From the sequence record ON529851.1: a stretch of 64,000 nt of DNA, one strand, 5' to 3'. The notes under the pieces are model-generated. The model did not search any database. It was given only the letters and a program-made list of their open reading frames with translations, and was not told the DNA's origin. Positions 1 through 64,000 of this stretch are shown here, one piece after another. Made by a program: the position numbers and the translations under genes. How positions within the stretch are numbered: position 1 is the stretch's first letter; each line of letters begins with the position of its first letter.

Positions 1-20
1 ATCCGCCACACAGGAAAAGG

Positions 21-95
21 TGGCCCACCCAGGAGCGCTCGCATCTCCGTCTCGGGGATTTCACTCCCGTGCTAATCTGTCTCAGCTATGAGTGG
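21..95 (-). tRNA. tRNA-Phe(GAA)-like, atypical
   Basis: Acceptor CCACTCA/TGGGTGG-G-CCA, D arm GCT/AGC, anticodon loop with GAA but 8 nt long or bulged, irregular T loop (ATGCGAGCG). Confidence 0.6.
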
Positions 96-96
96 A

Positions 97-180
97 TGGT
101 GGGAAGGGAGAGAATTCGCACTCTCACAGCTTGCGCGGGGGATTTACAGTCCCTTGGGCTCACTCGTGCCCAGCCTGCCC
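97..180 (-). tRNA. tRNA-Tyr(GTA)
   Basis: Cloverleaf, AGGGA-CTGTAAA-TCCCC anticodon arm, long variable arm, encoded CCA. Confidence 0.92.
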
Positions 181-246
181 AAAATGTTACGGCTCAGTCG
201 CCGCCGGTCATGGTGATCTCCTGGATCAGATGAAGGTGTTGGAACG

Positions 247-281
247 GAAAAGGCCCGCCTGGTGGAAACCAGGCGGGCCTT
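247..281 (-). terminator. Intrinsic terminator (attenuator) upstream of the Tyr/Phe tRNA array
   Basis: 13-bp stem AAGGCCCGCCTGG/CCAGGCGGGCCTT followed by a T run on the minus strand. Confidence 0.8.
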
Positions 282-312
282 CGAAACTTGGGTGTTCTAA
301 GTGGGTATCAGA

Positions 313-408
313 TTAAATCTGCGTCCCACCATCGCCCATGCACGAATGGCCCGCCCGGTTAAACCGGACGACCTGAATCTGCTGCACGTTGTTGCGATAG
401 GTGAACAT
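313..408 (-). CDS. Candidate leader peptide MFTYRNNVQQIQVVRFNRAGHSCMGDGGTQI (31 aa)
   Basis: ATG lies at the predicted TSS of the 416-444 promoter; composition biased to F/Y/R/N/V/Q/I; contains an antiterminator arm. Confidence 0.72.
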   Translation of the reverse strand: MFTYRNNVQQIQVVRFNRAGHSCMGDGGTQI

Positions 409-415
409 GAGGAGA

Positions 416-444
416 CATTTACTACAGGTGGCGGGCAGTGTCAA
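416..444 (-). promoter_or_regulatory. Housekeeping-sigma promoter TTGACA-N17-TAAATG
   Basis: Perfect -35 and 17-nt spacer; TSS about 409, giving a leaderless mRNA. Confidence 0.7.
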
Positions 445-446
445 CA

Positions 447-659
447 TTATTGTCGACGATGGACCCAAGTTTTTTCGATCTCGCGATCCCAGACGCCCCA
501 ATTGCCGTCCGTCGGATAGTCGCGGTAGCGCCAGCCGCCGCAGTAACGGCACATGGCTTCGGTCTGGTCAGCCTCAGCGGGATGCGGCTCGCAGTCCCCC
601 GAGACGTCGCACAAAGGCCACCCGTCCGGCCCCAGGGTGGGGTCGTCCGGGTCCGTCAC
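447..659 (-). CDS. Hypothetical protein, Cys-containing (70 aa, GTG start)
   Basis: GTGA overlap with the stop of 656-952; CxxC motif. Confidence 0.6.
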   Translation of the reverse strand: MTDPDDPTLGPDGWPLCDVSGDCEPHPAEADQTEAMCRYCGGWRYRDYPTDGNWGVWDREIEKTWVHRRQ

Positions 660-952
660 AGCGTGTAGTCGACAGCGGGGTCGGGAAGCCAGACCTCTTC
701 CAGCAGACGTTCCTGCCACTGGGCCTCGTGGTCCCAGGACAGGATCACGCCGGACCGCGTTTCGCTGCCGTCGGTCAGCGTCGCGCAGCCGTAGACGTCA
801 AAGGGAGGCGCGCCATCATAGGAATGATGGCGCAAGGTATAGTGATGGGGACCGTTGCCGCCGCACCAGCGCACCAGAACTTTCGCTCCGTCGGGGAGAG
901 CGCGGATTTCGGCCGGGGTCAGCCTGGGGGTATCGGGGACGGCGTGGGTCAT
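656..952 (-). CDS. Hypothetical protein (98 aa)
   Basis: ORF translationally coupled to neighbours. Confidence 0.7.
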   Translation of the reverse strand: MTHAVPDTPRLTPAEIRALPDGAKVLVRWCGGNGPHHYTLRHHSYDGAPPFDVYGCATLTDGSETRSGVILSWDHEAQWQERLLEEVWLPDPAVDYTL

Positions 953-1215
953 CAGGCGGGGTTCGGCGGCGTATACGGCATGGGGCGCAGACGGGGCTCG
1001 GTGCGCGGATGACTGATTCCGGTCGGCATGATGTTCAGTTGCAACCCGGCGCCCCGGCGCAGCAGCATCATGAAGTCATGGGCACGCACAGCCTCGGCCG
1101 GCGAGGCGAATACCAGTTCGATCAGCACGCGATTGCTGTCGGTGCTGCACGCGGTCGCGATCTCGTCAGGCTCCAGGTCCAGAGCCTGCGTGGGACTGAT
1201 GTTGAGCCGGCTCAT
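952..1215 (-). CDS. Hypothetical protein (87 aa, MSRLNISP...)
   Basis: ATGA overlap with the def stop. Confidence 0.65.
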   Translation of the reverse strand: MSRLNISPTQALDLEPDEIATACSTDSNRVLIELVFASPAEAVRAHDFMMLLRRGAGLQLNIMPTGISHPRTEPRLRPMPYTPPNPA

Positions 1216-1754
1216 GCGCGTTTCATCCGACGCACGTTGTCCTGGTGCTTCTTCAGCAGCATCGCCCGCTTCAGCGGCGAGACCCGGTCGATGTTGCGCA
1301 CCCCGTCCAGGTGGTCCATCTCGTGCTGAAGGCAAATGGCCTTGTAGCCCTTGCCGGAGAGGCTCTGCATACGGCCGTGAATGTCCTGGTATTCGACCGT
1401 CACTTCCCGATGCCGTCGCACGGGGAAAAAGACGCCCGGCATGGACAGGCATCCCTCCGGCATCTCGATCATGTCCTCGGACTTGTCGACGAACGTCGGG
1501 TTGATCAGGATCAGTTTGGGACGATCGACCATGGCGTCCTGCACCGGCAGGCCGACATCCGGCAGGTCGATCATGGTGAAGATGCGCAAGGGCACGCCGA
1601 CCTGAACGGCGGCGAGCCCCGCGCCTTCCGCCAGCAACATGGTGTCGACCATGTCGAAGCAGAGCGCCCGCACCTCGTCGGTGATCTCGAAGACCGTATC
1701 AGAGGGCTTCGTCATCCGGGCGTCGGTGCAGGGGATGATCTGGCGCAGCGCCAT
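1212..1754 (-). CDS. def: Peptide deformylase
   Basis: Motifs GAGLAAVQVG, EGCLS and QHEMDHLDG. Confidence 0.95.
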   Translation of the reverse strand: MALRQIIPCTDARMTKPSDTVFEITDEVRALCFDMVDTMLLAEGAGLAAVQVGVPLRIFTMIDLPDVGLPVQDAMVDRPKLILINPTFVDKSEDMIEMPEGCLSMPGVFFPVRRHREVTVEYQDIHGRMQSLSGKGYKAICLQHEMDHLDGVRNIDRVSPLKRAMLLKKHQDNVRRMKRA

Positions 1755-1981
1755 TAGGGCAGGCTCCCCAGGCCGCCGGCGGCGGAAGCCCGCCCATCAC
1801 GCCAGCGGCCGACGGCGCTGACCATCCGATCGGCCTGGCCCTCGACGACTTCCAAGACGTCGATCGCCTGCATCAGCGCCATGCGCGCGTCTTCCAGGTC
1901 AAGGTCCTGGAGTTTGACAATGCGGCCCCGCACCACGACCTGATAGTCGTGGTACGGCGCCCGTTCGGCCACTTCGGACAT
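1754..1981 (-). CDS. Hypothetical protein (75 aa)
   Basis: ORF coupled to def. Confidence 0.65.
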   Translation of the reverse strand: MSEVAERAPYHDYQVVVRGRIVKLQDLDLEDARMALMQAIDVLEVVEGQADRMVSAVGRWRDGRASAAGGLGSLP

Positions 1982-1984
1982 GGC

Positions 1985-2278
1985 TCAGATTTCGCCGAGC
2001 GCGCTCAGGTACAGGTCCAGGATGGCGTCTTCTTCCTGGCGCTTGGCCTTGTCCTGCTTGCGCAGGCGCAGCACCTTGCGCAGAATCTTCACGTCGTATC
2101 CCTCGCCCTTGGCTTCGGCGAAGACTTCCTTCATGTCGACCATGACGGCCTGCTTGTCCTCTTCGAGGCGCTCCAGCCGCTCGATGATCGAGCGCAGGCG
2201 GCCCTGGGCGGAGGCGGTCAGGGCGTCGTCGGCCGACATGGCGTTGGCGGGCTCGACGCCGGTGGTGGTCTCGGTCAT
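1985..2278 (-). CDS. gapR: GapR / DUF2312 nucleoid-associated protein
   Basis: LRSIIERLERLEEDK...EVFAEAKGEGYDVKILRKVLRLRK...EEDAILDLYLSALG is the DUF2312 signature. Confidence 0.9.
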   Translation of the reverse strand: MTETTTGVEPANAMSADDALTASAQGRLRSIIERLERLEEDKQAVMVDMKEVFAEAKGEGYDVKILRKVLRLRKQDKAKRQEEDAILDLYLSALGEI

Positions 2279-2302
2279 AGGTCTCTCGGGGTTGGTCGCC
2301 GG

Positions 2303-2548
2303 TTATCCGGTGATGAGGAAACGGAGGACGGCGAGAAGTTCGCGGTCCGCATCAGGCTGTAGGGCCTTCTGGTCGATGAGGCGCAGGGCGGCGTTCTTGC
2401 GCGCCTGCTTCTTGGCGGCGTGGACGCCGAGAGTTTGCGCCAAGGCGCGCATCTCGGTCTCGTCCACATAGGCGCCGAGCGCATCCCCATACCGCCGGTT
2501 GGCGGGATAGGTGGCGTAGTCGGGGGCGAGCGGCGGTAGGCCGTCCAT
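2303..2548 (-). CDS. Hypothetical protein (81 aa)
   Basis: ATG coupled to the upstream stop. Confidence 0.6.
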   Translation of the reverse strand: MDGLPPLAPDYATYPANRRYGDALGAYVDETEMRALAQTLGVHAAKKQARKNAALRLIDQKALQPDADRELLAVLRFLITG

Positions 2549-2724
2549 CACATGTCTCCACAAGGATCGTGCAGGGTGTCGCCCTGGTCGAGGTCCTCGA
2601 CGAAACGGCCGTCCCGGAAACGACCGGTGGTGGTCTGGCCGTTGAGCCGGCGCACGACCCGCAACTGATGGTCCAGCCAGTAGTAGGGCACGCCCCACGC
2701 CTCGCGGTAGACCGGCTCGGTCAC
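2548..2724 (-). CDS. Hypothetical protein (58 aa, GTG start)
   Basis: GTGA overlap with the stop of 2721-2981. Confidence 0.55.
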   Translation of the reverse strand: MTEPVYREAWGVPYYWLDHQLRVVRRLNGQTTTGRFRDGRFVEDLDQGDTLHDPCGDM

Positions 2725-2981
2725 GAGTAGGTCGCGCCTGAAGCGCGAACCACCAGATCGGCGACAGGTTTGCCGTGGGCGACGATCATCTCGTCGTAGG
2801 TGTTGATGTGGAAACGCATCAGGGCGTTGTCGACCGTCTGCCAGGCGTAGGCCTTCCACGCGTCGCGGGCGTCTTCGCGGCGCGTGAAAGACCCCACGAA
2901 GATGATCTTGCGCGGATCGCGGAAGGCTTCGTCGCGGGGATGGGGGTGCTCGCCCCCATAGACGTAATAGGTGTCAGGCAT
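2721..2981 (-). CDS. DUF4170-like protein
   Basis: VYGGE...F.DP..I.FVGSF...DA..AWK..AWQTVDNALMRFHI resembles alphaproteobacterial DUF4170 (from memory). Confidence 0.7.
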   Translation of the reverse strand: MPDTYYVYGGEHPHPRDEAFRDPRKIIFVGSFTRREDARDAWKAYAWQTVDNALMRFHINTYDEMIVAHGKPVADLVVRASGATYS

Positions 2982-2983
2982 GC

Positions 2984-3871
2984 TTACAAAGTCACGATCA
3001 ATCGGGGATTGAAGTTCGGGTTCAGTTCATGCCCGACATAGCCGCGCGGATTGCAGATCACGCGGGTCTCGCCGATCTGGTAGTCGCTGCTGTCATGCAT
3101 ATGACCATGGACCCACAGGGCGGGCTCCCATTCCAGCATCAGCGGCTCCAGCCGCGAGGCGTAGGCCGGGTTCAGCGGCGATCCCCGATAGCGATGGTGG
3201 CTCGACTGCTCCGACGGCGCATGGTGAGTAATCACCACGGTCGGGCCGTCATGCGGAACCCGTAGCGTTTCGGCCAGGAAGAACCGGCTCTCCAGGTGAA
3301 GGCGCCGCGTGTCTTCCGCCGTCAGGCGCTGCTGCTGCTTCAGTTCGATCTGCTGATAGTCGTTCATATCGGACTGGGCGTGCCGGATCGACAAGGGCCA
3401 GGTCCCGTAGAGATCGAAGTCGGTCCACAGGGTGGCGCCGAGGAACCGGACGTCGCCCATATGGACCTGCTCGTTATCCATGACGAAGACGCGGGCGGGC
3501 GCCAGTTCGTCCGCCTTGGCCTTCATCTTCTCGATGTGGCGGTGGTAGCGCCGCTTGCCGTAGAACTCGTGGTTGCCCGGCACATAGAGGCAAGGGACGT
3601 CAGGGAAATGACGCGCCAGCCAGATCACGCCGACGACGCCCGTCGCCAGGTCGCCGGCGGCGATGACCAAATCGATCTCGTCCGCCGTCGGCGCCGTCCA
3701 GGTGCGCCGGTCCATGCCGCCGAACTCCAGATGGAGGTCCGACAGGATCAGGGCGCGCAAGGGCCGTCGTCCGGACCGGCGCTGCGCCAGGCCGGCTTCG
3801 ATGTCGGCCTGCATGTCGGCCGCAGCCGCCACGGTGAACTCCATCTCAGCCTTGCTCCACTCGGTCTCCAT
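2984..3871 (-). CDS. Calcineurin-like metallophosphoesterase
   Basis: Motifs SDLHLE, AGD, VPGNHE, THHAP and HGHMH. Confidence 0.92.
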   Translation of the reverse strand: METEWSKAEMEFTVAAAADMQADIEAGLAQRRSGRRPLRALILSDLHLEFGGMDRRTWTAPTADEIDLVIAAGDLATGVVGVIWLARHFPDVPCLYVPGNHEFYGKRRYHRHIEKMKAKADELAPARVFVMDNEQVHMGDVRFLGATLWTDFDLYGTWPLSIRHAQSDMNDYQQIELKQQQRLTAEDTRRLHLESRFFLAETLRVPHDGPTVVITHHAPSEQSSHHRYRGSPLNPAYASRLEPLMLEWEPALWVHGHMHDSSDYQIGETRVICNPRGYVGHELNPNFNPRLIVTL

Positions 3872-3891
3872 CGTGGAGCATCCTTGAAATC

Positions 3892-4010
3892 TGGAGCGGG
3901 TGGACAGACTCGAACTGCCGCCTCCGGGTTAGCCACCCGGCGCTCCTGGGTCCACGCGAACCCCCGACGATGATTCGCGTGATCATCGTCGGCCCTAGAG
4001 CCTCACCCGC
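3892..4010 (-). ncRNA. tRNA-like RNA with a structured insertion replacing the D loop
   Basis: Acceptor GCGGGTG/CACCCGC-T-CCA, D stem GCTC/GAGC, anticodon arm CCGGG-TGGCTAA-CCCGG, T arm GGCAG-TTCGAGT-CTGTC; the 52-nt D loop holds an 11-bp hairpin. Confidence 0.75.
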
Positions 4011-4122
4011 ATAAGTTGGCAGGAGTTTTCAGATATGGCGAGCCATACCCAGGGCGACCCTCCTGCCAGGAACCCCCGTCTCGGTTTCTTTCACCGGCCC
4101 CGACACGAGCACCTGTCAAAGC

Positions 4123-4203
4123 CTATTTAGCCGTCAGGCTTGTGAGAACAAGAGAGGCGATTAGGCGCCTCTCGATGAACCACGTTGCGGACGGACGTAA
4201 CAT
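4123..4203 (-). CDS. Possible small ORF MLRPSATWFIERRLIASLVLTSLTAK
   Basis: Just downstream of the promoter at 4216-4245; contains an 8-bp hairpin. Confidence 0.3.
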   Translation of the reverse strand: MLRPSATWFIERRLIASLVLTSLTAK

Positions 4204-4215
4204 CGGCTTGCCGTG

Positions 4216-4245
4216 ATTACTGGCAGACGGCGCCGTAGCTGTCAA
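4216..4245 (-). promoter_or_regulatory. Sigma70-type promoter (TTGACA...AGTAAT)
   Basis: Perfect -35 immediately after the 4250-4284 terminator. Confidence 0.55.
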
Positions 4246-4249
4246 CAAT

Positions 4250-4284
4250 GAAAAACGCCCCGACCTTTCGATCGGGGCGTTCTT
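4250..4284 (-). terminator. Intrinsic terminator ending the main tRNA array transcript
   Basis: AACGCCCCGA/TCGGGGCGTT stem with a T run on the minus strand. Confidence 0.75.
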
Positions 4285-4595
4285 CAGAGATTCGCCATCC
4301 ACTGCTTGCGGCAGCGGGTGTGGTCCTTCCAGGACTTGCCGCCGGGACGCGACGCCATGAGGTCGTCGTAGGACGACGGCAGGACCATCCGGCGGCCACG
4401 GGCGCGGTAGAGGCGGTCGTGGGCTTCGCCGGTGTTGCGACGCCGCTCCTGCATGGTGCGGGGGCAGCGATGCATGTAGCGCCAGCGATGGCGGAAACGC
4501 CGGCAGCGGTAGGGCTCGCCGGGCTCCAGGTAGAGGACGCGCCAGCCCACGAAGTAGAAGCCGGTGTGGGTGACGCGTTCGAATTGGGGCTTCAT
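4284..4595 (-). CDS. Arg-rich hypothetical protein (103 aa)
   Basis: Strong SD AGGAGG; LPSSYDD...SWKDH...KQW pattern seen in phage proteins. Confidence 0.75.
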   Translation of the reverse strand: MKPQFERVTHTGFYFVGWRVLYLEPGEPYRCRRFRHRWRYMHRCPRTMQERRRNTGEAHDRLYRARGRRMVLPSSYDDLMASRPGGKSWKDHTRCRKQWMANL

Positions 4596-4620
4596 GACAG
4601 CCTCCTGCTAGGTTGAGTAC

Positions 4621-4656
4621 CTAGCGGGTGCTGTATTCCAGGTAGAATTTGATCAT
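4621..4656 (-). CDS. Possible uORF MIKFYLEYSTR
   Basis: AGGA SD; its stop sits in a hairpin next to the SD of 4284-4595. Confidence 0.3.
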   Translation of the reverse strand: MIKFYLEYSTR

Positions 4657-4695
4657 GGCCGCATCCTATCTCAAGCGGGGCGGTTCGTCGAGGAA

Positions 4696-4784
4696 TGGCG
4701 GATGGGGCAGGGATCGAACCCGCGTAACCCTCTCGGGTGTCGACCGCTTAGCAAGCGGCTGCCTTACCTCTCGGCCACCCATCC
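4696..4784 (-). tRNA. tRNA-Ser(GCT)
   Basis: Cloverleaf, loop TT-GCT-AA, long variable arm, G73-CCA. Confidence 0.93.
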
Positions 4785-4791
4785 GGGGTGA

Positions 4792-4876
4792 TGGCGGTGC
4801 GCCAGGGAATCGAACCCTCAACCTTGCGGTCGGCGACGGTTTTCAAGGCCGCTTGTCCCCATGGACGCTGCACACC
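4792..4876 (-). tRNA. tRNA-Ser(TGA)
   Basis: Loop CT-TGA-AA, long variable arm, G73-CCA; irregular D arm. Confidence 0.85.
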
Positions 4877-4881
4877 AAAGA

Positions 4882-4972
4882 TGGCGGACGGCACGCGATT
4901 CGAACGCGTGGGACCCAGGGGGTCCGCCTGCTTTCCAAGCAGGTGCCTTAAGCCGGGCTCAGCCAGCCGTCC
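4882..4972 (-). tRNA. tRNA-Ser(GGA)
   Basis: CCTGC-TTGGAAA-GCAGG, long variable arm, CCA. Confidence 0.93.
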
Positions 4973-4977
4973 GGTGT

Positions 4978-5195
4978 TGGTGGAGGCGAGGGGATTCGAA
5001 CCCCCGTAGACGCCGAACCCCCGCATTACCGAGGGCCGATCTCAGGTTTAGAACGCGTGTGCCGTCCTGACCATCTTCCGCAGGCCAGGAGGTCTATCGT
5101 AACGACCCCGTCGATCGGTTGCCTCTGCGTCCCGGATTTACCCGGACCGTTGTTCTGTTCCACGGTGCTCATGCCGAAACCCGAGCGACGCCCCC
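4978..5195 (-). ncRNA. Compact one-piece tmRNA-like RNA (218 nt)
   Basis: GGGGGCG/CGCCTCC-A-CCA acceptor with G3:U70, canonical T arm, no anticodon arm, tmRNA-like 5' end GGGGGCG..GGGTTTCGGC, internal GCA-started frame at 5122-5048. Confidence 0.62.
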
Positions 5196-5205
5196 GTGAA
5201 GGAAA

Positions 5206-5293
5206 TGGAGGATGGTGTGGGATTCGAACCCACGGAACCTTGCGGTCCTCCGGCTTTCGAAACCGGCGCGATCGGCCACTCCGCCAACCATCC
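5206..5293 (-). tRNA. tRNA-Ser(CGA)
   Basis: CCGGT-TTCGAAA-GCCGG, long variable arm, CCA. Confidence 0.92.
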
Positions 5294-5300
5294 AGAACAG

Positions 5301-5489
5301 TCAGGCCGAGGCCGGACTGTAGTTGTCGATGTCGTCGACCCGGATCGCCGTGCCCGCCGCAATCTGGCGGTCGGCGCTCAACAGGTCGGCGACCAGGTCG
5401 TCGGCCGAGACGGCGGTGCCGAGGGTGGCGAACTTCACGTTCACCAGGCGGCCGTCCGCAAACATCTCGTCGATCGCGGCGCGATCCAT
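5301..5489 (-). CDS. Hypothetical protein (62 aa) within the tRNA array
   Basis: ATG with SD AAAGGT; fills the gap between tRNAs. Confidence 0.7.
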   Translation of the reverse strand: MDRAAIDEMFADGRLVNVKFATLGTAVSADDLVADLLSADRQIAAGTAIRVDDIDNYSPASA

Positions 5490-5522
5490 GATAGACCTTT
5501 CTGCCGGACGCGCCGGCGGTGA

Positions 5523-5593
5523 TGGTGGAGACAGTGGGGCTCGAACCCACCAAGGCGTCCTTGCAAAGGATGCCTGCGCCCTGCGCTGTCCCC
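5523..5593 (-). tRNA. tRNA-Ala(TGC), minimal D loop
   Basis: GGGGACA/TGTCTCC with G3:U70, loop TT-TGC-AA. Confidence 0.85.
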
Positions 5594-5630
5594 GTAGGGG
5601 TTGATCGTCAGCCATGCTGACAACCATTGT

Positions 5631-5706
5631 TGGTCCTGGCACTCAGATTCGAACTGAGCCATCGTGCTCCACAAACACGCGCCTCCACCGCAGAGGCTTT
5701 ACCAGG
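5631..5706 (-). tRNA. tRNA-His(GTG)
   Basis: CGTGT-TTGTGGA-GCACG; A73 and no encoded G-1. Confidence 0.88.
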
Positions 5707-5708
5707 GT

Positions 5709-5796
5709 TGGTCGCGACGACAGGGATCGAACCTGCCCGGCCTCTCGGCCACTACCACCTCAAGGTAGCGCGTCTACCAGACTCCGCCACGTCGCG
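5709..5796 (-). tRNA. tRNA-Leu(GAG)
   Basis: CTACC-TTGAGGT-GGTAG, long variable arm. Confidence 0.92.
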
Positions 5797-5805
5797 ATCG
5801 AATGT

Positions 5806-5891
5806 TGGTGCCCGACCCCGGACTCGAACCGGGACGCCACGAGGGCCACGCCTTTTGAGGGCGCTGTGTCTACCGTTCCAGCCAGACGGGC
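5806..5891 (-). tRNA. tRNA-Leu(CAA)
   Basis: GCGCC-CTCAAAA-GGCGT, long variable arm. Confidence 0.92.
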
Positions 5892-5900
5892 AGTGAAAGA

Positions 5901-5987
5901 TGGTGCGGGTGAGAGGATTCGAACCTCCCCGGCACAAAGGCCACGAGTACCTGAGACTCGCGCGGCTACCAACTTCGCCACACCCGC
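5901..5987 (-). tRNA. tRNA-Leu(CAG)
   Basis: CGAGT-CTCAGGT-ACTCG, long variable arm. Confidence 0.92.
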
Positions 5988-5992
5988 ATTTT

Positions 5993-6074
5993 TGGAGAAC
6001 CCTGGTGGAGTCGAACCACTTGCGCCTGGATTAAAAGCCCAATCCCGGCCACCCGGATTTAACGCTCAAGGTCC
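5993..6074 (-). tRNA. tRNA-Lys(TTT), enlarged D region
   Basis: TTGGG-CTTTTAA-TCCAG; acceptor GGACCTT/AGGGTTC with wobble pairs. Confidence 0.72.
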
Positions 6075-6087
6075 CCTAAAATGATGT

Positions 6088-6178
6088 TGGTGAACGTGGT
6101 CGGACTCGCACCGACGATGAAGGTTGTAACCTAACGGGATTAAGAGCCCCGGCCTCTCGCTACTGAGGTGACACGTCC
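6088..6178 (-). tRNA. tRNA-Lys(CTT) with long variable arm
   Basis: CGGGG-CTCTTAA-TCCCG, 19-nt variable region, T loop TGCGAGT. Confidence 0.8.
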
Positions 6179-6216
6179 AAAACTGTTGTTCTTCTCCTGA
6201 AGACTTGATATGTGCA

Positions 6217-6287
6217 TGGAGCCGGCGGACGGTGTCGAACCGTCCCATGTCCACTACGAAAGGTCAGCCCTGCCACCAGGCGCCGGC
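6217..6287 (-). tRNA. tRNA-Thr(CGT)-like, degenerate
   Basis: GCCGGCG/CGCCGGC acceptor (Thr-type G1,C2,C3), good T arm, loop TT-CGT-AG with two stem mismatches. Confidence 0.55.
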
Positions 6288-6295
6288 GTTGTTGT

Positions 6296-6366
6296 TGGTG
6301 CCAAGGGAGGGAGTCAAACCCTCGCTGAACCCATACCAAGGGCTCGACCGATCACCCGGCCTTGGC
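6296..6366 (-). tRNA. tRNA-Thr(GGT)
   Basis: AGCCC-TTGGTAT-GGGTT; short D arm; CCA. Confidence 0.8.
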
Positions 6367-6374
6367 GTTGAAGA

Positions 6375-6449
6375 TGGTCGGAACACCGGGATTCGAACCT
6401 GGGACCCCTAGCTTCCCGAGCCAGTGCGCTACCGCTGCGCTACATTCCG
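6375..6449 (-). tRNA. tRNA-Pro(GGG)
   Basis: C1:G72, CTGGC-TCGGGAA-GCTAG. Confidence 0.92.
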
Positions 6450-6458
6450 ATTTGAAGA

Positions 6459-6535
6459 TGGTCGGCGAGGGAGGATTCGAACCTCCGATCCCTCCGACCC
6501 GAACGGAGTGACTTACCAGACTTGCCCACACGCCG
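6459..6535 (-). tRNA. tRNA-Pro(CGG)
   Basis: C1:G72, CTCCG-TTCGGGT-CGGAG. Confidence 0.93.
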
Positions 6536-6544
6536 ATGGAAACG

Positions 6545-6578
6545 AAAAAAGACCCCGGAGGCTATGCGCCTGGGGCCT
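6545..6578 (-). terminator. Intrinsic terminator (attenuator) about 10 nt upstream of the first tRNA of the array
   Basis: AGGCCCC-AGG/CCT-CC-GGGGTCT stem followed by TTTTTT. Confidence 0.75.
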
Positions 6579-6649
6579 GAAACAACTGCTGTTTTGGGAT
6601 TCAGCAGGTGATCGGCCCCTTAAGGGCGCCTCACCTGCGAGGACTGGAC

Positions 6650-6784
6650 TTAGGGCCAGCCTTCCAAGGAGACGCCACCGGTGGTGGGGGACTTCGGCGA
6701 CAGTTTCGTCGGCGCATGCGCGAGCGTCGACAGCGCCGTGGCGGCGGTCGAAAGATGGCTCAGCTTGTGCGACAAGGTAGTCAC
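6650..6784 (-). CDS. Candidate leader peptide MTTLSHKLSHLSTAATALSTLAHAPTKLSPKSPTTGGVSLEGWP (44 aa, GTG start)
   Basis: Codons 2-35 encode only T,L,S,H,K,A,P; lies between the promoter and the terminator of the tRNA array. Confidence 0.75.
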   Translation of the reverse strand: MTTLSHKLSHLSTAATALSTLAHAPTKLSPKSPTTGGVSLEGWP

Positions 6785-6836
6785 GATGAAGGTCCAGTCC
6801 GAAGAAGGAGCGCGAATGCGCTGTGATGAAGTCTGA

Positions 6837-6865
6837 TCTCTACAGGAAGCTTGAGCGTATGTCAA
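6837..6865 (-). promoter_or_regulatory. Promoter TTGACA-N17-TAGAGA of the main tRNA array
   Basis: Perfect -35 and 17-nt spacer. Confidence 0.7.
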
Positions 6866-6884
6866 GAACTTCAGCAGAAAAAGT

Positions 6885-6923
6885 TGGTAGAGGGGCTGAT
6901 CGCGCTTGTCGAGCGACCCTCTC
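6885..6923 (-). ncRNA. Candidate 39-nt CCA-ending minihelix RNA
   Basis: AGAGGG/CCCTCT-A-CCA hairpin starting at the predicted TSS of the 6931-6959 promoter, followed by a T run. Confidence 0.45.
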
Positions 6924-6930
6924 GAAACGC

Positions 6931-6959
6931 CTTGTGCCAGGATCGGCGGCGATCGTCAA
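6931..6959 (-). promoter_or_regulatory. Promoter TTGACG-N17-CACAAG
   Basis: Shares GCCGCCGATCCTGGCAC with the 8206-8234 promoter. Confidence 0.55.
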
Positions 6960-7062
6960 CAGGGAAAATGCACGCGCGCGGCCGAGGGGGAGCGGAAGAC
7001 CGCGCGCGTGCCCGGCAGACCGTCGGGGGACGGGGCCTGGGTCGTCGGGGGACGGGGAGGGG

Positions 7063-7299
7063 TCAGCCGGCGCGGCGCTTGAGCGTCTCGTGCAGCGGCG
7101 GATAGGGGACCGGGCCGTAGATCACCTCGACGAGGCGAGGGCGGCGGCCGGTGCGGATTTTGGAAGGCAGGGGCACGTTGCGGCGCCGCAGTTCGGCGGC
7201 GGCGGCGGCGCTCGCCAGGGAGCCTGACAGGTAGACGCCGATCAGTTCGGCGACCGTCAGGGTCATCATGCGCTGGGCGCGGGTGGTGTTGTGAGCCAC
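7063..7299 (-). CDS. Hypothetical protein (78 aa)
   Basis: GTG start with SD GGAGAG. Confidence 0.65.
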   Translation of the reverse strand: MAHNTTRAQRMMTLTVAELIGVYLSGSLASAAAAAELRRRNVPLPSKIRTGRRPRLVEVIYGPVPYPPLHETLKRRAG

Positions 7300-7397
7300 G
7301 AGGGTCTCTCCATCTGGATGTGATCCAGGCGGGAGACGCGGTTTCGCGCTGGGTGACCGGTGTGGTCCCCGTCCTGGAAATTACCAGATGCGAGAGT

Positions 7398-7589
7398 TTA
7401 GTCGGAGGGCTTGGCCCCGAAGACCGAGGCGATCGCCGTCAAAGCCTTCTTGACCCGGTTGGGCCGCTGGGTCAGCGCCGAGGCGCAGACCTTCTTGATT
7501 TCGTCGAGGGTGAGCGAGGCCGGGTCACGCAGGCCGCGCGCGGCGATCGAGCCGACGCTGGCGGAGGTGACTTCGGGGGTGATGCTCAT
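7398..7589 (-). CDS. Hypothetical protein (63 aa, MSITPEV...)
   Basis: ATG after GAGG, just downstream of tRNA-Asp. Confidence 0.65.
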   Translation of the reverse strand: MSITPEVTSASVGSIAARGLRDPASLTLDEIKKVCASALTQRPNRVKKALTAIASVFGAKPSD

Positions 7590-7600
7590 GGAAAAACCTC

Positions 7601-7675
7601 TGGCGAGTCCAAGGGGAGTTGAACCCCTCTCTCCACCGTGACAGGGTGGTGTCCTAACCGATAGACGATGGACCC
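7601..7675 (-). tRNA. tRNA-Asp(GTC)
   Basis: CCACC-CTGTCAC-GGTGG, G73-CCA. Confidence 0.94.
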
Positions 7676-7706
7676 GTATCAGAGGGTCGATCCGCAGGAA
7701 GATGCT

Positions 7707-7784
7707 TGGAAGGGCGCCGGAGACTCGAACTCCGCTCACTTGGTTGAAAGCCAAGTATCCTGCAAACCGCTAGACGAGCGCCCC
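7707..7784 (-). tRNA. tRNA-Glu(TTC)
   Basis: CTTGG-CTTTCAA-CCAAG, CCA. Confidence 0.9.
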
Positions 7785-7818
7785 ATAAAGCACAGGGCGT
7801 CGAACACGAGAGCCGCGA

Positions 7819-7884
7819 TTAGGCGGCGGTCGTATCTCGGCCCTGGAAGGCCTCTCGTTCGTAGCTGGTCAGACGGTAGATCAT
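7819..7884 (-). CDS. Candidate leader peptide MIYRLTSYEREAFQGRDTTAA (21 aa)
   Basis: ATG at the predicted TSS of the 7891-7919 promoter, directly ahead of the Glu/Asp tRNAs. Confidence 0.5.
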   Translation of the reverse strand: MIYRLTSYEREAFQGRDTTAA

Positions 7885-7890
7885 TTGGTG

Positions 7891-7919
7891 CTTGTAACAG
7901 AACTGTCGGTGGGTGTCAA
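7891..7919 (-). promoter_or_regulatory. Promoter TTGACA-N17-TACAAG
   Basis: Perfect -35 and 17-nt spacer; leaderless. Confidence 0.68.
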
Positions 7920-8095
7920 GAAGGACGGCGAAACTTTTTGGCCTTTCGGGCGGGTCGATCCTCATCGACTTCAGGCTCGGCCGCGTCCCTGCCCATCCAC
8001 AGGGCCGCGAGAAACGCGGGCGGACCCATCAGGGCTTCCAAGCGCTTCAAGGCCCGGTCGTTGGCCGCCAGGAAGGCGTCGCCGTATTCAAGCAT
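7916..8095 (-). CDS. Hypothetical protein (59 aa, MLEYGDAF...)
   Basis: SD GAGG upstream of the ATG. Confidence 0.6.
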   Translation of the reverse strand: MLEYGDAFLAANDRALKRLEALMGPPAFLAALWMGRDAAEPEVDEDRPARKAKKFRRPS

Positions 8096-8156
8096 GGAAC
8101 CTCGGAGGATACAGGGGCAGGCTTCAATGGACGGCGTTTGACCGCGCCCATCTCGG

Positions 8157-8198
8157 TGGTAGCAGCACACCAGCCCTGCTCGGCTGGCCCCGCCCCTC
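8157..8198 (-). ncRNA. Second candidate CCA-ending minihelix RNA (42 nt)
   Basis: Starts at the predicted TSS of the 8206-8234 promoter; GCCAGCC/GGCTGGT hairpin; ends CT-A-CCA. Confidence 0.35.
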
Positions 8199-8205
8199 GT
8201 TCCGG

Positions 8206-8234
8206 CGTGTGCCAGGATCGGCGGCAAAGGTCAA
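8206..8234 (-). promoter_or_regulatory. Promoter TTGACC-N17-CACACG
   Basis: 17-nt identity with the 6931-6959 promoter. Confidence 0.5.
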
Positions 8235-8431
8235 GGGTAAAATCGACGGGTGACCGCTACCGGCCTCGCCTGCTGGCCCGTCCCAGCGCCTGACCTTCTC
8301 GACGCGACGCCCTTGTGGGCGTTATGGCCTTCCCGTCCGAAGACAGACGCCGCGAAGGGTCAGCGGGACCGCATGATCGTCAGCCGCACGGCCAGCGCAG
8401 CGAGAGGTTCAGAGGCCTGTCCCGGAAAGAG

Positions 8432-8506
8432 TGGAGCGACTGGTCGGAATCGAACCGACGTCCCCAGGTTGGAAGCCTGGTGCTAAGGCCCCTCAGCTAC
8501 AGTCGC
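8432..8506 (-). tRNA. tRNA-Gly(TCC)
   Basis: CCAGG-CTTCCAA-CCTGG, U73-CCA. Confidence 0.92.
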
Positions 8507-8520
8507 AGTATAAAACAAGG

Positions 8521-8596
8521 TGGAGCGACTCTCGGGACTCGAACCCGACCCTGCGCGTTGGCAACGCGTTGTACCCACCCATAATACGTGAGTCGC
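8521..8596 (-). tRNA. tRNA-Gly(GCC)
   Basis: Loop TT-GCC-AA, U73-CCA. Confidence 0.88.
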
Positions 8597-8608
8597 ATGG
8601 TTAATAAA

Positions 8609-8690
8609 TGGCACGGGTGGAGGGATTCGAACCCCCGACATATGCTGGTTTTGGAGACCAGTGCCTTGAGCCAGACTTGGCGACACCCGT
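8609..8690 (-). tRNA. tRNA-Trp(CCA)
   Basis: CTGGT-CTCCAAA-ACCAG, G73-CCA. Confidence 0.9.
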
Positions 8691-8703
8691 GTAAACTTGA
8701 AGG

Positions 8704-9228
8704 CTACTTGTAGCGCTCTTGGAGGAACTTGACAACCCGCTGCGGCGTACTTTCGTCTGCGGTGGTCCGGAAATCGATCCGGTCCCCCAACAGCGCCAGC
8801 AGTTTCTTGTCCACCTCCAGGGCCTCCCTCTCGTTGTGGTGGCGGCCGTAGGTCTGATAGGCGGACGCCGGTCGATCGAGCCAGACGTTGACGTTCTCGT
8901 AGGAATCAAAGAGGTCGAAGACCTCCTGGTGGAACTCCGGCTGGGCGTAGTCGCCCTGGCCGTAGATGCAGCCCAGCAGCAAGGGGCTGTCGGTCAGAAT
9001 CCAGTCGACGTGCCCGAGAAACCGTTTCAGCCGCGACGCCTGCTTCCAGGTGACGCGCCGTTGATCCGCCAGGGTCGCCCAGTCCTTAGAGACAGAACGC
9101 TCGGTGGCGTATTCCTCGACCTGGGCGGCGCGGTAGCCGCCGATCTTCATGTGAAAGAAGGTGCCGGCCTTGACCGTCGACTTTCCGCCGCACGGGCCGG
9201 ACCAGAAGTTCAGGACACGCGTCGTCAT
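8704..9228 (-). CDS. P-loop NTPase/kinase (AAA_28 / NadR-C-like)
   Basis: Walker A GPCGGKST, EEYA, and LTDSPLL motif. Confidence 0.8.
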   Translation of the reverse strand: MTTRVLNFWSGPCGGKSTVKAGTFFHMKIGGYRAAQVEEYATERSVSKDWATLADQRRVTWKQASRLKRFLGHVDWILTDSPLLLGCIYGQGDYAQPEFHQEVFDLFDSYENVNVWLDRPASAYQTYGRHHNEREALEVDKKLLALLGDRIDFRTTADESTPQRVVKFLQERYK

Positions 9229-9299
9229 TCAGCAAACGGACTTTCAACCGGCTGGCAGGATTCAGGTTTTGCGGGGGTGGCGCAGTGCGCCGGCAGGTC

Positions 9300-9599
9300 T
9301 TAGCTGCGCCAGCTTCCGTCGGCGTCGTCAACGACGTCCGTCGAATCCAGGTCGGCTTCGACCGTCCGGCGCTGTCGACCTCGTCCGCGTCCGCGCGGCG
9401 CCTCTTCAGCATCCTCGGGCTCGGCCAAGACGATGAGGGCCTCGACATCGTCGACGACGATCTCAACCGGAGCGACGACTTCGACGCGAGTCCAGGGCGT
9501 GCGCGACCAGCCGTGCTCAAGCACGAGGTTGCTCGCCTTCGCCGTGGGAACGTCGAAGGGCTCGCAAGTTTCCGGATGATAAACGCGCTCGGTAGCCAT
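9300..9599 (-). CDS. Hypothetical protein (99 aa), paralog of 25130-25678
   Basis: Leaderless from the 9608-9636 promoter; similar N terminus and basic C terminus. Confidence 0.75.
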   Translation of the reverse strand: MATERVYHPETCEPFDVPTAKASNLVLEHGWSRTPWTRVEVVAPVEIVVDDVEALIVLAEPEDAEEAPRGRGRGRQRRTVEADLDSTDVVDDADGSWRS

Positions 9600-9607
9600 A
9601 GTGAGGG

Positions 9608-9636
9608 ACCTTATACGAACTGCACGCGATTGTCAA
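9608..9636 (-). promoter_or_regulatory. Promoter TTGACA-N17-TAAGGT
   Basis: Consensus-like; TSS about 9601. Confidence 0.68.
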
Positions 9637-9644
9637 TTATTACG

Positions 9645-10430
9645 TCAATCGAGCGCCCATCGGAACCATACGGCCTTCTTCTCTCCCGGCGTTTCCGCGT
9701 ATTCAGCCTCCACGGGCGTGACGAAGTCGTTGAGGAAGACGCCGTTCAGAAAATCGCCCGTCGCCCGATGGCCGAGGATGAAGCGCGGGGGTCCGCCAGG
9801 TCCGTAGGTGTCGAACCCTTGACCGATGCGTCCGCCCGCAAGGCGTCGAACCGTGCACGCGGCCTGGGTCCAGAGGTAGGCGCGGTAGCGGCCGCGTCGC
9901 AGGCGCGTGTTGAGCGCCAGGCGCAACATGGACCCGACAGGCGGGGCTGCCTCAATGTGGGAGAAGACGAGTTGATCGGCGGCGTCATACAGGCCGATCC
10001 GCACCGCGCCGGCGCCGGCGGTCACCCAGACGCCGGCTTCGACCAGGCGAATCGTATCCGAGGCGACGTAGAAATCTTCAAACAGAATGGTTTCGGGCGG
10101 CAGGTCGACATCTTCCGGAGCCCCGTCCAAGGCCAGGCCAGGAACGGCGAACCCGCCCGGCGGCAAGTCCACCGCCACGACCCCGTCGACGACCGCCAGC
10201 GGCGCGAGGTCCGGGTCCCAAACCAGGACGCCGGCCTTGCGCGTCAGGGGCGCGCCTTGCGGTCCTGCCGCCGGGGCGACGCCGGAGACGGCGGCCGGCA
10301 GGTGGATGGATTCAGGGCGTCCCTCGACGCGAATGTGCAGCGTCCGGTCAGCCGTGTTGTGTCCGACCTGACCCGGCAGCAGATGCGGGCGCGCCTTCGG
10401 CGTGGAGGAGTGTTTGTTCTGGACCGCCAT
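9645..10430 (-). CDS. Putative fibre/filament subunit (261 aa)
   Basis: TGATG coupling; LLPGQVGHNTADRTL fibre-type motif; C domain similar to that of 11041-19185. Confidence 0.7.
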   Translation of the reverse strand: MAVQNKHSSTPKARPHLLPGQVGHNTADRTLHIRVEGRPESIHLPAAVSGVAPAAGPQGAPLTRKAGVLVWDPDLAPLAVVDGVVAVDLPPGGFAVPGLALDGAPEDVDLPPETILFEDFYVASDTIRLVEAGVWVTAGAGAVRIGLYDAADQLVFSHIEAAPPVGSMLRLALNTRLRRGRYRAYLWTQAACTVRRLAGGRIGQGFDTYGPGGPPRFILGHRATGDFLNGVFLNDFVTPVEAEYAETPGEKKAVWFRWALD

Positions 10431-11041
10431 CAGAGGAACCGCAGGGAAACGACATGGTGTTGAGGGGTAGGGGACCAGGGAGACACCGTCCGCACCTGCT
10501 CCACGATCATGTTCGACGTCGTCGGCGTGGTCTCGATCGTGTAATGCCCCGGCGCCAACGAGAGATCAAAACCCGGCTCCAACGTGAGGACGCCATTGAT
10601 GGCGAAGGCGTGCGTTACGATCATGACGCCTTTTGCATCGAGAAGGCGGGCCGTCAGCGTGCCCGTCCCGCCTGCGCCGCGCACCCGCATCGCGATCAAC
10701 TGGGCCGGCTCCAGCAGAGTGATCGAAGCGGTCCGCACCACGGAGCCGAACGGGAGCAGGCTCACTTCCAGGGGCGCACATCCGGGCAGAACCCACAGCT
10801 TGCGATCCATGGGTCGGCCGCCGCCGCCGGCCTGTAGCGGCCCGTGCACGACGCCGCCCTCCGTCATCAGGCGGACGTCGTCGCCGCCGAGCGTGCGTTC
10901 GGGCAGCAGGGGCACGTCCATATCGAACGCATCCGTCCCGACGCCCAGGATGCGGGCCGCCGGATCGAGCGTCAGTTCGCCCGGCGCGCGCGGCTGGGGC
11001 GGGTTGGCCTCATAGGGCGTCAGGTAAATGGTGTCAGGCAT
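10430..11041 (-). CDS. Putative fibre/filament subunit (203 aa)
   Basis: TGATG overlap with the giant gene; APGELTLDPAARIL motif. Confidence 0.7.
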   Translation of the reverse strand: MPDTIYLTPYEANPPQPRAPGELTLDPAARILGVGTDAFDMDVPLLPERTLGGDDVRLMTEGGVVHGPLQAGGGGRPMDRKLWVLPGCAPLEVSLLPFGSVVRTASITLLEPAQLIAMRVRGAGGTGTLTARLLDAKGVMIVTHAFAINGVLTLEPGFDLSLAPGHYTIETTPTTSNMIVEQVRTVSPWSPTPQHHVVSLRFL

Positions 11042-14000
11042 CAGGCGGTCGCCCATACATAGGCCACGGCCAACGCCTCTCGGGCGCTTGGCGCGGGCGC
11101 GTCCAGCAGGTTGCCCGTATCGGGCGCGGAAAGGTCACCCACCAACGCCATATCCGAGGCGCGGGATTGCGGGACGCGGCGCGTCGTCAGGACGGGCGCG
11201 ACGCCCGTGACGGCGATCATCGCCGCGTGCCAGCCGGCCGAGAGCGTCACAGCCTGTTCGACCGGCTTAGGTCCGACCGCTCCGGCGGCGGATACCTGGA
11301 CGCTCAGGGCGACATCACCCGGCGTCTGGGTCGCCGGGTCCCATTGACAGACGCCGAACCGGATCGTTCCGGCGGACGCCACGGCGGTGGTGACGCCGAA
11401 GCGACTGAAGCGGGTCTGACGCGGCAGGAAGAACGGTCGGTAGACCACCTTGCCGACCGGCGGCTGGTCCGCCGAAGCGTCCAGGCCGCAGTCCGTCAGG
11501 TAATGATCCCCGGCGCGGGCCGGCAACAGAACAGGCGCGTCGTACACCGGCGCTGGTGAGCGCCACGTTCCATCCGCGTAAAGGATGTCCCCCGGCGCGC
11601 CGCCTTCGGGAGCCACGCCGCCACGCGCGATCCGCCCGAGCGGGCGCGACTGCATCGTACCGCTCTGGTCGGTGGCGAAGAGGAGACCGTCGGTTTCGTT
11701 CAGGGCGATTTCCAGGGGCTCAAGCGCGACGGGCACATTGCCCTGCACCAGAGTGCGTTTATAGCGGATCACCACGCCGCCCGATCCCGAAACGAGCACG
11801 CCGTCTCCGTCTTCGACGTAGCCTTCCGGCGGCTGGAGGTAGAGCGTCGGCAAGGCGCCGGTGGCCGAGGTGCCGCCGGAGCCTTCCGATTCAGGCGGCG
11901 ACACCAGGATGACGGAATCGCTCAGGTCGCCGTCCACGACCGCCGCCGTCAGTTCGGCGGCGAAGCCGCGCGGCGGGTTCACATAGATGCGGTCGAAGTA
12001 GTTGATGCGGACCAAAGCATTCCGGCTAAACGCCGCCTGGGGCGTGCCGACCAGAATGAGACCCAGATCACGCGAAACGCTCGCCGTCACCTCGATCAGC
12101 GGATCGCCGCTCATGCCGACACGGATCGTTGCGAAAGGCCCGCCCGCCTGCCCGTTACTGACGATGGCGTTCGCCGCGCCCGTCGCGTCACCCACGGCGA
12201 ACGCGATCGAGATGTCGTTGTCGAACGGCGCCGTCGTATAGGTGACCGGCAGTTCGCCCAGACCATCGAGCGTGGTGATCTGAATCGGTCCGCCGAAATC
12301 AACGGAGGCCGTTTCATTCGGTCCGCGCAGTTCGCCTTGCGGCGCTTCGGTCCGCACGATCCAGATGAATTGTTGTCCCGGCGTCGGTTTCCAGCCGGCG
12401 CTGCCCTCGGCGAACCCGTCCGGCGGGGTGAGGGAGATGATGCTGTCGATCTCTCCCACCCACATATCAGCGACGCCCATGTCGCCTGCGATCGGCGAGA
12501 GGCTGATTTCCAGCGGATCGAACAGTTCGAATCCGGCGCCAAGGATGTAGTTCATCGGCTGGAGCGTGACCGCCAGGGTCTCCTCCAACTTGATATTGGC
12601 CCCGGCCTCCAGGTCCACGGTCGGCGGGAAGGGGTAGTAGAGGTCCTCGCCCAAGCCCGTCACGACGACGGCGTCCGTCTGCGGCTGGCCGCCCAGGTCG
12701 CCGGAGACGTAGATGGTGGGCAGGTAGGCGCCGATGCCGCCCTGAGCGGTGGCCTGCGGGTCCATCATGAGGATGGTTTCGCCCAGGTCCCCCGAGCCTT
12801 GAGCGCCCATGGAGATGGCGCCCACAGGGGGAACCACAGTGACTACAGGCAGAGAACCTGAGGCGTTCGCAGCTTTCGAGCCCTCGCCGGCGCCGACCGT
12901 CGAGGTCACCTGGACCGTGCCGATGGACGTGATATTGACCAGCGCCGGAATCGACAGGCCGCCCTCGAAGACCGACAGGGCCGCCAGGCCAGGTCCGCCC
13001 GCAAACGCCGGTTCCACGAAGAAGTTGGGCGTGCCGCCCACGGCGGTGCCCGGCAGATAGGAAGGATGGTCGGTCCCCGCCGGCGTGCCCGTGGTCGACG
13101 TCTGCGTGACGCCGTCCGTCAGCAGTTCCCCGAGGAAGGCCGAGCCGCCGCCGGCCGCTCCGGACGCCGTGCCATTGTTGCCTGCCGCGCCGCCGCCGCC
13201 ATAATAGCCGCCGCCGCCGCCCGCCCCGGAGGCGACGCCGCCTGAGCCGCCCGCACCGCCTTCGCTGGCTTCCAGCGGGAAACCGTCGCCGCCGCGCAGA
13301 TAGGCGCCGTTGCCGTTGCCGCCGGTGTTGGTCGCGCCGACGCCGCCTGCGGTCTGGCTGCCCCCGGCGCCCGCGTACACGGTGCCGCCGAGGCCGGCGC
13401 CGCCGCTCAGGCCGCCGCCGAAGCCGCCGGGACGGGCCGCTACGCCCGCGCCGCCGCCGCCGCCGCCCGCAATCGCCACCAGCACGCCGTTGCGCCAGAC
13501 ACGGGTCGAGCCGCCGCCGGCCCCCATGGCGTAGCTGCCCGCCCCGCCGCCGCCGCCGTCAGGCCAGCCGCCGTAAGCGCCCATGAAGTCCCTGGGCGTT
13601 GCGCCGCCCTGGCCCACTTCGAACCGCAGGTGGTCGCCAGACTGGAACAGGACGACACCGGACAGCAGGCCGCCAGCGCCGCCCAGCGAGGTGCGGGCGA
13701 TCGTATTGTTGACGAGTTGCGAGGCCGAACCGCCGCCGCCCCACAAGGTGAGATTGACGCCCCCCTCGAAGGTCGTGATGTAGTCACGAGAGCCTTGGCG
13801 GTCTCCCGGCAGGAGGGTCTCGCCGAGCGTCAGCGGGGCCAGAGCCGCGCCGGGCGCGAACTCCATAACTGCGCGGCCGTCACCGCCTGGAAGGATGGTG
13901 GCCTTCAGCGCCTGCGCGCCGCCAACGCCCACACCGGCGACGTAGTCGACGTCGTTTTGACGCGGGGGGTTGCGCCCCGCGCCGCTTTCAAGGCGGTGAT

Positions 14001-17000
14001 TGTAAGCCTGCGGACCGCCGTAGCTGGACCCGCCGCCGGCGCCGCCGGCGGTGGCCGCCGCCAGATTGAGCCCCGCCGCGCCGCCGTAGTAGCCGCCGCC
14101 GCCGCCGGGGCCAGCGGCCGCCGCCGCCGCCGTATCAGCGGTCGACCCGTCCGGGTAGCCGTGGCCGCCGTAAAGGTAGGCTCCGGTCGAGATCGAGGTC
14201 GGCAGCCGCGTGCGCACCAATCCGCCGCGATAATCCCGTCCGCCGCCGCCGATCGTGTTCGACGGGCCAACGCCGGTCACACCAATGCGGGCGCCGCCTG
14301 CACCGCCATCGCCGGGGACGGCGGCCGAATACCAGCTATTGCCGCCGCCGCCGCCGGCCGCCACCAATTGCAGGACGCCGTTGACCCAGACGCGCGAGGA
14401 ACCGCCGCCCGACCCCGCCAGGTTGGTCCCGGCCGCCTCGTACTTGCCGCCGCGACCGCCATCAGGCCAGCCGCCCAGGCCTGCGGCCATGTCCGTCGGC
14501 GCCGGCGCGCCGCCGCCCGAGGCGACATCGACTTGAACGATGTCGCCGGGCTTGACCAGGAACTCCGCCTGGCTGAAGGCGCCGGCGCCCGCGACCCCAG
14601 GCGTCGTGACCGTCCCGCGCACTGCTCCCGAGCCGCCGCCGCCCCACAACTTGACCGTCAGGAGGCCGGCGGTGGTGACTTTGAACAACCGTTCGGAACG
14701 GATGCAGTCGAGCGCGGTCTTGCCCGTGGGCAGATCGAGCGGGATCAGATAGTTGAGAACGGCGAGGCCGTCGCCGCCTGGCGCGGGATTCTGGGCCAGG
14801 GTGGTGGTGCCGCCGGACCCGAGCGAGGTGCCCGCGACAAATCCAGGGACGCCGGTCCCGCCCAGCCCGACGACGCCTGAGCCGTTCGCGGGGATCAGGT
14901 GGGAGCCGCCGCCGGCCGATCCCGCGATGCCTGCGGTGTTCGCCGTGCCGGAACCGCCGCCATAGTAGCCGCCGCCGCCGCCCGGTCCGGTCGTCAGGCC
15001 GTTGCCCAAGGAGCCCGTGCTGTAGCGGGCGTTGTTGACCCGGAAGCCGTTGCCGCCCCGGAGATAGCCGCCGCTGTAGGAGGCGTCGGCTGGGGCGGCG
15101 GTGTTGACGCCGCCTGCGGACTGCGTGCCGCCGGTGCCGTATTTCAGGTTGAGGTTGTTGGTGGGGCCGCCGTTGGCGCCGCCGCCCGCGCCGCCGGCCT
15201 CGGCCACAGAGGACCCGCCGCCGCCGCCGCCGCCACCGCCGGCGACCATAATGAGGACGTCGTTTTTGTAGAGACGCGTCGAGCCGCCGCCACCGCCCCA
15301 GCCGACCGCGCCGGAGAGGCGCGCGCCGTCGCCGCCGTCAGGCCAGCCGCCCCGGCCGCCGCCGGTCGGGGAGAAGGCTTGACCCCCTTGGCCGACCTCG
15401 ACTCGCAGGCTGTCGCCAGGGACGACGTCCACGGGCGCACTGACGTACCCGCCGGTGCCGCCAGCGCGGAACGTGCCGACCGTGGGTCCGGCGCCGCCGC
15501 CGCCCCACAGATTGACGTTGATCGTGCCCTTCTGGGTGATCGTGATCGTGCGCGCCGTCGCCGTATGGCTGAAGACGTTGGTGCCCTGGACCAGAGTGGT
15601 CGGCTCAAGCGGGGTCGCCGGAGGGGTCTCATCGAACCGGATGAAGACCTGGCCGTCGCCGCCCATGGTGACCCAGGGCTGCGTGAGGACGGCGGACGCA
15701 CTGGCGGGGCGCGCGACGCCCGTGACGTATTCAGGCAGGTCCGCGCCGGGCGGCGTGACCGTGAGGCTGGCCGTCGCATTGGTGCTGTTCTCAGGCGCCA
15801 GCGAGGAACCGCCGCCGCCGCCGCCGGCGACCGTGACAGCACCGGCGACCGAATCGCAGCCGCCGCCGCCGCCGTAGTAGCCGCCGCCGCCGCCAGGCCC
15901 CATCCCCTCGCCGACGGACTCCGGCGACCCGCCGGTCGGATAGCCGTTGCCGCCCTGGAGGTAGCCGCCGGTGTAGGAAGTGTCGGCCGGGTAGGCCTTG
16001 TTGGTGCCGCCCGCCGTCTGCGTTCCGCCCCGCCCATTGGCGAGGTTGCCGTTGTTGTTCGGGCTGCCCTCTCCGCCCGTCTCGCCGCCGCCGCCGCCGC
16101 CCGTCGCCGTATTGAGACCGGCGCCGGCCGCGCCCGCGCCGCCGGCGACCGCCAGCAGACTGCTGTTGAAGTAAATCCGCGTCGAGCCGCCGCCGCCGCC
16201 CCAACCGATCGCCGTGGAGCCCATGGCGCCGTTGCCGCCGTCGGGCCAGCCGCCCAGACCGCCCGCCGTGGGGGTCGGACCTCGCCCGCCTTGCGCAACC
16301 TGGAAGCTGAAGGTGTCGCCCGGCACGACGTCGCGGGTGAACGAAACCATGCCGCCCGCGCCGCCGTTGGCGAGCGTACCCGTGCCCGCCACGCCGCCCG
16401 CACCCGCGCCCCAGGCGCGGATCGTCACCTTGCCAGGCTTGGTGGCGGTCCAGGTCTGAACCTCGGCGCCCGAGTAGAGGCGCGTACGTTCAGGCGCAAC
16501 GGTCTGCTTGGCGACAAGCGCCAACACCGCCAGACCGTCGCCGCCATTCGTCGTGGTGGCGAGGTTCGTGGTGCCGTAGCCGCTGGATGCAACGCCCGCA
16601 ATGTAGTCAGGGTCCGTGGCGTTTGGGGCGCCGTTAGAGCCAGAGGTGGAGGCGGCGCCGGTCTCCGTGCCGCCCACCTTGCCGTTGTTCCAGCGCAGCG
16701 TATAGCCGTCGTATCCGGGATGGACGTAGCTGGAGCCGCCGGCGGACCCCGAGCCGGAGCCGCCGGAGCCGCCGCCGTAATAACCGCCGCCGCCGCCGCC
16801 GCCGTTGCGGGTGTCAGCGGTGGTCCGATCCTGCCCCTCGCCGTAGCCGTGCCCGCCGCGCAGCAGCCCGCCCGTGGCGACCGCGTCGCCGTAGCGGCCG
16901 ACCGCGAATCCGCCCGCCGCCTGGGAGCCGCCTGCGCCGTAGTTGGCGCCGCCGCCATACTCGCCGTAGTAGTAGCCGCCGGAGCCGCTGAAAGACGCGC

Positions 17001-19185
17001 CGCCGACGCCGCCGCCCGCGCCCGCGACCGCCACAAGCACGTCGTTGATGTAGATGCGCGTCGAACCGCCGCCGCCGCCGCCGCAATAGGACGTCGAGGC
17101 GTAACCGCCGTGGCCGCCGTCGGGCCAGCCGCCGAGGCCGCCTTCAGTGATCACCGAGGGCTTGCGCCCGCCTTGGCCCACTTCGACCTTGACGGTGTCG
17201 CCGGCCTTGACCGGGATCGCGACGTGCGTGAAGCCGCCCGCGCCGGCATAGCGGGTGCCCGAGGTGCTGTAGCCGCCCGCGCCGCCCGCGCCCCAAAGCT
17301 TGGCTTCCAGGAGAGAATCCTGAGCGACCGTGTATTCCTTGGCGGCCCCTTGGAAGGCGAGGGTGGTCTTGCCGGACGGCAACTCAGGCGTGGGCGGCGG
17401 CGGCTCGACGCTCAGGATCGCGAGGCCGTTGCCGCCGGGGGCCGCCTGGTTCGTGGGCGCGCTCTGCGGTGAGCCGATCGCCACGCCAGCGACGTAATCC
17501 GGGTCCGACGTCGACGGCGGGGTGGGTCCCGTGCCTTTGGTCAGAACCGCGAGATCAACGGTGGGATGCGTGTAGGACGAGCCGCCGCCCGCGCCGGAAG
17601 AGTTGGTGGACGCCAGGCCCGACGACCCGCCGCCGCCGTAATAGCCGCCGCCGCCGCCCGCGCCCACGTTGCCGCTGGAGTTGGAGGTCGTGACCGGATA
17701 GGAGACGCCGCCGCCCGAACCGCCTTTCAGGTATCCGCCCGAAGACTGGGCGTCGGTCGTGCGTTGCAGGTTGACGCCGCCCGCGCTCTGCGAGCCGCCG
17801 GTGCCGCGCCAGGCGCCGTTCGCCTCGCCGTCGGAGGCGACCAAGCCGCCGCCCGCGCCGCCGTAGCCTCGCGACGACGTCGAATTTTCATTGACGCTGC
17901 CGCCGCCGCCGCCGCCGGCCACGGCGATCAGGGCGCCGTTGCGATACAGGCGCGTCGAGCCGCCGCCGGAGCCTGCGGAGCGGACGTCCTGCTGGAAGCC
18001 GCCGCGCCCGCCGTCGGGCCAGCCGCCGTTGCCTGCGCCAGAGCCGATGGCGCCGTTATTGGAGCCGCCCGAAGCGACTTCCAGGGTCAGGATGTCGCCA
18101 GCGCTGAAGCGCGCTACGCCCGAGACGAAGCCGCCGGGACCGCCGTAAGAGGCTTCGCGCGAAGCGATGACGGAGCCGCCTGACCCGCCGCCGCCCCACA
18201 GCTTGAAGGCGATCTGACAATCCTGCGGGATTTCGTAGGTCTTGGCCGAGCCCGTGTAGGGCATGGCGTGCTTGTTGCCCGGCTCGAAGCTGGGCGGAGC
18301 AGGCGGTGCGCCCAGTTCCAGGACCGCCAGACCGTGGCCGGCGGGGAGCGCCATGACGCCCGTGGAGCCGTTGTCGGCCCCGACCGCGATGCCGGCTTCG
18401 TAGTCGGGGTCGTCCTGCTTCGGCGGCGTTTTACCGACGCCGCCGATGTTGGCGGGGGCTTCGACCGTGGGGGCGAGATAGGACGAGCCGCCACCGGCGC
18501 CCGACGAGAGGTTGGTGGTCCACTGACCGGAGCCGCCGCCGCCGCCGTAGTAGCCCCCACCGCCGCCGCCGCCGTTCTTGTTGTCGCCGTTGGCGAAGAA
18601 GCCGGAGCCGCCCTTGCGCGCCGCGCCCTGCTTGGCGGCGTTGTTGGCCGGGTTGGAGAACCCTCCCGCCGACTGTGTGCCGCCCAGGCCTGCCCAACCC
18701 GCTGTGCCGAAGCCGTCTTGTCCCACGAGACCGCCGCCGGCGCCGGAGTAACCCAGGGCCACCGTAGTGCCGGTTTCATTGTGGTTGGCGCCGCCGCCGC
18801 CGCCCGCGATCGCCACCAGGACGTCGTTGATGTAGAGGCGCGTCGAGCCGCCGCCGCCGCCTGCGGCGCGAATGGTGAAGGCGTAGCCCCCTTCGCCGCC
18901 GTCAGGCCAGCCGCCCGGAGAAACCGCAGCCCCCGTCAGCGGATCGGTCTTGCCGCCGCCCCCGACCTCGACCTTGACGACGTCGCCGGCCGCGACAAGA
19001 ATCAGGCCCGACACCCAGCCGCCGGCGCCGCCGTAGCCGACGCGGGGGGCGATGTTCGAGGCGTTCGAGCCGCCGCCGCCGCCGCCCCACAGCTTGAAGG
19101 TCAGCGCGCCAGCCGAAGCGGCGGTGAAGGTCTGGGCGGCGCCGGTGAAGCTGACCTTGGTTTTGCCGGTGGTAAGATCAGCCAT
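11041..19185 (-). CDS. Giant glycine-rich fibre/filament protein (2714 aa) with 7 tandem Gly-rich domains
   Basis: Seven xxWG(G/A)G(G/A)xG-initiated ~295-aa repeats with GGWPDGG and GGGGYYGGG motifs; SD GAGG. Confidence 0.85.
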   Translation of the reverse strand: MADLTTGKTKVSFTGAAQTFTAASAGALTFKLWGGGGGGSNASNIAPRVGYGGAGGWVSGLILVAAGDVVKVEVGGGGKTDPLTGAAVSPGGWPDGGEGGYAFTIRAAGGGGGSTRLYINDVLVAIAGGGGGANHNETGTTVALGYSGAGGGLVGQDGFGTAGWAGLGGTQSAGGFSNPANNAAKQGAARKGGSGFFANGDNKNGGGGGGGYYGGGGGSGQWTTNLSSGAGGGSSYLAPTVEAPANIGGVGKTPPKQDDPDYEAGIAVGADNGSTGVMALPAGHGLAVLELGAPPAPPSFEPGNKHAMPYTGSAKTYEIPQDCQIAFKLWGGGGSGGSVIASREASYGGPGGFVSGVARFSAGDILTLEVASGGSNNGAIGSGAGNGGWPDGGRGGFQQDVRSAGSGGGSTRLYRNGALIAVAGGGGGGSVNENSTSSRGYGGAGGGLVASDGEANGAWRGTGGSQSAGGVNLQRTTDAQSSGGYLKGGSGGGVSYPVTTSNSSGNVGAGGGGGYYGGGGSSGLASTNSSGAGGGSSYTHPTVDLAVLTKGTGPTPPSTSDPDYVAGVAIGSPQSAPTNQAAPGGNGLAILSVEPPPPTPELPSGKTTLAFQGAAKEYTVAQDSLLEAKLWGAGGAGGYSTSGTRYAGAGGFTHVAIPVKAGDTVKVEVGQGGRKPSVITEGGLGGWPDGGHGGYASTSYCGGGGGGSTRIYINDVLVAVAGAGGGVGGASFSGSGGYYYGEYGGGANYGAGGSQAAGGFAVGRYGDAVATGGLLRGGHGYGEGQDRTTADTRNGGGGGGGYYGGGSGGSGSGSAGGSSYVHPGYDGYTLRWNNGKVGGTETGAASTSGSNGAPNATDPDYIAGVASSGYGTTNLATTTNGGDGLAVLALVAKQTVAPERTRLYSGAEVQTWTATKPGKVTIRAWGAGAGGVAGTGTLANGGAGGMVSFTRDVVPGDTFSFQVAQGGRGPTPTAGGLGGWPDGGNGAMGSTAIGWGGGGGSTRIYFNSSLLAVAGGAGAAGAGLNTATGGGGGGETGGEGSPNNNGNLANGRGGTQTAGGTNKAYPADTSYTGGYLQGGNGYPTGGSPESVGEGMGPGGGGGYYGGGGGCDSVAGAVTVAGGGGGGSSLAPENSTNATASLTVTPPGADLPEYVTGVARPASASAVLTQPWVTMGGDGQVFIRFDETPPATPLEPTTLVQGTNVFSHTATARTITITQKGTINVNLWGGGGAGPTVGTFRAGGTGGYVSAPVDVVPGDSLRVEVGQGGQAFSPTGGGRGGWPDGGDGARLSGAVGWGGGGGSTRLYKNDVLIMVAGGGGGGGGGSSVAEAGGAGGGANGGPTNNLNLKYGTGGTQSAGGVNTAAPADASYSGGYLRGGNGFRVNNARYSTGSLGNGLTTGPGGGGGYYGGGSGTANTAGIAGSAGGGSHLIPANGSGVVGLGGTGVPGFVAGTSLGSGGTTTLAQNPAPGGDGLAVLNYLIPLDLPTGKTALDCIRSERLFKVTTAGLLTVKLWGGGGSGAVRGTVTTPGVAGAGAFSQAEFLVKPGDIVQVDVASGGGAPAPTDMAAGLGGWPDGGRGGKYEAAGTNLAGSGGGSSRVWVNGVLQLVAAGGGGGNSWYSAAVPGDGGAGGARIGVTGVGPSNTIGGGGRDYRGGLVRTRLPTSISTGAYLYGGHGYPDGSTADTAAAAAAGPGGGGGYYGGAAGLNLAAATAGGAGGGSSYGGPQAYNHRLESGAGRNPPRQNDVDYVAGVGVGGAQALKATILPGGDGRAVMEFAPGAALAPLTLGETLLPGDRQGSRDYITTFEGGVNLTLWGGGGSASQLVNNTIARTSLGGAGGLLSGVVLFQSGDHLRFEVGQGGATPRDFMGAYGGWPDGGGGGAGSYAMGAGGGSTRVWRNGVLVAIAGGGGGGAGVAARPGGFGGGLSGGAGLGGTVYAGAGGSQTAGGVGATNTGGNGNGAYLRGGDGFPLEASEGGAGGSGGVASGAGGGGGYYGGGGAAGNNGTASGAAGGGSAFLGELLTDGVTQTSTTGTPAGTDHPSYLPGTAVGGTPNFFVEPAFAGGPGLAALSVFEGGLSIPALVNITSIGTVQVTSTVGAGEGSKAANASGSLPVVTVVPPVGAISMGAQGSGDLGETILMMDPQATAQGGIGAYLPTIYVSGDLGGQPQTDAVVVTGLGEDLYYPFPPTVDLEAGANIKLEETLAVTLQPMNYILGAGFELFDPLEISLSPIAGDMGVADMWVGEIDSIISLTPPDGFAEGSAGWKPTPGQQFIWIVRTEAPQGELRGPNETASVDFGGPIQITTLDGLGELPVTYTTAPFDNDISIAFAVGDATGAANAIVSNGQAGGPFATIRVGMSGDPLIEVTASVSRDLGLILVGTPQAAFSRNALVRINYFDRIYVNPPRGFAAELTAAVVDGDLSDSVILVSPPESEGSGGTSATGALPTLYLQPPEGYVEDGDGVLVSGSGGVVIRYKRTLVQGNVPVALEPLEIALNETDGLLFATDQSGTMQSRPLGRIARGGVAPEGGAPGDILYADGTWRSPAPVYDAPVLLPARAGDHYLTDCGLDASADQPPVGKVVYRPFFLPRQTRFSRFGVTTAVASAGTIRFGVCQWDPATQTPGDVALSVQVSAAGAVGPKPVEQAVTLSAGWHAAMIAVTGVAPVLTTRRVPQSRASDMALVGDLSAPDTGNLLDAPAPSAREALAVAYVWATA

Positions 19186-19350
19186 CAGCAAGCCTCAGAC
19201 GCAGAAAGGCGCCCGGCGACGAACGCCGGGCGCGAAAAGGTTTGGAAAGAGCGGGGGAGACGCGCCGTCACAGCAGACCAAAGGTGAACCGAAGCCCGTC
19301 TTGTAGCACAAGACGGGCTCGATTGCCAGGAATTACGGCAGCGACTGCTG

Positions 19351-19764
19351 TTAGTTCTGGAAGCGCAGGGGCGCCGAGAAGGTCACAGCGAACGAGGCGT
19401 TCGTCGACGAGATTTCCTGGTTGAAATCGACGTAGGCGACCAGCGGGTTGGCTGCGGCGGCGCCGGCGGCGAAGTAGATCACCGCGCCGCGCGCCGTCAC
19501 CGTGGCGTTGGACCAGGCGACGTTGGAGAAGGACAGGTCGACGCGATTGCTGACGTTGTCCTTGGAGACCGTCACGGTGGTGCCCTGTCCGCCGGCGGTG
19601 TAGCCGGTGCCGGTCACCTCATTGGTGACGTCCGTCATGCGCGTGTGCGATTTCACGGCATTGTATCCCGAGCCGACCAACGCGACTTTGAAGCCGGTGA
19701 CGTCGAATTCAAGGTCCCCTTTGCAGAGGTCCTCGATCATGGAGTTGTAAACGAGAGAGGCCAT
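19351..19764 (-). CDS. Phage structural protein (137 aa)
   Basis: FKVALV...Y...GYTAGG...F.NVAW.NAT.TARGAVIY pattern of phage virion proteins. Confidence 0.8.
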   Translation of the reverse strand: MASLVYNSMIEDLCKGDLEFDVTGFKVALVGSGYNAVKSHTRMTDVTNEVTGTGYTAGGQGTTVTVSKDNVSNRVDLSFSNVAWSNATVTARGAVIYFAAGAAAANPLVAYVDFNQEISSTNASFAVTFSAPLRFQN

Positions 19765-19816
19765 GGGGTTTCTGTCTCCTAGAGGCCGTTAAAGTTGAGT
19801 TCCGACCGGCCCCCGG

Positions 19817-20506
19817 TCAGAAAGTTCCGCCGTCAATCTTGACGTTGGTGAGGGTCACGCCATCCAGGATTCCACCGGTGACGTTGATGTTGTCGGCGTC
19901 CTGAAGCGCCATGGTGCCCAGGTCGCCTGGGGCGCCCGAGCCGGACCCGACGCCGGTCGTGCCGATGTAGCGGTAGGCCTCGAAGTAGACGCCGTGGCTG
20001 GCGACCGAGACCGCGCCGGTCCCGATCGTGGCGGTCTTGCCCGCCGGGATCGTGCCGGTGAAAATCAGGACGCCGGCGGCGTAGTCGAACACCCACTCTT
20101 CATCGGTGGTGTCCGGGAAGATGCGGGCCGCCGGGCCGACGTTGGGGTCGCCGATGAAGACCTTGACCGCGTAGCCGGAGCCGAAGGTCGGGGCGATGAA
20201 GTTGATCGCCCGCGAAGCGATGTCGCCGTGGGCGGTGGTCGCCAGCCAGGCCACGTTCGCCGGCGAGGTCGGATCAGCCGTGGCGCGGATGCGCTGGGCG
20301 CCGGCGTATTCCTGGATGAAGGCGTTCGCGACCGGCGTGGCCGGGATGTCGTCGCCCTGCTGCCACACTGTCGACGGCAGCACCGGGGACGGTGAGGCGA
20401 TCGTCTCGTTCGAGCCGAACTTGAGCGCCGCGCCGGCCGTCTTGGTGACGCCGAAGATGATCTTCTTCCAGAGGAAGTCGATCTTTTCGCTGTCGAGAAT
20501 CGCCAT
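19817..20506 (-). CDS. Virion structural protein (229 aa)
   Basis: N-terminal ~190 aa paralogous to the N terminus of 20519-22690. Confidence 0.8.
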   Translation of the reverse strand: MAILDSEKIDFLWKKIIFGVTKTAGAALKFGSNETIASPSPVLPSTVWQQGDDIPATPVANAFIQEYAGAQRIRATADPTSPANVAWLATTAHGDIASRAINFIAPTFGSGYAVKVFIGDPNVGPAARIFPDTTDEEWVFDYAAGVLIFTGTIPAGKTATIGTGAVSVASHGVYFEAYRYIGTTGVGSGSGAPGDLGTMALQDADNINVTGGILDGVTLTNVKIDGGTF

Positions 20507-20518
20507 CGTCCGCGCGCC

Positions 20519-22690
20519 TTAGTTCGTGAACGACAGCGCGGTGATGGACTGCCCCGCGTTCAGGCGGAAGCGGACGAGGATTTCGTTGCCCGTGGCGTTC
20601 GTCGACGATTGCGTGCCGAAGGTGATCTGGAACGCGCCCGTCCCGCCGGTCATGACCGATCCCAGGGCGCAGCCCGCGTCCGTATCGCCGGCTTCGCCGG
20701 GGACGCCGGCGCCGTCGTAGGGCTTGAAGGCGTTCCACCAGCCGTTCGGTGCGTTCGGTGCGCTGTCCGAAGCGCCGGGCAGTTTGATGCGGCAGTCGGC
20801 GTAGGTGCCGGTGACGTTGATCTTGAAGGCCGACAAGGCCGCGCGGTTGAAGCTGAAGGTGGCGTACTGCTCGCCCGAGCGGCCGACCGACATGTTGGGG
20901 CCGGTAGGCAGGTAGGCGCTGTAATCGGTCTGGTCGTGCTTCAACACGCCGCCGACCACCAGGGCCTCATGGGTCGCCGGGGTGGGCGTGGAATCCCAGG
21001 TCGCGGCGGCGCCAGCGGGGGTCGGACCGGCGGCAAGCGACTTGCGCACGGCGGCGTTGCTGTTGGGTGCAGAGCCCAGGCCGCTGACCGGGACGGACAT
21101 CTCGTTGATGCGGCTTCCGGCAGCGCCGCGCTTGACCAGGATGTTCTTGGCCTGGATCGTCGTGGCGGCGGTCGCCCCGTTGACGTTGCGGGCCGTGGCC
21201 TGGAGAACGCCGACGTTGTGGACGTTCGTCCCGTCGATCGCCACGGTCGCCGGGGTGATGGCGACCGCCGCGACGTCGCCGCGCGCCATGGGCGTCGTGA
21301 TACCCAGAGCGGCGTAGCCCAGGGTGTCCGCCGAGATGATCCCGTTGGTGCCCGAGATCACCAGCGGGTCCGCGCCGCCGTAGTAGGTCTCGCCCGGAAC
21401 CAGATTGGCGAGCGTCAGCCCGACCGTCAGGGTCGCGTTGTCGCCGTAGTGCGGCACGCCCGAGGAATAGGCCAGCGTCCCGGCGGCGGCCTGGACGACC
21501 GTGCCGGCCGAGATGGTCGGGTTGCCGGCGCCGGCGTCGCGTACGAAGAAGACCTCATTGGTCTGGCCCGCGCCGGAGTGGGCGATGCGCGCCTTGTTGA
21601 CGCCGATCTGCGCCGCGAAGCCGGTCAGGCTGACGTCGATGGATTTCCAGAAGCCCGGCGTGGCGGCGGGGAAGTCTTTCTGATCGGCGATCGTCAGACC
21701 GTCGGTCGTGCCGTTGTCGGCCGTCCCCGTGAGGACCTTGGTGGCGACCACGGCGCCGTTGAGCGAGGCCGTGATGGAGCCCGCGTCGCCGGGACCGACG
21801 TCGCCGAACACGTTCGAGTTCACCCCGGCGGCGGTGATGCGCGTGACGGCGTCGCCCGCGACCAGGGTCGAGGCGGCGTGATCGGTCACGCCGGTCGCCA
21901 GGCGCGGAGAGTTTCCAGCGGCGTTCGCCACCGACAGGGCGCCGTTCGGGAACATCGGCGGCTGGCTGGGGACCAGCTTGCCCAGGACCTCGTTGAGGCG
22001 ATCCACGGCTTCCGACACCGGCGTGGCGTCGTCCAGAGGCACAGCGCCCGGCGTCCAGGACCCGTCGCCATGGGCGACGATGTCGCCCAGGGGCAGTTCA
22101 AAGCCGTCCGAGGCCCCCGACTTGGGGATGCCGCGCAGGCCTTGATACTGGTAGGCCTCCAGGTAGATGCCCGAGGTGGCGATGTCGACGGTGCCCGTGC
22201 CGATCGAGGCCGGCTTGGACGTCGGAATCGACGAGGCGAACAACAGGACGCCGGCGGCGTAGTCGAACACCCACTCTTCATTGGTGGTGTCAGGGAACAG
22301 GCGGGCGGCCGGACCCACGGCGGGATCGCCGATGTAGACGCGGGCGGCGTAGCTGGAGCCGAAGGTCGGCGGGATGAAGTCGGTCAGGCGCGTGTCGATG
22401 TCGCCCTGCGTCTCCGTCGCCAGCCAGGTCAGGTTCGGCGTCGAGGTGGGGTCGGTGGTGGCGGCGATGCGGGCCGCGCCCGAGCGCACCTTGACTTCGG
22501 CCGTGTCATCGGTCGGCGCGAAGGCCGGGATCAGGTCGGTCGCGCCCCAGATCGATTCCGGATAAACCGGCTGCGGCGACGGAATGGTTTCGTTGGAGCC
22601 GGCCTTGTCCGCCGCCTTGGCCGACTTGGTCGTGCCGAAGCCGATCTTCTTCCACAGAAGGTCCAGCTTCTCAGAGTCTACAATTGCCAT
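20519..22690 (-). CDS. Virion structural protein (723 aa)
   Basis: Long ORF; C-terminal ~520 aa paralogous to 22703-24745. Confidence 0.85.
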   Translation of the reverse strand: MAIVDSEKLDLLWKKIGFGTTKSAKAADKAGSNETIPSPQPVYPESIWGATDLIPAFAPTDDTAEVKVRSGAARIAATTDPTSTPNLTWLATETQGDIDTRLTDFIPPTFGSSYAARVYIGDPAVGPAARLFPDTTNEEWVFDYAAGVLLFASSIPTSKPASIGTGTVDIATSGIYLEAYQYQGLRGIPKSGASDGFELPLGDIVAHGDGSWTPGAVPLDDATPVSEAVDRLNEVLGKLVPSQPPMFPNGALSVANAAGNSPRLATGVTDHAASTLVAGDAVTRITAAGVNSNVFGDVGPGDAGSITASLNGAVVATKVLTGTADNGTTDGLTIADQKDFPAATPGFWKSIDVSLTGFAAQIGVNKARIAHSGAGQTNEVFFVRDAGAGNPTISAGTVVQAAAGTLAYSSGVPHYGDNATLTVGLTLANLVPGETYYGGADPLVISGTNGIISADTLGYAALGITTPMARGDVAAVAITPATVAIDGTNVHNVGVLQATARNVNGATAATTIQAKNILVKRGAAGSRINEMSVPVSGLGSAPNSNAAVRKSLAAGPTPAGAAATWDSTPTPATHEALVVGGVLKHDQTDYSAYLPTGPNMSVGRSGEQYATFSFNRAALSAFKINVTGTYADCRIKLPGASDSAPNAPNGWWNAFKPYDGAGVPGEAGDTDAGCALGSVMTGGTGAFQITFGTQSSTNATGNEILVRFRLNAGQSITALSFTN

Positions 22691-22702
22691 GCCAGGGCCG
22701 CC

Positions 22703-24745
22703 TTAATTCGTGAAGGAGAGCGCGGGGATCGCCTGGCCCTGGACCAGCTTGAACCGCACGAGGATGAGATTGTCGGTCGCGTTCGTGGACGACTGCGTGC
22801 CGAAGGTGATGGTGAAGACGCCCGAGGCGCCCGTCATGACGGAGCCGGAGGCGCACCCAGCCAGGGGATCGCCGGTTTCGCCGGGAACGCCGGCGCCGTC
22901 GTAGGGCTTGAAGCCGTCCCACCAGCCGCCCGGCGCGTTGGGCTGCTGATCCGAGACGCCCGGCAGTTTGATCCAGCAACCGGCGTAGGCGCCGCTGACG
23001 TTGATCTTGAAGGCCGAACGGGCCGCGCGGCGGAAGGCGAAGGTGGCGTATTGCGCGCCGTCGCGGCCGACCGACAGGTCCGGTCCGACGGGCAGGTGGC
23101 CTTGAGCGTAGTTCGTGCGGTTGTGCGCCAGCACGCCGGCGACGACCGCCGCCTCGTGCGCGGGCAGGGCCGTCGAGGCGTCCCAGGAGCCGTGAGGAGC
23201 GGCAGGCGTGTCGCCGGCGGCCGTGGACACCCGAACCGCGTTGAGGCCGTTGGGCAGCGCCCCCAGGCCCGTCACGGGCACGTTCATTTCGTCGAGGCGC
23301 GCGCCGGCCGAGCCGCGCTTGATCAGGATGGTCGGTCCGCCCAGATCGACCGTGGTCGCGCCGTTGACGTTGCGGGCCACGCCGCTGATCTTGCCGGACA
23401 GATGGCCCGAGCCATCGACCGTGATGGTCTGCGGGGTCACGGCCTGGGCCGTCAGGGTGTTGCGCGGCAGCGGCGCGTCGATCCCGGTCGCGGGGACGTA
23501 GCTGTAGGTCTTGGTCGCGATCACCGGGCCGGTGAACTGGATCGGGTCGCCGCCGCCGTAGTAGGTCTCGCCCGCCAGATTGGCGATCGACATGGAGACC
23601 GTGAGGGCGGCGCCGTCGCCGTAGTGGGGGACGCCCGAGGAATAGACCAGGGTTCCGGCCGACGCCTGCGTCACAGCGCCCGCGCTGATGGTCGGGCTGG
23701 CGGTCAGATCGTCACGCATGAAGGTGACGATGTTCGTGGGGCCGGCTTCGGTGTGGTCGATCTGCGCCGCGTTCAGACCCTGCGGCACAGGGACGCCCGT
23801 CAGGCGCACGTCGAACGACTTCCAGAAGCCCGGCGTCTCTACCGGGAAATCCTTCTGATCAGAGATCGTCAGACCGCCGTAGGTGCCGTTGTCCGACACG
23901 CCGTCAAGCAGGCGCGAGGCGACCAGGGCGCCGTTCAGGTAGACTTCGAGTTGGCCGACATCGCCCGGACCGACATCGTTCAGGGCCGTCGTCTGGACGG
24001 CGGCGGCGGTGATGCGCGTGACCGCCGTGCCCGGCGTCAGGGTGGCGGTGGTGTTGTTGGTGTAGCCTTGGACCAGGCGCGCCTGGGTCCCCGCCGTGTT
24101 CGAAACAGCGATGGCCCCGTTCGGGAACATCGGCGGCTGCGACGGGATCAGCTTGCCCAGGACTTCGTTGAGGCGGTCGACGGCCTCGGAGACCGGGGTT
24201 TCGTTGACCAGGGGCACGGCGCCCGGCGTCCAGGAGCCGTCGCCGAACTCGACGATGTCGCCCAGGACGACATGGAAACCGTCCAGGTTGTCGATCTTGT
24301 CGGCGGCGTCTTGCAGGCGGACGTTGACCTTGGAGATCGCCGTAGCGACGTCGGTGGTTTCGTCCAGATCGACGGCGCCGCTTCCCCACAGGCCTTCGCC
24401 GGTGTCGGGATCGACGCGATCGCCCAGCGGGATGTTGGTCCCGATGGGGGAGAAGTTCGCAAGGGCCAGGTTCAGGCGCTGGAGCGCCTCGGCCAGGTTG
24501 TCGGTCGGCTCCAGCACCACCAGGCCGCCGGTCCAGTCGGTGCGGTCGCCCAGGTAGATTTGATCCGCGTCGCGCGCCTCGGCGACGACGACGCTGACCG
24601 AACCGTCAGCCCCATACTCGCCCGCGAACAGAAGGCCGCAGGTGTAACCCTCGTCTTCCGGCGGGGTCTTGGCGAAGAGGGGGAACGCCCGGTGGGTCTC
24701 GACGTCGACTGCGACATCGCCCGTGACGTCGACGAGCAGAGCCAT
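22703..24745 (-). CDS. Virion structural protein (680 aa, MALLVDV...)
   Basis: ATG just after the stop of 24747-25118; paralog of 20519-22690. Confidence 0.82.
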   Translation of the reverse strand: MALLVDVTGDVAVDVETHRAFPLFAKTPPEDEGYTCGLLFAGEYGADGSVSVVVAEARDADQIYLGDRTDWTGGLVVLEPTDNLAEALQRLNLALANFSPIGTNIPLGDRVDPDTGEGLWGSGAVDLDETTDVATAISKVNVRLQDAADKIDNLDGFHVVLGDIVEFGDGSWTPGAVPLVNETPVSEAVDRLNEVLGKLIPSQPPMFPNGAIAVSNTAGTQARLVQGYTNNTTATLTPGTAVTRITAAAVQTTALNDVGPGDVGQLEVYLNGALVASRLLDGVSDNGTYGGLTISDQKDFPVETPGFWKSFDVRLTGVPVPQGLNAAQIDHTEAGPTNIVTFMRDDLTASPTISAGAVTQASAGTLVYSSGVPHYGDGAALTVSMSIANLAGETYYGGGDPIQFTGPVIATKTYSYVPATGIDAPLPRNTLTAQAVTPQTITVDGSGHLSGKISGVARNVNGATTVDLGGPTILIKRGSAGARLDEMNVPVTGLGALPNGLNAVRVSTAAGDTPAAPHGSWDASTALPAHEAAVVAGVLAHNRTNYAQGHLPVGPDLSVGRDGAQYATFAFRRAARSAFKINVSGAYAGCWIKLPGVSDQQPNAPGGWWDGFKPYDGAGVPGETGDPLAGCASGSVMTGASGVFTITFGTQSSTNATDNLILVRFKLVQGQAIPALSFTN

Positions 24746-24746
24746 A

Positions 24747-25118
24747 TTAGCGGAGACGGACCTGGATGTGGTCCTGCGGGATGATGATCCCTTGACCGGA
24801 TTCGGTGGCCCGCGAGGTGCGCAGGCGGCCGTAGAGAACCATGTCCCCTTCGGCGTCGAAGATGGCGAAGTAGTTGACCTGGACCCAGTCGTTGATCGCC
24901 GGGCCGAAGGCCAGCGGGCCAACCGTAGTCAGGTTGGTGATGCCGGCGGCGACGGTCTTGGCGAGCGTGATCGGCTGGCGGGCGTAACCGAGGTCCGCCG
25001 CCGGTTCGACGATCAGCGTGCCGTCAGGCTCGGGTGCGGACGCGAGCAGGCCCAGGGTGAGATCATCACCCCAGGCCGCGATGATCGCGTCGTGAGTCTT
25101 ATACGACAGGTTGGGCAC
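24747..25118 (-). CDS. Phage structural protein (123 aa)
   Basis: GYARQPIT...FG.A...W..V.YFAIFDA.G pattern. Confidence 0.78.
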   Translation of the reverse strand: MPNLSYKTHDAIIAAWGDDLTLGLLASAPEPDGTLIVEPAADLGYARQPITLAKTVAAGITNLTTVGPLAFGPAINDWVQVNYFAIFDAEGDMVLYGRLRTSRATESGQGIIIPQDHIQVRLR

Positions 25119-25129
25119 GGTGGAGGGCC

Positions 25130-25678
25130 TTACTTGGCCTTGCGACCGCGACGGGGGGTCTTGGTGACGGTGGTCGTGTCGGCGGCGTCTTCGACAGCCG
25201 GGACGTCGATGGCGTCTTCATCGTCCAGGTCGGAGGCGTCTTCCGCCGGGGCGGCGGAGAAGTCCTTGACGGCGGGCTCCGGCAGATGCGCGGCGGCGGC
25301 GGCCGCTGCGGCGGCCTTGGCCTGCATCTCAGCCTGGGCGACCAGCGCGGCTTGAGCGGCGGCGGCTTCCAGGGCTTGCTGCTGGGCGATCGCGGCGGCC
25401 ATGGCGGCTTGCTGCTGTTGCAGGGCCTGGGCGGCCTGGGACGCGGCCGGCGACTGACCGTTCTCGTCCTTGCCCGTGGCGCGGTCGAGCACGCGCTGCG
25501 AGGGCGCGGGGCCTTCCGGCGGGGTCACGGTGGCGAAGGGGGCGTAGGCGGCGGGGTTCGCCGGCACGAAGCGCGACCAGGTGTAGCCGGCGCCGACGAC
25601 GAGGTCACGCGCGTTGGGGCGGGTGTGCTTCTCGGGGTTGCCGTTGGGGTCGTAGATGATGACGGTGTTGTCGGCCAT
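25130..25678 (-). CDS. Hypothetical protein (182 aa, MADNTVII...), Ala/Gln-rich
   Basis: Low-complexity coiled region, KTPRRGRKAK tail. Confidence 0.75.
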   Translation of the reverse strand: MADNTVIIYDPNGNPEKHTRPNARDLVVGAGYTWSRFVPANPAAYAPFATVTPPEGPAPSQRVLDRATGKDENGQSPAASQAAQALQQQQAAMAAAIAQQQALEAAAAQAALVAQAEMQAKAAAAAAAAAHLPEPAVKDFSAAPAEDASDLDDEDAIDVPAVEDAADTTTVTKTPRRGRKAK

Positions 25679-25891
25679 GTGCGGCGTAAATCCTGCGTAT
25701 CGGGTAGATGCGAAAAAGGGCGCAGTCGAGCCGCGCGAGACTAGGCTTTCTGGCATGAATCCTGCTCAAAGTCAAGATTTCCAGCACTGAGCGCCAGGAA
25801 TCACGGCAATGAGAGTCCCCTTCGTCGCGACGCCGTCTCAATCCACATATCCACAACAGCGACGCTTCTGTGGATAAGTCAGGATTCCTGA

Positions 25892-25920
25892 TTGACGGCT
25901 CAGGGCGACCCCGCTAAATC
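25892..25920 (+). promoter_or_regulatory. Caulobacter housekeeping-sigma promoter TTGACG...GCTAAATC
   Basis: Matches the TTGACG / GCTANAWC consensus, antisense to flanking genes. Confidence 0.75.
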
Positions 25921-25925
25921 CCTAA

Positions 25926-26438
25926 TCGTCGCTTCGGAAACGGAGCGGCCGGCAACCGGGCCTCGGCCCGACTAGCCGGGCTCTGAAGGGTATGCAGTCC
26001 TGGACTGATCCTGACAGAGTTGAGGCCGGACGCCGGGGTGACCCGGTCCATCCGCCGAGACATGGTATCTCAAGGCTGCCGCAGCCCAAGAGACCGATCC
26101 TCGGGCCGCCAAAGGTCGTAAGACTGATGGTCAGGCGCATCAGCCGGTCGGCGCAGCGATGTGACGATGGGTCCTAAGGCGCCACGGACTTCGCACCCTC
26201 GGGTGCGGGAGCCAAGGCGTAGAGATGCAGTTCAGGGCCTTCGGGCTGTGGTTCTGTAGGTCAAGTCCAGCCACGGCGACGTGGTCGGCCCGCTGACCCC
26301 ACCTTCTTCGGGGAAACCTGATGCCCTGGTGGACTCTCCTGCCCCTCGCTGTAATGGCGCAGGACGGGCGCGACGTCGAACCAGAACCAGATTGTCGGGA
26401 AGGCCCGCCTCGTATCTTCGGATGCAGGCGGGCCTTTT
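25926..26438 (+). ncRNA. Large structured noncoding RNA candidate (~510 nt)
   Basis: Bounded by a promoter and a terminator; several GNRA/UUCG-capped hairpins; long-range pairing; no credible ORF. Confidence 0.68.
26400..26438 (+). terminator. Intrinsic terminator, possibly bidirectional
   Basis: AAGGCCCGCCT...AGGCGGGCCTT stem followed by TTTT. Confidence 0.8.
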
Positions 26439-26443
26439 GCGTT

Positions 26444-26875
26444 TCAGCCCTCAGGCGCCGCTGCGATCACCAGGGTGTAGGGGTACTGGACGGTGGTCAC
26501 CCCGATCTGCACGCCCACCATGACAGTGATGGCGGTCTCGGCGAGTTCGACCATAAACCCCGTCCCCACAATATAGGCGAAGCCTTCCTCATCCACGATG
26601 ACGCGGCCGTCCTCGGTGAGGAACTTGAAGCGTCCGCCGGCGTCGTCGACCAGGCTATAGTTGGCCCAGGGTTGATCCACCTTGACCATGGCGACGCCGT
26701 GCGCGGCGGACGTCTTGTCGACCAGGGGATGCAGGGGGTGAATCTCGTAACCAGTGATGGACGGCGCGAGGCCGAAGCCAACACTCGCGCCGCGCACGTT
26801 CCGCAGGCTCTGCGGGGTCGTGGCGTGGTGATGACGCGCGAGCGCCTGGAGGTCGATTTGGTAGGTGTGGGCCAC
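26444..26875 (-). CDS. Hypothetical head-module protein (143 aa)
   Basis: GTG start with SD AGGA; downstream of the capsid genes. Confidence 0.7.
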   Translation of the reverse strand: MAHTYQIDLQALARHHHATTPQSLRNVRGASVGFGLAPSITGYEIHPLHPLVDKTSAAHGVAMVKVDQPWANYSLVDDAGGRFKFLTEDGRVIVDEEGFAYIVGTGFMVELAETAITVMVGVQIGVTTVQYPYTLVIAAAPEG

Positions 26876-27033
26876 GGAATGTCCTGAGAGAATCTCGAAA
26901 GGGGTGATCGGCCGCTACCCGATCCGACGCCGTTCGACCCTATGTCCTGGCCGGCGTCCGCGCTGCGCGGTCCCACAGGCCTGGCGACCTGACTCATATT
27001 TACCCAGCGCAGGGTGTAGATGCGCTGCAAAAG

Positions 27034-27062
27034 AAAAGGGCCGCCCCTTGCGGAGCGGCCCT
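27034..27062 (-). terminator. Terminator after the capsid genes
   Basis: AGGGCCGC/GCGGCCCT stem with a T run on the minus strand. Confidence 0.75.
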
Positions 27063-27089
27063 AGTCTTTACCCGAAGGCGAAGGCCGAC

Positions 27090-27515
27090 TTAGGCCTTCG
27101 AGTTCGGTCCGGCGAACGCGTAGTACGAAACCGTACCGCTCGCTTCGACTTCCGCGTAAACGCGGATGCCAGCGGCGTCGGCGTCAGCCGCAGCCAGGGT
27201 GGCGGGGTCGAACTTCAGCACGAAGGTCTTGCCGGCGACGGCAGTGACCGTGCCACCGGGGGCGTCGACCGGGTTGGCGCCAGCGGCGTCAACGGTCTGG
27301 ACCTTGATGGTGGCGTCCGTGGCCGCGTCGACGACGATGACGACGTCGAACGGCGTTTGGCCGTACAGGTTCTTCAGGTCGCCGCGACCAGCGGTCAGGC
27401 GGTGAAGGTCGACCACGAGGCCGCCGGCGGCCGAGGCCGTGACAGCGGTGGCGCGATCATCGATCGAACGGAGCGCCAGAAGGGCGTCATAACCGTGCTT
27501 GATCTTGGAGTTCAT
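27090..27515 (-). CDS. Minor capsid/decoration protein
   Basis: Directly downstream of MCP; beta-rich 141 aa; position typical of phiCbK-like minor capsid genes. Confidence 0.72.
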   Translation of the reverse strand: MNSKIKHGYDALLALRSIDDRATAVTASAAGGLVVDLHRLTAGRGDLKNLYGQTPFDVVIVVDAATDATIKVQTVDAAGANPVDAPGGTVTAVAGKTFVLKFDPATLAAADADAAGIRVYAEVEASGTVSYYAFAGPNSKA

Positions 27516-27593
27516 CTTGAAATGTCCGTTTCGAAGAAGGTTTGTAGAGAGAAAGCCGGGGTGGCCGAAGCCACCCCTTAGCCATCATCGCCC

Positions 27594-28529
27594 TTAGGCG
27601 ACGACGGCAGCCTTCTTGATGCCCCAGACGCGAGCGGCGGCGCGGCCCGACAGCACCGCGAGGCTGATCAGCCACTCGATGCGGGTACGGTAGACGGGCT
27701 TGTCGTTGACTTGGCCGAGGTCGTCGACTTCCATCACGCCGTTTTGCAGGCCCATGACGCCCGAGTCGCCGATGTTCACGACGTAGATCGAGGTGCCGAC
27801 AGCGGCGCCGCCACCGGGGTTCGCTTCATTGAAGTCGATGACCTGGGTGTTGGTGTCGTCGTAGTCGGTGGTCAGGATGGGCAGGTCGTTGTAGAACGCG
27901 ATGCGCTCGCCGAACTCGTTCTTGTCCCAGGTGATGAAGCCGGCAACCGACGTCTGACGCGAAGCGGCCGACAGCAGGTTACGCATGCGCTTCGACATGA
28001 TCAGGTGCGTGGCACCGTCAACGGCGTCGATGGCTTCGTCCAGGACTTGCAGCGACAGAGCGTCGCCGCCCGACGAGGCGCCGGCCGGGATCAGTTGGTC
28101 GCCGACGATGCGCTTGCGCAGGCCGTCGAATTCACGCGGATCGGCTTCCGAGTCGCCGGTGATGATCTTGCCAGCCAGGAAGAGCGAGAGGGCCTTGACC
28201 TTCATCTTCTCCTGCATGGTGCGGATGTTCGCGCCATGGGTCTTGATCAGGGCCTTGTCGACGTCCAGGTCGCCGCCAACAATCTTCAGGACTTCGACCT
28301 GCGAGTTGATGACGCCGACGCCGTTGCCGTAAGCTTCGTTGAAGCCACGGAACGCAACGCCCGGCAGTTGGCCTTCTTGGGTGTAGGTGTACGAGCCACC
28401 CGGAACATCCATGAACGGCAGGACCTTCAGGAGGTCCGGATAGGCGAAGAGTTCGATGATCGCCGAACGCTTGACCTCGTCGTTGCCCATCGCCAGATCG
28501 GCGGCTTCGAGCAGAGTGAGAGCAGCCAT
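27594..28529 (-). CDS. Major capsid protein (HK97-like)
   Basis: LTLLEAA...IIELF...GVAFRGFNEAY...GGDLDVDKAL...FDGL pattern. Confidence 0.92.
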   Translation of the reverse strand: MAALTLLEAADLAMGNDEVKRSAIIELFAYPDLLKVLPFMDVPGGSYTYTQEGQLPGVAFRGFNEAYGNGVGVINSQVEVLKIVGGDLDVDKALIKTHGANIRTMQEKMKVKALSLFLAGKIITGDSEADPREFDGLRKRIVGDQLIPAGASSGGDALSLQVLDEAIDAVDGATHLIMSKRMRNLLSAASRQTSVAGFITWDKNEFGERIAFYNDLPILTTDYDDTNTQVIDFNEANPGGGAAVGTSIYVVNIGDSGVMGLQNGVMEVDDLGQVNDKPVYRTRIEWLISLAVLSGRAAARVWGIKKAAVVA

Positions 28530-28850
28530 GCTACTGTATCCTCAGAGTTTTTAATGGTGGTCGCAATTGAGGAGGCGGCCCCCGCCTCGGGCTCCCCCTC
28601 GGACCGACCACCGGCACCCGAGGGAATGAGTGAGGAGTCATGTTTCCCAGGGAAACGTGACTCCGTTCTTGTTTCGCGGATCGCCATGCGGGCGCTCGAC
28701 GCGGAAAGTAGGTTGCCCATTCGGGCGAAATCTGTGCCGGCAGTTAACGAGGGCCGGCGGCTCGGCGGGCTGATTAAGGAGAGCCCGCAGTCTCCGATCG
28801 ACGGTGCCGCCGATCACCTCTTGGCGGAGAGGAAGCCGTGGGAGGCGTCT

Positions 28851-29642
28851 TTACAGACGCGCACCCTTGTCGCCGTTCGCCAGGGCCAGCTTGTCGTTGG
28901 CCGACATGCCGCGCATCTCAGCGGTCGTCTTGCCGAGCGGACCGCGTTGGTCGCTTGCGCCACCACCGCCGGCGCCGCCGCCGTGCGTACCCTTGAACAT
29001 GTGCGGGGCTTCGTCCTTCAGCTTCATGATCCACTCCTTGGGCGTCAGCGGCGAGCCGCCGTCAGCACCGTACAGTTGCAGATCGCCTTGGAACGCCAGC
29101 ACACGGCCGTCGTCTTGGGCGCGCCACACATCGGCTGCGCGGGACAGGATGTCGCGAACCGCCGAGGGCTGGACACCGAGTTCCGGGTCGATGATGGCGT
29201 CCTTGATCGCAGTCGACACCAGCGTGCGCTTGTGCGTGCTCTCAATCTCGCCGGCCTTGGTCTTCCAGAGCGCGCCTTCCTTCTGGGCGGCGCGAATCTG
29301 GTCCTCCAGGACCTTCTTCATGTCTTCAGTACGACGGATCACTTCTTCTTCGATCCGGCGACTGTCGGTCAGTTGACCGTCTTTGACTCGCTGCGAGGTC
29401 GCCCGCAGTTCGGTCAGTTCGTTGGTGAAGGCGGTGGGGTCGTCGCCGACGATCGGCGCCAGGACCTCAACGGCCTTCTTGAGTTCGTCGCGCTCCTTGA
29501 CGAGCGAGATGTTCGTTTCGCGGAACTCGTCCATCTTGTCCTGGGGGACCAGATTGATTTGAACCTTGTCGCCTTCAGCCTTGGCGTAGGTGCGCAGGGC
29601 GTCCGGAATTTGATCGAGCGAGTCGAACGTGAAAATGGGCAT
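28851..29642 (-). CDS. Capsid scaffolding protein
   Basis: Coiled coil upstream of MCP; LKDEAPHMFK..GGGAGG tail. Confidence 0.8.
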   Translation of the reverse strand: MPIFTFDSLDQIPDALRTYAKAEGDKVQINLVPQDKMDEFRETNISLVKERDELKKAVEVLAPIVGDDPTAFTNELTELRATSQRVKDGQLTDSRRIEEEVIRRTEDMKKVLEDQIRAAQKEGALWKTKAGEIESTHKRTLVSTAIKDAIIDPELGVQPSAVRDILSRAADVWRAQDDGRVLAFQGDLQLYGADGGSPLTPKEWIMKLKDEAPHMFKGTHGGGAGGGGASDQRGPLGKTTAEMRGMSANDKLALANGDKGARL

Positions 29643-29757
29643 AAGTGGATGTGTCTCTTGGACCCTGGACCCCAGGGCATGGCGCTACGACCCGTGCGTC
29701 GCGAGATGATGTTGCGGACGACGCCTCGGGAGCGCAGTCCTATTCGGGATGACGCGG

Positions 29758-29786
29758 ACCCTAACAAAAAAGATCGCCATTGTCAA
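29758..29786 (-). promoter_or_regulatory. Head-operon promoter TTGACA-N17-TAGGGT
   Basis: Consensus-like; overlaps a 15-bp inverted repeat. Confidence 0.68.
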
Positions 29787-29860
29787 GATTCTCAGCAAAT
29801 AACGCTTGCAATCCTGACAATGGCGATCTAAAGATGGGGGTTTGCCGGAAGTTCGGGTCG

Positions 29861-30433
29861 TTATCCGACGATAGGTTGCTTCAGAGTCTTGACAGGTTTG
29901 CGGTTCTTGCGGTCAATAACGAAGCCGTAACGCGCCATGTCTGATTTAGACTTCGCCTTGTGGCACGGGTCCTTACACAAGATTTGAACGTTCTCCGGCT
30001 CCCAGAATGACCAATCCCCAAACGCCAGAAACAAGGGAATGACGTGGTCAGCCTCCCAAGCATCAGACAAGAAGCGCCAGATAACTCCGCAGGAGGCGCA
30101 CTCACCTTTGTCGCGCAAGAAGACGTGCTGGCGCATGACTGAAGGGTCGGAGCGAAGCAAGTAATTTCCGACGCAACGCTGCGAACACCAGGATCGGCGC
30201 AGGTTGATGGCGCCGTCTTTCTTCAGAATCCGCACGCCGCACCACCGGCAATGGCCCGGCGGCGGTCGGGTGATCTTCGAGGGATGGGTGCGGTGGTTGT
30301 AGGACACAGGCAGTTTCGATCCGCGCGGCTTCTTCGCGCGGCGCGGCCGACGCGTCGTTGCGCGGCGGCGGGTTACGGTGCGGGCGGTGGTCGTCTTGGG
30401 AGGCGAGGCGCGCCGCTGGGGGCGGCGGGCCAT
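29861..30433 (-). CDS. HNH endonuclease with Arg-rich N terminus
   Basis: CRWCG...CS.RC, CASCG, WEADHVIPL...N.Q.LC...CH.AK; lower GC than flanks. Confidence 0.85.
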   Translation of the reverse strand: MARRPQRRASPPKTTTARTVTRRRATTRRPRRAKKPRGSKLPVSYNHRTHPSKITRPPPGHCRWCGVRILKKDGAINLRRSWCSQRCVGNYLLRSDPSVMRQHVFLRDKGECASCGVIWRFLSDAWEADHVIPLFLAFGDWSFWEPENVQILCKDPCHKAKSKSDMARYGFVIDRKNRKPVKTLKQPIVG

Positions 30434-30466
30434 CAGGCGACCTGCGCGCGATGCTTGGGGTCGGCG

Positions 30467-30919
30467 TCAGTCATCAGTGAAGAGGTAACGCAGCGCCATC
30501 GCGTCCCAGTAGGCGTTGTGCTGGACGGCGCCCTCCAGCGTGGTCGGATAGGCCTGGGCGCGGATCATCTCGAAGGTGAGGTGGCGCTTGGCGACCATTT
30601 CGCCCGGCCCGGTCATCAGGGCGCGGCAGAAGTAGGCGATGTCGTCGGGCCAGTCCGCGATGATGTGCGGCCGCTCGTCGCCCAGCAGGAAGGCGGCGAT
30701 GGTGCGGGCGGCGTTGCCCGGCGTCAGGTGATCCCAGATGGTCTGGGTCGCGGGGACGGCGCCCATCAGCGGCTTGACGTTCTCTTCCACCCAGGGCGTG
30801 CAGGGCTGATAAGCCCGGTCCATGATGATGTAGAGGGCGCGGCCGTCCTGGCGCACCAGGGCCAGGCTCAAGAGATCGCCGCCGAAGCCGTCGAACTCGC
30901 AGTCGAGGTAGTAGTTCAC
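30467..30919 (-). CDS. DEDDh-type 3'-5' exonuclease-like protein
   Basis: YLDCEF...LLSLALV...HNAYWDA motifs. Confidence 0.8.
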   Translation of the reverse strand: MNYYLDCEFDGFGGDLLSLALVRQDGRALYIIMDRAYQPCTPWVEENVKPLMGAVPATQTIWDHLTPGNAARTIAAFLLGDERPHIIADWPDDIAYFCRALMTGPGEMVAKRHLTFEMIRAQAYPTTLEGAVQHNAYWDAMALRYLFTDD

Positions 30920-31161
30920 AGGATGTAAATCCGATCTATACGCCCAGGGGCGAGCAGGGCCGGCAGCATGCCCAGCCAGCGCGAATAGCCGTCGCGGGCG
31001 CCTTGGGTCTTCAGGCGGTGGTCCGGCGGCGGAACCACCAGGATGGTGTCGAACCGCTCGACGGTGTAGGCCCCCACGACGTAGACCTTGACGTCGCCGC
31101 CCAGGGCCGGCGCCATCCGATCGGCCAGACCCGCGTTCCAGTGAAACAGCGCTGTCGTCAT
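30916..31161 (-). CDS. Hypothetical protein (81 aa)
   Basis: ATGA coupling. Confidence 0.6.
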   Translation of the reverse strand: MTTALFHWNAGLADRMAPALGGDVKVYVVGAYTVERFDTILVVPPPDHRLKTQGARDGYSRWLGMLPALLAPGRIDRIYIL

Positions 31162-31430
31162 GTCAGCTTTCCCTTCAGCGCCGCCAGGTGGGCCAGGTTG
31201 TCGTGATGGATGCGCATCGCATCGAGCAGCGCTTCGTAGGCCGACACGGCGTGCAGCCGCAGGTTCTCCAGGTCCGTGCCGCTGCGCCGGCCCTTGGCGG
31301 GCGCTTCGGTCATGGCGCTGTTGTAGGCGTTGTGGGCCAGGGCCTGTTCGCGGTGCACGATCGTGATCTGGGCCAGCGAGACCTTGGCCTGCTGGATCGC
31401 CTCGCGCAGCTTGTCCTTGCGGGTGCTCAC
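31158..31430 (-). CDS. Hypothetical coiled-coil protein (90 aa)
   Basis: Coupled ORF. Confidence 0.7.
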   Translation of the reverse strand: MSTRKDKLREAIQQAKVSLAQITIVHREQALAHNAYNSAMTEAPAKGRRSGTDLENLRLHAVSAYEALLDAMRIHHDNLAHLAALKGKLT

Positions 31431-31858
31431 AGGCGAGTGTCCTCGGCGCCGTCGTCGAAGCCGGGCGACAGGATCGGGAAATCGCTCCAGTCAGGCGGCG
31501 GCGTCGGCAGGGCGTGGACCATGACGTCTCGGTCGCCGACCCACTCGGCGAAACGCACCGTGTGCGGGAACCGGGCGCGGCAGTCGGCAGACGTCTTGTC
31601 GTCGACGTCGTCGCGCGGGCCAAACATCGTCTCCAGGTCCTCCAGCGACCAGGGTCCGGTCGGGTTGGCGCGCAGGATGGCGTCGATCTCTTCGGTCACG
31701 GCGTAGCCCAGCCGTTCGACCACCGTGCGCAAGGTCAGCGCTTCGGCGTCGGCCTCGAACACTTCGGCCAGCAGCGCGTCGCTGAAGCGTGCGGTCAGCG
31801 TTCCGGTCACGGCGTCGTTTTCAACGGATGGGCTTGGGAGTCCGGTGTCCGTCAGCAT
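31427..31858 (-). CDS. Hypothetical protein (143 aa)
   Basis: Coupled ORF. Confidence 0.7.
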   Translation of the reverse strand: MLTDTGLPSPSVENDAVTGTLTARFSDALLAEVFEADAEALTLRTVVERLGYAVTEEIDAILRANPTGPWSLEDLETMFGPRDDVDDKTSADCRARFPHTVRFAEWVGDRDVMVHALPTPPPDWSDFPILSPGFDDGAEDTRL

Positions 31859-32073
31859 GTGATTTCATCCTCGTTGTGGACTTCTACTCCCGCCTCGAAG
31901 ATCGCTGTAATGTCGCCGGGGTCCGTGTTCACGCGCGCGATCTCCGCACGCAATTCATTAGAAGCTTGGCGGGCGTAGTGCGCGGTGATCAACCAGCTAG
32001 ACAGCGCACCAAAAGCGACTCCTAGAGTCCACGTAAACCAGGGGTTGTAGAGCCAATTGTTACAGTCAAGCAT
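31852..32073 (-). CDS. Small membrane protein, lower GC
   Basis: One hydrophobic helix; start uncertain. Confidence 0.5.
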   Translation of the reverse strand: MLDCNNWLYNPWFTWTLGVAFGALSSWLITAHYARQASNELRAEIARVNTDPGDITAIFEAGVEVHNEDEITC

Positions 32074-32114
32074 AGCGTTCGTCCCGCTCGGCGGCGATCT
32101 CGCCCAGGGTCTTG

Positions 32115-32540
32115 TCAGCCGACATGGCGGTGCTCTTCTTCAGCTTCAGCTTCTTGTTCAGCCTTGGGGCCGAGGGAGGCGCGGACCTGTTCGATCCAGG
32201 CGCGGTTGTCTTCGGCCGACGCGGCGCGCGGCGGCAGGTGGGGTCGAAAGCCGACGACTTCATGGGAACCGGGCGCGTAGACGATCTCGACCGCCTCCGC
32301 ATGAGCGATGTCGCTCTCCAGTTCCTCGGCCGGACCGGCGATCTCCAGGATCGCCAACGCCAGCCGACGCGCCAGGCGGCGGTCGAACAGCATCGTGTTC
32401 TGCCCGGTCACGATCTCCACGCAACGGCCGTCGGGGTTGCCGATCGTGCGGAAGACATAGTGAAACCGGGGGTCCATCGCCTCGGTGCAGCGCCAGACCA
32501 TGAGACCGGCCTGGATGGTCACGCTGAAGTCGTCGACCAA
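32115..32540 (-). CDS. Hypothetical protein (141 aa)
   Basis: ORF; TTG start uncertain. Confidence 0.6.
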   Translation of the reverse strand: MVDDFSVTIQAGLMVWRCTEAMDPRFHYVFRTIGNPDGRCVEIVTGQNTMLFDRRLARRLALAILEIAGPAEELESDIAHAEAVEIVYAPGSHEVVGFRPHLPPRAASAEDNRAWIEQVRASLGPKAEQEAEAEEEHRHVG

Positions 32541-32545
32541 CGACG

Positions 32546-32686
32546 TCAGCGCCGCGTGATGGGTTGCAGAGCGGTGGTGTTCATCAAGGCGCTGCGCAGC
32601 GTCTTGTAGGCCGGGACTTCGTAGACCTTCGCCGGGGCGGTGGTGTTGAAGTCGTCGACGTAGGTGTATTGGATGGGGTCGGACAT
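32546..32686 (-). CDS. Hypothetical protein (46 aa, MSDPIQY...)
   Basis: SD GAGG; fills the gap. Confidence 0.55.
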   Translation of the reverse strand: MSDPIQYTYVDDFNTTAPAKVYEVPAYKTLRSALMNTTALQPITRR

Positions 32687-32696
32687 GAAGGCCTCG

Positions 32697-32924
32697 TTAG
32701 CGGGATTGGATGTTGTGACGGCGGGCCTCGCGGCGCCGGCGCTTCTGGTCGCCCAGGGCGAGCCAGTGGAGGAAGGTGAGGGCGGCCAGGGCCAGGCTGA
32801 GCGCCGCGCCGTATTCGACGCCGGGCGGCGGGTCCTGGGTCATGGAGCCGACCATAACGAGAAGGCTGGCCGCCAACGACGTGATCGACGTCAGTAGCCA
32901 CAGGGTGCGGGCGCGCTCGGTCAT
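32697..32924 (-). CDS. Two-TM membrane protein (75 aa)
   Basis: ATGA coupling; two hydrophobic helices. Confidence 0.65.
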   Translation of the reverse strand: MTERARTLWLLTSITSLAASLLVMVGSMTQDPPPGVEYGAALSLALAALTFLHWLALGDQKRRRREARRHNIQSR

Positions 32925-33175
32925 GCGAACTTCGCGAACAGCCATTCCGCCAGCAGGTAGAGGCCGGCGGCGACGGGCGGGATCGCCGAAAAGATCGAGA
33001 CGGGCAGGATCATCACGGTGAAGTCGTGCTGCCACAGGGCGAAGGGCAACGAGAAGATCGCCCCGACCACGGCGCCCAGGAAGGCCAGGGCGACGGCCGC
33101 GCCGACGAAGGTCAGTCCGACCAGGAAGGTGATCGACCCTTGATCAAAGACGGGTGCGCCCGCCATGTCATTCAC
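32921..33175 (-). CDS. Two-TM membrane protein (84 aa)
   Basis: Hydrophobic helices. Confidence 0.65.
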   Translation of the reverse strand: MNDMAGAPVFDQGSITFLVGLTFVGAAVALAFLGAVVGAIFSLPFALWQHDFTVMILPVSIFSAIPPVAAGLYLLAEWLFAKFA

Positions 33176-33911
33176 CCCCGTCGAGCAGGTGCTGGATGCG
33201 GTCCCAGCCCGACGGGTCGATCTTGGAGATCGCCGCCAGCAGCAGGCCGACCAGGGTGTCCTTGTGGACCTGGGGTCCCGCCATGCCGTGCACCGGCGGC
33301 TGGCCGCGCGGAGCGAGGATGCCGGCCCAGGTCTCTTCCTGGTTGAACTTCTTCATCACCGTCAGGGTGACGCCGTGGCCCCGGCTCTCGTGGTAGCGGC
33401 GCTTCGGGAAGCTGTAGGTCTCGCCGGCGCGGATGACTTCGATGCCGTCGATGTGCAGGTCGACGCCGCTCTGACGGATGGTCGGCTCAGCCGATCCGAG
33501 ATGGGCCGGCATAACCTCCCACTCGTTGAACCGGCCGAAACCTTCAAGCACCTCGTCGCCCGACCCGGCGGTGGTGCTCCAGCCCGGCGTGATCGACAGG
33601 AAGATGTTCGTCACCGCGCCCAGCAGCACCGTCGAGGTGAAGTCGAAACGGTGGTCATGGCGGCAGCCGAAGGATTCCGGCTCAGTCGGCAGGTCCGGAT
33701 GCCACAGGTGCAGACGGACGTCCTCGTTCAGATAGACCTGGGCGAAGCCGACCCCGGCGTGATAGCGCGGCTTCAGCGTGCCGCTGATCAGTCCCGCGCG
33801 GACAGTCTGATAGAGGGGATGCTGATCGGACACAGAGAGGATTTCCTTGAGACGGGCGTTGGCGGCGGCGCTGGCGCGCTTGAGGGTTTCGGGGGAGACG
33901 CGATGCGTCAC
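33168..33911 (-). CDS. Cupin-like hypothetical protein (247 aa)
   Basis: LHLWHP...HDHRFDFTS...YHES motif; GTGA coupling. Confidence 0.65.
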   Translation of the reverse strand: MTHRVSPETLKRASAAANARLKEILSVSDQHPLYQTVRAGLISGTLKPRYHAGVGFAQVYLNEDVRLHLWHPDLPTEPESFGCRHDHRFDFTSTVLLGAVTNIFLSITPGWSTTAGSGDEVLEGFGRFNEWEVMPAHLGSAEPTIRQSGVDLHIDGIEVIRAGETYSFPKRRYHESRGHGVTLTVMKKFNQEETWAGILAPRGQPPVHGMAGPQVHKDTLVGLLLAAISKIDPSGWDRIQHLLDGGE

Positions 33912-34819
33912 CCCTCGCCCTCCCAACCGGCGGGGACGCGGAAGCCGGCGGCGTTCTTGTGGCCGCCGCCGCCGAACTGGCTGGCGACCTGGGAGACGTC
34001 CACCGCCTTGGGATCGTCCTTGTCCGAGCGCAGCGAGAACGAGCGCTGGCCGTCCGAGGTGTCGAAGTAGCTGGCCGAGAAGGCCTCGCCGCGACACATG
34101 ATGTTGCCGCCCTCAGAGGCGAAGATGTAGGGCAGGTTCGCGACCGGGACGTCGTAGCCGCCGATCACCATGCGGCGCTTGGCGGCGCGGATGGCGCCGG
34201 AGATTTCCGCGTCCTGCTTCTTGACCAGGGCCTCGCCGATCTTCACGGCGTGGCGCATGCCCTCGTCGTCGTCGAGCGTCTGGGCCATGTCCATCCAGCT
34301 ATCGAAGTCCAGCGGCGACAGACCCATCCAGGCGCAAACCGCCTTGGCGTTGGGCAGAGCCCAGGTCCACAGATCGCGGTCCTGGACGTAGCGGACCAGA
34401 GCCGGCGCGCCTTCGTCGTCCTTCAGGTCCCAGACGGCCGCAACGCCGTCTTCGGCGCCGAAGCAGAACTCCCACGACAGCATGGCGCCCGACTTGGTCA
34501 TGTCGAAGACGCCCATGATCGTGCCGTCCTGGATCAGCGGCTCCAGCAGGCGCTGGGCCGAGACGTGGTGATCCAGAATGGTCACCGAGGCCGCCTCGGA
34601 CACGATCTGCATCGTCGGCTCGGGCTTGTAGGAGAAGTCGACGATCAGGACGTGCTTGCCGGCGACATCCGGCAGGGTGTCGGCCTGGTAGACGCCAGGG
34701 ACCATCTTGCAGTTCGGCCAGCGAAGCTGCACGGCCCAGGCGGCGGTGAAGCCGTCGGCGCAGGGGTGATGGTAGATGCAGACGTCAGGCTCGTACCCGA
34801 ACGGGGCGTGATAGGCCAT
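33908..34819 (-). CDS. DHH/DHHA1 phosphoesterase
   Basis: YH..CADG, IVDF, LDHH, DRDLW, SLRS...GGGGHKNAAG. Confidence 0.9.
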   Translation of the reverse strand: MAYHAPFGYEPDVCIYHHPCADGFTAAWAVQLRWPNCKMVPGVYQADTLPDVAGKHVLIVDFSYKPEPTMQIVSEAASVTILDHHVSAQRLLEPLIQDGTIMGVFDMTKSGAMLSWEFCFGAEDGVAAVWDLKDDEGAPALVRYVQDRDLWTWALPNAKAVCAWMGLSPLDFDSWMDMAQTLDDDEGMRHAVKIGEALVKKQDAEISGAIRAAKRRMVIGGYDVPVANLPYIFASEGGNIMCRGEAFSASYFDTSDGQRSFSLRSDKDDPKAVDVSQVASQFGGGGHKNAAGFRVPAGWEGEG

Positions 34820-35085
34820 CAGTCTTCGGCCCCAAACGCGTCGTCTTCATCTTCGTCGTCGCTCTCGGCGAGGTTTTCGATCTCCTCGACGGCGCGCTCG
34901 ATCAGGTCGTGCGTGACGGGCGTGGTGGTCGAGGAGGCGACGTAGATTTCGTCGTCCTCGGTCAGGCCGATGACCACGACCTGCTCCAGGTCCGCGTCCA
35001 GGGCGCCTTCCAGCACCTTGTGGACAGGGACGCGGAACTGCGGGCCTTCACGCACGATGCGCTTGCGGGTGAACTTGGAACTCAT
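34819..35085 (-). CDS. Hypothetical acidic protein (88 aa)
   Basis: Coupled ORF. Confidence 0.65.
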   Translation of the reverse strand: MSSKFTRKRIVREGPQFRVPVHKVLEGALDADLEQVVVIGLTEDDEIYVASSTTTPVTHDLIERAVEEIENLAESDDEDEDDAFGAED

Positions 35086-35303
35086 GGCAGGGTCTCGGGG
35101 AACAGGTCGTATTGACGGGGGACGAACCCGACGCCCTTGCACGTTGGGCAATGGACGGTGCGGGCGCGTAGGGTGTAGGAATCGATGTCGTCGGGGTCGG
35201 GGGCGATCCACCCGGCCTGACAGCCGGCGAGGCAGACGGTGTGCTTGTCGTGGTAGGCCTCGGTCATGGCCTTGAGGGCGGCCCTAGTGATCAGGTGTCG
35301 CAT
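35082..35303 (-). CDS. Small Zn-finger protein
   Basis: C.AGC.AGW...CPTCKG.G (DnaJ-type CxxCxGxG). Confidence 0.6.
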   Translation of the reverse strand: MRHLITRAALKAMTEAYHDKHTVCLAGCQAGWIAPDPDDIDSYTLRARTVHCPTCKGVGFVPRQYDLFPETLP

Positions 35304-35661
35304 CGAGCGGCAGACCCGTCTTGAGGTCGAAGGACTGGCCGGCGGCCTTGGCCTCTTCCATCTTGCGTTTGACGTGGGTGAACTCGCAGCAGGAGAACTG
35401 GAAGCCGTGAACCAGGTCGGCGTAGATGAAGATCGGCAGTTCGCCGGACAGCTTGGATGCCGCGAAACGTGACTCCCACGCCGCCTTCAGGCGCACGATG
35501 TCCAGCGGCGTCTCCTTGACCGTCAGATAGTCGGTCTTGTCGGTCGCGAAGGTCGTGTAGACCTGGGTGCGCGGGACGGTGGCGGCGTTGCCGCGCGTCG
35601 AGACGATCTGCTCGGGCGCGACGTAAACGTATTCGCCGGTGGTGAGGGTGAGGCGGATCAT
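35284..35661 (-). CDS. FlbD/SwrD-like protein
   Basis: MIRLTLTTG..VYV....I...TV.ETPLDIV resembles the FlbD pattern. Confidence 0.55.
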   Translation of the reverse strand: MIRLTLTTGEYVYVAPEQIVSTRGNAATVPRTQVYTTFATDKTDYLTVKETPLDIVRLKAAWESRFAASKLSGELPIFIYADLVHGFQFSCCEFTHVKRKMEEAKAAGQSFDLKTGLPLDATPDH

Positions 35662-35966
35662 TCGGCGATCAACCGGAACGACATATCGCCTTCCGCGTCG
35701 CGGTGCGCGTAGATGGCAGGCCTCGGCGGGGCGAACTCGGCCCGCGCGCCCCAGGCCGCGATCAGCGTGGCGACCTCGTCGGGCGTCTCGACCACGTCGA
35801 TCGGGTCATGACCGCCCGTCATCAGGACGAAGTTGCGCAGGGCGGCGCCCTCGGCGTCGGCCGCCACGGCGAAGCCCCGGTGGTCGCAGGGATAGACTCC
35901 GACCTCCTGGACCTTGGTCGGGTTCAACAGGCGCTTGAGGCCGTTGAGCAGGGTCACTTGAATCAC
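35658..35966 (-). CDS. FlbD/SwrD-like protein (paralog)
   Basis: MIQVTLLNG...LNP..V...V.ETPDEV. Confidence 0.55.
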   Translation of the reverse strand: MIQVTLLNGLKRLLNPTKVQEVGVYPCDHRGFAVAADAEGAALRNFVLMTGGHDPIDVVETPDEVATLIAAWGARAEFAPPRPAIYAHRDAEGDMSFRLIAE

Positions 35967-36439
35967 AGGATCACCGTCGGCGCCCCAGGCGCCACGTAGC
36001 AGTTGATGGAGTCGCGGAGCCATTCATCGAAGGCTTCGCGGGTGATGAGGTCGCCTTCGCGGGGCGGGATCACGACCAGGGCGCGGAAGTTCTCCTGCCG
36101 GCGGCCGACATAGGTCATGCCCTTCGCGCCGTAGGGAATGACGCGGACGCCGTCGTTCGCTTCGGTCGGGAAGGACGTCACCAGCGGGATCAGGGCCTCG
36201 GCCTGGGCGTGGCTCGCCACCGCAAAGGCCAGGGCGCCGACCCGCTCAGGGTGGGTGGCGATGGGACGCGTGAAGCCGCCCAGCTTGTAGGCGTCCATCT
36301 GGTCCTGGGTCGGCGGATGGAGAAACCGCAGGTGCGTCGGATAGACGTGCCCGTTGCCGCAGCGGTCGTTCCCGCCGGGGCGGCGCTCGCGTGCATGTCC
36401 GCCGTCGCCGCAGACGGGGCAGTAACCCAGCAGGCTCAT
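35963..36439 (-). CDS. Hypothetical protein with N-terminal Zn ribbon (158 aa)
   Basis: CPVCG...RC.NGH. Confidence 0.65.
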   Translation of the reverse strand: MSLLGYCPVCGDGGHARERRPGGNDRCGNGHVYPTHLRFLHPPTQDQMDAYKLGGFTRPIATHPERVGALAFAVASHAQAEALIPLVTSFPTEANDGVRVIPYGAKGMTYVGRRQENFRALVVIPPREGDLITREAFDEWLRDSINCYVAPGAPTVIL

Positions 36440-36792
36440 CGCGGCGCCCACGAGACGTCAAAGGACGCGGAGCCGTGATGCCCGCCTTGATTGAAGCTGA
36501 CCGCGTATCCGGCTTTCACCAGGGCGCGGTGCGTCGACACACGACAGTCGTTGATGTAGGCCGACGTCAACTGGCCGTCGTGCCGAGGCAAGACGCTGAT
36601 GACGTCGACCTGGTCGCGCCCGACGCGGGCGGCTGCCACGATCAGGGCTTCGATCCGCTCCAGGGCCTCGTCGAGATCGAAGGCGGGCATGAGGTCCCGC
36701 ACGGCGTCTGCCGAGGCGATGCCATTGATGCGCTTGAGGCTCGGTCGTTCCATGGTCGAGTCCAGTTCAGGGCGCGGCGTCGAAGCCCACAT
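36436..36792 (-). CDS. Hypothetical protein (118 aa), paralog of 36792-37115
   Basis: TGATG coupling; shared SA..(A/V)R...P.(F/L)D motif. Confidence 0.65.
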   Translation of the reverse strand: MWASTPRPELDSTMERPSLKRINGIASADAVRDLMPAFDLDEALERIEALIVAAARVGRDQVDVISVLPRHDGQLTSAYINDCRVSTHRALVKAGYAVSFNQGGHHGSASFDVSWAPR

Positions 36793-37115
36793 CAGGCGTC
36801 GGCCGTTTCCGCCCACGAGAGGTTGATGTAACCGCGCTTGGCTGCCGAGCCCTCGAAGGCCTCGACCCGATAGCCTGCGTCGGCCAGGGTTTCGATCAGG
36901 CCCAGGACCGTGGCGTTGCCGGCGATCTTGCCGGTCATCCAGGCGCCCGAGTTGGGCTGGGGAACGATCGTCGAGATGTCGACGTGGGTGCGCCCGAGCG
37001 AAATCGCGTTGCGGATCGCGTGGTCGATCTTGGCGTAGACGCCGGTCGGGTCCAGCGCCGGCACATAGGCGCGGGCTTCGGCGGCGGACAGGAGGGGGAG
37101 GGTCTTCTTGGTCAT
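36792..37115 (-). CDS. Hypothetical protein (107 aa)
   Basis: ORF. Confidence 0.7.
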   Translation of the reverse strand: MTKKTLPLLSAAEARAYVPALDPTGVYAKIDHAIRNAISLGRTHVDISTIVPQPNSGAWMTGKIAGNATVLGLIETLADAGYRVEAFEGSAAKRGYINLSWAETADA

Positions 37116-37117
37116 GT

Positions 37118-37825
37118 TTACTCAGGGGTGATTTGGGTCGCCAGGTAGGCCTGGATGGAGGCGTGGTCGCCGCGCATGGCGGCCTCGATCTGCTCTCGCG
37201 GCAGACCGGTGATCCGCATCATGCTGCGGATGTTGCGCTCGCGCAGTTCAGCCGGCGTCACCTCGGGGATGACGAAGGTCTGGGGGTCCTTCATCTGACC
37301 GAACATCCAGGTCCTGATCTGGGCGCGGTGCGCGACTTCCCAGGCGCGGAACGCATCCTGGAGCAGACGCTGAAGGTCTTCTTCGGCCGTGACGTCGTCT
37401 GGGCTGCGGATGAACATCCAATCGCCGGCCGCTTTCGTCAGTCCCGTGATCAGGGCGATCTCGGCTGCTTCGGCGGCGCCGGTCAGGCCGTCCCAGCCGT
37501 CCTCGCCCCAGCAGTCCTCGTTGGCCTCCATGAAGAGGTCCAGGACCGCTTCGGCGTTGAAGGTCACGCCGCCGGTGGTCTGGTATTCCGCCAGCAGCGC
37601 CTGGGTGTCGAACACCGGCGGCACGGTGGTGCGCTTGTCGGCTTCGCAGACGTAAATCGTGACTCCGGGCTCAGGTCCGTAGGCTTCGTCCTCGGATTCC
37701 TTCAGCGCGTGCGCCTTGGCGGCCGCGAAGCTGTCGAACGGGCCTTGGGCGTATTCGAACTCTTCGTGGTCCGCCCAGTAAAAGCGGAAGACGCCGTCGG
37801 AGGGCGTATCGTCCCAGAGCGCCAT
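37118..37825 (-). CDS. Hypothetical protein (235 aa)
   Basis: TGATG coupling. Confidence 0.7.
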   Translation of the reverse strand: MALWDDTPSDGVFRFYWADHEEFEYAQGPFDSFAAAKAHALKESEDEAYGPEPGVTIYVCEADKRTTVPPVFDTQALLAEYQTTGGVTFNAEAVLDLFMEANEDCWGEDGWDGLTGAAEAAEIALITGLTKAAGDWMFIRSPDDVTAEEDLQRLLQDAFRAWEVAHRAQIRTWMFGQMKDPQTFVIPEVTPAELRERNIRSMMRITGLPREQIEAAMRGDHASIQAYLATQITPE

Positions 37826-38004
37826 CAGCGGGCGCCTTCCAGGGCCGCGATCAGGGCGCCGATCTCGGCGCGATGCAGGACGAAGCGCCGGTCGCCCATG
37901 TAGGTCTCGCCCGAGGTCTGCTCGACCAGGACGAAGGGCGAATTGGGATCGCACTCGACGATGTCGCCCTGCGGATTGCAGGGGTAGGTGGTGAAGGCGG
38001 TCAT
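37825..38004 (-). CDS. Hypothetical protein (59 aa, MTAFTTY...)
   Basis: Coupled at both ends. Confidence 0.6.
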   Translation of the reverse strand: MTAFTTYPCNPQGDIVECDPNSPFVLVEQTSGETYMGDRRFVLHRAEIGALIAALEGAR

Positions 38005-38348
38005 GCCGCGACGTCCTTGCGCAGGGCGTAGACGACCGGGTTGGCGACGACGTCTTCAGCCTTCGCGATGGTCTCGGTGATCTGCTGATGCGCCTTGGTG
38101 ATCGCCTCGACGTCGATGTCCAGGCGCTCGGCCGGGCTGCCTTGCAGCAGGTTGTAGAGACGGTTCTGCTCGTGGCGCAGCGTGGCGATGCCGACGCCTT
38201 TGAAGGCCAGCAGGCCCAGGCTGATGTCGCCGGCCTCGTAGCGCGCCAGCACGTCGTTGTAGCGGCCGTCGGCGTTGTTCGCGGCGATATGGTCCAGGGC
38301 TTCCTGCTCGGATTCCGTCGGGGACTGGAGTTGCGGTTGCACGGTCAT
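38001..38348 (-). CDS. Hypothetical protein (115 aa)
   Basis: Paralogous N terminus with 38353-38592. Confidence 0.7.
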   Translation of the reverse strand: MTVQPQLQSPTESEQEALDHIAANNADGRYNDVLARYEAGDISLGLLAFKGVGIATLRHEQNRLYNLLQGSPAERLDIDVEAITKAHQQITETIAKAEDVVANPVVYALRKDVAA

Positions 38349-38352
38349 GGGC

Positions 38353-38592
38353 TCAGAGGGCTCGCGGCGTGAAGTAGATCACCGGCTGGGCGATCGAGAT
38401 TTCAGCCTGTTTGATGATGTCGTCGTACTTGCCCAGGACGTTCGCCTGCTTGAGAATATGCAGGCTCGGACCGAGGTAGCGGATGATGCCGACGTTGATC
38501 TTGCCGGCGGCGTAGTCCTCCAGGGTCTGGTCGTAGACCCCGGTCTGGTTGTTCGCCCGCATGTACGCGAGGGCGTCTTCCTGGTTAGTCAT
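38353..38592 (-). CDS. Hypothetical protein (79 aa)
   Basis: ORF; paralog of 38001-38348. Confidence 0.7.
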   Translation of the reverse strand: MTNQEDALAYMRANNQTGVYDQTLEDYAAGKINVGIIRYLGPSLHILKQANVLGKYDDIIKQAEISIAQPVIYFTPRAL

Positions 38593-38603
38593 GGAACTCG
38601 TTA

Positions 38604-38864
38604 CTAAGTCGGAGGGGAGACGGCCTTCGCGTCGTAGCGGCAGGGGCGCCCTTCGAACGGCGGGGTCGTGTGGGAATAGGTGATGGGGGCGCTGACTTCG
38701 GCCTGGACCAGGATCGCCTCGACCAGGTCCTTGACCGCGACGCCCGCGTCGACCGCCGCCGCAATCACCATGCGCGCCAGTTCCGGCGCCTTGGGCTTAA
38801 GGGGCGGTGCGGCGGTGATCGTGGCGCCGTCCGCGTGCAGGGTGTTGGTGAATATGTCGGTCAT
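38604..38864 (-). CDS. Hypothetical protein (86 aa)
   Basis: Coupled ORF. Confidence 0.65.
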   Translation of the reverse strand: MTDIFTNTLHADGATITAAPPLKPKAPELARMVIAAAVDAGVAVKDLVEAILVQAEVSAPITYSHTTPPFEGRPCRYDAKAVSPPT

Positions 38865-39778
38865 CAGTGACGGCCCACGACGGAGTGGATCGCCGAGCCG
38901 TGCCAGGGGTAGGACGGCGGCGAGACAGGGTTGGCCCGGCGGAAACCTTCCACGTATGCGGCAGGTGCGTCATTGTGTGGCGTGGCGTAGGCTTCGCCGG
39001 GCTTGGGGAACACGCCCTGAGTCAGGTACGCGTATCGGTGCAGGAACCGCTGGCGCGCTTCGAGCGGCGACCAGGGTTCAATGGTGAAGGGCAGCGGCTC
39101 GACGCCGCGCAGCATCGTCCAGACGGCGTCATCGTCGGCGCGGCGCGGCATCAGATCGCGCTTCTCGGTCGCCAGCATCACCAGGTCGATCGCCTTGACC
39201 TCGGGGCTCAAGGTGGTCGGCACGCCGAAGGTGGTGAAGATGCAGTTCTCGACGCGGGCCTCGACCGCCTTGTAGCAGGGCAGAAGCTGTTTCAGCGGGC
39301 TCGACATGTCGCCGATGACGCTCTCGGCGCCGTCGTGCAGCAGGGCCGCCAACTCATGGCCGGGTTCGCAGTTCTCGCTCGCCAGGACCGAGTGCTGGGC
39401 GATCGTGTAGATCGCGTCGGACGAAACGTGGGCGCCGAGTTGCCCGGTGAAGCGACACAGCCGCGACAGGCCGGCGGCGATGTCCTCGATCGACAACGGC
39501 GTGTCGCAGGGATTGAGGAAGTCGAAGTATTCACCCGAGGCCAACTGGACCGACGGATACATCTTCAGCGGGGCGGTGGTCTTGGCGCGGGCGTTGATCG
39601 CCGCAACGTGCAAGGCGTTCTGGTCGTCCCGGTTCGCCTGCATCAGGTCGAGGTAGGCCTGGGCGACCAGGGCGGCGTCAGTGCCGGGGTCGGAAGCCCC
39701 CGAGCGGTAATCCGCGCCGCCGATGCGCGTTTTCATGGTCAGGCGGAGCGCCGCGCGCTCAAGCTGGACCTCGGTCAT
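38864..39778 (-). CDS. HD-domain phosphohydrolase (YfbR-like)
   Basis: EDIA..LSRLCRFTG...YTIAQHS...LLHDG.E...GDM.SPLK...K..D...LATE.RDL; start uncertain. Confidence 0.85.
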   Translation of the reverse strand: MTEVQLERAALRLTMKTRIGGADYRSGASDPGTDAALVAQAYLDLMQANRDDQNALHVAAINARAKTTAPLKMYPSVQLASGEYFDFLNPCDTPLSIEDIAAGLSRLCRFTGQLGAHVSSDAIYTIAQHSVLASENCEPGHELAALLHDGAESVIGDMSSPLKQLLPCYKAVEARVENCIFTTFGVPTTLSPEVKAIDLVMLATEKRDLMPRRADDDAVWTMLRGVEPLPFTIEPWSPLEARQRFLHRYAYLTQGVFPKPGEAYATPHNDAPAAYVEGFRRANPVSPPSYPWHGSAIHSVVGRH

Positions 39779-39940
39779 CGACAGGCGATTGTTGTCCACT
39801 TGGACGTCGCGCTCTCGATTATTACGGGCGGTGTCGGAGAGGGGCACTGGGAACGGGGTCCAGATGTGATTAACGCCAGCCGTTGTGCCACGGCTGGCGC
39901 TCCCTGTCAACAATACTGGCAATCAATGTCGCCTGTGGAG

Positions 39941-40300
39941 TCAGTCGCAGCCTCCGCCGCTGTCGCCGCCGCCCGACGAGCAGGACCCGGCAGAATGGTG
40001 GCTGGCGGACGTCGAGCCGTAGTCGACATAGCCGAAGTCCACGATGTGCGACGTTGGGGCGGCGCGCTTGGCGTAAGGCTGGTACGGCGTGTAGCGAGAC
40101 GCCTGGACGGGCGACTTGCCGAGGGTCGCGCGAGACGCAAACGAGCGGGCGCGCGCCGCACTGGCCGCGCGCTTGGCGGCTTCGTTGCTGCGCACCTGCG
40201 CCTCGTACCGGCGATTGGCGGCGGAGACCGCGCCGCGCGCCCACAAGATCAAAGCGATGGTGAGGGCGATGACGACCCCGATGGTGATGGCGAGCCCCAT
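39941..40300 (-). CDS. Membrane-anchored protein with Gly/Ser-rich tail
   Basis: N-terminal TM; SSGGGDSGGGCD end. Confidence 0.7.
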   Translation of the reverse strand: MGLAITIGVVIALTIALILWARGAVSAANRRYEAQVRSNEAAKRAASAARARSFASRATLGKSPVQASRYTPYQPYAKRAAPTSHIVDFGYVDYGSTSASHHSAGSCSSGGGDSGGGCD

Positions 40301-40321
40301 GCTCGTCTCCTTAAAGCGTTG

Positions 40322-40447
40322 TCAGAAAGGGCGCCGGCGGGGCCGCATCGACGTTCGGCGGTCTTCGGGCGGGGCGCGCAACACTGAAACGATCTCCACG
40401 ACAGTCGCCAGGAGCAGCGTAGCGAGCAGCAGTTGCGGCAGGCCCAT
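40322..40447 (-). CDS. Small membrane peptide (41 aa)
   Basis: TGATG coupling; hydrophobic. Confidence 0.45.
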   Translation of the reverse strand: MGLPQLLLATLLLATVVEIVSVLRAPPEDRRTSMRPRRRPF

Positions 40448-40689
40448 CAGAGGCGTCCCGACATGAAGGCGCGGTGCAGTCCCATGACCTGGGCGTCGGT
40501 GGCCTTCTTGGTCTGGGCCGGCAGGAGGCGGCGGCACATGGCGACGATCTGGGCGTCGCGGGCTTCGCCGTCCGGCTCGGGCGCGGTGTCCGCCTGGGTG
40601 AAGCGGGCGATGTAGTCGCGGCTGGTCATGGCGCCGGCGGCCTTGGCGCGGCGCGCTTCCATGTCCGGGTTGATGCGGGTCGGCCGCAC
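40447..40689 (-). CDS. Hypothetical protein (~80 aa)
   Basis: ORF; start uncertain. Confidence 0.5.
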   Translation of the reverse strand: MRPTRINPDMEARRAKAAGAMTSRDYIARFTQADTAPEPDGEARDAQIVAMCRRLLPAQTKKATDAQVMGLHRAFMSGRL

Positions 40690-40736
40690 CGGTGACTGCT
40701 CAGCGTCGGGGCGCGGCTTGCGTTCAGTCTGTCGGC

Positions 40737-41156
40737 TCAAAGGGTCAGGCTCCGGATAGGTCCGCCGGAATGGATGTCCAGCTTGATGGCGGCGGCGACC
40801 GCTTCGACCGCCGAGGCGCCGGCCAGCATCGCCCCCATCGCCAGGTCGCCGCCGGAGCCGAACGCCACCACGCCGGTGGTGTTGACCCAGGGACCTTGCG
40901 AGCCCCAGACCACCATGGTGCCGTCCGGGGTGATGACGAAGCCGTTGGCGTTGTTGCTGCCCTCGACCGGGCACTTGCCGCGCATGCCGCCCCGGACCCA
41001 CTCGCAGAAACGATGACAGATCGCGGTGCAGCCGGCGCCGCCGATCAAAACCCGCCTATGACGCCAAATCTTCTGGGAGAACCCGTCCCGTTGTCCGCCG
41101 GACGTCACGAGAGAGTCGGCGGCGAGCACGCCGTCTTTGAATGCGATGGTCGTCAA
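40737..41156 (-). CDS. Ntn-hydrolase (HslV/proteasome-beta-like) protease
   Basis: MTTIAF...LAADS, K, GSG...A.GAM..GASA.EAV..A...D..SGG. Confidence 0.8.
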   Translation of the reverse strand: MTTIAFKDGVLAADSLVTSGGQRDGFSQKIWRHRRVLIGGAGCTAICHRFCEWVRGGMRGKCPVEGSNNANGFVITPDGTMVVWGSQGPWVNTTGVVAFGSGGDLAMGAMLAGASAVEAVAAAIKLDIHSGGPIRSLTL

Positions 41157-41171
41157 GAGGGGAAATCGATA

Positions 41172-41459
41172 CTAGGGGCGTGGCTTGATGTTGCGGAAGT
41201 CCGCAGGCAGGGGCCAGCAGGTGATCAGGATGTCGTCGACGAACACGTAGAGATGCCCGGCGTGGACCCTCATGTTGTTCGCGGTGCGCTCGCGCAGGTA
41301 GATTCCGTCCAGGTAGCGTCGGAACTTCCCGGAGAACTGACTGTGGGTCGCGCCCTTCTCCAGGGCGGCGGCGGCCTGCCGTTCAACGGCGCGGCGAGGT
41401 AGACCCAGGCGTTTCCGCACTCTCAGGTCCGCGTGGTCGGTCACTTGAACATCGGTCAT
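41172..41459 (-). CDS. Hypothetical protein (95 aa)
   Basis: Own promoter at about 41468-41493; TDHA..R..KR motif. Confidence 0.7.
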   Translation of the reverse strand: MTDVQVTDHADLRVRKRLGLPRRAVERQAAAALEKGATHSQFSGKFRRYLDGIYLRERTANNMRVHAGHLYVFVDDILITCWPLPADFRNIKPRP

Positions 41460-41498
41460 GGCGCATTGTCAGCTAAACCGGCATTCAGTGTCAAGGAA

Positions 41499-41693
41499 TC
41501 AGTGGTCCGGCGGCGGCGTTTTCGGCGGCTGCGGCTCGGTCAGCGCCTTGTAGTCTTCCTCGGACATCAGGACGTAGCGGTGGTAGCCGTCCACGATCAC
41601 CAGGGGCTCGACGTAGGCCTTGCGGGAGAAGTTGGACCAGTGGTCGCGAATCTGGCTGGCGGAGATGCGCAGCAGGCCGTTGAAGCCGATCAT
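41499..41693 (-). CDS. Phd/YefM antitoxin-like protein (64 aa)
   Basis: ISASQIRDHWSNFSRKAYVEPLVI....RYVLMSEEDY matches the Phd pattern. Confidence 0.6.
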   Translation of the reverse strand: MIGFNGLLRISASQIRDHWSNFSRKAYVEPLVIVDGYHRYVLMSEEDYKALTEPQPPKTPPPDH

Positions 41694-41929
41694 TGCGGTC
41701 GATCCTTGAAACCGAACTGGGCGGGGACGCCATAGTGGGGCGCGTAGGCTGAGTAATCCTGGTCGTTCAGGATCACCCCGTGGAAGTTGCGCATGTAGCG
41801 CCGGTAGAAGATGTGGGCGCTCTTGGCGTCGTCTTCATCAAAGGCCAACTGGCGCCCGTTGACCTGGACGCCGAACGCCTCCAGCTTCGCCGTTCCAGAC
41901 GGGTTGAGCGTGAAGATGAACCGGGTCAC
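41690..41929 (-). CDS. Hypothetical protein (79 aa)
   Basis: Coupled ORF. Confidence 0.65.
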   Translation of the reverse strand: MTRFIFTLNPSGTAKLEAFGVQVNGRQLAFDEDDAKSAHIFYRRYMRNFHGVILNDQDYSAYAPHYGVPAQFGFKDRPQ

Positions 41930-42096
41930 ATCGTCTCCGCGATGAACTGCTCATCCCAGTCGGCCTCATGCATCGTCGCCGGCCAGTGCTCCGCGTTGAT
42001 CGCGTGCATCGCGCGCCACTTCACGGCGAAGGCGTCGACTTCCGCATGCAGCCGGCGCACGTAGTCGTCCAGGTTGAGTTCGGCCGGTTCAGGCAT
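41926..42096 (-). CDS. Hypothetical protein (56 aa)
   Basis: Coupled ORF. Confidence 0.6.
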   Translation of the reverse strand: MPEPAELNLDDYVRRLHAEVDAFAVKWRAMHAINAEHWPATMHEADWDEQFIAETM

Positions 42097-42289
42097 CAGG
42101 CGCTTCCAGGTCGACCTGCTTTTGACGACGGGCATGGTGTCCGGCGATGCAGGCTTGGGTCGCGAGTTCATCGCGATAGTATTTGAGACGGATCACCAGC
42201 CGCGCCATCTGCTCCTCCATGGAGGCGATCTGGTTTTCCAGGCTGATGCAGCGGGCGGACGCGGCGGCCGAAAGGAGGCTGTCGGTCAC
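42089..42289 (-). CDS. Hypothetical protein (66 aa)
   Basis: Coupled ORF. Confidence 0.6.
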   Translation of the reverse strand: MTDSLLSAAASARCISLENQIASMEEQMARLVIRLKYYRDELATQACIAGHHARRQKQVDLEAPDA

Positions 42290-42597
42290 AGCAGGGCTCC
42301 CTGCGGGCCGCCTTCCACCTGGTTTTTCGTCAGCCGGGCCAGGTCGTCAGCGGAGAGACGGGTGAAGTCGACCGCGTTGACCGTGACGGTCGATTGGACC
42401 TCGACGGTCTTGACGTCCTTGGTCGCCACCAGGATCACGCCGGCCAGGCCGGAGCCGACACCGCAGATCAGTTCGACGTGCTCGGGCTGGACGACGACGC
42501 CGAACGCCGCCAGCAGGGCGATCACGCCGAGCCAGGTCGAACGCTCGGTGGCGCGGGCGAGGACCGTGGCCCAGAGGATGTTCCAGTCGATGTTCAC
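42286..42597 (-). CDS. Two-TM membrane protein, holin-like
   Basis: E.STW.G...LAAFG...; two hydrophobic helices; no endolysin adjacent. Confidence 0.5.
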   Translation of the reverse strand: MNIDWNILWATVLARATERSTWLGVIALLAAFGVVVQPEHVELICGVGSGLAGVILVATKDVKTVEVQSTVTVNAVDFTRLSADDLARLTKNQVEGGPQGALL

Positions 42598-43448
42598 GCG
42601 GTGGTTCCATGCATGGCGCCGGCGGCGCCCGTCAGGAGGGAGGCGACGTTGACCGGCTGGGCTTTAGTCTGCGGCACGGCGAAGCGGATGTGGGAGAGGT
42701 CCAGCTTCGGCGCAGCGACGGGATCATCCAGGATCGCCAGGACCTTGTCCGGCGTCATCGGCTCAGGGATCGGAGCCTGGTCCATTTCCGGGTGGTACGC
42801 CTGCGTCAGTCGCAGCGCCTGGGTCTCGCGATCCAGAAGGCCCTTCGGCTCATTGATCCCGTAGGGCAGGCCGGCGAGCAGAGACGCGTAGGCGTTGTCA
42901 ACGTAGAAGCGGGCCAGGCCCGTCGGCAGGTCGACGTCGATCTGGGTGAAATACTCGCCGGAGCCGCAGGCCGCGACATTGAGGCCGGCGTCGGCCGCCA
43001 GGCGCGCGTAGGCGATGGTCAGGTGGTCGTAGTCCTCGCGCAGCTTCAGCGCGGCGGCCTCGGCGCCCTTCAGGTCGTCCTTCAGCGTGAGGTTTTCCTT
43101 GGTGGCGGCCGCCAGGGCGGCCTCGGCGCGCTTGGCCCGTTGCAGGTTGTCGTCGACCTGGGCGGAGAGTTCCTTCAACGCCGCGTCGCGGTCGTTCAGG
43201 GCGCGATTCAGGCGCTCGATCTCGGCCTGGGGCGTTTCGGCCGATGCAGGCGTCTCGCCCAGCTTGTCGCGGACCTCTTCCAGGAACTTCAGCTTCTCGG
43301 GGTCGAAGCACTCCGGCTGCTTGGCGAGGCGGTCGAACTCCGACGCCTTCTTGATGATGTCGTCGAAGGTCGGCAGGGCGCCCGGATTCTTCCAGGTGTC
43401 CTGGGGCAGCTTGGAGCCGTAGTCGTGGATCATGGAGATGATGCACAT
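42594..43448 (-). CDS. Coiled-coil hypothetical protein (284 aa, MCIISMI...)
   Basis: TGATG coupling. Confidence 0.75.
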   Translation of the reverse strand: MCIISMIHDYGSKLPQDTWKNPGALPTFDDIIKKASEFDRLAKQPECFDPEKLKFLEEVRDKLGETPASAETPQAEIERLNRALNDRDAALKELSAQVDDNLQRAKRAEAALAAATKENLTLKDDLKGAEAAALKLREDYDHLTIAYARLAADAGLNVAACGSGEYFTQIDVDLPTGLARFYVDNAYASLLAGLPYGINEPKGLLDRETQALRLTQAYHPEMDQAPIPEPMTPDKVLAILDDPVAAPKLDLSHIRFAVPQTKAQPVNVASLLTGAAGAMHGTTA

Positions 43449-44446
43449 CAGGCGCGACCTTCCAACAGCTTGGCGAACAGGGGATGGGCGACCGTGTCGG
43501 CGTCCAGGTCGCGCTCGATCGCCGAGGTGAGGGACGCTTCTTTCCACACGGCTTCCGACTGCGTGAGGGGAACGGCGGCGTCGGCCGCGCGCGCCTGGGC
43601 CATTGCTTCGACCGCGTCGTTGTAGCCCATGCCGGCGTCCTCAAACATGGCCTCGGCGATAGATTGCGCACTATCGTCGAGGGCGGAGGCGACGACCTGT
43701 TCGGCCGACGTCACCGGGCTGGCGCCGTTCGCCAGGGCCAGCTTGTCCGTCGCGCTCAACTGCCGGGCGGCGGCGCGGCGCTCCAGGGCGATGTCCGCCG
43801 GGGTCTTGACGCGGGGGCGCGCGCCAGTCAGGGCGTGCGTCAGAAGGGCGTGGGCTTCTTTCAGACGGGCCGTAGCCTCGTCGCGCATCTTGGAGGATTC
43901 CGACTTCAGGTCCTCGGTGCGGCGCACCACTTCCTGGCGGTCCCGCTCGATGATGGCGCTCTCGCGGGCGTAGGTCAGCGCCTCGGTGATCATCATCTCG
44001 GCCCTGGCCGGCGAGGGGATGCGCTCGCGCAGGTCGTGCAGTTCCTTGGAACGTTCAATCAGGGCTTCGCGGAACTCACCCAGCTTGGCTTCAGACTTCG
44101 TAGCGCGGGCGGACGCTTCGGCCGCTTCCTGGCGCGCGGCGGTGAGCGCCTCGGCCAGGCCCTCGGTGCGTTCAACGAGACCTTCCAGTTCGTCGGCGAT
44201 GTCCTTGGTGTCCACCACCACGGTCAGGGTTTCAGCGCCCGGCTTCGCTTCGCGGAAGGTGACACGGTAGGGGCGCGACAGGTCCGAGATCGCCCGCGTG
44301 GTGCTCGGGGTGTTCTCGGGCACAACGACTTCGTGGCCGGCGCCGCGCAGGGCCTGGGCCAGCACCGCCATCAGGGTGGACTTGCCGGAGCCTGCGTCGC
44401 CGGACACCGTCACGGTCACTTCGCAGGTTTGGTTCTTATCGGTCAT
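43448..44446 (-). CDS. Coiled-coil protein with N-terminal P-loop and a scaffold-like motif (332 aa)
   Basis: GDAGSGKST; SATDKLALANG. Confidence 0.75.
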   Translation of the reverse strand: MTDKNQTCEVTVTVSGDAGSGKSTLMAVLAQALRGAGHEVVVPENTPSTTRAISDLSRPYRVTFREAKPGAETLTVVVDTKDIADELEGLVERTEGLAEALTAARQEAAEASARATKSEAKLGEFREALIERSKELHDLRERIPSPARAEMMITEALTYARESAIIERDRQEVVRRTEDLKSESSKMRDEATARLKEAHALLTHALTGARPRVKTPADIALERRAAARQLSATDKLALANGASPVTSAEQVVASALDDSAQSIAEAMFEDAGMGYNDAVEAMAQARAADAAVPLTQSEAVWKEASLTSAIERDLDADTVAHPLFAKLLEGRA

Positions 44447-44455
44447 GGAGTTCTT

Positions 44456-44740
44456 TCAGAGCCACACGGGGCGGCGGGAAGGGCGCAGGCGAGGCGCGAC
44501 GATGGTGTTGATCCAGTCCACGAGGCGCTTGCGCAGGTCGGGATCGACGAGGCGCGCTTCAGCGTCCGGACAGGAGTAGAGACTGGACCAGCAGATGATC
44601 GCGGTTTCGAACCGGAAGCCGTAGATCGCGTCGCTGTCGAACGCTTCGACCGCATGGACCATGCAACCCTCCAGGCCGACGTCGATCTTGTCCTCAGCGA
44701 CGTTGAACGCCACCAGGAGGACGGGCTTGGGGAACTGCAT
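44456..44740 (-). CDS. Hypothetical protein (94 aa)
   Basis: TGATG coupling. Confidence 0.6.
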   Translation of the reverse strand: MQFPKPVLLVAFNVAEDKIDVGLEGCMVHAVEAFDSDAIYGFRFETAIICWSSLYSCPDAEARLVDPDLRKRLVDWINTIVAPRLRPSRRPVWL

Positions 44741-44901
44741 CAGAAGCACTTCCCGAGAATGTAGCCGATGGCGACGCCGGTCATGACGGGCGTCCCGCCG
44801 ACGACCACCAGGGTGGCCCTCCAGTGGGAGACGCACCAGGCCAGAAGCCGGTTGCCGCCCTCATCGAGCCATCCGAAGTAGTCGTCGGAGGTGGAGTTCA
44901 T
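44740..44901 (-). CDS. Small membrane protein (53 aa)
   Basis: TGATG coupling, C-terminal TM. Confidence 0.55.
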   Translation of the reverse strand: MNSTSDDYFGWLDEGGNRLLAWCVSHWRATLVVVGGTPVMTGVAIGYILGKCF

Positions 44902-45062
44902 CAGTTTGAGCCCAGGCCCTCGAAGATCGCTCCGAGGAGTTCGCCGCAACCTTCCAGAAGGTCGCCGAGGAAAGCGAAGACGAAGAAACCGTCCCAGAAG
45001 CTGTCGTTGTGACGACGCTGCGGCCGGGCCGGCTCCTTCTTCTTCAGGTCGATGCGGGTCAC
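44901..45062 (-). CDS. Small protein (53 aa, MTRIDLKKK...)
   Basis: GTGA/TGATG coupling at both ends. Confidence 0.55.
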   Translation of the reverse strand: MTRIDLKKKEPARPQRRHNDSFWDGFFVFAFLGDLLEGCGELLGAIFEGLGSN

Positions 45063-45205
45063 CCGTAGAGGACGCAGCCGGACATCACGCCGAGGATGAA
45101 GATCATCGCAGCGGCGATCTTGGTCTCCTTGACGATGGTCAGCGCCTGCTTGGCGCCGGCTTCGAGGGCGGCCTTGACGGGCAGGAAGATGGTGTTGAAG
45201 TCCAT
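45059..45205 (-). CDS. Small membrane protein (48 aa, MDFNTIF...)
   Basis: C-terminal TM; coupled. Confidence 0.55.
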   Translation of the reverse strand: MDFNTIFLPVKAALEAGAKQALTIVKETKIAAAMIFILGVMSGCVLYG

Positions 45206-45209
45206 AGGA

Positions 45210-45362
45210 TCAGGTCTCGGTTCGTTTGGGGGCGGTGAGGAAGGCGTAGAAGAGGCTGGCGGTCTCGATCACGTCATGCTTGTCGTCATCGCTGCCGCGA
45301 ATGGCGATGGCGGCGCGGAGCGCGTCCAGAGCCAGGTCGGGGTTGTAGTCGGTGGGGCTCAT
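45210..45362 (-). CDS. Hypothetical protein (50 aa, MSPTDYN...)
   Basis: TGATG coupling. Confidence 0.55.
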   Translation of the reverse strand: MSPTDYNPDLALDALRAAIAIRGSDDDKHDVIETASLFYAFLTAPKRTET

Positions 45363-45571
45363 CAGGAGGTCTTCCGAGGCCGCCCGCGTTTCGGCTTGGC
45401 CGGCGCGGGTTTCTTGGCGGGGAGGGGGCGCGGACCGTCGGGCGAAAAGCCGCCCAGGATCGCAAGGTCTTCATCGTCGAACTCGGCGATCCCGAAGGGG
45501 TTGTCCGAGTGGGCCTCTTCTTCATCCAGGTCGTGGATGAGATCATTGAGGTCGGAGTAGCGGCGAGACAT
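45362..45571 (-). CDS. Small acidic protein with C-terminal AT-hook-like motif (69 aa)
   Basis: KPKRGRPRKTS. Confidence 0.6.
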   Translation of the reverse strand: MSRRYSDLNDLIHDLDEEEAHSDNPFGIAEFDDEDLAILGGFSPDGPRPLPAKKPAPAKPKRGRPRKTS

Positions 45572-45591
45572 GATCTGGGCGGCTGACGCGG

Positions 45592-46002
45592 TTACGGGTT
45601 CGGGTTGATCCGGTAGATCGGCAGCGGCGCCGCCTCCTGACCGTTGCGCGCGGCATGGAAGAGGGCGGTGGTCTCCTCGACGGCGCCCTTGGCGATCAGT
45701 TCCGGGATGCGGAACCCGCGCACGCGGTGCGCCGCCAGGTCGCGGTCGGTAAAGGACCGCCACTGGGTCTCCGTCACCCAGCCGGCGCCGGAGGCTTCCA
45801 TCACGCGGGCCAGGCCGACGCAGGCCTTGATCTCGGTGTTGGTCATGCCGACGGTGGTCAGGTGGGCCGGCAGGGACGTCGCGGTCAGCGTGTCTTCGGC
45901 TTCAGGCAGCTTGGCGAACGCCACAGTGCCGGCGGGGCGCAGTTGCTGAGGCGCGCCGGCGGAGCCGGGGCCAGTGCGGAACTTATCGGTTTGGGAGGGC
46001 AT
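45592..46002 (-). CDS. Hypothetical protein (136 aa)
   Basis: ORF downstream of the portal. Confidence 0.65.
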   Translation of the reverse strand: MPSQTDKFRTGPGSAGAPQQLRPAGTVAFAKLPEAEDTLTATSLPAHLTTVGMTNTEIKACVGLARVMEASGAGWVTETQWRSFTDRDLAAHRVRGFRIPELIAKGAVEETTALFHAARNGQEAAPLPIYRINPNP

Positions 46003-46008
46003 GTACGG

Positions 46009-46125
46009 TTACGACTTCTTGCGCTTGTGCGGCACGGGGTTCTTCTTGGTGTTCGGTTTGGCCTTGCCGGGCTTTCCGACGGGCTTGGCGAACGGGTTGG
46101 CGGTGAGGGCGTCGAGCGGCGGCAT
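46009..46125 (-). CDS. Small Lys-rich peptide (38 aa, MPPLDAL...HKRKKS)
   Basis: TGATG overlap with the portal stop. Confidence 0.5.
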   Translation of the reverse strand: MPPLDALTANPFAKPVGKPGKAKPNTKKNPVPHKRKKS

Positions 46126-48110
46126 CAGGTGGTGCTGCCAGGTCGACGCGTGGTGGGGGCGGGGGTGGGGGCGGTCGCTTTGTTCGCGGCGGCCCGGATG
46201 GCGGCGTCGGCCTGCTTCGCCTGGATGTCCAGTTGACGCTGGGCCTTCTGCGAGGGCGGGGCTTGCTCGATGTCGCCGAGTTCTCGCGACGCCGAGACGG
46301 ACGTGGCGCCGTACTGCTGCGCGAAGGCCAGCTTCTCTTCTTCCAGGGCGCGGGCGCGTTCCTGGAGGTCGATTTCCTGCTGCTGGAAGTCGGCTTCGCG
46401 AGCGATGCGGGCCTGCTCCAGTTCCTGGGCGCGGGAGACGTAGCCGCGACGCATGGCTTCAGCGTCAGGTTGGCCGACGAAGGAGTTGGCGTCCTTCATC
46501 TTGGCGGTGAACTCGTCCAGGGTTTCGCTGGACGGGATCAGGCCGTACTTGATCCACACCTCATACACATGCTCGGACGTCAGCAGGCCGGCTTCGACCA
46601 GTTGCTGCACCGCGCGGATCGCGCGGGCGTCCAGGGCGGTCGACAGGAAGGTGGTGTCGATCTCGTAGCGCACCTTGGCGGTGTCGCTGAGCAGGACGTC
46701 GCGGAACATGAGCCAGAAGCGCACGACCTGCGTCATGCCTTCTTCCAGGGCGGTGATGACGTTCAGCAGCAACGACTGTTCGTTGGCCTCGCGCATCGCC
46801 GACTGCTGGTTGGATTCGGAGGTGGACTTGGAGGCGCCGGGCATCATGCGCCCGCCGATCGCTGCGATCTGCTGCTCCTTCTCGTTCAAGGCGCGTTCCA
46901 GGGTCTTCAGACCCTCGCCCTTGAACTCCAGGATGCCGGGCTGCTCGCCGGACGGCACTTCCCAGACGGTGCCGGGGCCGATGTGGTATTCCGCCGCGTC
47001 ATTGTCGGCGTTGCCCGGCGCGTAATAGGTCGGCAGGGCGGTGTAGAAGCGCCCATACTCCAGTTCGGCGTAGGTGCGGTAGTGCTTCAGGTTCAGGTCG
47101 ACGATGTCGAGGATCGGCGGCTTTTCGCAGTCGGCCGCGTTCGAGAAGGCGCCGAAGAAGACGAAGGGGATGAAGCGCAGCGGGTTGCCCCGGATCAGCG
47201 GCGTCAGCACCTCTTCGGGAATGCCGGTCGGGTCCTCGCGGTAGACGCGCTGGACGTAGACGCGGGAGCCGTCATCCTGGAACTCCAGGACGAGTTCGCG
47301 ATAGATCGTGGTGTAGTGGTAGCCGCCGGCAACCGTCGGATCGGGCAGCGCCTGACGCGACTTGCCCGCCGCCGGGGTCATGGTGCCGTCGGCCGTGCGG
47401 ACCATGGCGGTCTGCGGGCGCGTGCGGCGTCCACGGCGGTTCGGCTCGTCGATCCACCGGTTATCGTGACTCCCTGACGCCTGCTCGCGAACGAACTCAC
47501 GCAACAGGATGCGGGTGGGGACGTAGAAGCCGTCAACGTCTTCGATCTGCCAGTCGAGGATGTTTTCGGCGGCGTAGCCGACGGCGAACGCCTGCGGCTT
47601 GGCGCCGGGCGTCGACTTGGCGGCGTCGACGAGCACGCCGAACCGCCCCAGAGCCAACTGCTCGGTGGCGATCGTCTTGGCGAAGGTCGAGTGGCTGGAG
47701 CCGTCCTTGGCGAAACGGTAAAGCGAGGGGGCGATGTCCTGGCCGGCGTTGACGACGATTTCCTCGCCGTCCGAGCCGCGCGCGATCACCGCGCCGGGAC
47801 GCGGCAGGCCGCGCACCTGGGGCGGGCGGCGGAAGACCTGACCCACCATGCCCGCCAGGGTCTGGTTGGTCATGTTGTAGAAGACGGCGCGGTGCAGGTA
47901 TTCTTCGTACTGGGCGCCGTCGGACCCGGTCATCGGGCGCAGGTACTCCGCGCCCTTCTTCTTGATCTCGCGCTCGCCGGCGATGGCGTCGCGAATCTTC
48001 GACCACTCGGGGCGCCAGTATTCGTATTCGGGGTGAACGACGTGGCTGAAGGCCTGGACAGCGCGCTTGGTGCGGCTGATGTTCGTCGAGTTGGGCGCGG
48101 TGCCGGCCAT
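46125..48110 (-). CDS. Portal protein (DUF4055-type)
   Basis: HPEY...W.KIRD...GE...Y..YL.RAVFYN.T..TL...GRFGVLVD...IPF.FFG...PP.LDI..LNL.HY. Confidence 0.88.
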   Translation of the reverse strand: MAGTAPNSTNISRTKRAVQAFSHVVHPEYEYWRPEWSKIRDAIAGEREIKKKGAEYLRPMTGSDGAQYEEYLHRAVFYNMTNQTLAGMVGQVFRRPPQVRGLPRPGAVIARGSDGEEIVVNAGQDIAPSLYRFAKDGSSHSTFAKTIATEQLALGRFGVLVDAAKSTPGAKPQAFAVGYAAENILDWQIEDVDGFYVPTRILLREFVREQASGSHDNRWIDEPNRRGRRTRPQTAMVRTADGTMTPAAGKSRQALPDPTVAGGYHYTTIYRELVLEFQDDGSRVYVQRVYREDPTGIPEEVLTPLIRGNPLRFIPFVFFGAFSNAADCEKPPILDIVDLNLKHYRTYAELEYGRFYTALPTYYAPGNADNDAAEYHIGPGTVWEVPSGEQPGILEFKGEGLKTLERALNEKEQQIAAIGGRMMPGASKSTSESNQQSAMREANEQSLLLNVITALEEGMTQVVRFWLMFRDVLLSDTAKVRYEIDTTFLSTALDARAIRAVQQLVEAGLLTSEHVYEVWIKYGLIPSSETLDEFTAKMKDANSFVGQPDAEAMRRGYVSRAQELEQARIAREADFQQQEIDLQERARALEEEKLAFAQQYGATSVSASRELGDIEQAPPSQKAQRQLDIQAKQADAAIRAAANKATAPTPAPTTRRPGSTT

Positions 48111-48348
48111 ATAGGGATGTGTCGGTCAAAAAGACCGGGAGGGTCACCGCCCGAACGACGGACCGAGACCCTCCCGAAGGGTCAGACGAAAACGTCAGGG
48201 CCAGAAGGCCTTAACGCCGCCATACCTGCCATGAAACGGCACCTGTGTCAAGATTTACGGCAATCAAGGCCGCCGTTCGAGTCATCAATCCCGGCCGTTA
48301 ACCCTCTTTTGCCATTGACGTTGACAGATTCGCCTCTAAGGTCGGGCT

Positions 48349-48539
48349 TTCCAACGAGGCCTGCGGGCTTCCTGATAACCCGAGCGGAGGAGGTCGCCAT
48401 GTGAAAGACACACCGCCCTGGGGGAGCCAGGGGTCGGCCGGCGCGAGACTTTACCCAGAGGCGCGACCGGTCTTCAGCAGCGCACGCTTGACCACATAGT
48501 GTGAAGGCCCCGCCGAGCAATCGACGGGGCCTTCTTCTT
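48349..48539 (+). ncRNA. Candidate antisense-oriented small RNA or minigene transcript
   Basis: Promoter TTGACG-N16-TAAGGT (48315-48342); SD GGAGGAGG + ATG-TGA; terminator at 48504-48539. Confidence 0.45.
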
Positions 48540-48558
48540 GGGCGGGGTCTGGGCGGTG

Positions 48559-49266
48559 CTACGGTTGGGGCGTCCTCCATTGCAGGGCCGCGCACAGCGG
48601 CGTTTCAACCAGGTTGCGGGCGCCGGCCGCTTTCGGCCCGCCCGTATTGAAGATCGCCACCACCTCTCCGGCGCCGTTGACGATCGGGCCGCCCGACATG
48701 CCGGGGTGGGCCTCGCCCCCCAGGACCGCCTGGTGATAGGCCGTCTCGCCCGTCTTCAGGCGCTGGTCGGCGTAACCGCCGGCGAAGGTCAGGCGCTGCG
48801 CGGCGAAATCCACGCCGTGCGCGTAGCCGAAGCCCAGATACTCCGTGCCGGCGCGAAGCCCGTCGCAGTTCACCGGCGTGACCGGCGTCTCGCCCAGATC
48901 GGCGGTCAGAACCGCCATGTCCAGACGCCGGTCCAGGTAGGAGACCGCGACGATCCGCTCCTTGAAGACGCAGGCGGCGTTGTGGTCCACGACGTGGGCG
49001 GCGGTGAGGATGCGGTTGCGGGCGATGATCGTGCCGGTGCCGGTGTAGATGCGCGACCGCGCCTTCTGGTCCGGCGTCATGGCGTCAAGGTCCGCGATCC
49101 CCAGGCCGTCCGGCAGGCGCAGGCAGGTGATCAGACCGACGGTGTTCAGGTTGAGGAAGTATCGATCCTGGGAGGAGCCGGAAAGGCTCAGGGGCGCCGC
49201 CGCCGGCGTCAACGTGGACGCGAAAAGGACGATGGCCGTGAAGAGTACGGCGAGCGATCGGCGCAT
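48559..49266 (-). CDS. Trypsin-like serine peptidase with signal peptide
   Basis: GTG...ILTAAHVV...DMAVL...GMSGGPI. Confidence 0.88.
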   Translation of the reverse strand: MRRSLAVLFTAIVLFASTLTPAAAPLSLSGSSQDRYFLNLNTVGLITCLRLPDGLGIADLDAMTPDQKARSRIYTGTGTIIARNRILTAAHVVDHNAACVFKERIVAVSYLDRRLDMAVLTADLGETPVTPVNCDGLRAGTEYLGFGYAHGVDFAAQRLTFAGGYADQRLKTGETAYHQAVLGGEAHPGMSGGPIVNGAGEVVAIFNTGGPKAAGARNLVETPLCAALQWRTPQP

Positions 49267-49765
49267 GGCGAGGACCAATGTGATGTGTCAGGAATACTGA
49301 CACACTTGACCTAAAAAAGCAACGCTTACGCAACGCCCGTGCGAAAATAGCGAGAACCTTGCAGCGCTACGCACGATCCTGCGCCCCACGGTCCCCGGAG
49401 GGCCGCGCCGGGGAGAATTGTGTCATGACCTGGGCAGGTTTCACGGCGAGCGCACCTGGAGTCTTCCCCATTCCGGGTGCGTCAAAATTGGATTCAATAA
49501 TTTTTCGGAAATTCGATGTTCAGTTTTGAATCCGATTCCGGGAAAACGCGCCGGCCGTTTTGATCAAGACCCCCTACCCCCGCCCCCCTGGCGGGCGCGC
49601 GCCAGGTTCGGAAGGGAATGCTCAAATCTCAATCCATCCGCCTGGCGCCCCGGCGAAAATCGGCCAAGGGTGGGGGGCCTTGGGTCCCTGCCCGTCCCGT
49701 TTTGAAACAGGGGGGCCATGGGGGGTCCGGCCCCCCGTGGGAGGGGGCCGGGGGAGGCGGGGCCG

Positions 49766-49993
49766 TTAGGCCGCCGCCGCCATTTCCTCCGCGACCGCCG
49801 CCGAGATGCGGGCGAAGTCGGCGGCGGTGGTGTTGGCTTCGAGGTCCGCCATGGAGCGGATTTGACGGCCCGCCATGTTGGCTTTGCGGAAAGCCGCGTT
49901 CAGGACGTAGTGGAAACGGGTGGCGAGTTCACCGGCTTGTTGCGAGGCCAGCATGGTGGCGAGAACTTCGTAGTGCGATTGAACCGTTTTCAT
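49766..49993 (-). CDS. Hypothetical protein (75 aa)
   Basis: Downstream of the CtrA-box promoter at 50058. Confidence 0.7.
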   Translation of the reverse strand: MKTVQSHYEVLATMLASQQAGELATRFHYVLNAAFRKANMAGRQIRSMADLEANTTAADFARISAAVAEEMAAAA

Positions 49994-50195
49994 TTTCGTC
50001 AGTCCCTGTGCGGGGGGCCAATCCCTCCGTCCATGTGAAGAGAATACGGGGAAAGTCTTAACAAGAAGTTAACACGCACAACAAAACGCACGCCGCGCGA
50101 AGAAAAACGCACGCCGCCGGAAAGGCCGTTTTTAGCCCCATACAGGGCAGGGGAGGGCTCGCCGCTGTCAGGTGACAGGCGAGCCCCTGAAGCCC

Positions 50196-50441
50196 CTAGC
50201 TGGCCGCTCCCTCGGCCTCGCAACGCAGGTCGTCGGAGGCTTGCGCCGCGTTCAGGCAATCTTGCGCGCTCATGCCGTAGTCATCGACGTAGGCGTGAAC
50301 CTCGCCGCCCTCGACCACGTATTGAACGAGGGCGTAGGATTCGGCGGGGGGCGTCGGCAGGGTGAAGCCGTGGCCGTTAAAGGCGACAAGGCCAAGGGCG
50401 GCGACGGCGAAGAGGGCGGCGGGCAGGATCAGGCGGGGCAT
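50196..50441 (-). CDS. Secreted or membrane hypothetical protein (81 aa)
   Basis: Signal-like N terminus; SD AAGGA. Confidence 0.65.
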   Translation of the reverse strand: MPRLILPAALFAVAALGLVAFNGHGFTLPTPPAESYALVQYVVEGGEVHAYVDDYGMSAQDCLNAAQASDDLRCEAEGAAS

Positions 50442-50465
50442 GGGCGGGGTTCCTTTGGGCAGGGG

Positions 50466-50624
50466 TCAGGCGCGAAGGTCTAGGGCGGCGGCGTCCGCCT
50501 TCGCCAGCGCGTCGGCCTTGGCGTAGGCGACGGCGGCGAGGGTCAGCGTATCCAGCCGGGCGGCGATCTGGCGGCGGGCGGCGCGGCGCTGGCGGCGTTC
50601 TTGGGGGGTCAGGTCGCGGAGCAT
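50466..50624 (-). CDS. Hypothetical protein (52 aa)
   Basis: ORF in the cassette operon. Confidence 0.55.
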   Translation of the reverse strand: MLRDLTPQERRQRRAARRQIAARLDTLTLAAVAYAKADALAKADAAALDLRA

Positions 50625-50680
50625 GGGGGAAGCCTTGGCAGGAGGGCGGGGGAGGCGGGCTTGCGCCCGCCCCCTTGGGC

Positions 50681-50845
50681 TTAGGCCAGAAGGGCGGCGA
50701 TGCGGGCGGCGGCGCCTTGCGGGCGGGCTTGCTCGCCGGTCCACTCGGCGCGGACGTGCGCGGGGGCGGGGGCGGCGGCTTCCATGGCGGGCTTGCGCTG
50801 GCCGAAGGTGGCGGTGCGGGTCAGGGGCGAGGCGTTCTTGAACAT
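50681..50845 (-). CDS. Hypothetical protein (54 aa, MFKNASP...)
   Basis: SD GGAGA after the CtrA promoter at 50888. Confidence 0.65.
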   Translation of the reverse strand: MFKNASPLTRTATFGQRKPAMEAAAPAPAHVRAEWTGEQARPQGAAARIAALLA

Positions 50846-50971
50846 GGGTCGTTCTCCGTTGTTGAACCCACTATAGGGGCGCAGAACTTAACAGCAAGTT
50901 AAAATCGACAAGCCCCTGAATCTTTTTTGAGGGCAGGGCAGGGGAGGCTTTCGGCCTCCCCTTGGGGCGGG

Positions 50972-51109
50972 TCAGCCGCGCGCGCCGCGCAGCCAGCCGT
51001 CCGCCCATTGCGCGGCGTCCGCCGAGTCGAGGGGATGGGGGCAGACGTCGAAGGGCTGGCCCGATTCGTAAGCATCACGGCCAGCCTTGTAAGCGGAGGT
51101 CAGGGGCAT
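50972..51109 (-). CDS. Rmf/CrpP-like small protein (45 aa)
   Basis: AYKAGRDAY..G.....CP.......QW.DGW pattern. Confidence 0.5.
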   Translation of the reverse strand: MPLTSAYKAGRDAYESGQPFDVCPHPLDSADAAQWADGWLRGARG

Positions 51110-51375
51110 GAGAGGCGTTCCCGTCGGCGCTTTCTTGGGGCCAATCCCCTAGCGGCGACATAGGCAGATTAGCCGTCCAACCGTTAACAAGAAGTTAACG
51201 CCGAGAAAGTTTTTCCGGGCAGGATGGTTAACGGATTCGCCTCCGGCGTTAACCATAGGGCCAGGCGCGGCGCTGGCGCGAGGGCGGGTTAACCTTAACG
51301 GAATCGGGGGCCGCGTTAAGGTTAACGGCGGCGTATGGGCCTAGCCCCGCCCGGCGCGCCGGGCGGGGTCTGGCG

Positions 51376-51654
51376 TCAGGCGACCTGACGAATCAGCCGC
51401 CGTTCCCGGAACAGCCGATAGGTGAAGAAGGCCCGGCCCATTTCCGATTCGGTGTCGCCCGCGAAGTGGTCGGCGAACGCCAGCGGCATCGACGCATAGT
51501 CGGCGCCGTCGTCGCCCGTCCGGGCGATCAGCGAGCCTTCCGCGTCGCAGATGTAGAGGTCGAAGTCGCGACCGTCGTTCGGCGCGACCGCCGCGACCAA
51601 ACGGCAGGCGGCGCAGTCGTGAGCGAAGCGGGCGGTTTTGAAGAAAGAGGCCAT
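51376..51654 (-). CDS. Hypothetical protein (92 aa)
   Basis: SD GGGA; CtrA promoter at 51707. Confidence 0.7.
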   Translation of the reverse strand: MASFFKTARFAHDCAACRLVAAVAPNDGRDFDLYICDAEGSLIARTGDDGADYASMPLAFADHFAGDTESEMGRAFFTYRLFRERRLIRQVA

Positions 51655-51771
51655 GGCGTTTCCCTTGGGGTTGCCGTTGAATGTCACCCTTTATCCCACC
51701 CAACCCTTAACAAGAAGTTAACGGCGGAAAAGAAAATCGCCCGCCCGGCGAACCGGGCGGGCGGGGTCGTC

Positions 51772-52683
51772 TTAGGCGGCGAGGGCGACGTCTAGGGCCT
51801 CGCCAGCGGGCTCCGCCTCGCCCGCGTCGGCCTTGGCGTTTAGAATGAACTCGGCGGCGGCTTGGGCCTTCGAGCACGCCTGAATGAAGGCCTTGGGGTT
51901 GGAGCGGATGCGCTTGGCCCATGCGCCGATATAGGCGGCGTGGTCGTCGCGCTCGACGCTGGCGAAGCCTTGCGAGGCGCAGACAAACGCCGCCGTCAGT
52001 TCCGCGACCAATTCCTCAAAGGCGTAAGCGTCGTCGCCGAACTCGCGCCCAAAGACGCGATTCAGGCGGTGCGCCGCGCCGGTCCAATGGCCGATCTCAT
52101 GGAAGGCCGTGGAATAAAAACCGTCAACCGAAACGAAGTCGGCGAAGGCCGGAAGCTGGATGCGATCGACGCTCGGCGCGTAAAAGGCTTTCGTGCCGCC
52201 GTAACGGATTTCGGCCCCGGTGGCGGTCATGAGGGCGTCAGCGGCGGCGATGCGCTCCAGTTCCGGGCGCGCGGCGGCGGGCTCCGCTTGGGGCAGTTCG
52301 ATTCCGTCGCACTGGGCGATGTTGAACACGGTGTAAGCCTTGGCGAAGAAAGACGCCTTTTCCTCGCCCGTCGCCTTGTCTTTGCGATTCGTCCGCGACC
52401 AAAAGAACACTTGCGTTCCCTTCTCGCCCGCCCGGACGGAACCGCCCTTGGCCTTGGCTTGCTTGAACGTCAGCCAGACGGGTTCGGCATAGCCGCGCGC
52501 CTCCTGTTCCATCCAGAGCCAGAACACGTTCGCGCCGCGATAGGCGCGGCCTTCGATGTTGTGCGGCATGGCGATAGCGCCGGGGCGCGCGGTCCAAGGC
52601 TTGGCCCAAGGGCGCACGCCCGATTCCAGCTTGCCCGCGATGGTCGCGGCGATCTTGTCGAAAACGTCGTTTGCTTGGGCCAT
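51772..52683 (-). CDS. ArdC-like ssDNA-binding/antirestriction protein
   Basis: PW.KPW...Y.G.N...W.TFKQA...GG.V..GEKG...Y.VFNIAQ...Y.P..D.I.LP...F...FHE.GHWTG...RL.R...YA.EEL.AEL. Confidence 0.88.
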   Translation of the reverse strand: MAQANDVFDKIAATIAGKLESGVRPWAKPWTARPGAIAMPHNIEGRAYRGANVFWLWMEQEARGYAEPVWLTFKQAKAKGGSVRAGEKGTQVFFWSRTNRKDKATGEEKASFFAKAYTVFNIAQCDGIELPQAEPAAARPELERIAAADALMTATGAEIRYGGTKAFYAPSVDRIQLPAFADFVSVDGFYSTAFHEIGHWTGAAHRLNRVFGREFGDDAYAFEELVAELTAAFVCASQGFASVERDDHAAYIGAWAKRIRSNPKAFIQACSKAQAAAEFILNAKADAGEAEPAGEALDVALAA

Positions 52684-52970
52684 GTCAGGCGCTCCCGTTG
52701 AGGTGATAGGGCCAAACTACCGTCCAACCCTTAACAAGAAGTTAACGCCAGAAATCTTTTCCGGCAAGCCTTATTTTAACTTTTTGTTAAGACTTTCGCC
52801 CTATGGTGTATCTTGGGGAGGGATCGGCTGGGCCGTTAACCATGTTCGTTAGGGCGGCGTTAACCTTAACGGAAACGAAGGCCGCGTTAAGGTTAACGAA
52901 TCGGGCGGCGGCGTTAACCATGGGCCAGGCCCGCCGAAGGGCGGGCGGGGCCGCAGCCCCGCCGCGCCGG

Positions 52971-53333
52971 TCAGAACGGCTTGACGATTCGATAGGCGTC
53001 GTTCGCCCGCGCTTGGGCGCCGCCGTAGTCGCAAGCGAGGAAGTTTTCCGCCGCGCGGGCTTGCAGCATGAGCGACTCTTGCAGGGGCGTCGCCGGGGCG
53101 TTGTCCGGGCGCGCCTCGATCAGCTTGGCGATCACCACGCGAACCATGCCGGTCGCGTCGTTGCGGGTCAGTTGGCGCGTGTCGCGCATCCACTGAATCG
53201 CCTTTTCGTGAACGTCGTGAACCATGGTCAGGCACTCGCGATCAAAGGCCGATGCGCCGCGCGCGGCGGCGGTGATGTCGCCGAGGGTTTGCAGCATGAA
53301 GCCGATGGTCCGGGTTTTGCGTTCGTTCCGCAT
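52971..53333 (-). CDS. Hypothetical protein (120 aa)
   Basis: SD AAGGA. Confidence 0.7.
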   Translation of the reverse strand: MRNERKTRTIGFMLQTLGDITAAARGASAFDRECLTMVHDVHEKAIQWMRDTRQLTRNDATGMVRVVIAKLIEARPDNAPATPLQESLMLQARAAENFLACDYGGAQARANDAYRIVKPF

Positions 53334-53428
53334 CGCGGTGATTCCTTGGCAGGGGCGGCAACAGCGCCGCCCGACTGTTAGAACACGCGGAACGTTCCTT
53401 TACAAGAGCGTTCCGCGTCTTTTTGAGG

Positions 53429-53614
53429 TCAGCGGCGCGCCGGGCGCGACCAGCGGGGTTCGGTTCCGCGCGGCGGCATCGGGGCCGATTCGTCGTCGTC
53501 GTGGTCGCGCCACTTGCGCGAGCGGGAGGCTTCGCGGCTGGCGAATCGGTCCTGCTTGTCGAGCGTGTTGCGGGCGTCGTCGAGGGCGGCGTTACGGCGG
53601 AAGGTGCGGGCCAT
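53429..53614 (-). CDS. Hypothetical protein (61 aa)
   Basis: SD GGAG; CtrA promoter at 53682. Confidence 0.6.
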   Translation of the reverse strand: MARTFRRNAALDDARNTLDKQDRFASREASRSRKWRDHDDDESAPMPPRGTEPRWSRPARR

Positions 53615-53928
53615 GTCTGGACTCCAAGGGTTCGGGCGGCGGCCAGTCCGTCGCCCTGTTGACACCCTAGAGGCCAAGGTCTTAACAAAACGTTAAGAGC
53701 GGGGCCAGTCGAAAATCTTTCTGCTGTTAATCTTTTGTTAAGACTTTTGCCCTATGGTGTATCTTAGGGAGGGATCGGCTAGGCCGTTAACCATGTTCGT
53801 TAGGGCCGCGTTAACCTTAACAAAATCTTAAGCCCGTTAACCTGAATCGTTAAGGTTAACGGATTCGCCCGCCGCGTTAACCATGATTCCCCCGGCACAA
53901 AGAGAGGGGGCTGTCAAGCCCCCTCGCC

Positions 53929-54171
53929 TTAATCGTGGCGGAAGATCGTGCGGGGCTTCGCGGCCAGCCGCATCGCGTGGCGGCGCTCGATTCGCTTGCC
54001 CTGATAGAAATAGGTGCAGCGACCGAAACGGCCCTTCGGGCCGCGATGGATTCGCGTGACCAGTTCGCCGCCGTTCACTTGCGCGACCAGAACGGTCAGG
54101 CGGGCGGTGCGGGCCTCGACCAGCGAGGCGGTCAGGGCGTTGCGGGCGTTCAGGGCGCGGGCGGTTTGCAT
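53929..54171 (-). CDS. Hypothetical basic protein (80 aa)
   Basis: SD GGAG; CtrA promoter at 54228. Confidence 0.65.
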   Translation of the reverse strand: MQTARALNARNALTASLVEARTARLTVLVAQVNGGELVTRIHRGPKGRFGRCTYFYQGKRIERRHAMRLAAKPRTIFRHD

Positions 54172-54443
54172 CGGGCGTCTCCGTGAGGGCCAATCCCTCT
54201 TGACCTGACCAATATGGGGGCAAGAAGTTAACAAGAGGTTAACACCAGAAAAAAGTTTGGTGAAAACGACTCGCAAGTTTTCGGCCCTCGACGCCGGGCG
54301 CGGAGGGGTGCGGGCGGGCCGGGGCGGCGGGCCTCGACCGGGCGGGGCGGTCCAGCCCGCCGAGGGGCGCGGCGCGAGCCGGGGGTCAGGATCGACCGGG
54401 CGGCCAGCCCTGCCGGGCGCGGGCCGCGCGGGCGGCAGGGTCT

Positions 54444-54559
54444 CCCGTGGGCGGAAACGGCCCGACGTCAAGTTCGCCCGTGTAGGCGGAAACGGCCCGA
54501 CGTCAAGTTCGCCCGTGTAGGCGGAAACGGCCCGACGTCAAGGTCGCCCGTGGGCGGAA
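54444..54559. repeat. 35-bp tandem repeat, about 3.3 copies
   Basis: Unit GCGGAAACGGCCCGACGTCAAGTTCGCCCGTGTAG. Confidence 0.9.
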
Positions 54560-54643
54560 GTGAAGCCGCGTCAAGTCAAATCCGCGAGCGAAAGCGAAGC
54601 GGCGTCAGGTCAAGCCCGAAGGCGAAAGCGACGCCGCGTCAGG

Positions 54644-55123
54644 TCAGGCGGTCAGCGTCCGCCGATTGACCGAATCGGCGTAGGCCCAGGCGCGGTTACG
54701 CTCTTCGGCGCGGGCGTAAGCCTCGGCGGCTTCGGCGGCGCATTGCGCCTCGAACGCCTCGCGCGGAAAGGCCCGCTCGATGCGCTCGCGTTGGGTCTCA
54801 TGCCACGGGCGCGGGTCATGCTTCGGGGCGGGCGCCGGCGGCGCTTTGCCGTCCAAGGTGACGCGCGCGCCTTTAAGGCCGTGCGACCAGCAGCCGCCGG
54901 GGGTCAGGTTGTCCAGCAGGGTCTCCGCGCTCATGCCCTCGGGCGCGGTCAGGGCGAGGCCGGTGCGGCGGTTCAGGACGTGGGCCGGGAACAGGCCCGT
55001 CGCCGGGTCCGGCAGGATCAGGGCGTAGGCGGAGGCGTAGCCGTCGGAGTCGATTGCCCCGTCTTCCAGCAGATAGGCGTTGATGGCGGGGTTGGCCTTG
55101 AGGGCTTTGGCGAGGGTCAACAT
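54644..55123 (-). CDS. Hypothetical protein (159 aa)
   Basis: SD GGAG; CtrA promoter at 55169. Confidence 0.75.
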   Translation of the reverse strand: MLTLAKALKANPAINAYLLEDGAIDSDGYASAYALILPDPATGLFPAHVLNRRTGLALTAPEGMSAETLLDNLTPGGCWSHGLKGARVTLDGKAPPAPAPKHDPRPWHETQRERIERAFPREAFEAQCAAEAAEAYARAEERNRAWAYADSVNRRTLTA

Positions 55124-55260
55124 GACGGGCGTCTCCGGTTTCGATCCTGCTACCCTAGCGGACAGAAGTTAACAAGAGATTAACGCCGTGGTGATTTTTC
55201 AGGCGGGCGGGCGCCGGGCGGGCGTTAACCTTAACGGGCGTTAACGACGCCAGGCGCCGC

Positions 55261-55593
55261 CTAGTGCGCGTGGAAGTCCACGCGCCCGGCGGGCGAGACG
55301 TCGAAGTCCCAGACGTTGAAGCGGGCGGCCTCGGCGGCCTCCGCCGCTTCGGCCTCGCGGGCGGCGGCCCACGCCTCGCCCTCGGCCTTGTAGGCCGCTT
55401 CGGCCTCGGCCAGTTCCGCGCACTCGCGGGCGTAGGCCTCGGGGCAGCCGTAGCCCGTGGGGCGGTCGGGACGCGCGTCGAGCCACGCTTGCGCGGCGGC
55501 GACCGTGACGCCCGCCATACGGGGGCGGTAGCCGTAGTCGTTGCGGTGCAACTCATAATAGGTTTCGAGGATGGATTCGTCGCGGGTCAGCAT
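55261..55593 (-). CDS. Hypothetical protein (110 aa)
   Basis: SD GGAGAG; CtrA promoter at 55649. Confidence 0.75.
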   Translation of the reverse strand: MLTRDESILETYYELHRNDYGYRPRMAGVTVAAAQAWLDARPDRPTGYGCPEAYARECAELAEAEAAYKAEGEAWAAAREAEAAEAAEAARFNVWDFDVSPAGRVDFHAH

Positions 55594-55683
55594 GACAAGT
55601 CTCTCCGGCGGGACAGCCCCGCCACACCCTCACTATAGGGCAGAGGTGTTAACAGGAGGTTAACGGAACGGATAAATCGGTCA

Positions 55684-55790
55684 GGTCCCCGGTCGGAAAA
55701 TGGGGCAGGGTCCCCGGTCGGAAAATGGGGCAGGGTCCCCGGTCGGAAAATGGGGCAGGGTCCCCGGTCGGAAAATGGGGCAGGGTCCCC
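55684..55790. repeat. 25-bp perfect tandem repeat, 4.3 copies
   Basis: Unit GGTCCCCGGTCGGAAAATGGGGCAG. Confidence 0.95.
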
Positions 55791-55816
55791 GTTAACCTTA
55801 ACGGCCGGGCGCCGCG

Positions 55817-55936
55817 CTAGGCTCCGCGTCCCTTGCGGGAGTAGGAGCCTTTGCCCTTGCGGGCCTTGACCACGCGGACCCGGTAAGCCGGGGTGGCGAG
55901 GGCGGCGGCGGCGGGGTTGCGTTTCGGGGCGGCCAT
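55817..55936 (-). CDS. arfA: ArfA-like alternative ribosome-rescue factor (39 aa)
   Basis: NPAAAALATPAYRVRVVKARKGKGSYSRKG aligns with the ArfA core (N...ALL.DPLFRQRV.K.KKGKGSY.RK); SD GGAG; CtrA promoter at 55980. Confidence 0.75.
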   Translation of the reverse strand: MAAPKRNPAAAALATPAYRVRVVKARKGKGSYSRKGRGA

Positions 55937-55990
55937 GGGGTGTCTCCGTGGTTGATGGAAACACCCTAGCCGACAGAGGTTAACAAGAGG

Positions 55991-56437
55991 TTAAGCGGTC
56001 GGATATTTCGCCTGAAGCGCCGCCAGCTTGGCGCGGTCCTCCGCTTCGGCGGCGCGGCGGTCGGCGGCGGCCTTACGGGCGGCGGCGGCGCGCTTGGCGT
56101 CGCGGGCGGCGGTTTCCGGGGCCAGCCACGCCGGGTCCGCGCCGTCCGCGACGGGGGCCAGGTAAGCCAAGGGGAAGGACACCTCGACCCAATCCTGATA
56201 GCCGTAGCTTCCCGAAACGTAGAATTTGGCGTCCACGGTTTCAGGCTTTTCGCCACGCGCCTCGTCCAGTTCCCAGCTTTCGAGATAGCCATAGACGACG
56301 GTGTCGAGTCGTTGATCCTTGGGCTTCACAGGCTCATCCAGCCGGAAGATGTAAATCTCGCGGGCCAAGGGTTCCAGCGCCTCATTCAGGGCGTCGCGCT
56401 CGGCCACAAAGGCCTTCAGACGGTCAGGGGTCAGCAT
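55991..56437 (-). CDS. Hypothetical protein (148 aa)
   Basis: SD GGAG. Confidence 0.72.
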   Translation of the reverse strand: MLTPDRLKAFVAERDALNEALEPLAREIYIFRLDEPVKPKDQRLDTVVYGYLESWELDEARGEKPETVDAKFYVSGSYGYQDWVEVSFPLAYLAPVADGADPAWLAPETAARDAKRAAAARKAAADRRAAEAEDRAKLAALQAKYPTA

Positions 56438-56451
56438 GGCGGTTCTCCGGT

Positions 56452-56925
56452 TCAGGCCGCAGGCGTTTCGGTCAGGGCGGCGCGTAGGGCGTGGGTGACA
56501 GGGCGGAGCGACAGGGGGTAGGTTTTCGAGGCGTCCCAGTGGCGCTGCATCAGGGCTTCGGCCTCGGTCAACGTCTCGGCGGTCCCGCTCTTCAGCTTGA
56601 CCCAGCCGGGGGCGATAGACGACACGTCTTCCAGCACGACATAGGGCGCGGGCAGACGCACAACCTCAAAGCGCAGGGCCGGGTTTTCGGCCACGCCGAA
56701 CGATTTGTCGATCTTGAAATGGGACTCATCGTCCGTGCGGAGGCTGAAGCGGGCCTGATAGGAATCGGCGTCTTTCTTTTCGACGAAAAGGCCCAGCCCG
56801 TTGTGCCGCTTCCACTCGGCCAGCTTCTTGTTGAAGCGGGCGGGCGGCTTGGCGGTCCCGTCCGTGAAACGGATCGTCGCCCCGAAGGGGGCCAGCGCGT
56901 GCAGTTCGGTGGCGGTCAGAAACAT
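56452..56925 (-). CDS. Hypothetical protein (157 aa)
   Basis: SD GGGAGAG; CtrA promoter at 56969. Confidence 0.72.
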   Translation of the reverse strand: MFLTATELHALAPFGATIRFTDGTAKPPARFNKKLAEWKRHNGLGLFVEKKDADSYQARFSLRTDDESHFKIDKSFGVAENPALRFEVVRLPAPYVVLEDVSSIAPGWVKLKSGTAETLTEAEALMQRHWDASKTYPLSLRPVTHALRAALTETPAA

Positions 56926-57063
56926 GGGGCTCTCCCGTAGATGATGCGTCGGTTCTAGCACCGATTCGTTAACAGGAGGTTAACGCGCCGGGCGGGGCGG
57001 CGGGCGTTAACCTTAACGGCAGGCGATCAGGATCAGGCCCGCCGGGGAGGGCGGGCCGTCGCC

Positions 57064-57576
57064 TTAGACGGTGATGGCGTCGCGGGCCTTGGTCAGTTCC
57101 TCGATCAGCACATCGAGGCGGCGCACGGCCTCGGCGCCGCTATCGCAGTCTTCCTTGGCGTCCAGTTCCACCATGACGGCGGTAAAGATGGTGTCGCCCG
57201 CGTCCGTCGCATCGGCCAGGGTCGCCATCCAAGCATAATCCGCCTCGCCGTAGGCGTCGGCGAACTCGCGTTGCCACGGCGACAGGGGCGTGTCTGGCAG
57301 GGTCACGCCCAGCGTGTGCGGCATCAGGGCGGCGGCGACTTTCAACACTTGGAAGTCGCCCGCCATGCCGTCGTCACAGGCGGCTTGCAGTTCCTTGGCG
57401 ATCTGGCCCGCAAGAGCGGCGCCGGTCACTTGGTCACTGGCACGGCCCAGCACGGCCGCGTCGTCGCCGAGGTCGCGGGTCAGCAGCACGATGGCTTGAT
57501 ATTGATGGTCGGGATGGGCGCGGCAGGTTTCCACCACGTCGGCGCGGGGCAGGATGAAAGGGGTCAGGTCGGTCAT
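57064..57576 (-). CDS. Hypothetical protein (170 aa)
   Basis: SD GGGAGAG; CtrA promoter at 57620. Confidence 0.72.
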   Translation of the reverse strand: MTDLTPFILPRADVVETCRAHPDHQYQAIVLLTRDLGDDAAVLGRASDQVTGAALAGQIAKELQAACDDGMAGDFQVLKVAAALMPHTLGVTLPDTPLSPWQREFADAYGEADYAWMATLADATDAGDTIFTAVMVELDAKEDCDSGAEAVRRLDVLIEELTKARDAITV

Positions 57577-57690
57577 GGGGCTCTCCCGTCGATGATGCGT
57601 CGGTTCTAGCACCGATTCGTTAACAAGAGGTTAACGCGCCGGGCGGGGCTGGCGGGCGTTAACCTTAACGGAAGGTGAAGGGTCGGCGCG

Positions 57691-58020
57691 TCAGGGGAGG
57701 CGCGCCGGGTTCAGGGCCAGACTGACGCGGCGGGCCTTGGACGGCTTGCCGGTCAGGATTCGCTTGTCGGTCTTGGCCCCGCAGCAGGTGCAGACGGCGC
57801 GGCCTAGATCGAACCGGACCGAAGCCAGGGGGTCGCAGGTGCCGTTCACGGTCAGCTTGAGCGCGGCGTCTGACAGCTTGGGGTGATGGCCCAGCCTGTC
57901 CCGGCGCCGCTCGGCGTGGGCGCTCATGCCCGCCGCGTTGCGGTTGCCCCGGCGCACCACAGTCCCGGCGACCTTGTAGAGGCCGCCGGAAAAGGTGTTG
58001 TCGGTAACGTAGCGGCGCAT
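57691..58020 (-). CDS. Hypothetical protein (109 aa)
   Basis: TGATG coupling. Confidence 0.65.
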   Translation of the reverse strand: MRRYVTDNTFSGGLYKVAGTVVRRGNRNAAGMSAHAERRRDRLGHHPKLSDAALKLTVNGTCDPLASVRFDLGRAVCTCCGAKTDKRILTGKPSKARRVSLALNPARLP

Positions 58021-58193
58021 CAGGCGTTCACGTTGTAGTGACCGACTTTGTTGCCGTTGAGGTCGCGGACGGACCCTTCGTCGGCGCCGTTCTCGATCTT
58101 TTGGGCGAGGTCACGCAGGATGCGGGCGATTTCGTAAGGCTTGTCGCCCTCGTCAAAGGCGGCGTTGCCGGTGTCGATTTCCAGTTTGAACAT
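58020..58193 (-). CDS. Hypothetical protein (57 aa, MFKLEIDTGNAAF...)
   Basis: SD GGAG; CtrA promoter at 58236. Confidence 0.7.
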   Translation of the reverse strand: MFKLEIDTGNAAFDEGDKPYEIARILRDLAQKIENGADEGSVRDLNGNKVGHYNVNA

Positions 58194-58348
58194 GGTCTGT
58201 CTCCGTTTCGATCCTTAGACCATAGCCGACAGAAGTTAACAAGAGGTTAAGGACTTCGCGGCCTGTTGCGAGGGGTTGGCGTTAACCTTAACGGGGCGGG
58301 GCAAAAGAGGGACGGCGGCCATCCCGGCGCCGTCCAGTTGCAGGCGGA

Positions 58349-58642
58349 TCAGGCCGCGAAGGGCCGATTACGGGTGCGGCGCTCGCCGTAGTCGGTGACG
58401 GCCTCGCGCAGGTCCGAGAAATAATGACCCGACGAATAGCCAGGGCGGGGCTGATTGCGGTAGTCGACTCGCATATGGGTCACGTAGCGATTCGCGTCGT
58501 GATGGTCGGGGCCGAAGTCACGCAGGACGATGGCGCCGGGTTCGGTGGCGGAGTCGCCGCGCAGCTTGAACTCCGCGAGGGTGACGGGGAACTTCGTCGC
58601 CGCTTCAGAGCGGGCCTTGATCTTGTTGAACAGGTCGGACAT
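58349..58642 (-). CDS. Hypothetical protein (97 aa)
   Basis: SD GGAGAG. Confidence 0.7.
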   Translation of the reverse strand: MSDLFNKIKARSEAATKFPVTLAEFKLRGDSATEPGAIVLRDFGPDHHDANRYVTHMRVDYRNQPRPGYSSGHYFSDLREAVTDYGERRTRNRPFAA

Positions 58643-58826
58643 CGGTTTCTCTCCTTCGATGCCCCCAACATCGCACAAAGGTCTTAACGAAACGTTACCA
58701 CGGCGGGGCCAGGGTGGTGAAGGCGCGTTAGGGTTAACAGGGCGGGGCAAAAGAGGGGACGGCGGCCATCCCGGCGCCGTCCAGTTTGCCGCGATCAGCG
58801 TTCGCGGCGACGCGTTCGGTTGCCGC

Positions 58827-59126
58827 CTAGAGGGCGGTCAGGGCGTGCCACAGGGCGTTAGGGACTACGGCGCCCGCCGCGACCGGCGCGAAGGCGGTTT
58901 CCCCGCCCTCGGGGCCGTAGTGGGGCATGACGCAGCCGGGCAGGGCGTCGATCATGCGGATGCGGTAGAGCGGCACGTCCGCGAAAGGGGGGTTCTCGAC
59001 CCGGCCCAGCACCTCGGCGCGACCTTCGCCGCCGTTGAGGTAGCCGGGCGCATAGGTCACGATCTGGCCCGGCGCAAAGGTGGTGTTTTCCGGGGTGCGG
59101 GCGGGGGCGAGGGCGATGCGGGTCAT
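58827..59126 (-). CDS. Hypothetical protein (99 aa)
   Basis: SD GGAG. Confidence 0.7.
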   Translation of the reverse strand: MTRIALAPARTPENTTFAPGQIVTYAPGYLNGGEGRAEVLGRVENPPFADVPLYRIRMIDALPGCVMPHYGPEGGETAFAPVAAGAVVPNALWHALTAL

Positions 59127-59127
59127 G

Positions 59128-59307
59128 TCAGGCTCCAGCGGACAGAAGAACGGCGGTCGAAAGGTGTTGCGTCGCCTGCTTGCGCAGGGCGGCGGTCAGG
59201 AGGCGGGCCGCTTCCTTGGCGTTCCCGGCCAGCGCCGCCGCTTCGGCGCGCTTGGCGAAAAAGGCCTTGGACTTGCGGGCGCGCCGGGCGCGTTGGTGAT
59301 CGGTCAT
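59128..59307 (-). CDS. Hypothetical basic protein (59 aa)
   Basis: SD GGGAG; CtrA promoter at 59352. Confidence 0.6.
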   Translation of the reverse strand: MTDHQRARRARKSKAFFAKRAEAAALAGNAKEAARLLTAALRKQATQHLSTAVLLSAGA

Positions 59308-59431
59308 CGGGCTTGCTCCCTTGTGATGCCCCTAGTCCTACAGGATAGAAGTTAACAAGAGATTAACGCCGAGACGATCGGTCGGCGGGGCGCCGGGCCT
59401 TAACCTTAACGCCGGGCGGCGGTGGGGCGGC

Positions 59432-59644
59432 CTAGCGGCCAGCCCCTTGGGTCTTTTGCGCCATGCGCCGCGCGCGCCCGGCGGTCCAGCCCCGGCGGTA
59501 GGCGTCGCCGATCTGGCGGCGGTCTTCGCCCACGGCCCATGACATCCGGTTGTCGCGGCGCCCATATTCCAACCCGCCCTCGGCGTCGATGACGCCGCCG
59601 TGATATTGCGCCATCAGGGCGCGTTCCGTGACCGGGAGCCCCAT
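59432..59644 (-). CDS. Hypothetical protein (70 aa)
   Basis: TGATG coupling; AYRRGW.AG motif. Confidence 0.6.
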   Translation of the reverse strand: MGLPVTERALMAQYHGGVIDAEGGLEYGRRDNRMSWAVGEDRRQIGDAYRRGWTAGRARRMAQKTQGAGR

Positions 59645-59868
59645 CAGTGAACCCCGCCCAGCCGGGCGGCGCGCTGGCCGTCGTTTTCCATGTAGAAGTG
59701 ACCGTCGATGCGGTAGATGCGTTTCCCGGCGTCGTAGGGGCGCAAGCCCCCGAACGCGACTTGGAAGGTGGCGGGCGTGTCGCCCACGTAGAGGGTCGCC
59801 CCGTCCGGCTTGACGCAGACGGCGACGCCCTCGCGGACCTGAACGGTTCCGATCAGTCGGCGGGCCAT
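59644..59868 (-). CDS. Hypothetical protein (74 aa)
   Basis: TGATG coupling. Confidence 0.65.
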   Translation of the reverse strand: MARRLIGTVQVREGVAVCVKPDGATLYVGDTPATFQVAFGGLRPYDAGKRIYRIDGHFYMENDGQRAARLGGVH

Positions 59869-60167
59869 CAGGCGGCGGCCTTCTTGGCGGCGGGCTTGTA
59901 ACCCTCGACTCGACCGTCCAGCAGGGCGGCGCCGTCCAGCGGTCCCTCGAACGACTGCACGTCGTCCAGCGCCGCCATCGTCACGGCGCGGAAGGCCTTT
60001 TTGCGGACGTTGGAATTGACGGCCCCGTCCGTGGCGCGGCTAACGGCGCGGTAACAGGCTTCGGGGTGGGATTGCGCCTGAACCGTCCTCTTATAGACGC
60101 CCAGGTCATCGCCCAGCCAGAACATGACGACGAAATCTTGGCGGGCGGGTCGGATCGGGTGATGCAT
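59868..60167 (-). CDS. Hypothetical protein (99 aa)
   Basis: SD AAGGG; CtrA promoter at 60219. Confidence 0.68.
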   Translation of the reverse strand: MHHPIRPARQDFVVMFWLGDDLGVYKRTVQAQSHPEACYRAVSRATDGAVNSNVRKKAFRAVTMAALDDVQSFEGPLDGAALLDGRVEGYKPAAKKAAA

Positions 60168-60319
60168 CGCGGGTGGTCCCTTGCGGTGGTTTGTTCCCTT
60201 ATACATAGACGACAGAAGTTAACAAGAGGTTAAGACGCCGACGTTTTCGCGGGGCGGCGGCGGGGTGTTAACCTTAACGACAGGTTAACGGGTCAGCGGC
60301 CCCGAAGGGCCGCCTTGCG

Positions 60320-60739
60320 TCAGGCCGCGACCGGCTGGCGCAGCAGGGACCACAGCCGGTCCATCGCCTTGTTGACGACGTGAGGCGACCCGACGCCGAA
60401 CGGCGTGACGTTGACCACGTCGGCGGACTTCCAGACATAGGCCCGGATCGTGCCGACGCGCGGGCCGTGCGGCGGCTGTTCGGTGGTGACGAACAGGGTC
60501 ACGCCCAGATGGTCGAAGTCGTAGAAGCCGCCGGGGAACTTCGTGCCGAAACCCTTCATGGCGTTCTTGTCGAACCAATGACCGCGACGGCGGCGGGCGT
60601 AATCGCGCTCGATGTTGGCGAGGCAGTTGCTCGAACCCTCGAAGGCCGGGCCTTCGTGCGGGGCGGGCGCGGCGTCCGCCAGAAGGCCCGGCAGGGCGGC
60701 GGCGGCGGCGAGGGCGATGCGTTCGGCTTGGGTGGTCAT
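60320..60739 (-). CDS. Hypothetical protein (139 aa)
   Basis: SD GGAG; CtrA promoter at 60781. Confidence 0.72.
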   Translation of the reverse strand: MTTQAERIALAAAAALPGLLADAAPAPHEGPAFEGSSNCLANIERDYARRRRGHWFDKNAMKGFGTKFPGGFYDFDHLGVTLFVTTEQPPHGPRVGTIRAYVWKSADVVNVTPFGVGSPHVVNKAMDRLWSLLRQPVAA

Positions 60740-60799
60740 GGGCGTCTCCGGTTTGATAGGGCCAACCTACAGGGAGGAAGTTAACAAAGCGTTAACGGG

Positions 60800-61129
60800 C
60801 TAGTCAATGACCTTCAGGCCGGACTCGATTTGGGCGCGGTAATGGGCGGCGTTCGCCTTGGCCTCTTTGTATCCGGGGCTGTCCGCCGGGAAGCGCGCCG
60901 CCTGACGCTCATAGGTCGCGGCGGCGTCGGTCGCCATGGCCTCGATGCGGGCGCGGGCGCGGCGCCTGGCCTCGGCTTCGTTGGGCGCGGCGTCGGAATC
61001 ATAGCCGCCTTGCGACCACACAGAGGCCGATTGCCCTTCGCGCCAGTCGCCCCGGCCATGGGATTGCACGTAGCCGTGAATGACGTGACCGCCTTGGCGA
61101 TTGTCGGCTTTCAGGGATGCGACGAACAT
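60800..61129 (-). CDS. Hypothetical protein (109 aa)
   Basis: SD GGAGAG; CtrA promoter at 61172. Confidence 0.7.
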   Translation of the reverse strand: MFVASLKADNRQGGHVIHGYVQSHGRGDWREGQSASVWSQGGYDSDAAPNEAEARRRARARIEAMATDAAATYERQAARFPADSPGYKEAKANAAHYRAQIESGLKVID

Positions 61130-61287
61130 GGGACTCTCCGTGGGTTGAGGCTTCACACTAGAGGCTAGTTCTTAACAAACCGTTAAAGACTGTCAAGCGG
61201 TTTCGCAGGGCTTAACCTTAATGCCGCGTTAAGGTTAACGGCGGGCGGGCGGGCGTCGCCCCGGCGCGAGGCCGGGGCGATCCTGGG

Positions 61288-61608
61288 TCAGCCGATCAGG
61301 CGCGTCTTGAGCGTCGCCCGGCCTTCCGGCGTCAGCTTGGCGCGTTGGGCGCGGAGGAAGGTCAGGCCTGCCGCAAAGCTGTCGATGCGGCCCGCGTATT
61401 GGCGCTCCAACCACTTCAACGGTTCCGGGTAATGCGAGGCGTAGAAGGCCACGCGGCCCGGCTTGATGCGGGGGAACAGCTTGGCGCGGGCCTCTTTGAT
61501 CGAGGTCGCGCCGGGCACGGGGAGTTCCGCGACCACACGCCCCTTGCGGAGGATGTGGGCCGTGTTCAGTTCCGGCGCGTAGGCGTGGCGTTCGAGGATC
61601 AGTTTCAT
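61288..61608 (-). CDS. Hypothetical protein (106 aa)
   Basis: SD GGAG; CtrA promoter at 61651. Confidence 0.72.
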   Translation of the reverse strand: MKLILERHAYAPELNTAHILRKGRVVAELPVPGATSIKEARAKLFPRIKPGRVAFYASHYPEPLKWLERQYAGRIDSFAAGLTFLRAQRAKLTPEGRATLKTRLIG

Positions 61609-61661
61609 CGGTCGACTCCGTTTCGATCCTTAGACCATAGGCGACAGAAGTTAACAAGAGG

Positions 61662-62303
61662 TTAAGAGGTGAAGTTTTCCAGATAGCGGCGGCGCATGGC
61701 CGCGACCGTCGTCGGCGTGACCCGGACAATGTCAGCGTTTTTGCGCATCATCTCTTCACGCATGAATGACGTCGTCGCCAATTGCAGGGTGTGATTCACG
61801 CAGGAATGATAGCCGTCTTTCAGGCGCGCAATCGGCCACGTCGGCGGGTGCAACGTGACGTGTTCCAAGGCCTCCAGCGGGATCGGCAAGGGGAGGTCGT
61901 CGCGATGCTGATTGGCCTCGGTCTGCTCATAGGTCGCGCCGCGCGGGTAGACCCCCAAGATCAAATCGCCGTTGTTCAGCCGGAACCACGTCAGGCCGGA
62001 TCGCCCGTCGTCGCCGACCGCTTGCGCCAGCACGTAGCGGGCCACGGCGGCGTCCGCCGGGACGGCCCACGCCACAACCATATCCAGCGTGTTACCGTCG
62101 GCGTCGTGGGCGAAGATCGGGGAAACAGGGCCAGGTTCTTCCACGACGTCGGACGGGTCGAGGCCGAAGGGTCCGTCGAGCCAGACGGCGCGGGCCATGG
62201 TCAGGCCGTCGCTGTAGGCGTCGCGTTCGGCCAGCGTCGCAAAAGGGCCGTGAAGGATATTCGCCGGGCAACGCAGATAGTGTCCAACCGCTGAATCGGT
62301 CAT
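61662..62303 (-). CDS. Hypothetical protein (213 aa)
   Basis: SD GGGAGG; CtrA promoter at 62346. Confidence 0.75.
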   Translation of the reverse strand: MTDSAVGHYLRCPANILHGPFATLAERDAYSDGLTMARAVWLDGPFGLDPSDVVEEPGPVSPIFAHDADGNTLDMVVAWAVPADAAVARYVLAQAVGDDGRSGLTWFRLNNGDLILGVYPRGATYEQTEANQHRDDLPLPIPLEALEHVTLHPPTWPIARLKDGYHSCVNHTLQLATTSFMREEMMRKNADIVRVTPTTVAAMRRRYLENFTS

Positions 62304-62411
62304 TGGGGCCTCCCTTGAATGAGCCTCATGCCTAGCACCGATTCGTTAACAAGAGGTTAACGCCGTGCGGCGGTCGGGCGTTAACCTTAACGGGCGTTAG
62401 GAAAGCCAGGG

Positions 62412-62822
62412 TCACAGGCCCCGGCACGTTGGGCCGAACCCGGACTCGATCGACGCGGGGTCGGTCAGGGGCAGGGCGCAGCGCCCGCAGCGGCCCTCAT
62501 GATAGACCTTGAGCGCGGGCGGGATGCGCCCGGCGGCGAGGTGGGGCCACGCCCACGCGAAGGCGCGCGCGGACGGGGCGTCGGCGCCGATGCTGGCGCG
62601 GCGGCCATGCCGGAACGAATCATCGGCGAAGATCGTGCCGAGGAAGGTGTAGTCGGCTTCGTTGTCCGCGCCCGTCAGGACCGACACGAACCAGACGCTG
62701 TCCTTGGCGCCCACGCGATAGGTGAAGCGGGCGCCGGTGGTCTCGCTGACCAGCGTGACGCGGGCGCGCCCGGCGAGCATGAAACGGCGGACGGTTTCGG
62801 CGGACATTTCAGCGGCGGACAT
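62412..62822 (-). CDS. Conserved phage hypothetical protein with C-terminal Zn motif (136 aa)
   Basis: F.LAG.A.VTL.S..TG..FTYRV...GRCGRC..PLTDP.SI..GFGP.C. Confidence 0.75.
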   Translation of the reverse strand: MSAAEMSAETVRRFMLAGRARVTLVSETTGARFTYRVGAKDSVWFVSVLTGADNEADYTFLGTIFADDSFRHGRRASIGADAPSARAFAWAWPHLAAGRIPPALKVYHEGRCGRCALPLTDPASIESGFGPTCRGL

Positions 62823-62964
62823 GGGGTCGGCTCCGGGCGGGTGATCCTGTCACCCTAGAGCCGATTCGTTAACAAAAGGTTAAGCCCGCGCCGTCGCCGG
62901 GACGCGTTAAGGTTAACCGGCGGCAGGCGGGAAAACGCCGCCCGGCGAACCGGGCGGCGCGGGA

Positions 62965-63474
62965 TCAGGGGGCCAGAGGATCGGGGGCGGGGATGATCTC
63001 GACTTGACGCCGGCCCTGCTTGACGCGCCCGACCTTGATTCGCTTCTCGACGGCGGCGCGCGCCCATTCGTTGCGCGTGGTCTCGGCGGCGTGGCGGCCC
63101 GTCTCATCAACGGCGCTGTAGATGGAATACAGCAGGCCGAACAACGCGACCTCCGGCATGGCCTTGACCGCCTCCAGCATTTCGCCGTTATCGTAGGCGC
63201 CTGACACTTCCACGACGCGCGTCCCCGCGCCGTGCTGCATCAGAATGTAGAAGGTCGATTTGCGGTCGCGGCGGCGCTCGCTTTCGCCGGTGCGGCGGAC
63301 GGCCAGCTTGACGTCATAGGCGCGGTAACAGACGCCCGTGCCGGGCTTGCCGTTGTCGCTTCCCAGGATTCGCATTTCGCGTTCCGGCAGGGGATGGCGC
63401 AGGACCTCGAAGGGCTCGAAAGTCGTGTCGTCGGCGTAGCCCGACCCACGGGCGATGATGGCGCTTTTCAGCAT
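62965..63474 (-). CDS. Hypothetical protein (169 aa)
   Basis: SD GGAG; CtrA promoter at 63518. Confidence 0.72.
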   Translation of the reverse strand: MLKSAIIARGSGYADDTTFEPFEVLRHPLPEREMRILGSDNGKPGTGVCYRAYDVKLAVRRTGESERRRDRKSTFYILMQHGAGTRVVEVSGAYDNGEMLEAVKAMPEVALFGLLYSIYSAVDETGRHAAETTRNEWARAAVEKRIKVGRVKQGRRQVEIIPAPDPLAP

Positions 63475-63528
63475 GAGGGGTCTCCGGTTGCGAGCCTGTA
63501 TCTCTACAGGCCCGGCGTTAACAGGGGC

Positions 63529-63966
63529 TTAATACGTGATGTCGTTCGTGCGGTCCCGCAGGGCCTCGGCGTAGGTGTCGAAGGGCGCCGATTCGGCCTC
63601 TTCTTCGGCGTCATACCAATGGAACTTCTCGACCGGGGCGGCGTCTTCCGTCGCGCCGGGGTAGGTGCGCAGGAAGACTTCCAAGTCTTCCAGATCGGCG
63701 TCGTCCGGGTCCATTTGCAGGGCGAGGGCCTTGGGCTGGGCCGGGACCGCGCCGCCCGAATAGACGTCCACGCACACGCCCATGAAGGTCGCGATTTCGG
63801 TCGCCTGCTTCAGGAACAGCCGCTGATTGTCGCGGGGCAGGGCTTGGGCCACGGCCACCGTATAGGCGTCGCTGGCGAGGCTCCAGACCAGTTCGGTGAA
63901 GGTCTCGACGCCGTCGTCCATATCGGCGTAACCGACGACGGTGTAAAAGGCGGGGGATTCGGCCAT
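63529..63966 (-). CDS. Hypothetical acidic protein (145 aa)
   Basis: SD AGGAG. Confidence 0.72.
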   Translation of the reverse strand: MAESPAFYTVVGYADMDDGVETFTELVWSLASDAYTVAVAQALPRDNQRLFLKQATEIATFMGVCVDVYSGGAVPAQPKALALQMDPDDADLEDLEVFLRTYPGATEDAAPVEKFHWYDAEEEAESAPFDTYAEALRDRTNDITY

Positions 63967-64000
63967 GGGGCGCTCCTGTTTCGTTGGGGATACCCTAGAC

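Follow-up and report, generated by a model that had tools for sequence, protein, structure and literature searches.

Transcription attenuation by leader peptides is best known from amino-acid operons such as trp, his, leu and pheA, and from the multivalent thr and ilvGMEDA operons of enterobacteria. In trp, the ribosome that halts on the leader stop codon sits on region 2 of the RNA. T-box riboswitches, which occur mainly in Firmicutes, bind uncharged tRNA directly and without translation, each recognizing one tRNA and controlling synthetase or amino-acid genes. For tRNA genes themselves, textbook regulation takes place at the promoter and is linked to growth rate and stringent response. The arrays carried by phages have hitherto been regarded as cargo that is expressed passively, large clusters in big phages being seen as a compensation for codon usage or as a replacement of lost host tRNAs that sustains late translation. 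Leader elements that control aminoacyl-tRNA synthetases, one amino acid each, have been described for E. coli pheST (the pheM leader), hisS and Caulobacter trpS, which is preceded by a small ORF (PMC4117421, PMC2965389). In the openly searchable full-text literature, we found no description of tRNA genes governed by a leader peptide. The phiCbK genome paper treats its tRNA array as simply expressed and leaves any leader or attenuator unmentioned (Gill et al. 2012, PMC3556154), and the Brevundimonas phage paper mentions neither.

We analyzed a window consisting of bases 1-64000 of the circular record ON529851, the giant Brevundimonas phage vB_BpoS-Marchewka. Near its start, the minus strand carries, in order, a promoter, an apparently leaderless 31-codon ORF, a set of anti-antiterminator, antiterminator and terminator elements, and tRNA genes (Table 1). 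The original prediction had placed a promoter, a leader ORF, a terminator, an antiterminator and a competing hairpin here; all are present on the minus strand, the coordinates check, and the three RNA elements are kept with compensatory changes in 16-17 related phages. By sequence comparison, the whole module is kept in 17 Dolichocephalovirinae phages. We consider it likely from these sequence features that the locus is a ribosome-mediated leader-peptide transcription attenuator gating a tRNA array rather than protein-coding genes.

Like the attenuators of amino-acid operons, the locus has a short ORF close to the promoter and enriched in the relevant codons, overlapping 1:2, 2:3 and 3:4 pairings, and a predicted intrinsic terminator before the regulated genes. 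As in the thr and ilv leaders, several amino acids would be sensed by one leader. On the other hand, the element is phage-borne, its mRNA appears to be leaderless, it would sense seven amino acids at once, and what it would regulate are tRNAs and not biosynthesis, transport or synthetase genes. Unlike in trp, the phage ORF continues for ∼12 codons beyond region 2, and its end lies in the loop of a hairpin, ∼34 nt ahead of the terminator. The leaders of pheST, hisS and trpS are similar in that a leader peptide controls a translation gene for the same amino acid, but the phage element would control the tRNA genes themselves. With T-box riboswitches it shares attenuation through terminator/antiterminator alternatives that would read the state of specific tRNAs. 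No T-box sequence, specifier loop or stem I (Rfam RF00230) was matched at the leader, and a 460-nt Rfam search, even with E up to 10, returned no family, T-box included, for the region. E. coli pheV was considered as a leader-bearing precedent and discarded, its promoter abutting the tRNA with no leader ORF in the sequence.

Table 1. Coordinates of the attenuator and of the adjoining part of the tRNA array in the 64-kb window
Feature	Coordinates	Strand	Details
Sigma-70-type promoter	416..444	-	-35 TTGACA 444-439, 17-nt spacer, -10 TAAATG 421-416
Leader ORF	313..408	-	31 codons + TAA (315-313), MFTYRNNVQQIQVVRFNRAGHSCMGDGGTQI then stop
Proposed sensing codons 2-18	355..405	-	16/17 residues from F, Y, R, N, V, Q, I
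Region 1, 5' arm of 1:2 hairpin	363..373	-	Putative anti-antiterminator, possibly also a pause hairpin
Region 2	343..359	-	CCGGGCGGGCC (358-348) + TTCG (346-343); partner is region 1 or region 3
Small stop-codon hairpin	301..329	-	Stop codon 315-313 in loop; about the size of a ribosome footprint
Region 3	269..283	-	CGAA (283-280) + GGCCCGCCTGG (279-269); terminator 5' arm and region 2 partner
Region 4 and U-tract	243..262	-	CCAGGCGGGCC (262-252) + TTTTCCGTT (251-243); with region 3, predicted intrinsic terminator
Mini-ORF with strong ribosome-binding site	194..222	-	AGGAG 222-218; ATG ACC GGC GGC GAC TGA 211-194
tRNA-Tyr(GTA)-like	97..180	-	Non-canonical, 8-nt T-loop TGCGAATT, CCA end; ARAGORN at 90% threshold only
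tRNA-Phe(GAA)-like	21..95	-	Non-canonical, T-loop TGCGAGC, CCA end; ARAGORN at 90% threshold only
tRNA-Val(GAC), first 7 bases	1..7	-	Continues across the record origin; GenBank, ARAGORN

The -10 hexamer and the ATG at 408-406 are separated by 7 nt. This arrangement (TTGACN-N17-hexamer-N7-ATG) is found in 16/16 related phages, whose spacer sequences are unrelated, and the 17th phage has a spacer of 18 nt, so that the distance from promoter to ATG is nearly fixed overall. Five TTGACA-N17-TA sites occur in the window, where 0.2 would be expected; all lie on the minus strand and three of them precede tRNA sub-arrays. The extended pattern TTGACA-N17-TA-N11-ATG occurs once, with none expected. Transcription would appear to start at, or next to, the A of ATG 408, which would make the mRNA leaderless. 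The leader ORF has no Shine-Dalgarno sequence. In Caulobacter, leaderless mRNAs are common and well translated (PMC4117421). Leaderlessness is not essential to the system, because two leaders of Erythrobacter phages (leaders 1 and 2, see below) have 5' UTRs of ∼45 nt.

The leader ORF measures 31-32 codons and its frame is intact in 17/17 phages, with indels only in multiples of three. In GenBank, a hypothetical protein of 44 aa (CDS MARCHEWKA_00020) starts at 447 instead. We rejected this longer ORF as a conserved unit because an in-frame TAA interrupts the extension in Kikimora and Gurke, a clade of 79% identity, which makes the ATG at 408 the conserved start. Searches of Pfam and PHROG returned no family for this leader peptide or for the second one of Marchewka, described below. 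Among phages, a peptide core (YR..V..I.VVR..RAGRS) is fairly conserved.

The composition of the leader matches that of the array behind it. The amino acids of the array account for 16 of the 17 residues at codons 2-18 (binomial 9e-8), as had been counted from the sequence originally, and all seven are present already within codons 2-14 (405-367). As assessed by codon rather than by amino acid, the anticodons of the array can read 15/17 of these codons (background 0.24, p = 4e-8). Of 91,561 windows of 17 residues in the six-frame translation of the 64 kb, none but this leader draws at least 16 residues from the array set. When the phages are compared, all 13 replacement states lie inside the set (13/13, 2e-7), and several of them need 2-3 base changes. 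Some of them, e.g. N to F, Q to R and V to R, take no account of chemistry but remain within the tRNA set. Conservation in the leader extends to the rare codons ATT, TAT, TTT and CGG; ACC and, in Marchewka, CGC are read by none of the tRNAs of the array. A chance origin of the match between leader and array is excluded.

Beyond the attenuator there are nine tRNA genes, and the sole CDS is the 5-codon mini-ORF that lies between the terminator and the first tRNA. The mini-ORF is kept, with synonymous changes, in Kikimora and Gurke, reads MNNGG-stop in Colossus, CcrPW and Rogue and MTGN-stop in RB23, and is absent in phiCbK and Bajun. Default ARAGORN and Rfam gave no tRNA in 1-247, a reading that we rejected on the grounds of relaxed ARAGORN searches, orthologous canonical genes and covariation. 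The Tyr-like and Phe-like genes have no Rfam RF00005 match and fall below the default ARAGORN threshold, and their T-loops read TGCGA, as opposed to the TTCRA type of canonical tRNA genes. Both have an anticodon, a covarying cloverleaf and a CCA end. A canonical tRNA-Tyr occupies the position of the Tyr-like gene in Kikimora, Gurke and Bajun, Colossus and CcrPW share the odd tRNA-Tyr type of Marchewka, a canonical tRNA-Phe is found at the position of the Phe-like gene in phiCbK and Rogue, and the Phe-like cloverleaf has six covarying pairs across six phages.

It had been thought that the Phe-like gene runs off the edge of the window. It lies wholly inside, and the gene that crosses the edge, from position 7, is the third one, tRNA-Val(GAC). 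The original prediction that tRNAs for Arg, Asn, Val, Gln and Ile would be found left of base 1 proved correct at the end of the circular record (GenBank, ARAGORN); Cys and Met, tentatively included, were not found there. Past the origin, Val(GAC) is followed by Ile(GAT), Val(TAC), Gln(TTG), Asn(GTT), Arg(CCT)-like and Arg(CCG)-like genes, the first of the two Arg genes passing the Rfam tRNA threshold with 32 bits. The full array set is exactly Y, F, V, I, Q, N and R. Three of these seven tRNA types in Marchewka (Tyr, Phe and one Arg) lie under standard detection thresholds.

Marchewka has a second leader (leader A, 6784-6650), in which all residues (34/34) are drawn from P, T, K, L, H, A and S, precisely the set served by its own array. 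When the two leaders are compared with the two sets over the whole ORFs, Fisher's test gives 4e-10. A duplex search identifies a segment of leader A complementary to its own terminator arm. That this leader works by the same mechanism is supported only in outline. A short ORF ahead of the Glu-Asp genes was discarded as a Glu/Asp-rich leader, having such codons at 3/20 positions and no clear terminator.

The same rule extends to other phages. A BLAST search with the tRNA array returned mostly single-tRNA matches in unrelated phages, and one match led to phages of Erythrobacter. In one of these, vB_EliS-L02, all 20 amino acids are shared out over three leaders and their three arrays, with 57/72 residues on the diagonal (p = 3e-14); the third array, which includes Cys and Trp, was retrieved only after its leader had been read. 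XM05 shows a leader/array pattern like that of vB_EliS-L02. The tRNAs are grouped in other ways in the Erythrobacter phages, and the leaders are re-sorted to match: five leaders obey the same leader/array rule with other sets. An unspecific 14-base pattern found at least 120 stretches in IMG/VR, and the module was in none of those examined among the matches listed. Stricter patterns applied to the collection matched isolate genomes only, one of them new (L142), and a metagenome scan gave a single chance match, in coding DNA.

We next consider the RNA. For the leader as a whole, the folding energy is -74.2 kcal/mol (z = -5.6 vs shuffles). The 1:2 hairpin (373-363 with 359-348) belongs to the RNAfold minimum-energy structure of nine phages and shows compensatory changes at 3/11 pairs. 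The 2:3 helix, the predicted antiterminator (358-343 with 283-269), comprises 15 pairs, three of them compensatory, and 92.7% of its cells are paired; most of its pairs are invariant, and the statistical support for covariation is modest, an equally good result being reached by 3-19 of 500 shuffles. In the 3:4 helix, 99% of cells are paired and four pairs covary. This predicted terminator has a GC-rich stem of 11-15 bp with arms at 279-269 and 262-252, a loop at 268-263 and TTTT at 251-248, and spans 283-248 when flanking A-U pairs are included. Taken jointly, 1:2 and 3:4 are 94% paired with seven covarying pairs, and none of 500 shuffles is as good. The pattern CCRGGCGGGCC occurs on this strand of the 64 kb only at 358-348 and in the 3' arm of the terminator.

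The predicted fold depends on how much of the leader is available. Without region 4, the 2:3 conformer beats 1:2 by 6-13 kcal/mol in nine phages; with region 4, the terminator conformer is ahead by 14-26 kcal/mol, and the fold changes from 2:3 to 3:4 in 9/9 phages tested. The small hairpin around the stop codon is predicted in the nine orthologs of this leader that were folded, despite differing sequence, and also in leader A of Kikimora, phiCbK and Rogue, in the third (Glu-Asp) leader and in the Erythrobacter leaders.

These features suggest the following sequence of events. The conserved promoter would direct transcription from the A of the ATG or an adjacent base, and so a 70S ribosome could begin the leader once the 5' end emerges. 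If codons 2-18 are read fast, the ribosome would clear region 2 and halt on the stop codon, displacing the small hairpin, and would still be there during the synthesis of regions 3 and 4 by RNA polymerase. Behind it, region 2 would re-pair with region 1, the 3:4 terminator would form and the array would stay silent. A shortage of charged tRNA of any of the seven kinds would make the ribosome lag in the sensing codons, leaving region 2 with its TTCG free to pair with the emerging CGAA-GGCCCGCCTGG in a 15-bp antiterminator. No terminator would then form, and polymerase would proceed into the Tyr, Phe, Val, Ile, Val, Gln, Asn, Arg and Arg genes. Since the products of the array would relieve the stall, this would amount to a negative-feedback control of supply that any one shortage can open. 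It is probable that the phage supplies these tRNAs only to a cell in which they run short.

We infer that termination responds to leader translation, that stalling leads to read-through and that codons 2-18 are the ones that count. Codons 15-18 are part of the 1:2 hairpin; RNA structure may partly dictate what they spell, and stalling at this point should leave region 2 under the ribosome, favoring termination over read-through. Codons 2-8 are too far upstream to mask region 1 under a strict trp-type model. Because the 2:3 pairing is favored over 1:2 as long as region 4 has yet to be transcribed, an untranslated leader may give read-through and not super-attenuation.

The signal would be the amount of tRNA and not its charging. 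The leader could instead report amino-acid starvation, i.e. uncharged tRNA, or a general slow-down of translation, in which case the array would be turned on within a programme for stress or late infection, and not as a self-correcting control of the supply of seven tRNAs. To a stalled ribosome, an absent tRNA and an uncharged one are indistinguishable, and the leader-peptide attenuators known to us all sense charging. Phage tRNAs also tend to be late-class transcripts (PMC13478754). We nevertheless regard this role as unlikely, considering that extra tRNA is no cure for amino-acid starvation and that a slow-down sensor would need neither the spelling of its own array nor a spelling that tracks re-sorted arrays.

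Translation of the leader might also act elsewhere, by shielding the tRNA precursor from processing by RNase E or RNase P or exposing it to them, through Rho-dependent termination, or through release of the terminated leader RNA or the peptide to act in trans. The predicted terminator has a weak U-tract that is short and broken (UUUUCC), no convincing terminator is seen in the Glu-Asp leader or in the third leader of Erythrobacter phage, and trans-acting products are known for the trpL attenuator of Sinorhizobium, an alphaproteobacterium (PMC7298713, PMC7968998). Against this, regions 2, 3 and 4 co-vary in Bajun, Colossus and L142, a joint change expected only if both 2:3 and 3:4 are selected, and a GC-rich hairpin followed by Ts is the standard form of a terminator, the orthologous site being annotated as rho-independent in phiCbK (NC_019405 51,465-51,502), Swift and Colossus. 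We therefore hold an action outside intrinsic termination to be distinctly improbable. Finally, that the ORF is an ordinary small phage protein followed by the terminator of an upstream operon, its resemblance to the array being coincidental, is scarcely credible despite the 44-aa annotation and the peptide core, because the 44-aa form is not conserved, no protein family matches, a promoter separates the terminator from the upstream gene, the composition of the leader is the single most extreme case of the window, replacements obey tRNA-set membership and not chemistry, and the second Marchewka leader and five Erythrobacter leaders follow the same rule with other sets.

Our best reading is that classical ribosome-mediated attenuation has been redeployed as feedback on tRNA supply, which as far as we found has not previously been described for tRNA genes. 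If this is true, the attenuator uses the ribosome to test the very tRNAs that it controls, a direct feedback loop on decoding capacity, and the grouping of phage tRNA genes would be explained. The tRNAs after a leader would be predictable from sequence alone, and a blind test of this worked twice here. Many 'hypothetical proteins' beside tRNA arrays would be regulatory leaders, and several odd tRNA genes of these phages escape standard tools. Compact and modular as it is, the design could be adopted in synthetic biology for codon-specific sensing.

The leaders may together form more than a set of separate switches. With 2-3 leaders spelling 18-20 amino acids, each gating its own subset of tRNAs, we lean slightly toward the view that they constitute a gauge of decoding capacity across the whole genetic code. 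The leaderless start would then be a fixed time-zero for the race between ribosome and polymerase, and codons 2 to ∼14 would each feed a stopwatch, as opposed to one or two key codons deciding the outcome. Shortage could be caused by host shut-off, the demand of late expression or host defences that cleave tRNA, and the system would offer a way to ask whether phages sense defences that target tRNAs. Such a phage would measure translation per codon class and replace only what is missing.

The window spans bases 1-64000 of the circular, 348-kb record ON529851.1; base 1 is the arbitrary origin of this record, and the DNA to its left (L002) is the end of the same record. Leader B, the short ORF ahead of the tRNA genes of array B in Brevundimonas phage vB_BpoS-Marchewka (Dolichocephalovirinae, phiCbK-like phages), has the promoter and start codon of the original prediction: TTGACA (444-439), a 17-nt spacer, TAAATG (421-416) and, after 7 nt in which there is no Shine-Dalgarno sequence, an ATG at 408, all on the minus strand. 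In Caulobacter, leaderless mRNAs are frequent and efficiently translated (PMC4117421). The GenBank CDS is longer, with 44 aa from 447, and overlaps the stop codon of the upstream gene (TAATG). In Kikimora and Gurke (79% identity), this extension contains an in-frame TAA, which rules out the 44-aa CDS as the conserved unit, and a wholly different spacer sequence separates promoter hexamers that, like their spacing and the ATG, are conserved. ATG 408 is therefore the conserved start. The TAATG overlap (445-449, minus strand) is found in the Marchewka clade and is not conserved in other clades; because its ATG is in frame with leader B, read-through transcripts could have the leader translated by ribosomes that re-initiate after ending the upstream gene. 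The window has five copies of TTGACA-N17-TA (expectation, 0.2), all of them on the sense strand; three of these precede tRNA sub-arrays.

Neither default ARAGORN nor Rfam detects a tRNA in 1-247. At relaxed thresholds, ARAGORN identifies a Tyr-like and a Phe-like gene with CCA ends and T-loops TGCGA instead of TTCGA. Relatives carry a canonical tRNA-Tyr or tRNA-Phe at the matching positions, and a comparison of six phages shows six covarying pairs in the cloverleaf of the Phe-like gene. Neither gene is annotated in GenBank, and both show covariation among phages of Brevundimonas and Caulobacter; next to the anticodon, the Phe-like gene has a conserved A.C mismatch (or a 9-nt loop). The gene running off the window edge is tRNA-Val(GAC), from base 7, and not the Phe-like gene as had been thought. 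All five tRNAs predicted from the leader alone (Arg, Asn, Val, Gln and Ile) were found left of base 1, where the tentatively proposed Cys and Met tRNAs are absent. By Rfam, the Arg(CCT) gene passes the threshold (32 bits) and the Arg(CCG) gene is sub-threshold. Because of such unannotated genes, the published count of 24 tRNAs for Marchewka is too low, by eight including the Tyr-like and Phe-like genes.

Leaders, tRNA genes and pairing segments in Marchewka and other phages
Feature	Position	Strand	Sequence, contents or detection
Leader B ORF	408-313	minus	MFTYRNNVQQIQVVRFNRAGHSCMGDGGTQI, TAA at 315-313
Leader A	6784-6650	minus	VTTLSHKLSHLSTAATALSTLAHAPTKLSPKSPTT..., then Pro, Pro, Thr, Lys, Lys, Leu x3, His, Ala, Ser x4
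tRNA-Tyr(GTA)-like	180-97	minus	ARAGORN, thresholds at 90%
tRNA-Phe(GAA)-like	95-21	minus	ARAGORN, thresholds at 90%
Array B past tRNA-Val(GAC)	left of base 1		Ile(GAT), Val(TAC), Gln(TTG), Asn(GTT), then two Arg
Thr(CGT)	6217-6287	minus	unannotated, sub-threshold
Lys(CTT)	6088-6178	minus	unannotated, sub-threshold
Lys(TTT)	5993-6067	minus	unannotated, sub-threshold
Ser(TGA)	4792-4876	minus	unannotated, sub-threshold
Arg(CCT)	L002 7875-7953		unannotated, sub-threshold
Arg(CCG)	L002 about 7757-7831		unannotated, sub-threshold
Marchewka regions 2, 3, 4	358-348 (region 2), 279-252 (regions 3 and 4)	minus	CCGGGCGGGCC, GGCCCGCCTGG, CCAGGCGGGCC
Bajun regions 2, 3, 4			CCGGACGGGCC, GGCCCGTCTGG, CCAGGCGGGCC (unchanged)
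Colossus regions 2, 3, 4			CTTGGCGGGCC, GGCCCGCCAGG, CCTGGCGGGCC
L142 (IMG/VR phage) regions 2, 3, 4			TCGGACGGGCC, GGCCCGTCCGA, TCGGACGGGCC
L02 leader 1			MFNVIAMNNPAPAIMVPVAMACVEGTRD, stop, then Pro, Pro, Met-like, Val, Ile, Ala, Asn
L02 leader 2			MTFGRTKRDRREGDERGFTS, stop, then Lys, Lys, Gly, Gly, Asp, (Ile), Glu, Glu, Arg, Arg, Phe, Arg
L02 leader 3 (leaderless)			MFTQTALHLLTQTTLCWQCQYSSLSPF, stop, then Ser, Tyr and rest of array 3
XM05 leader 1			MRFVVAFMNNPAPAIMVPAVEARVGDGGTAF, stop, then Pro, Pro, Val, Ile, Asn, Val, Ala

Two further elements adjoin array B. Between the terminator and the first tRNA lies a mini-ORF of five codons, preceded by a strong ribosome-binding site (194-222, minus strand: AGGAG, 6 nt, ATG ACC GGC GGC GAC TGA), which is conserved in Kikimora and Gurke apart from synonymous changes, reads MNNGG-stop in Colossus, CcrPW and Rogue and MTGN-stop in RB23, and is absent from phiCbK and Bajun. 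After the last Arg gene, outside the window (L002 about 7590-7745, minus strand), a TTGACA-N17-TACAGA promoter is followed ∼60 nt later by a strong terminator (AACACCCCGCAC...GTGCGGGGTGTT); the two may delimit a small RNA gene.

The amino acids of array B are exactly Y, F, V, I, Q, N and R. As originally described, 16 of the 17 residues in leader B codons 2-18 belong to this set (background frequency 0.31; binomial, 9e-8). Fifteen of these codons can be read by the array anticodons (background 0.24; 4e-8), and codons 2-14 already include each of the seven amino acids. Among 91,561 six-frame 17-residue windows in the 64 kb, only leader B has 16 set residues. In leader A, which precedes its own tRNA array, the first 34 residues past the start are all P, T, K, L, H, A or S, which no other window of the 64 kb matches. 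The two leader sets, originally described as almost disjoint, are disjoint, and a Fisher test of the two whole ORFs against the two sets gives 4e-10. Neither peptide belongs to a Pfam or PHROG family. Leader B keeps the rare Marchewka codons ATT, TAT, TTT and CGG; ATT, which represents 11% of Ile codons in this phage, is invariant in leader B of all phages examined.

Of the 46 phage records in which BLAST detected the module, 45 are Caulobacter or Brevundimonas phages. Conservation was assessed in 16 phages from these matches and one from IMG/VR. TTGACN-N17-hexamer-N7-ATG, with free spacer sequence, is present in 16/16, and the 17th phage has an 18-nt spacer. The ORF has 31-32 codons in every phage despite differing last six codons, and its indels are multiples of three. 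Within aligned codons 4-17, all 13 amino acid replacement states are inside the array set (e.g. N to Q, N to F, Q to R, V to R, and N to Y or I), and several could not arise by a single base change, as two or three are needed; under a mutational null, the joint probability is 2e-7. Thus, selection acts on the tRNA reading each codon and not on peptide chemistry.

A weak tRNA match led to the Erythrobacter phages XM05 and vB_EliS-L02 (L02), in which tRNAs are grouped differently. L02 leader 3 was read before its downstream DNA, with the expectation of Thr, Gln, Leu, Ser, His, Cys, Trp and Tyr tRNAs; as assessed by default ARAGORN, array 3 consists of Ser, Tyr, Leu, Leu, Thr, His, Gln, Gln, Ser, Cys, Trp, Thr and Leu. 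The three L02 sets share no amino acid and together account for all 20 (P, M, V, I, A, N / K, G, D, E, R, F / S, Y, L, T, H, Q, C, W). In the 3x3 table of leaders by array sets, 57/72 residues fall on the diagonal (chi-square p = 3e-14), with none of 200,000 permutations as good. XM05 leader 1 is a relative of leader B, as its tail GDGGT shows; Pro and Ala tRNAs have been added to the Val, Ile, Asn array, and Pro and Ala codons likewise to the leader. This co-variation of leader and array is the strongest comparative evidence for a functional match.

The L02 tRNAs and leaders are all unannotated in GenBank, and the Val tRNAs of the Erythrobacter phages have another odd T-loop, GGCAGGA. L02 has a clear permuted tmRNA (92 bits) after its third array (L148 1820-2247), and Marchewka has a weak Rfam tmRNA-clan match (4978-5109, minus strand; 31.9 bits, threshold 47) between two Ser tRNA genes. 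Upstream of the XM05 arrays is an unannotated GOLLD-like large RNA with an embedded tRNA-Lys (L146 3433-3917; RF02032, 120 bits, E = 4e-32, curated threshold 150). In Marchewka, a third promoter (7819-7919, minus strand; TTGACA-N17-TACAAG) is followed after 6 nt by a short ORF (MIYRLTSYEREAFQGRDTTAA, stop; MTYLTSIREREAFTGRDTRTA, stop, in Kikimora), similar to L02 leader 2 and directly ahead of tRNA-Glu and tRNA-Asp. Its stop codon is in the loop of a hairpin with a compensatory change. With Glu or Asp at just three codons and no obvious terminator, this ORF is possibly a reduced leader.

Leader B RNA (-74.2 kcal/mol, z = -5.6) contains four pairing segments, regions 1-4. The predicted terminator hairpin (3:4) is present and followed by TTTTCC, and the antiterminator segment, region 2, is the sole other copy of the terminator 3' arm on the minus strand in 64 kb. 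When folded in full for nine diverse phages, the RNA forms a 1:2 hairpin (373-363 with 359-348), a small hairpin with the stop codon in its loop (329-301, minus strand), which varies in sequence, and the terminator. Cut ahead of region 4, it forms a 15-bp 2:3 helix (358-343 with 283-269) around the stop hairpin. The 2:3 form is favored by 6-13 kcal/mol without region 4, and the terminator form by 14-26 with it, a predicted kinetic switch. The 1:2 and 3:4 helices are 94% paired, with seven covarying pairs (0/500 shuffles equal), and the 2:3 helix is 93% paired, with three (3-19/500). Most telling are the phages in which pairing segments have changed in concert: regions 2, 3 and 4 in Colossus and L142, and regions 2 and 3 in Bajun. 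Region 1 is also altered in Colossus, to CGCCAG, preserving 1:2 pairing. In most of the other leaders examined (among them leader A of Kikimora, phiCbK and Rogue, and those in L146 of XM05 and L147 of L02), a small hairpin contains or adjoins the stop codon, which is usually in its loop; in these folds, this looks like a common design feature.

The leader B module is probably a leader-peptide (ribosome-mediated) attenuator. It agrees with known attenuators of this type in every structural criterion, but differs in the nature of the regulated genes, here tRNA genes. A T-box was rejected (no Rfam match), and E. coli pheV is no precedent, having no leader. The alternative is a strict trp-type reading: codons of about 9-13 alone would count, and absence of translation would lead to termination. 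The ORF, however, extends 12 codons beyond region 2 and stops ∼34 nt short of region 3, the stop-codon hairpin is about the size of a ribosome footprint, and 2:3 is stronger than 1:2, with a free extension of four bases (TTCG with CGAA) at which strand exchange could begin. We therefore favor a race between ribosome and polymerase. A ribosome on time would mask region 2 and then sit at the stop codon, in the loop that separates regions 2 and 3, during synthesis of regions 3 and 4 by polymerase; the terminator would therefore form. A ribosome held up anywhere in codons 2 to ∼14 would leave region 2 free, and the antiterminator would form first. For codons 15-18, which are part of the 1:2 hairpin, RNA structure may have influenced the sequence.

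Leaders and attenuators go unmentioned in both the phiCbK genome paper and the Brevundimonas phage paper, and tRNA genes are not among the genes of a genome-wide attenuator survey. Full-text searches of the literature open without subscription gave no report of tRNA genes controlled by a leader peptide. Our findings support the view that, in these phages, ribosome-mediated attenuation has been turned into feedback on tRNA supply, with seven amino acids sensed per leader.

Follow-up and report, generated by a model that had tools for sequence, protein, structure and literature searches.

The tRNA-shaped gene and its surroundings

A 119-nt gene for a tRNA-shaped RNA lies on the minus strand of Brevundimonas phage Marchewka, at 4010..3892 of the window (the whole 64-kb stretch of DNA that was analysed, to which all coordinates refer); none of the GenBank records inspected carries an annotation at its site. 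Table 1 lists its parts and the features around it. The original prediction placed it next to a metallophosphoesterase gene, and that gene indeed follows on the same strand, and is always downstream in every lineage that has the element. The annotated start of the metallophosphoesterase gene probably lies too far upstream; its homologues align only from residue 38 on, and in phages Kikimora and Gurke the gene begins 21 nt past the CCA. No terminator was found between the tRNA-like element and this gene, and the metallophosphoesterase protein has no sequence-detectable solved relative and offers no functional clue beyond the family name.

The element is preceded by a structured leader, one stem of which differs by compensatory changes in the folds (GGCAGGAG/CUCCUGCC versus GGUGG/CCACC). 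The promoter-like site beyond it was not called by a consensus scan because its second hexamer lacks an A at position 2. The same tRNA cluster contains several further unannotated, non-canonical tRNA-like genes; a neighbouring element at 5195..4978 carries G3.U70, and the CCA is encoded in every tRNA of the cluster.

Table 1. The tRNA-like gene of Marchewka, its parts and its neighbourhood
Feature	Position	Strand	Basis
Metallophosphoesterase gene, downstream, syntenic in all lineages	2984..3871	-	Pfam Metallophos, PHROG 1649
Whole tRNA-like RNA gene, unannotated	3892..4010	-	Sequence reading; covariance model R1, 143 bits
Acceptor 3' strand CACCCGC, discriminator U73, encoded CCA	3892..3902	-	Sequence
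T arm GGCAG-UUCGAGU-CUGUC, one G.U pair	3903..3919	-	Two pairs doubly changed between lineages
Anticodon arm CCGGG-UGGCUAA-CCCGG; G33 at 3934, anticodon GCU at 3931-3933	3924..3940	-	Sequence, alignment
D stem 3' strand GAGC	3942..3945	-	Sequence, alignment
52-nt D-loop expansion: UAGGG, hairpin 1, hairpin 2, AG	3946..3997	-	Sequence, folds
Hairpin 2, GGGUUC-GCGU-GGACCC	3948..3963	-	Minimum-free-energy folds; two double and two one-sided changes versus Kikimora
Loop-2 segment UUCGCGUG, partner of loop-1 segment	3953..3960	-	Inverted-repeat search, folds
Hairpin 1, 11-bp stem, 7-nt loop CACGCGA	3964..3992	-	Inverted-repeat pair I2; four double changes versus Kikimora, lower stem
Loop-1 segment CACGCGAA, complement of loop-2 segment	3974..3981	-	Inverted-repeat pair I6; apical loops complementary in every lineage
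D stem 5' strand GCUC, preceded by A8 and G9	3998..4001	-	Sequence, alignment
Acceptor stem 5' strand GCGGGUG	4004..4010	-	Pairs with 3896-3902; pairs 1-72 and 5-68 doubly changed between lineages
Structured leader, about 200 nt: 9-bp stem (4017-4025 with 4060-4068), invariant CUGAAAAC, CUUAU before the tRNA 5' end	4011..4215	-	Alignments, inverted-repeat pair I3, folds
Promoter-like TTGACA-18 nt-AGTAAT	4216..4245	-	Conserved in Marchewka, Gurke, Colossus, CcrPW
Terminator-like hairpin and U run, end of upstream gene	4249..4286	-	Inverted-repeat pair I1, sequence

The cloverleaf body

The acceptor, D, anticodon and T stems are of 7, 4, 5 and 5 bp and all pair in the four lineages in which the gene occurs; these are the lengths by which a tRNA is defined (7-bp acceptor, 3-4-bp D, 5-bp anticodon and 5-bp T stems). 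The original prediction called the acceptor, T and anticodon stems perfect and the CCA encoded. This stands for the acceptor stem (GCGGGUG/CACCCGC, seven Watson-Crick pairs), for the anticodon stem (CCGGG/CCCGG, invariant across all lineages) and for the CCA, but not for the T stem, since GGCAG/CUGUC includes one G.U pair. The T loop, UUCGAGU or UUCAAGU, and an invariant UAGGG in the D loop provide, at the level of sequence, the T54-Psi55-C56, A58 and elbow GG of a tRNA; in the folds the UAGGG of Colossus/CcrPW can alternatively pair with CCUUA. The RNA departs from the tRNA definition in having neither the universal U33 (see below) nor U8-A14. This tertiary pair is swapped, with A8 and U14 instead of the usual U8 and A14.

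A two-hairpin domain in the D loop

The 52 nt that had been noted between the D-stem strands GCUC and GAGC, with an 11-bp hairpin of loop CACGCGA, are confirmed by our reading of the sequence and by an inverted-repeat search, which puts the hairpin arms at 3964-3974 and 3982-3992. The D loop measures 52 nt in both Marchewka and Kikimora/Gurke and is a little longer in CcrPW (58 nt) and Colossus (59 nt), in every case far outside the about 4-11 nt of the tRNA definition; known tRNAs have D loops of 4-11 nt (PMC7609411). In the minimum-free-energy fold the CCC pairs with a GGG directly 3' of hairpin 1 and forms a second, 6-bp hairpin. The GGG/CCC closure initially proposed for the loop-1 interaction is not the favoured pairing, and it is not conserved in the relatives. 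Five inserts folded independently all gave the same two tandem hairpins.

The inverted-repeat search also reported the 8-nt complement CACGCGAA/UUCGCGUG. The complementarity of loop 1 to the downstream strand spans 6-8 nt and covaries, and the strand in question forms the loop of hairpin 2. The apical loops pair as ACGC/GCGU, GGCC/GGCC or GCGC/GCGC according to the sequence version, and the energies calculated for these loop-loop duplexes range from -10.7 to -16.5 kcal/mol. As far as sequence can tell, the insert thus has what defines kissing hairpins (two hairpins with Watson-Crick complementary loops that are kept by covariation), and the two apical loops probably kiss in three dimensions. 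The original prediction of a D loop replaced by a structured domain is borne out, the insert being conserved and its complementarity covarying in three sequence versions. Its suggestion of an H-type pseudoknot or an alternative fold holds as regards this complementarity, but a classical H-type pseudoknot seems sterically unlikely, because its connecting loops would be of 0 nt on two sides and of only 3-4 nt across the 11-bp stem. What is conserved in the insert looks like a tandem of hairpins whose loops would kiss, or like an alternative fold.

Distribution and covariation

The gene is kept in nine phage genomes that represent four lineages of giant Brevundimonas and Caulobacter phages. It is identical in five Marchewka-type phages and 75% identical in Kikimora/Gurke, and it is also present in CcrColossus and CcrPW. 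A covariance model across related phages (R1), which the original prediction had called for, was built and scores 143 bits for the Marchewka copy, 139 bits for those of Kikimora/Gurke and 75-78 bits for those of Colossus/CcrPW. Because the model gave no column-by-column alignment of the Colossus/CcrPW hairpins, these were compared through separate folding. A blastn search of 50,697 phage records with the Marchewka and Colossus copies found no lineage beyond the four, and R1 found no insert-bearing paralogue in the window and the collected loci. Pattern scans of IMG/VR, metagenome contigs and genome contigs for the anticodon-arm motif and for the 5' motif gave no further copy with a D-loop insert; their matches were chance coding matches, ordinary tRNAs and a relative on contig L011, nothing else. 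The L011 contig has no relative among the phage collection.

Over the four lineages, a number that limits statistical power, pairing is kept in every one of the 108 stem cells, compensatory double changes occur at ten pairs, and the observed covariation score was attained by none of 500 shuffles; slid controls gave only 40-56% pairing. The fold has a z-score of -3.1 and is equalled by 2 of 200 shuffles. A single low-depth contig of 184 nt from an RNA library (run X13), which covers the element with 17 nt upstream and 37 nt downstream, differs from the element solely in hairpin 1, by three compensatory double changes and one G-U that pairs only on the minus strand. This contig could be DNA carry-over or a precursor, and it does not prove transcription or processing. 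The comparisons show selection for pairing in the cloverleaf and in both insert hairpins, with the loops keeping their complementarity. The gene is genuine and selectively maintained, and we consider it very probable that its product is a functional structured RNA.

Recognition by tRNA finders

ARAGORN finds no tRNA at the element in native Marchewka or Kikimora sequence, and in native Colossus and CcrPW it makes spurious calls of a "tRNA-Gly with intron". When the insert is deleted in silico, it calls every lineage's copy a tRNA. The intact element is thus not recognised by the standard tRNA models (Rfam RF00005/ARAGORN), and searches of 3700-4700 against Rfam, at the gathering score and with E up to 10, returned no family for the element or its leader. 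In these giant phages a considerable part of the tRNA-like genes escapes standard finders, so the published tRNA counts for them are underestimates.

Anticodon loop and identity

The anticodon loop in Marchewka reads U-G-GCU-A-A, so position 33 is G; across the four lineages this position is G, C, C and A, never U. Nucleotides 34 and 36-38 of the loop are conserved and position 35 is C or U, and the anticodon is GCU in the Brevundimonas phages (the Ser-like anticodon originally read in Marchewka) and GUU in the Caulobacter phages. Syntenic canonical tRNAs of these phages retain their anticodons. In each phage the anticodon of the element is also carried by a canonical tRNA; Marchewka encodes a tRNA-Ser(GCU) and Colossus a tRNA-Asn. 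Judged from its nucleotides, the RNA fits no standard synthetase identity set; U73 and the class-I body are at odds with the identity rules of both Ser and Asn (textbook rules; PMC9976931).

The replacement of U33 by G was correctly seen in the original prediction, but G33 alone proves little, since a well-scoring tRNA-Pro(GGG) of the same phage carries C33. An unrelated phage-like contig (L017) has a normal-sized tRNA-Asn with A33, and the L011 relative combines anticodon GUU with G73, an Asn-type set, and has a different hairpin insert inside its T stem. It is nevertheless plausible that the RNA is not a normal decoder, as had been proposed, given the missing U33, the anticodon switch, the lack of a fitting synthetase set and the redundant canonical tRNA.

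Possible roles of the RNA

The reading that we prefer, although we give it somewhat less than an even chance, is that of a tRNA mimic that does not decode and is cut out of the operon leader. Its ancestor would be a class-I phage tRNA, with a body resembling the phage's own tRNA-Gly, and the module of 52-59 nt would sit in the variable pocket of the D loop, 3' of the conserved UAGGG, where the two hairpins, which probably kiss, could form a compact additional domain close to the elbow. We infer that the RNA is transcribed from its own promoter, within the ~200-nt structured leader of a metallophosphoesterase/peptide deformylase operon, and is then processed; RNase P would release its 5' end between the conserved CUUAU and the first G, and the 3' end would probably be trimmed to the encoded CCA. 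The tRNA body and the highly conserved anticodon arm without U33 would be presented to tRNA-binding proteins, and the RNA may act on them as a mimic or decoy, or serve as a scaffold. Candidate partners are host tRNA-targeting nucleases and tRNA processing or modification enzymes. The extra domain could separate the RNA from the translating tRNA pool or supply a binding surface.

What speaks against a mimic is that the body is otherwise that of a textbook tRNA (T loop UUCRAGU, elbow GG, 7-nt anticodon loop with U32/A37/A38, CCA), that conservation of anticodon nucleotides 34 and 36-38 would be expected of a decoding tRNA, and that U33 is also missing in the bona fide tRNA-Pro(GGG) and in the L017 tRNA-Asn. 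Indeed, the phage family has several odd, probably functional tRNAs, so oddity alone does not make an RNA non-decoding. The canonical core, loop and encoded CCA, a UAGGG that could give G18/G19, and the precedents of C33 and A33 in tRNA-Pro(GGG) and in a normal-sized tRNA-Asn would equally suit a working elongator tRNA of odd shape, charged by the host, that reads AGY in the Brevundimonas phages and AAY in the Caulobacter phages and, through its missing U33 and added D-loop domain, resists tRNA-cleaving defences. The anticodon is constant within each host genus, where position 33 alone varies, the L011 relative has an Asn-type set, and the hypothesis that phage tRNAs evade nucleases through changes in the anticodon loop has been published (PMC10264068). 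We regard such a decoder as a real contender that is on the unlikely side, since the anticodon switches from GUU to GCU without a change of identity, neither U73 nor the absence of a long variable arm suits SerRS, C35 does not suit AsnRS, a canonical tRNA of the same anticodon is already encoded, an elbow domain of 52-59 nt would likely clash with the ribosome, and an aptamer artificially inserted into a D loop was not stably expressed in E. coli (PMC5397188). It is also unlikely, in our estimate a little more so, that these RNAs form an architecturally new class of tRNA-derived RNAs, complete L-shaped bodies with a rigid domain of kissing hairpins in the D loop, that act as uncleavable nuclease bait or are charged for a non-ribosomal or phage-specific use; as bait, the anticodon arm would be the lure, loss of U33 would block its cleavage, and the anticodon would be tuned to the host genus.

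In all lineages the element separates a conserved structured leader from the operon's first gene, with only 21 nt to the start codon in Kikimora/Gurke and no terminator after it. This arrangement would also fit a cis-acting processing or stability module that recruits RNase P and the 3' enzymes, frees the leader RNA and sets the 5' end of the metallophosphoesterase/deformylase mRNA, the excised RNA itself having no role. The conserved U at -1 in the CUUAU motif suits an established preference of RNase P, and may do so here. However, RNase P requires just an acceptor/T-arm minihelix and an elbow, and a module of this kind leaves the invariant anticodon arm, the encoded CCA and the covarying two-hairpin domain unexplained, so that we think it decidedly improbable. 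Still less credible is an insert that is excised like an intron, with the halves rejoined or left nicked, to give a normal-sized tRNA. The insert has short, conserved, single-stranded flanks (5' UAGGG; 3' AG, AUG or GUG), ARAGORN accepts the 7-12-nt D loop left by its deletion, the L011 relative carries a different hairpin insert in its T stem, and archaeal tRNAs have introns at such positions (PMC3241643). Yet no bulge-helix-bulge (3-nt bulges around a 4-bp helix) is present at the junctions in the four lineages inspected. The archaeal splicing endonuclease is absent from bacteria. Moreover, the 52-nt insert is far below the size of a group I intron (about 200 nt or more), no Rfam intron or self-cleaving ribozyme matches 3700-4700 with E up to 10, and no RNA ligase or cleavage enzyme could be identified nearby in the part of the genome inspected. 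The earlier idea of a processing-dependent tRNA loses its footing with the absence of a bulge-helix-bulge, a ribozyme and an intron match. We give almost no credence to a decaying tRNA pseudogene with a palindromic insertion, or to operator or terminator palindromes acting at the DNA level, even though gene finders miss the element, its anticodon loop is two changes away from the tRNA-Gly(GCC) type and its loops are GC-rich palindromes. The stems are intact in every lineage, with compensatory changes, and hairpin 1 varies only by compensatory substitutions, one of which is valid only as minus-strand RNA. The original prediction had held that an insert not conserved in structure, together with an RNA neither expressed nor processed, would point to a decayed pseudogene; covariation and the X13 contig, with its exclusively compensatory changes in hairpin 1, reject the pseudogene. 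A DNA-level operator was rejected because the spacing of the complementary segments varies (21, 23 and 26 nt, no fixed DNA-binding geometry) and because of the strand-specific G-U pair, and a terminator because no U run lies 3' of either hairpin. A mobile palindromic element was rejected because the window contains no second copy of the hairpin, and tmRNA was dismissed in view of the G3-C70 pair in place of G3.U70, the complete anticodon arm and the lack of a tmRNA match.

As a decoy or a nuclease-resistant tRNA, the RNA would be a new device in the tRNA-centred conflict between phages and bacteria.

Comparison with known RNAs

Among ordinary tRNAs the R1 model ranks tRNA-Gly at the top, and the phage's own tRNA-Gly(GCC) (8596..8521) shares with the element the 7/4/5/5-bp stems, the T loop UUCGAGU, a 4-nt variable loop, the CCA and the unusual A8 with U14-A15-GGG. 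It also has G1-C72, C2-G71, G3-C70 and U73, which agrees with the Gly-like acceptor of the original prediction. The element differs from it in its D loop (52-59 nt, not 8 nt), in lacking U33 and in its anticodon (GCU or GUU, not GCC). Class-II tRNAs (Ser, Leu, Tyr) likewise consist of a tRNA body with an extra helical arm that evolves by compensatory change, but theirs is one arm in the variable region, whereas the extra domain of the element is in the D loop and has two hairpins with complementary loops. The phage family has several expanded tRNAs, including a class-II-like tRNA-Lys and tRNA-Asn in the Marchewka genome.

Non-decoding tRNA-like RNAs include the tRNA-like domain of tmRNA, the bacterial Y RNA YrlA, the 3' structures of plant viruses, the gammaherpesvirus vtRNAs and mascRNA; these put the tRNA shape to use in processing or in binding proteins, several are of viral origin, and they lack one or more arms or build arms by pseudoknots. 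The element, by contrast, keeps all four arms and adds a domain, and no such Rfam family matches it. The stable RNAs C and D of phage T4 are small RNAs at the end of the T4 tRNA cluster that are processed with the tRNAs and whose function is obscure; at the level of description, they resemble the element in lying beside a phage tRNA cluster. A review of non-canonical tRNAs lists no large D-loop expansion, searches of the literature on phage tRNAs with D-loop insertions and on the T4 stable RNAs gave nothing directly relevant, and we found no earlier description, in the literature searched, of a complete tRNA with a conserved two-hairpin module in its D loop.

Archaeal pre-tRNAs can likewise be interrupted in the D or T region by some tens of nucleotides (PMC3241643), but these introns need a bulge-helix-bulge and the archaeal endonuclease, and the element has neither. 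The phage tRNAs with anticodon-loop changes for which escape from nucleases was proposed are normal-sized decoders, and the part of that paper considered here does not discuss position 33 (PMC10264068); they and the element both deviate beside the anticodon, and relative to the tRNAs treated there the element adds a large domain and an anticodon that differs between orthologues. Among fusions of Spinach to a tRNA in E. coli, only that in the variable loop was stably expressed and that in the D loop was not (PMC5397188). Both the fusions and the element place a structured module in a tRNA loop, but the D-loop module of the element has been kept by natural selection. A naturally selected domain of 52-59 nt indicates that the tRNA fold tolerates, and can exploit, expansion near the elbow, which is of relevance to the structural biology of tRNA and to the design of tagged tRNAs.

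Structure and recognition of the element

Window coordinates are also those of record ON529851.1, the 348 kb genome of Brevundimonas phage vB_BpoS-Marchewka (Dolichocephalovirinae), of which the window covers the first 64 kb. The minimum-free-energy fold of all 119 nucleotides of the element, a tRNA-like RNA gene with an enlarged D loop, is a cloverleaf (z = -3.1), whose parts are listed in the table. The original prediction of a cloverleaf, a 52-nt D-loop domain (the insert), an 11-bp hairpin and a downstream complement is borne out by our reading of the sequence and by a repeat search, which reports both this hairpin and an 8-nt complement of its loop to a downstream segment. The native element is not detected by ARAGORN or Rfam and is annotated in none of the GenBank records examined; ARAGORN does call a tRNA in every lineage's copy after in-silico deletion of the insert. 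The element has a tRNA-like shape but departs from the tRNA family in model recognition, D-loop size, U33 and U8-A14.

Features of the element, its surroundings and other tRNA-like genes
Feature	Location	Strand	Details
Element, whole	4010..3892	minus	Sequence read 5' to 3'
Acceptor stem of element		minus	7 bp
A8 and G9 of element		minus	After acceptor 5' strand
D stem of element		minus	4 bp, GCUC/GAGC; 52 nt between strands
G26 of element		minus	Before anticodon stem
Anticodon arm of element		minus	5-bp stem CCGGG/CCCGG, loop U-G-GCU-A-A
Variable loop of element		minus	4 nt
T arm of element		minus	GGCAG-UUCGAGU-CUGUC, one G.U pair
3' end of element		minus	U73 and encoded CCA
Leader upstream of element	4011-4215	minus	~200 nt; conserved, structured, covarying stem
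Gap at missing locus tag MARCHEWKA_00150	4795-4877	minus	Rfam tRNA-Sec model 30.6 bits
RNA with tmRNA-like ends, 218 nt	4978-5195	minus	Unannotated; GGGGGCG/CGCCUCC, G3.U70, A73, CCA
Three tRNA-like candidates	5996-6075, 6217-6287, 6296-6366	minus	Unannotated; paired acceptor ends and CCA
tRNA-Lys(CUU)	6091-6178	minus	Long variable arm; Rfam tRNA model 38.6 bits, relaxed mode
tRNA-Pro(GGG)	6375-6449	minus	Canonical-looking, 53 bits; C33 replaces universal U
tRNA-like gene, Arg(CCG)-type anticodon loop	L046 11753-11833 = Marchewka 347752-347832		Unannotated; 27.8 bits with element's model
Annotated tRNA-Asn, 84 nt	L046 11957-12040 = Marchewka 347956-348039		Long variable arm, unusual for Asn
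tRNA-Asn(GUU), normal-sized	L017 505-580 (same sequence in L028)		A33; anticodon arm as in CcrPW element
Relative of element	L011 6107-6215 (same sequence in L021)	minus	Metagenomic viral contig

Conservation and covariation

The element is identical in phages Bambus, Papperlapapp, Domovoi and Kabachok, shows 75% identity in Kikimora and Gurke, and is also present in the Caulobacter phages CcrColossus ("Colossus") and CcrPW; in every case an orthologous phosphoesterase gene lies downstream. A covariance model across related phages, proposed with the original prediction, was built on the Marchewka and Kikimora copies (its E-values are rough), and it recognises the copies in the other lineages, with scores of 77.5 bits for Colossus and 75.1 bits for CcrPW; the top ordinary tRNA, a tRNA-Gly, scores 51.7 bits. 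Neither the window nor any locus searched with this model contained a further copy with an insert. In the model alignment all 108 of the 108 stem cells hold standard pairs and ten pairs have changed on both sides; none of 500 shuffles reached the observed covariation score, and in a slid-partner control pairing falls to 40–56%. The sample comprises four lineages and one variant contig, and the hairpins of Colossus and CcrPW were folded separately for comparison rather than placed in a common alignment. By our own count, Marchewka and Kikimora differ at about 7 of 67 positions in the tRNA core and at about half of all insert positions, with the folds kept; the insert is therefore fast-evolving yet fold-preserving.

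The variant contig, a single one of 184 nt covering 3855-4027, comes from run X13, which carries the label of an RNA library. Within the element it has eight differences from Marchewka, all in the stem of hairpin 1, the longer of the insert's two tandem hairpins. Six of these make up three compensatory pairs (A-U to U-A, C-G to G-C and U-A to C-G). Another yields a G-U in the minus-strand RNA where the plus strand would have an A.C mismatch, and the last opens the pair closing the loop. Changes of this kind are strong evidence that selection acts on an RNA hairpin made from the minus strand. The same contig is weak evidence for expression of the element, because its depth is low, it reaches 17 nt upstream and 37 nt downstream, and it could derive from DNA.

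Fold of the insert

When folded alone, the insert adopts one and the same arrangement in Marchewka, Kikimora, Colossus, CcrPW and the X13 contig: a short 5' single strand that opens with an invariant UAGGG, the long hairpin 1, a hairpin 2 of 6–8 bp, and a tail of 2–3 nt. The apical loops of the two hairpins are complementary throughout: the Marchewka type has ACGC opposite GCGU, the Kikimora type has GGCC in both loops, and Colossus and CcrPW have GCGC in both. Since the Marchewka loops are neither palindromic nor identical, it is complementarity that is conserved and not a repeated protein-binding motif. With adjoining bases the complement amounts to 6–8 pairs (computed duplex energies of -10.7 to -16.5 kcal/mol), and the two-hairpin state is preferred over a nested long-range helix by 1.4–17 kcal/mol; the difference is least in Kikimora, where an alternative fold is therefore possible. 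From the covariation we infer a loop-loop contact between hairpins 1 and 2. Kissing hairpins with fully paired 7-nt loops are an established motif, as in ColE1 RNA I/II. The textbook H-type pseudoknot first envisaged is unlikely, because the whole 7-nt loop would pair, with no connecting nucleotides left, and only 3–4 nt would have to cross an 11-bp stem. Its supposed GGG/CCC closure is not conserved: two of its three pairs remain in Kikimora, and the UAGGG of Colossus and CcrPW is able to pair instead with a CCUUA between the two hairpins.

Locus and transcription unit

The element lies downstream of a cluster of 15 tRNA genes (8690..4696; ARAGORN), from which it is separated by a small gene (4595..4284) and a terminator-like hairpin. 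Past this hairpin is the sequence TTGACA-18 nt-AGTAAT, which is kept in Marchewka, Gurke, Colossus and CcrPW and was not called by a consensus promoter scan. The proximal part of the leader folds as a hairpin with a covarying outer stem (GGCAGGAG/CUCCUGCC versus GGUGG/CCACC), and the leader also holds an invariant CUGAAAAC and an invariant CUUAU that abuts the tRNA 5' end; no Rfam family matched it. Directly downstream of the element is a calcineurin-type metallophosphoesterase gene, with five small genes and then the gene for peptide deformylase behind it, and no terminator was found after the element. The phosphoesterase start in Kikimora and Gurke is 21 nt past the CCA. The annotated Marchewka start at 3871 gives 37 extra residues that are absent from all homologues, and it falls inside the loop of an 8-bp hairpin (3853-3880); the true start is probably near 3760. 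A 187-nt contig (3603-3789) from a second run labelled RNA library of the same organism (X10), identical to part of this gene, could be transcript or DNA.

Because a promoter-like site and the leader precede the element, no terminator follows it and a gene is close behind, it appears to be embedded in the 5' leader of an operon, and the putative transcription unit would run from the promoter-like site through leader and element into the phosphoesterase operon. RNase P and 3' trimming free co-transcribed tRNAs in other phages, and they would release the element from the operon leader in the same way; the leader freed by RNase P could itself be a functional RNA.

Origin and possible function

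Element and phage tRNA-Gly(GCC) have in common the rare A8 with U14-A15-GGG, U73, the outermost three acceptor pairs and a variable loop of 4 nt; over the whole RNA, the element is no more identical to tRNA-Gly than to other tRNAs. It is reasonable to suppose that the element arose from a duplicated tRNA-Gly whose anticodon loop drifted from UUGCCAA through UNGCUAA to UNGUUAA. The relative on contig L011 has a 5' half and anticodon arm as in the element (with C33 and GUU), a D loop of the normal 8 nt, G73, and, within the T stem, an inserted hairpin of 33 nt. It lies inside a long, possibly spurious, open frame, and nothing related to the contig was found in the phage collection. The tRNA lineage of these two RNAs seems prone to gaining structured expansions.

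Position 33 is G, C, C and A across the four lineages and U in none, and the anticodon is GCU in both Brevundimonas-phage clades and GUU in the Caulobacter phages; in the syntenic cluster, the canonical tRNAs retain theirs. Each phage already has a canonical tRNA with the element's anticodon, since Marchewka has its own tRNA-Ser(GCU) (4784..4696) and Colossus, according to its genome paper, a tRNA-Asn. U73, the class-I body and the lack of a long variable arm match neither Ser nor Asn identity; the acceptor end is Gly-like, as noted originally, but the anticodon lacks C36. In the review searched (PMC7609411) no natural tRNA has a D loop this large, and an aptamer inserted in the D loop was not stably expressed in E. 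coli (PMC5397188). All of this speaks against ordinary decoding. On the other side, the body otherwise conforms to a canonical tRNA, nucleotides 32, 34 and 36–38 are conserved, the well-scoring Marchewka tRNA-Pro(GGG) likewise has C33, a normal-sized tRNA-Asn on the unrelated phage-like contig L017 has A33, and odd tRNAs are clearly tolerated in this phage family.

Weighing these points, we tentatively place first a non-decoding tRNA mimic, with a working, perhaps nuclease-resistant, tRNA second and rather unlikely. The earlier view that this is not a normal decoder is plausible in view of the missing U33 and the switched, redundant anticodon, and is tempered by the canonical body and the C33 of tRNA-Pro(GGG). 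A pure processing module is more doubtful still; excision of the insert is very improbable, and a pseudogene or DNA element comes last, with hardly any likelihood. A non-decoding mimic might, as a conjecture, be bait for host tRNA nucleases, a role that would fit the invariant anticodon arm, the variable position 33 and the host-genus-specific anticodon.

Other unusual tRNA-like genes

The 218-nt RNA with tmRNA-like ends shows the alanine identity typical of tmRNA, together with a D arm and a T arm of canonical form, and it scores 31.9 bits with the Rfam tmRNA model, below the cut-off of 47; the genome paper reports that no tmRNA was detected. It is present in seven of seven Brevundimonas phages, with 97% identity between the Marchewka and Kikimora groups, far above its flanks. 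A possible frame of 24 codons that closes with UAA has two of the few differences at its third positions, and the gene may encode a mini-tmRNA-like RNA. The tRNA-Lys(CUU) was missed by ARAGORN and by the Marchewka annotation; the records of Kikimora and Gurke list it as a tRNA-Lys of 87 nt. Of the three unannotated candidates, one resembles Lys(UUU) and has a long D stem of Sec type, scoring 21 bits with the tRNA-Sec model; the remaining two, each of 71 nt, score 21.8 and 23.7 bits with the element's model and are conserved in sister phages. The site orthologous to the MARCHEWKA_00150 gap is annotated in Domovoi as a fourth tRNA-Ser. Two minus-strand cluster genes also resemble the element in part: tRNA-Gly(GCC) (8521-8596) has the same A8 and U14 swap, and the 82-nt tRNA-Trp (8609-8690) has an acceptor stem and T arm in common with the Colossus copy. 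The L017 contig, which is AT-rich and of high coverage, is probably phage.

Comparison with known RNAs

By sequence features and Rfam, the element matches neither tmRNA nor an archaeal-type intron host, a group I intron host or a known ribozyme. Its close analogues are class-II tRNAs, whose extra arm is single and at a different site, unlike the two hairpins in the D loop here, and the non-decoding tRNA-like RNAs, which lack arms whereas the element gains a domain.
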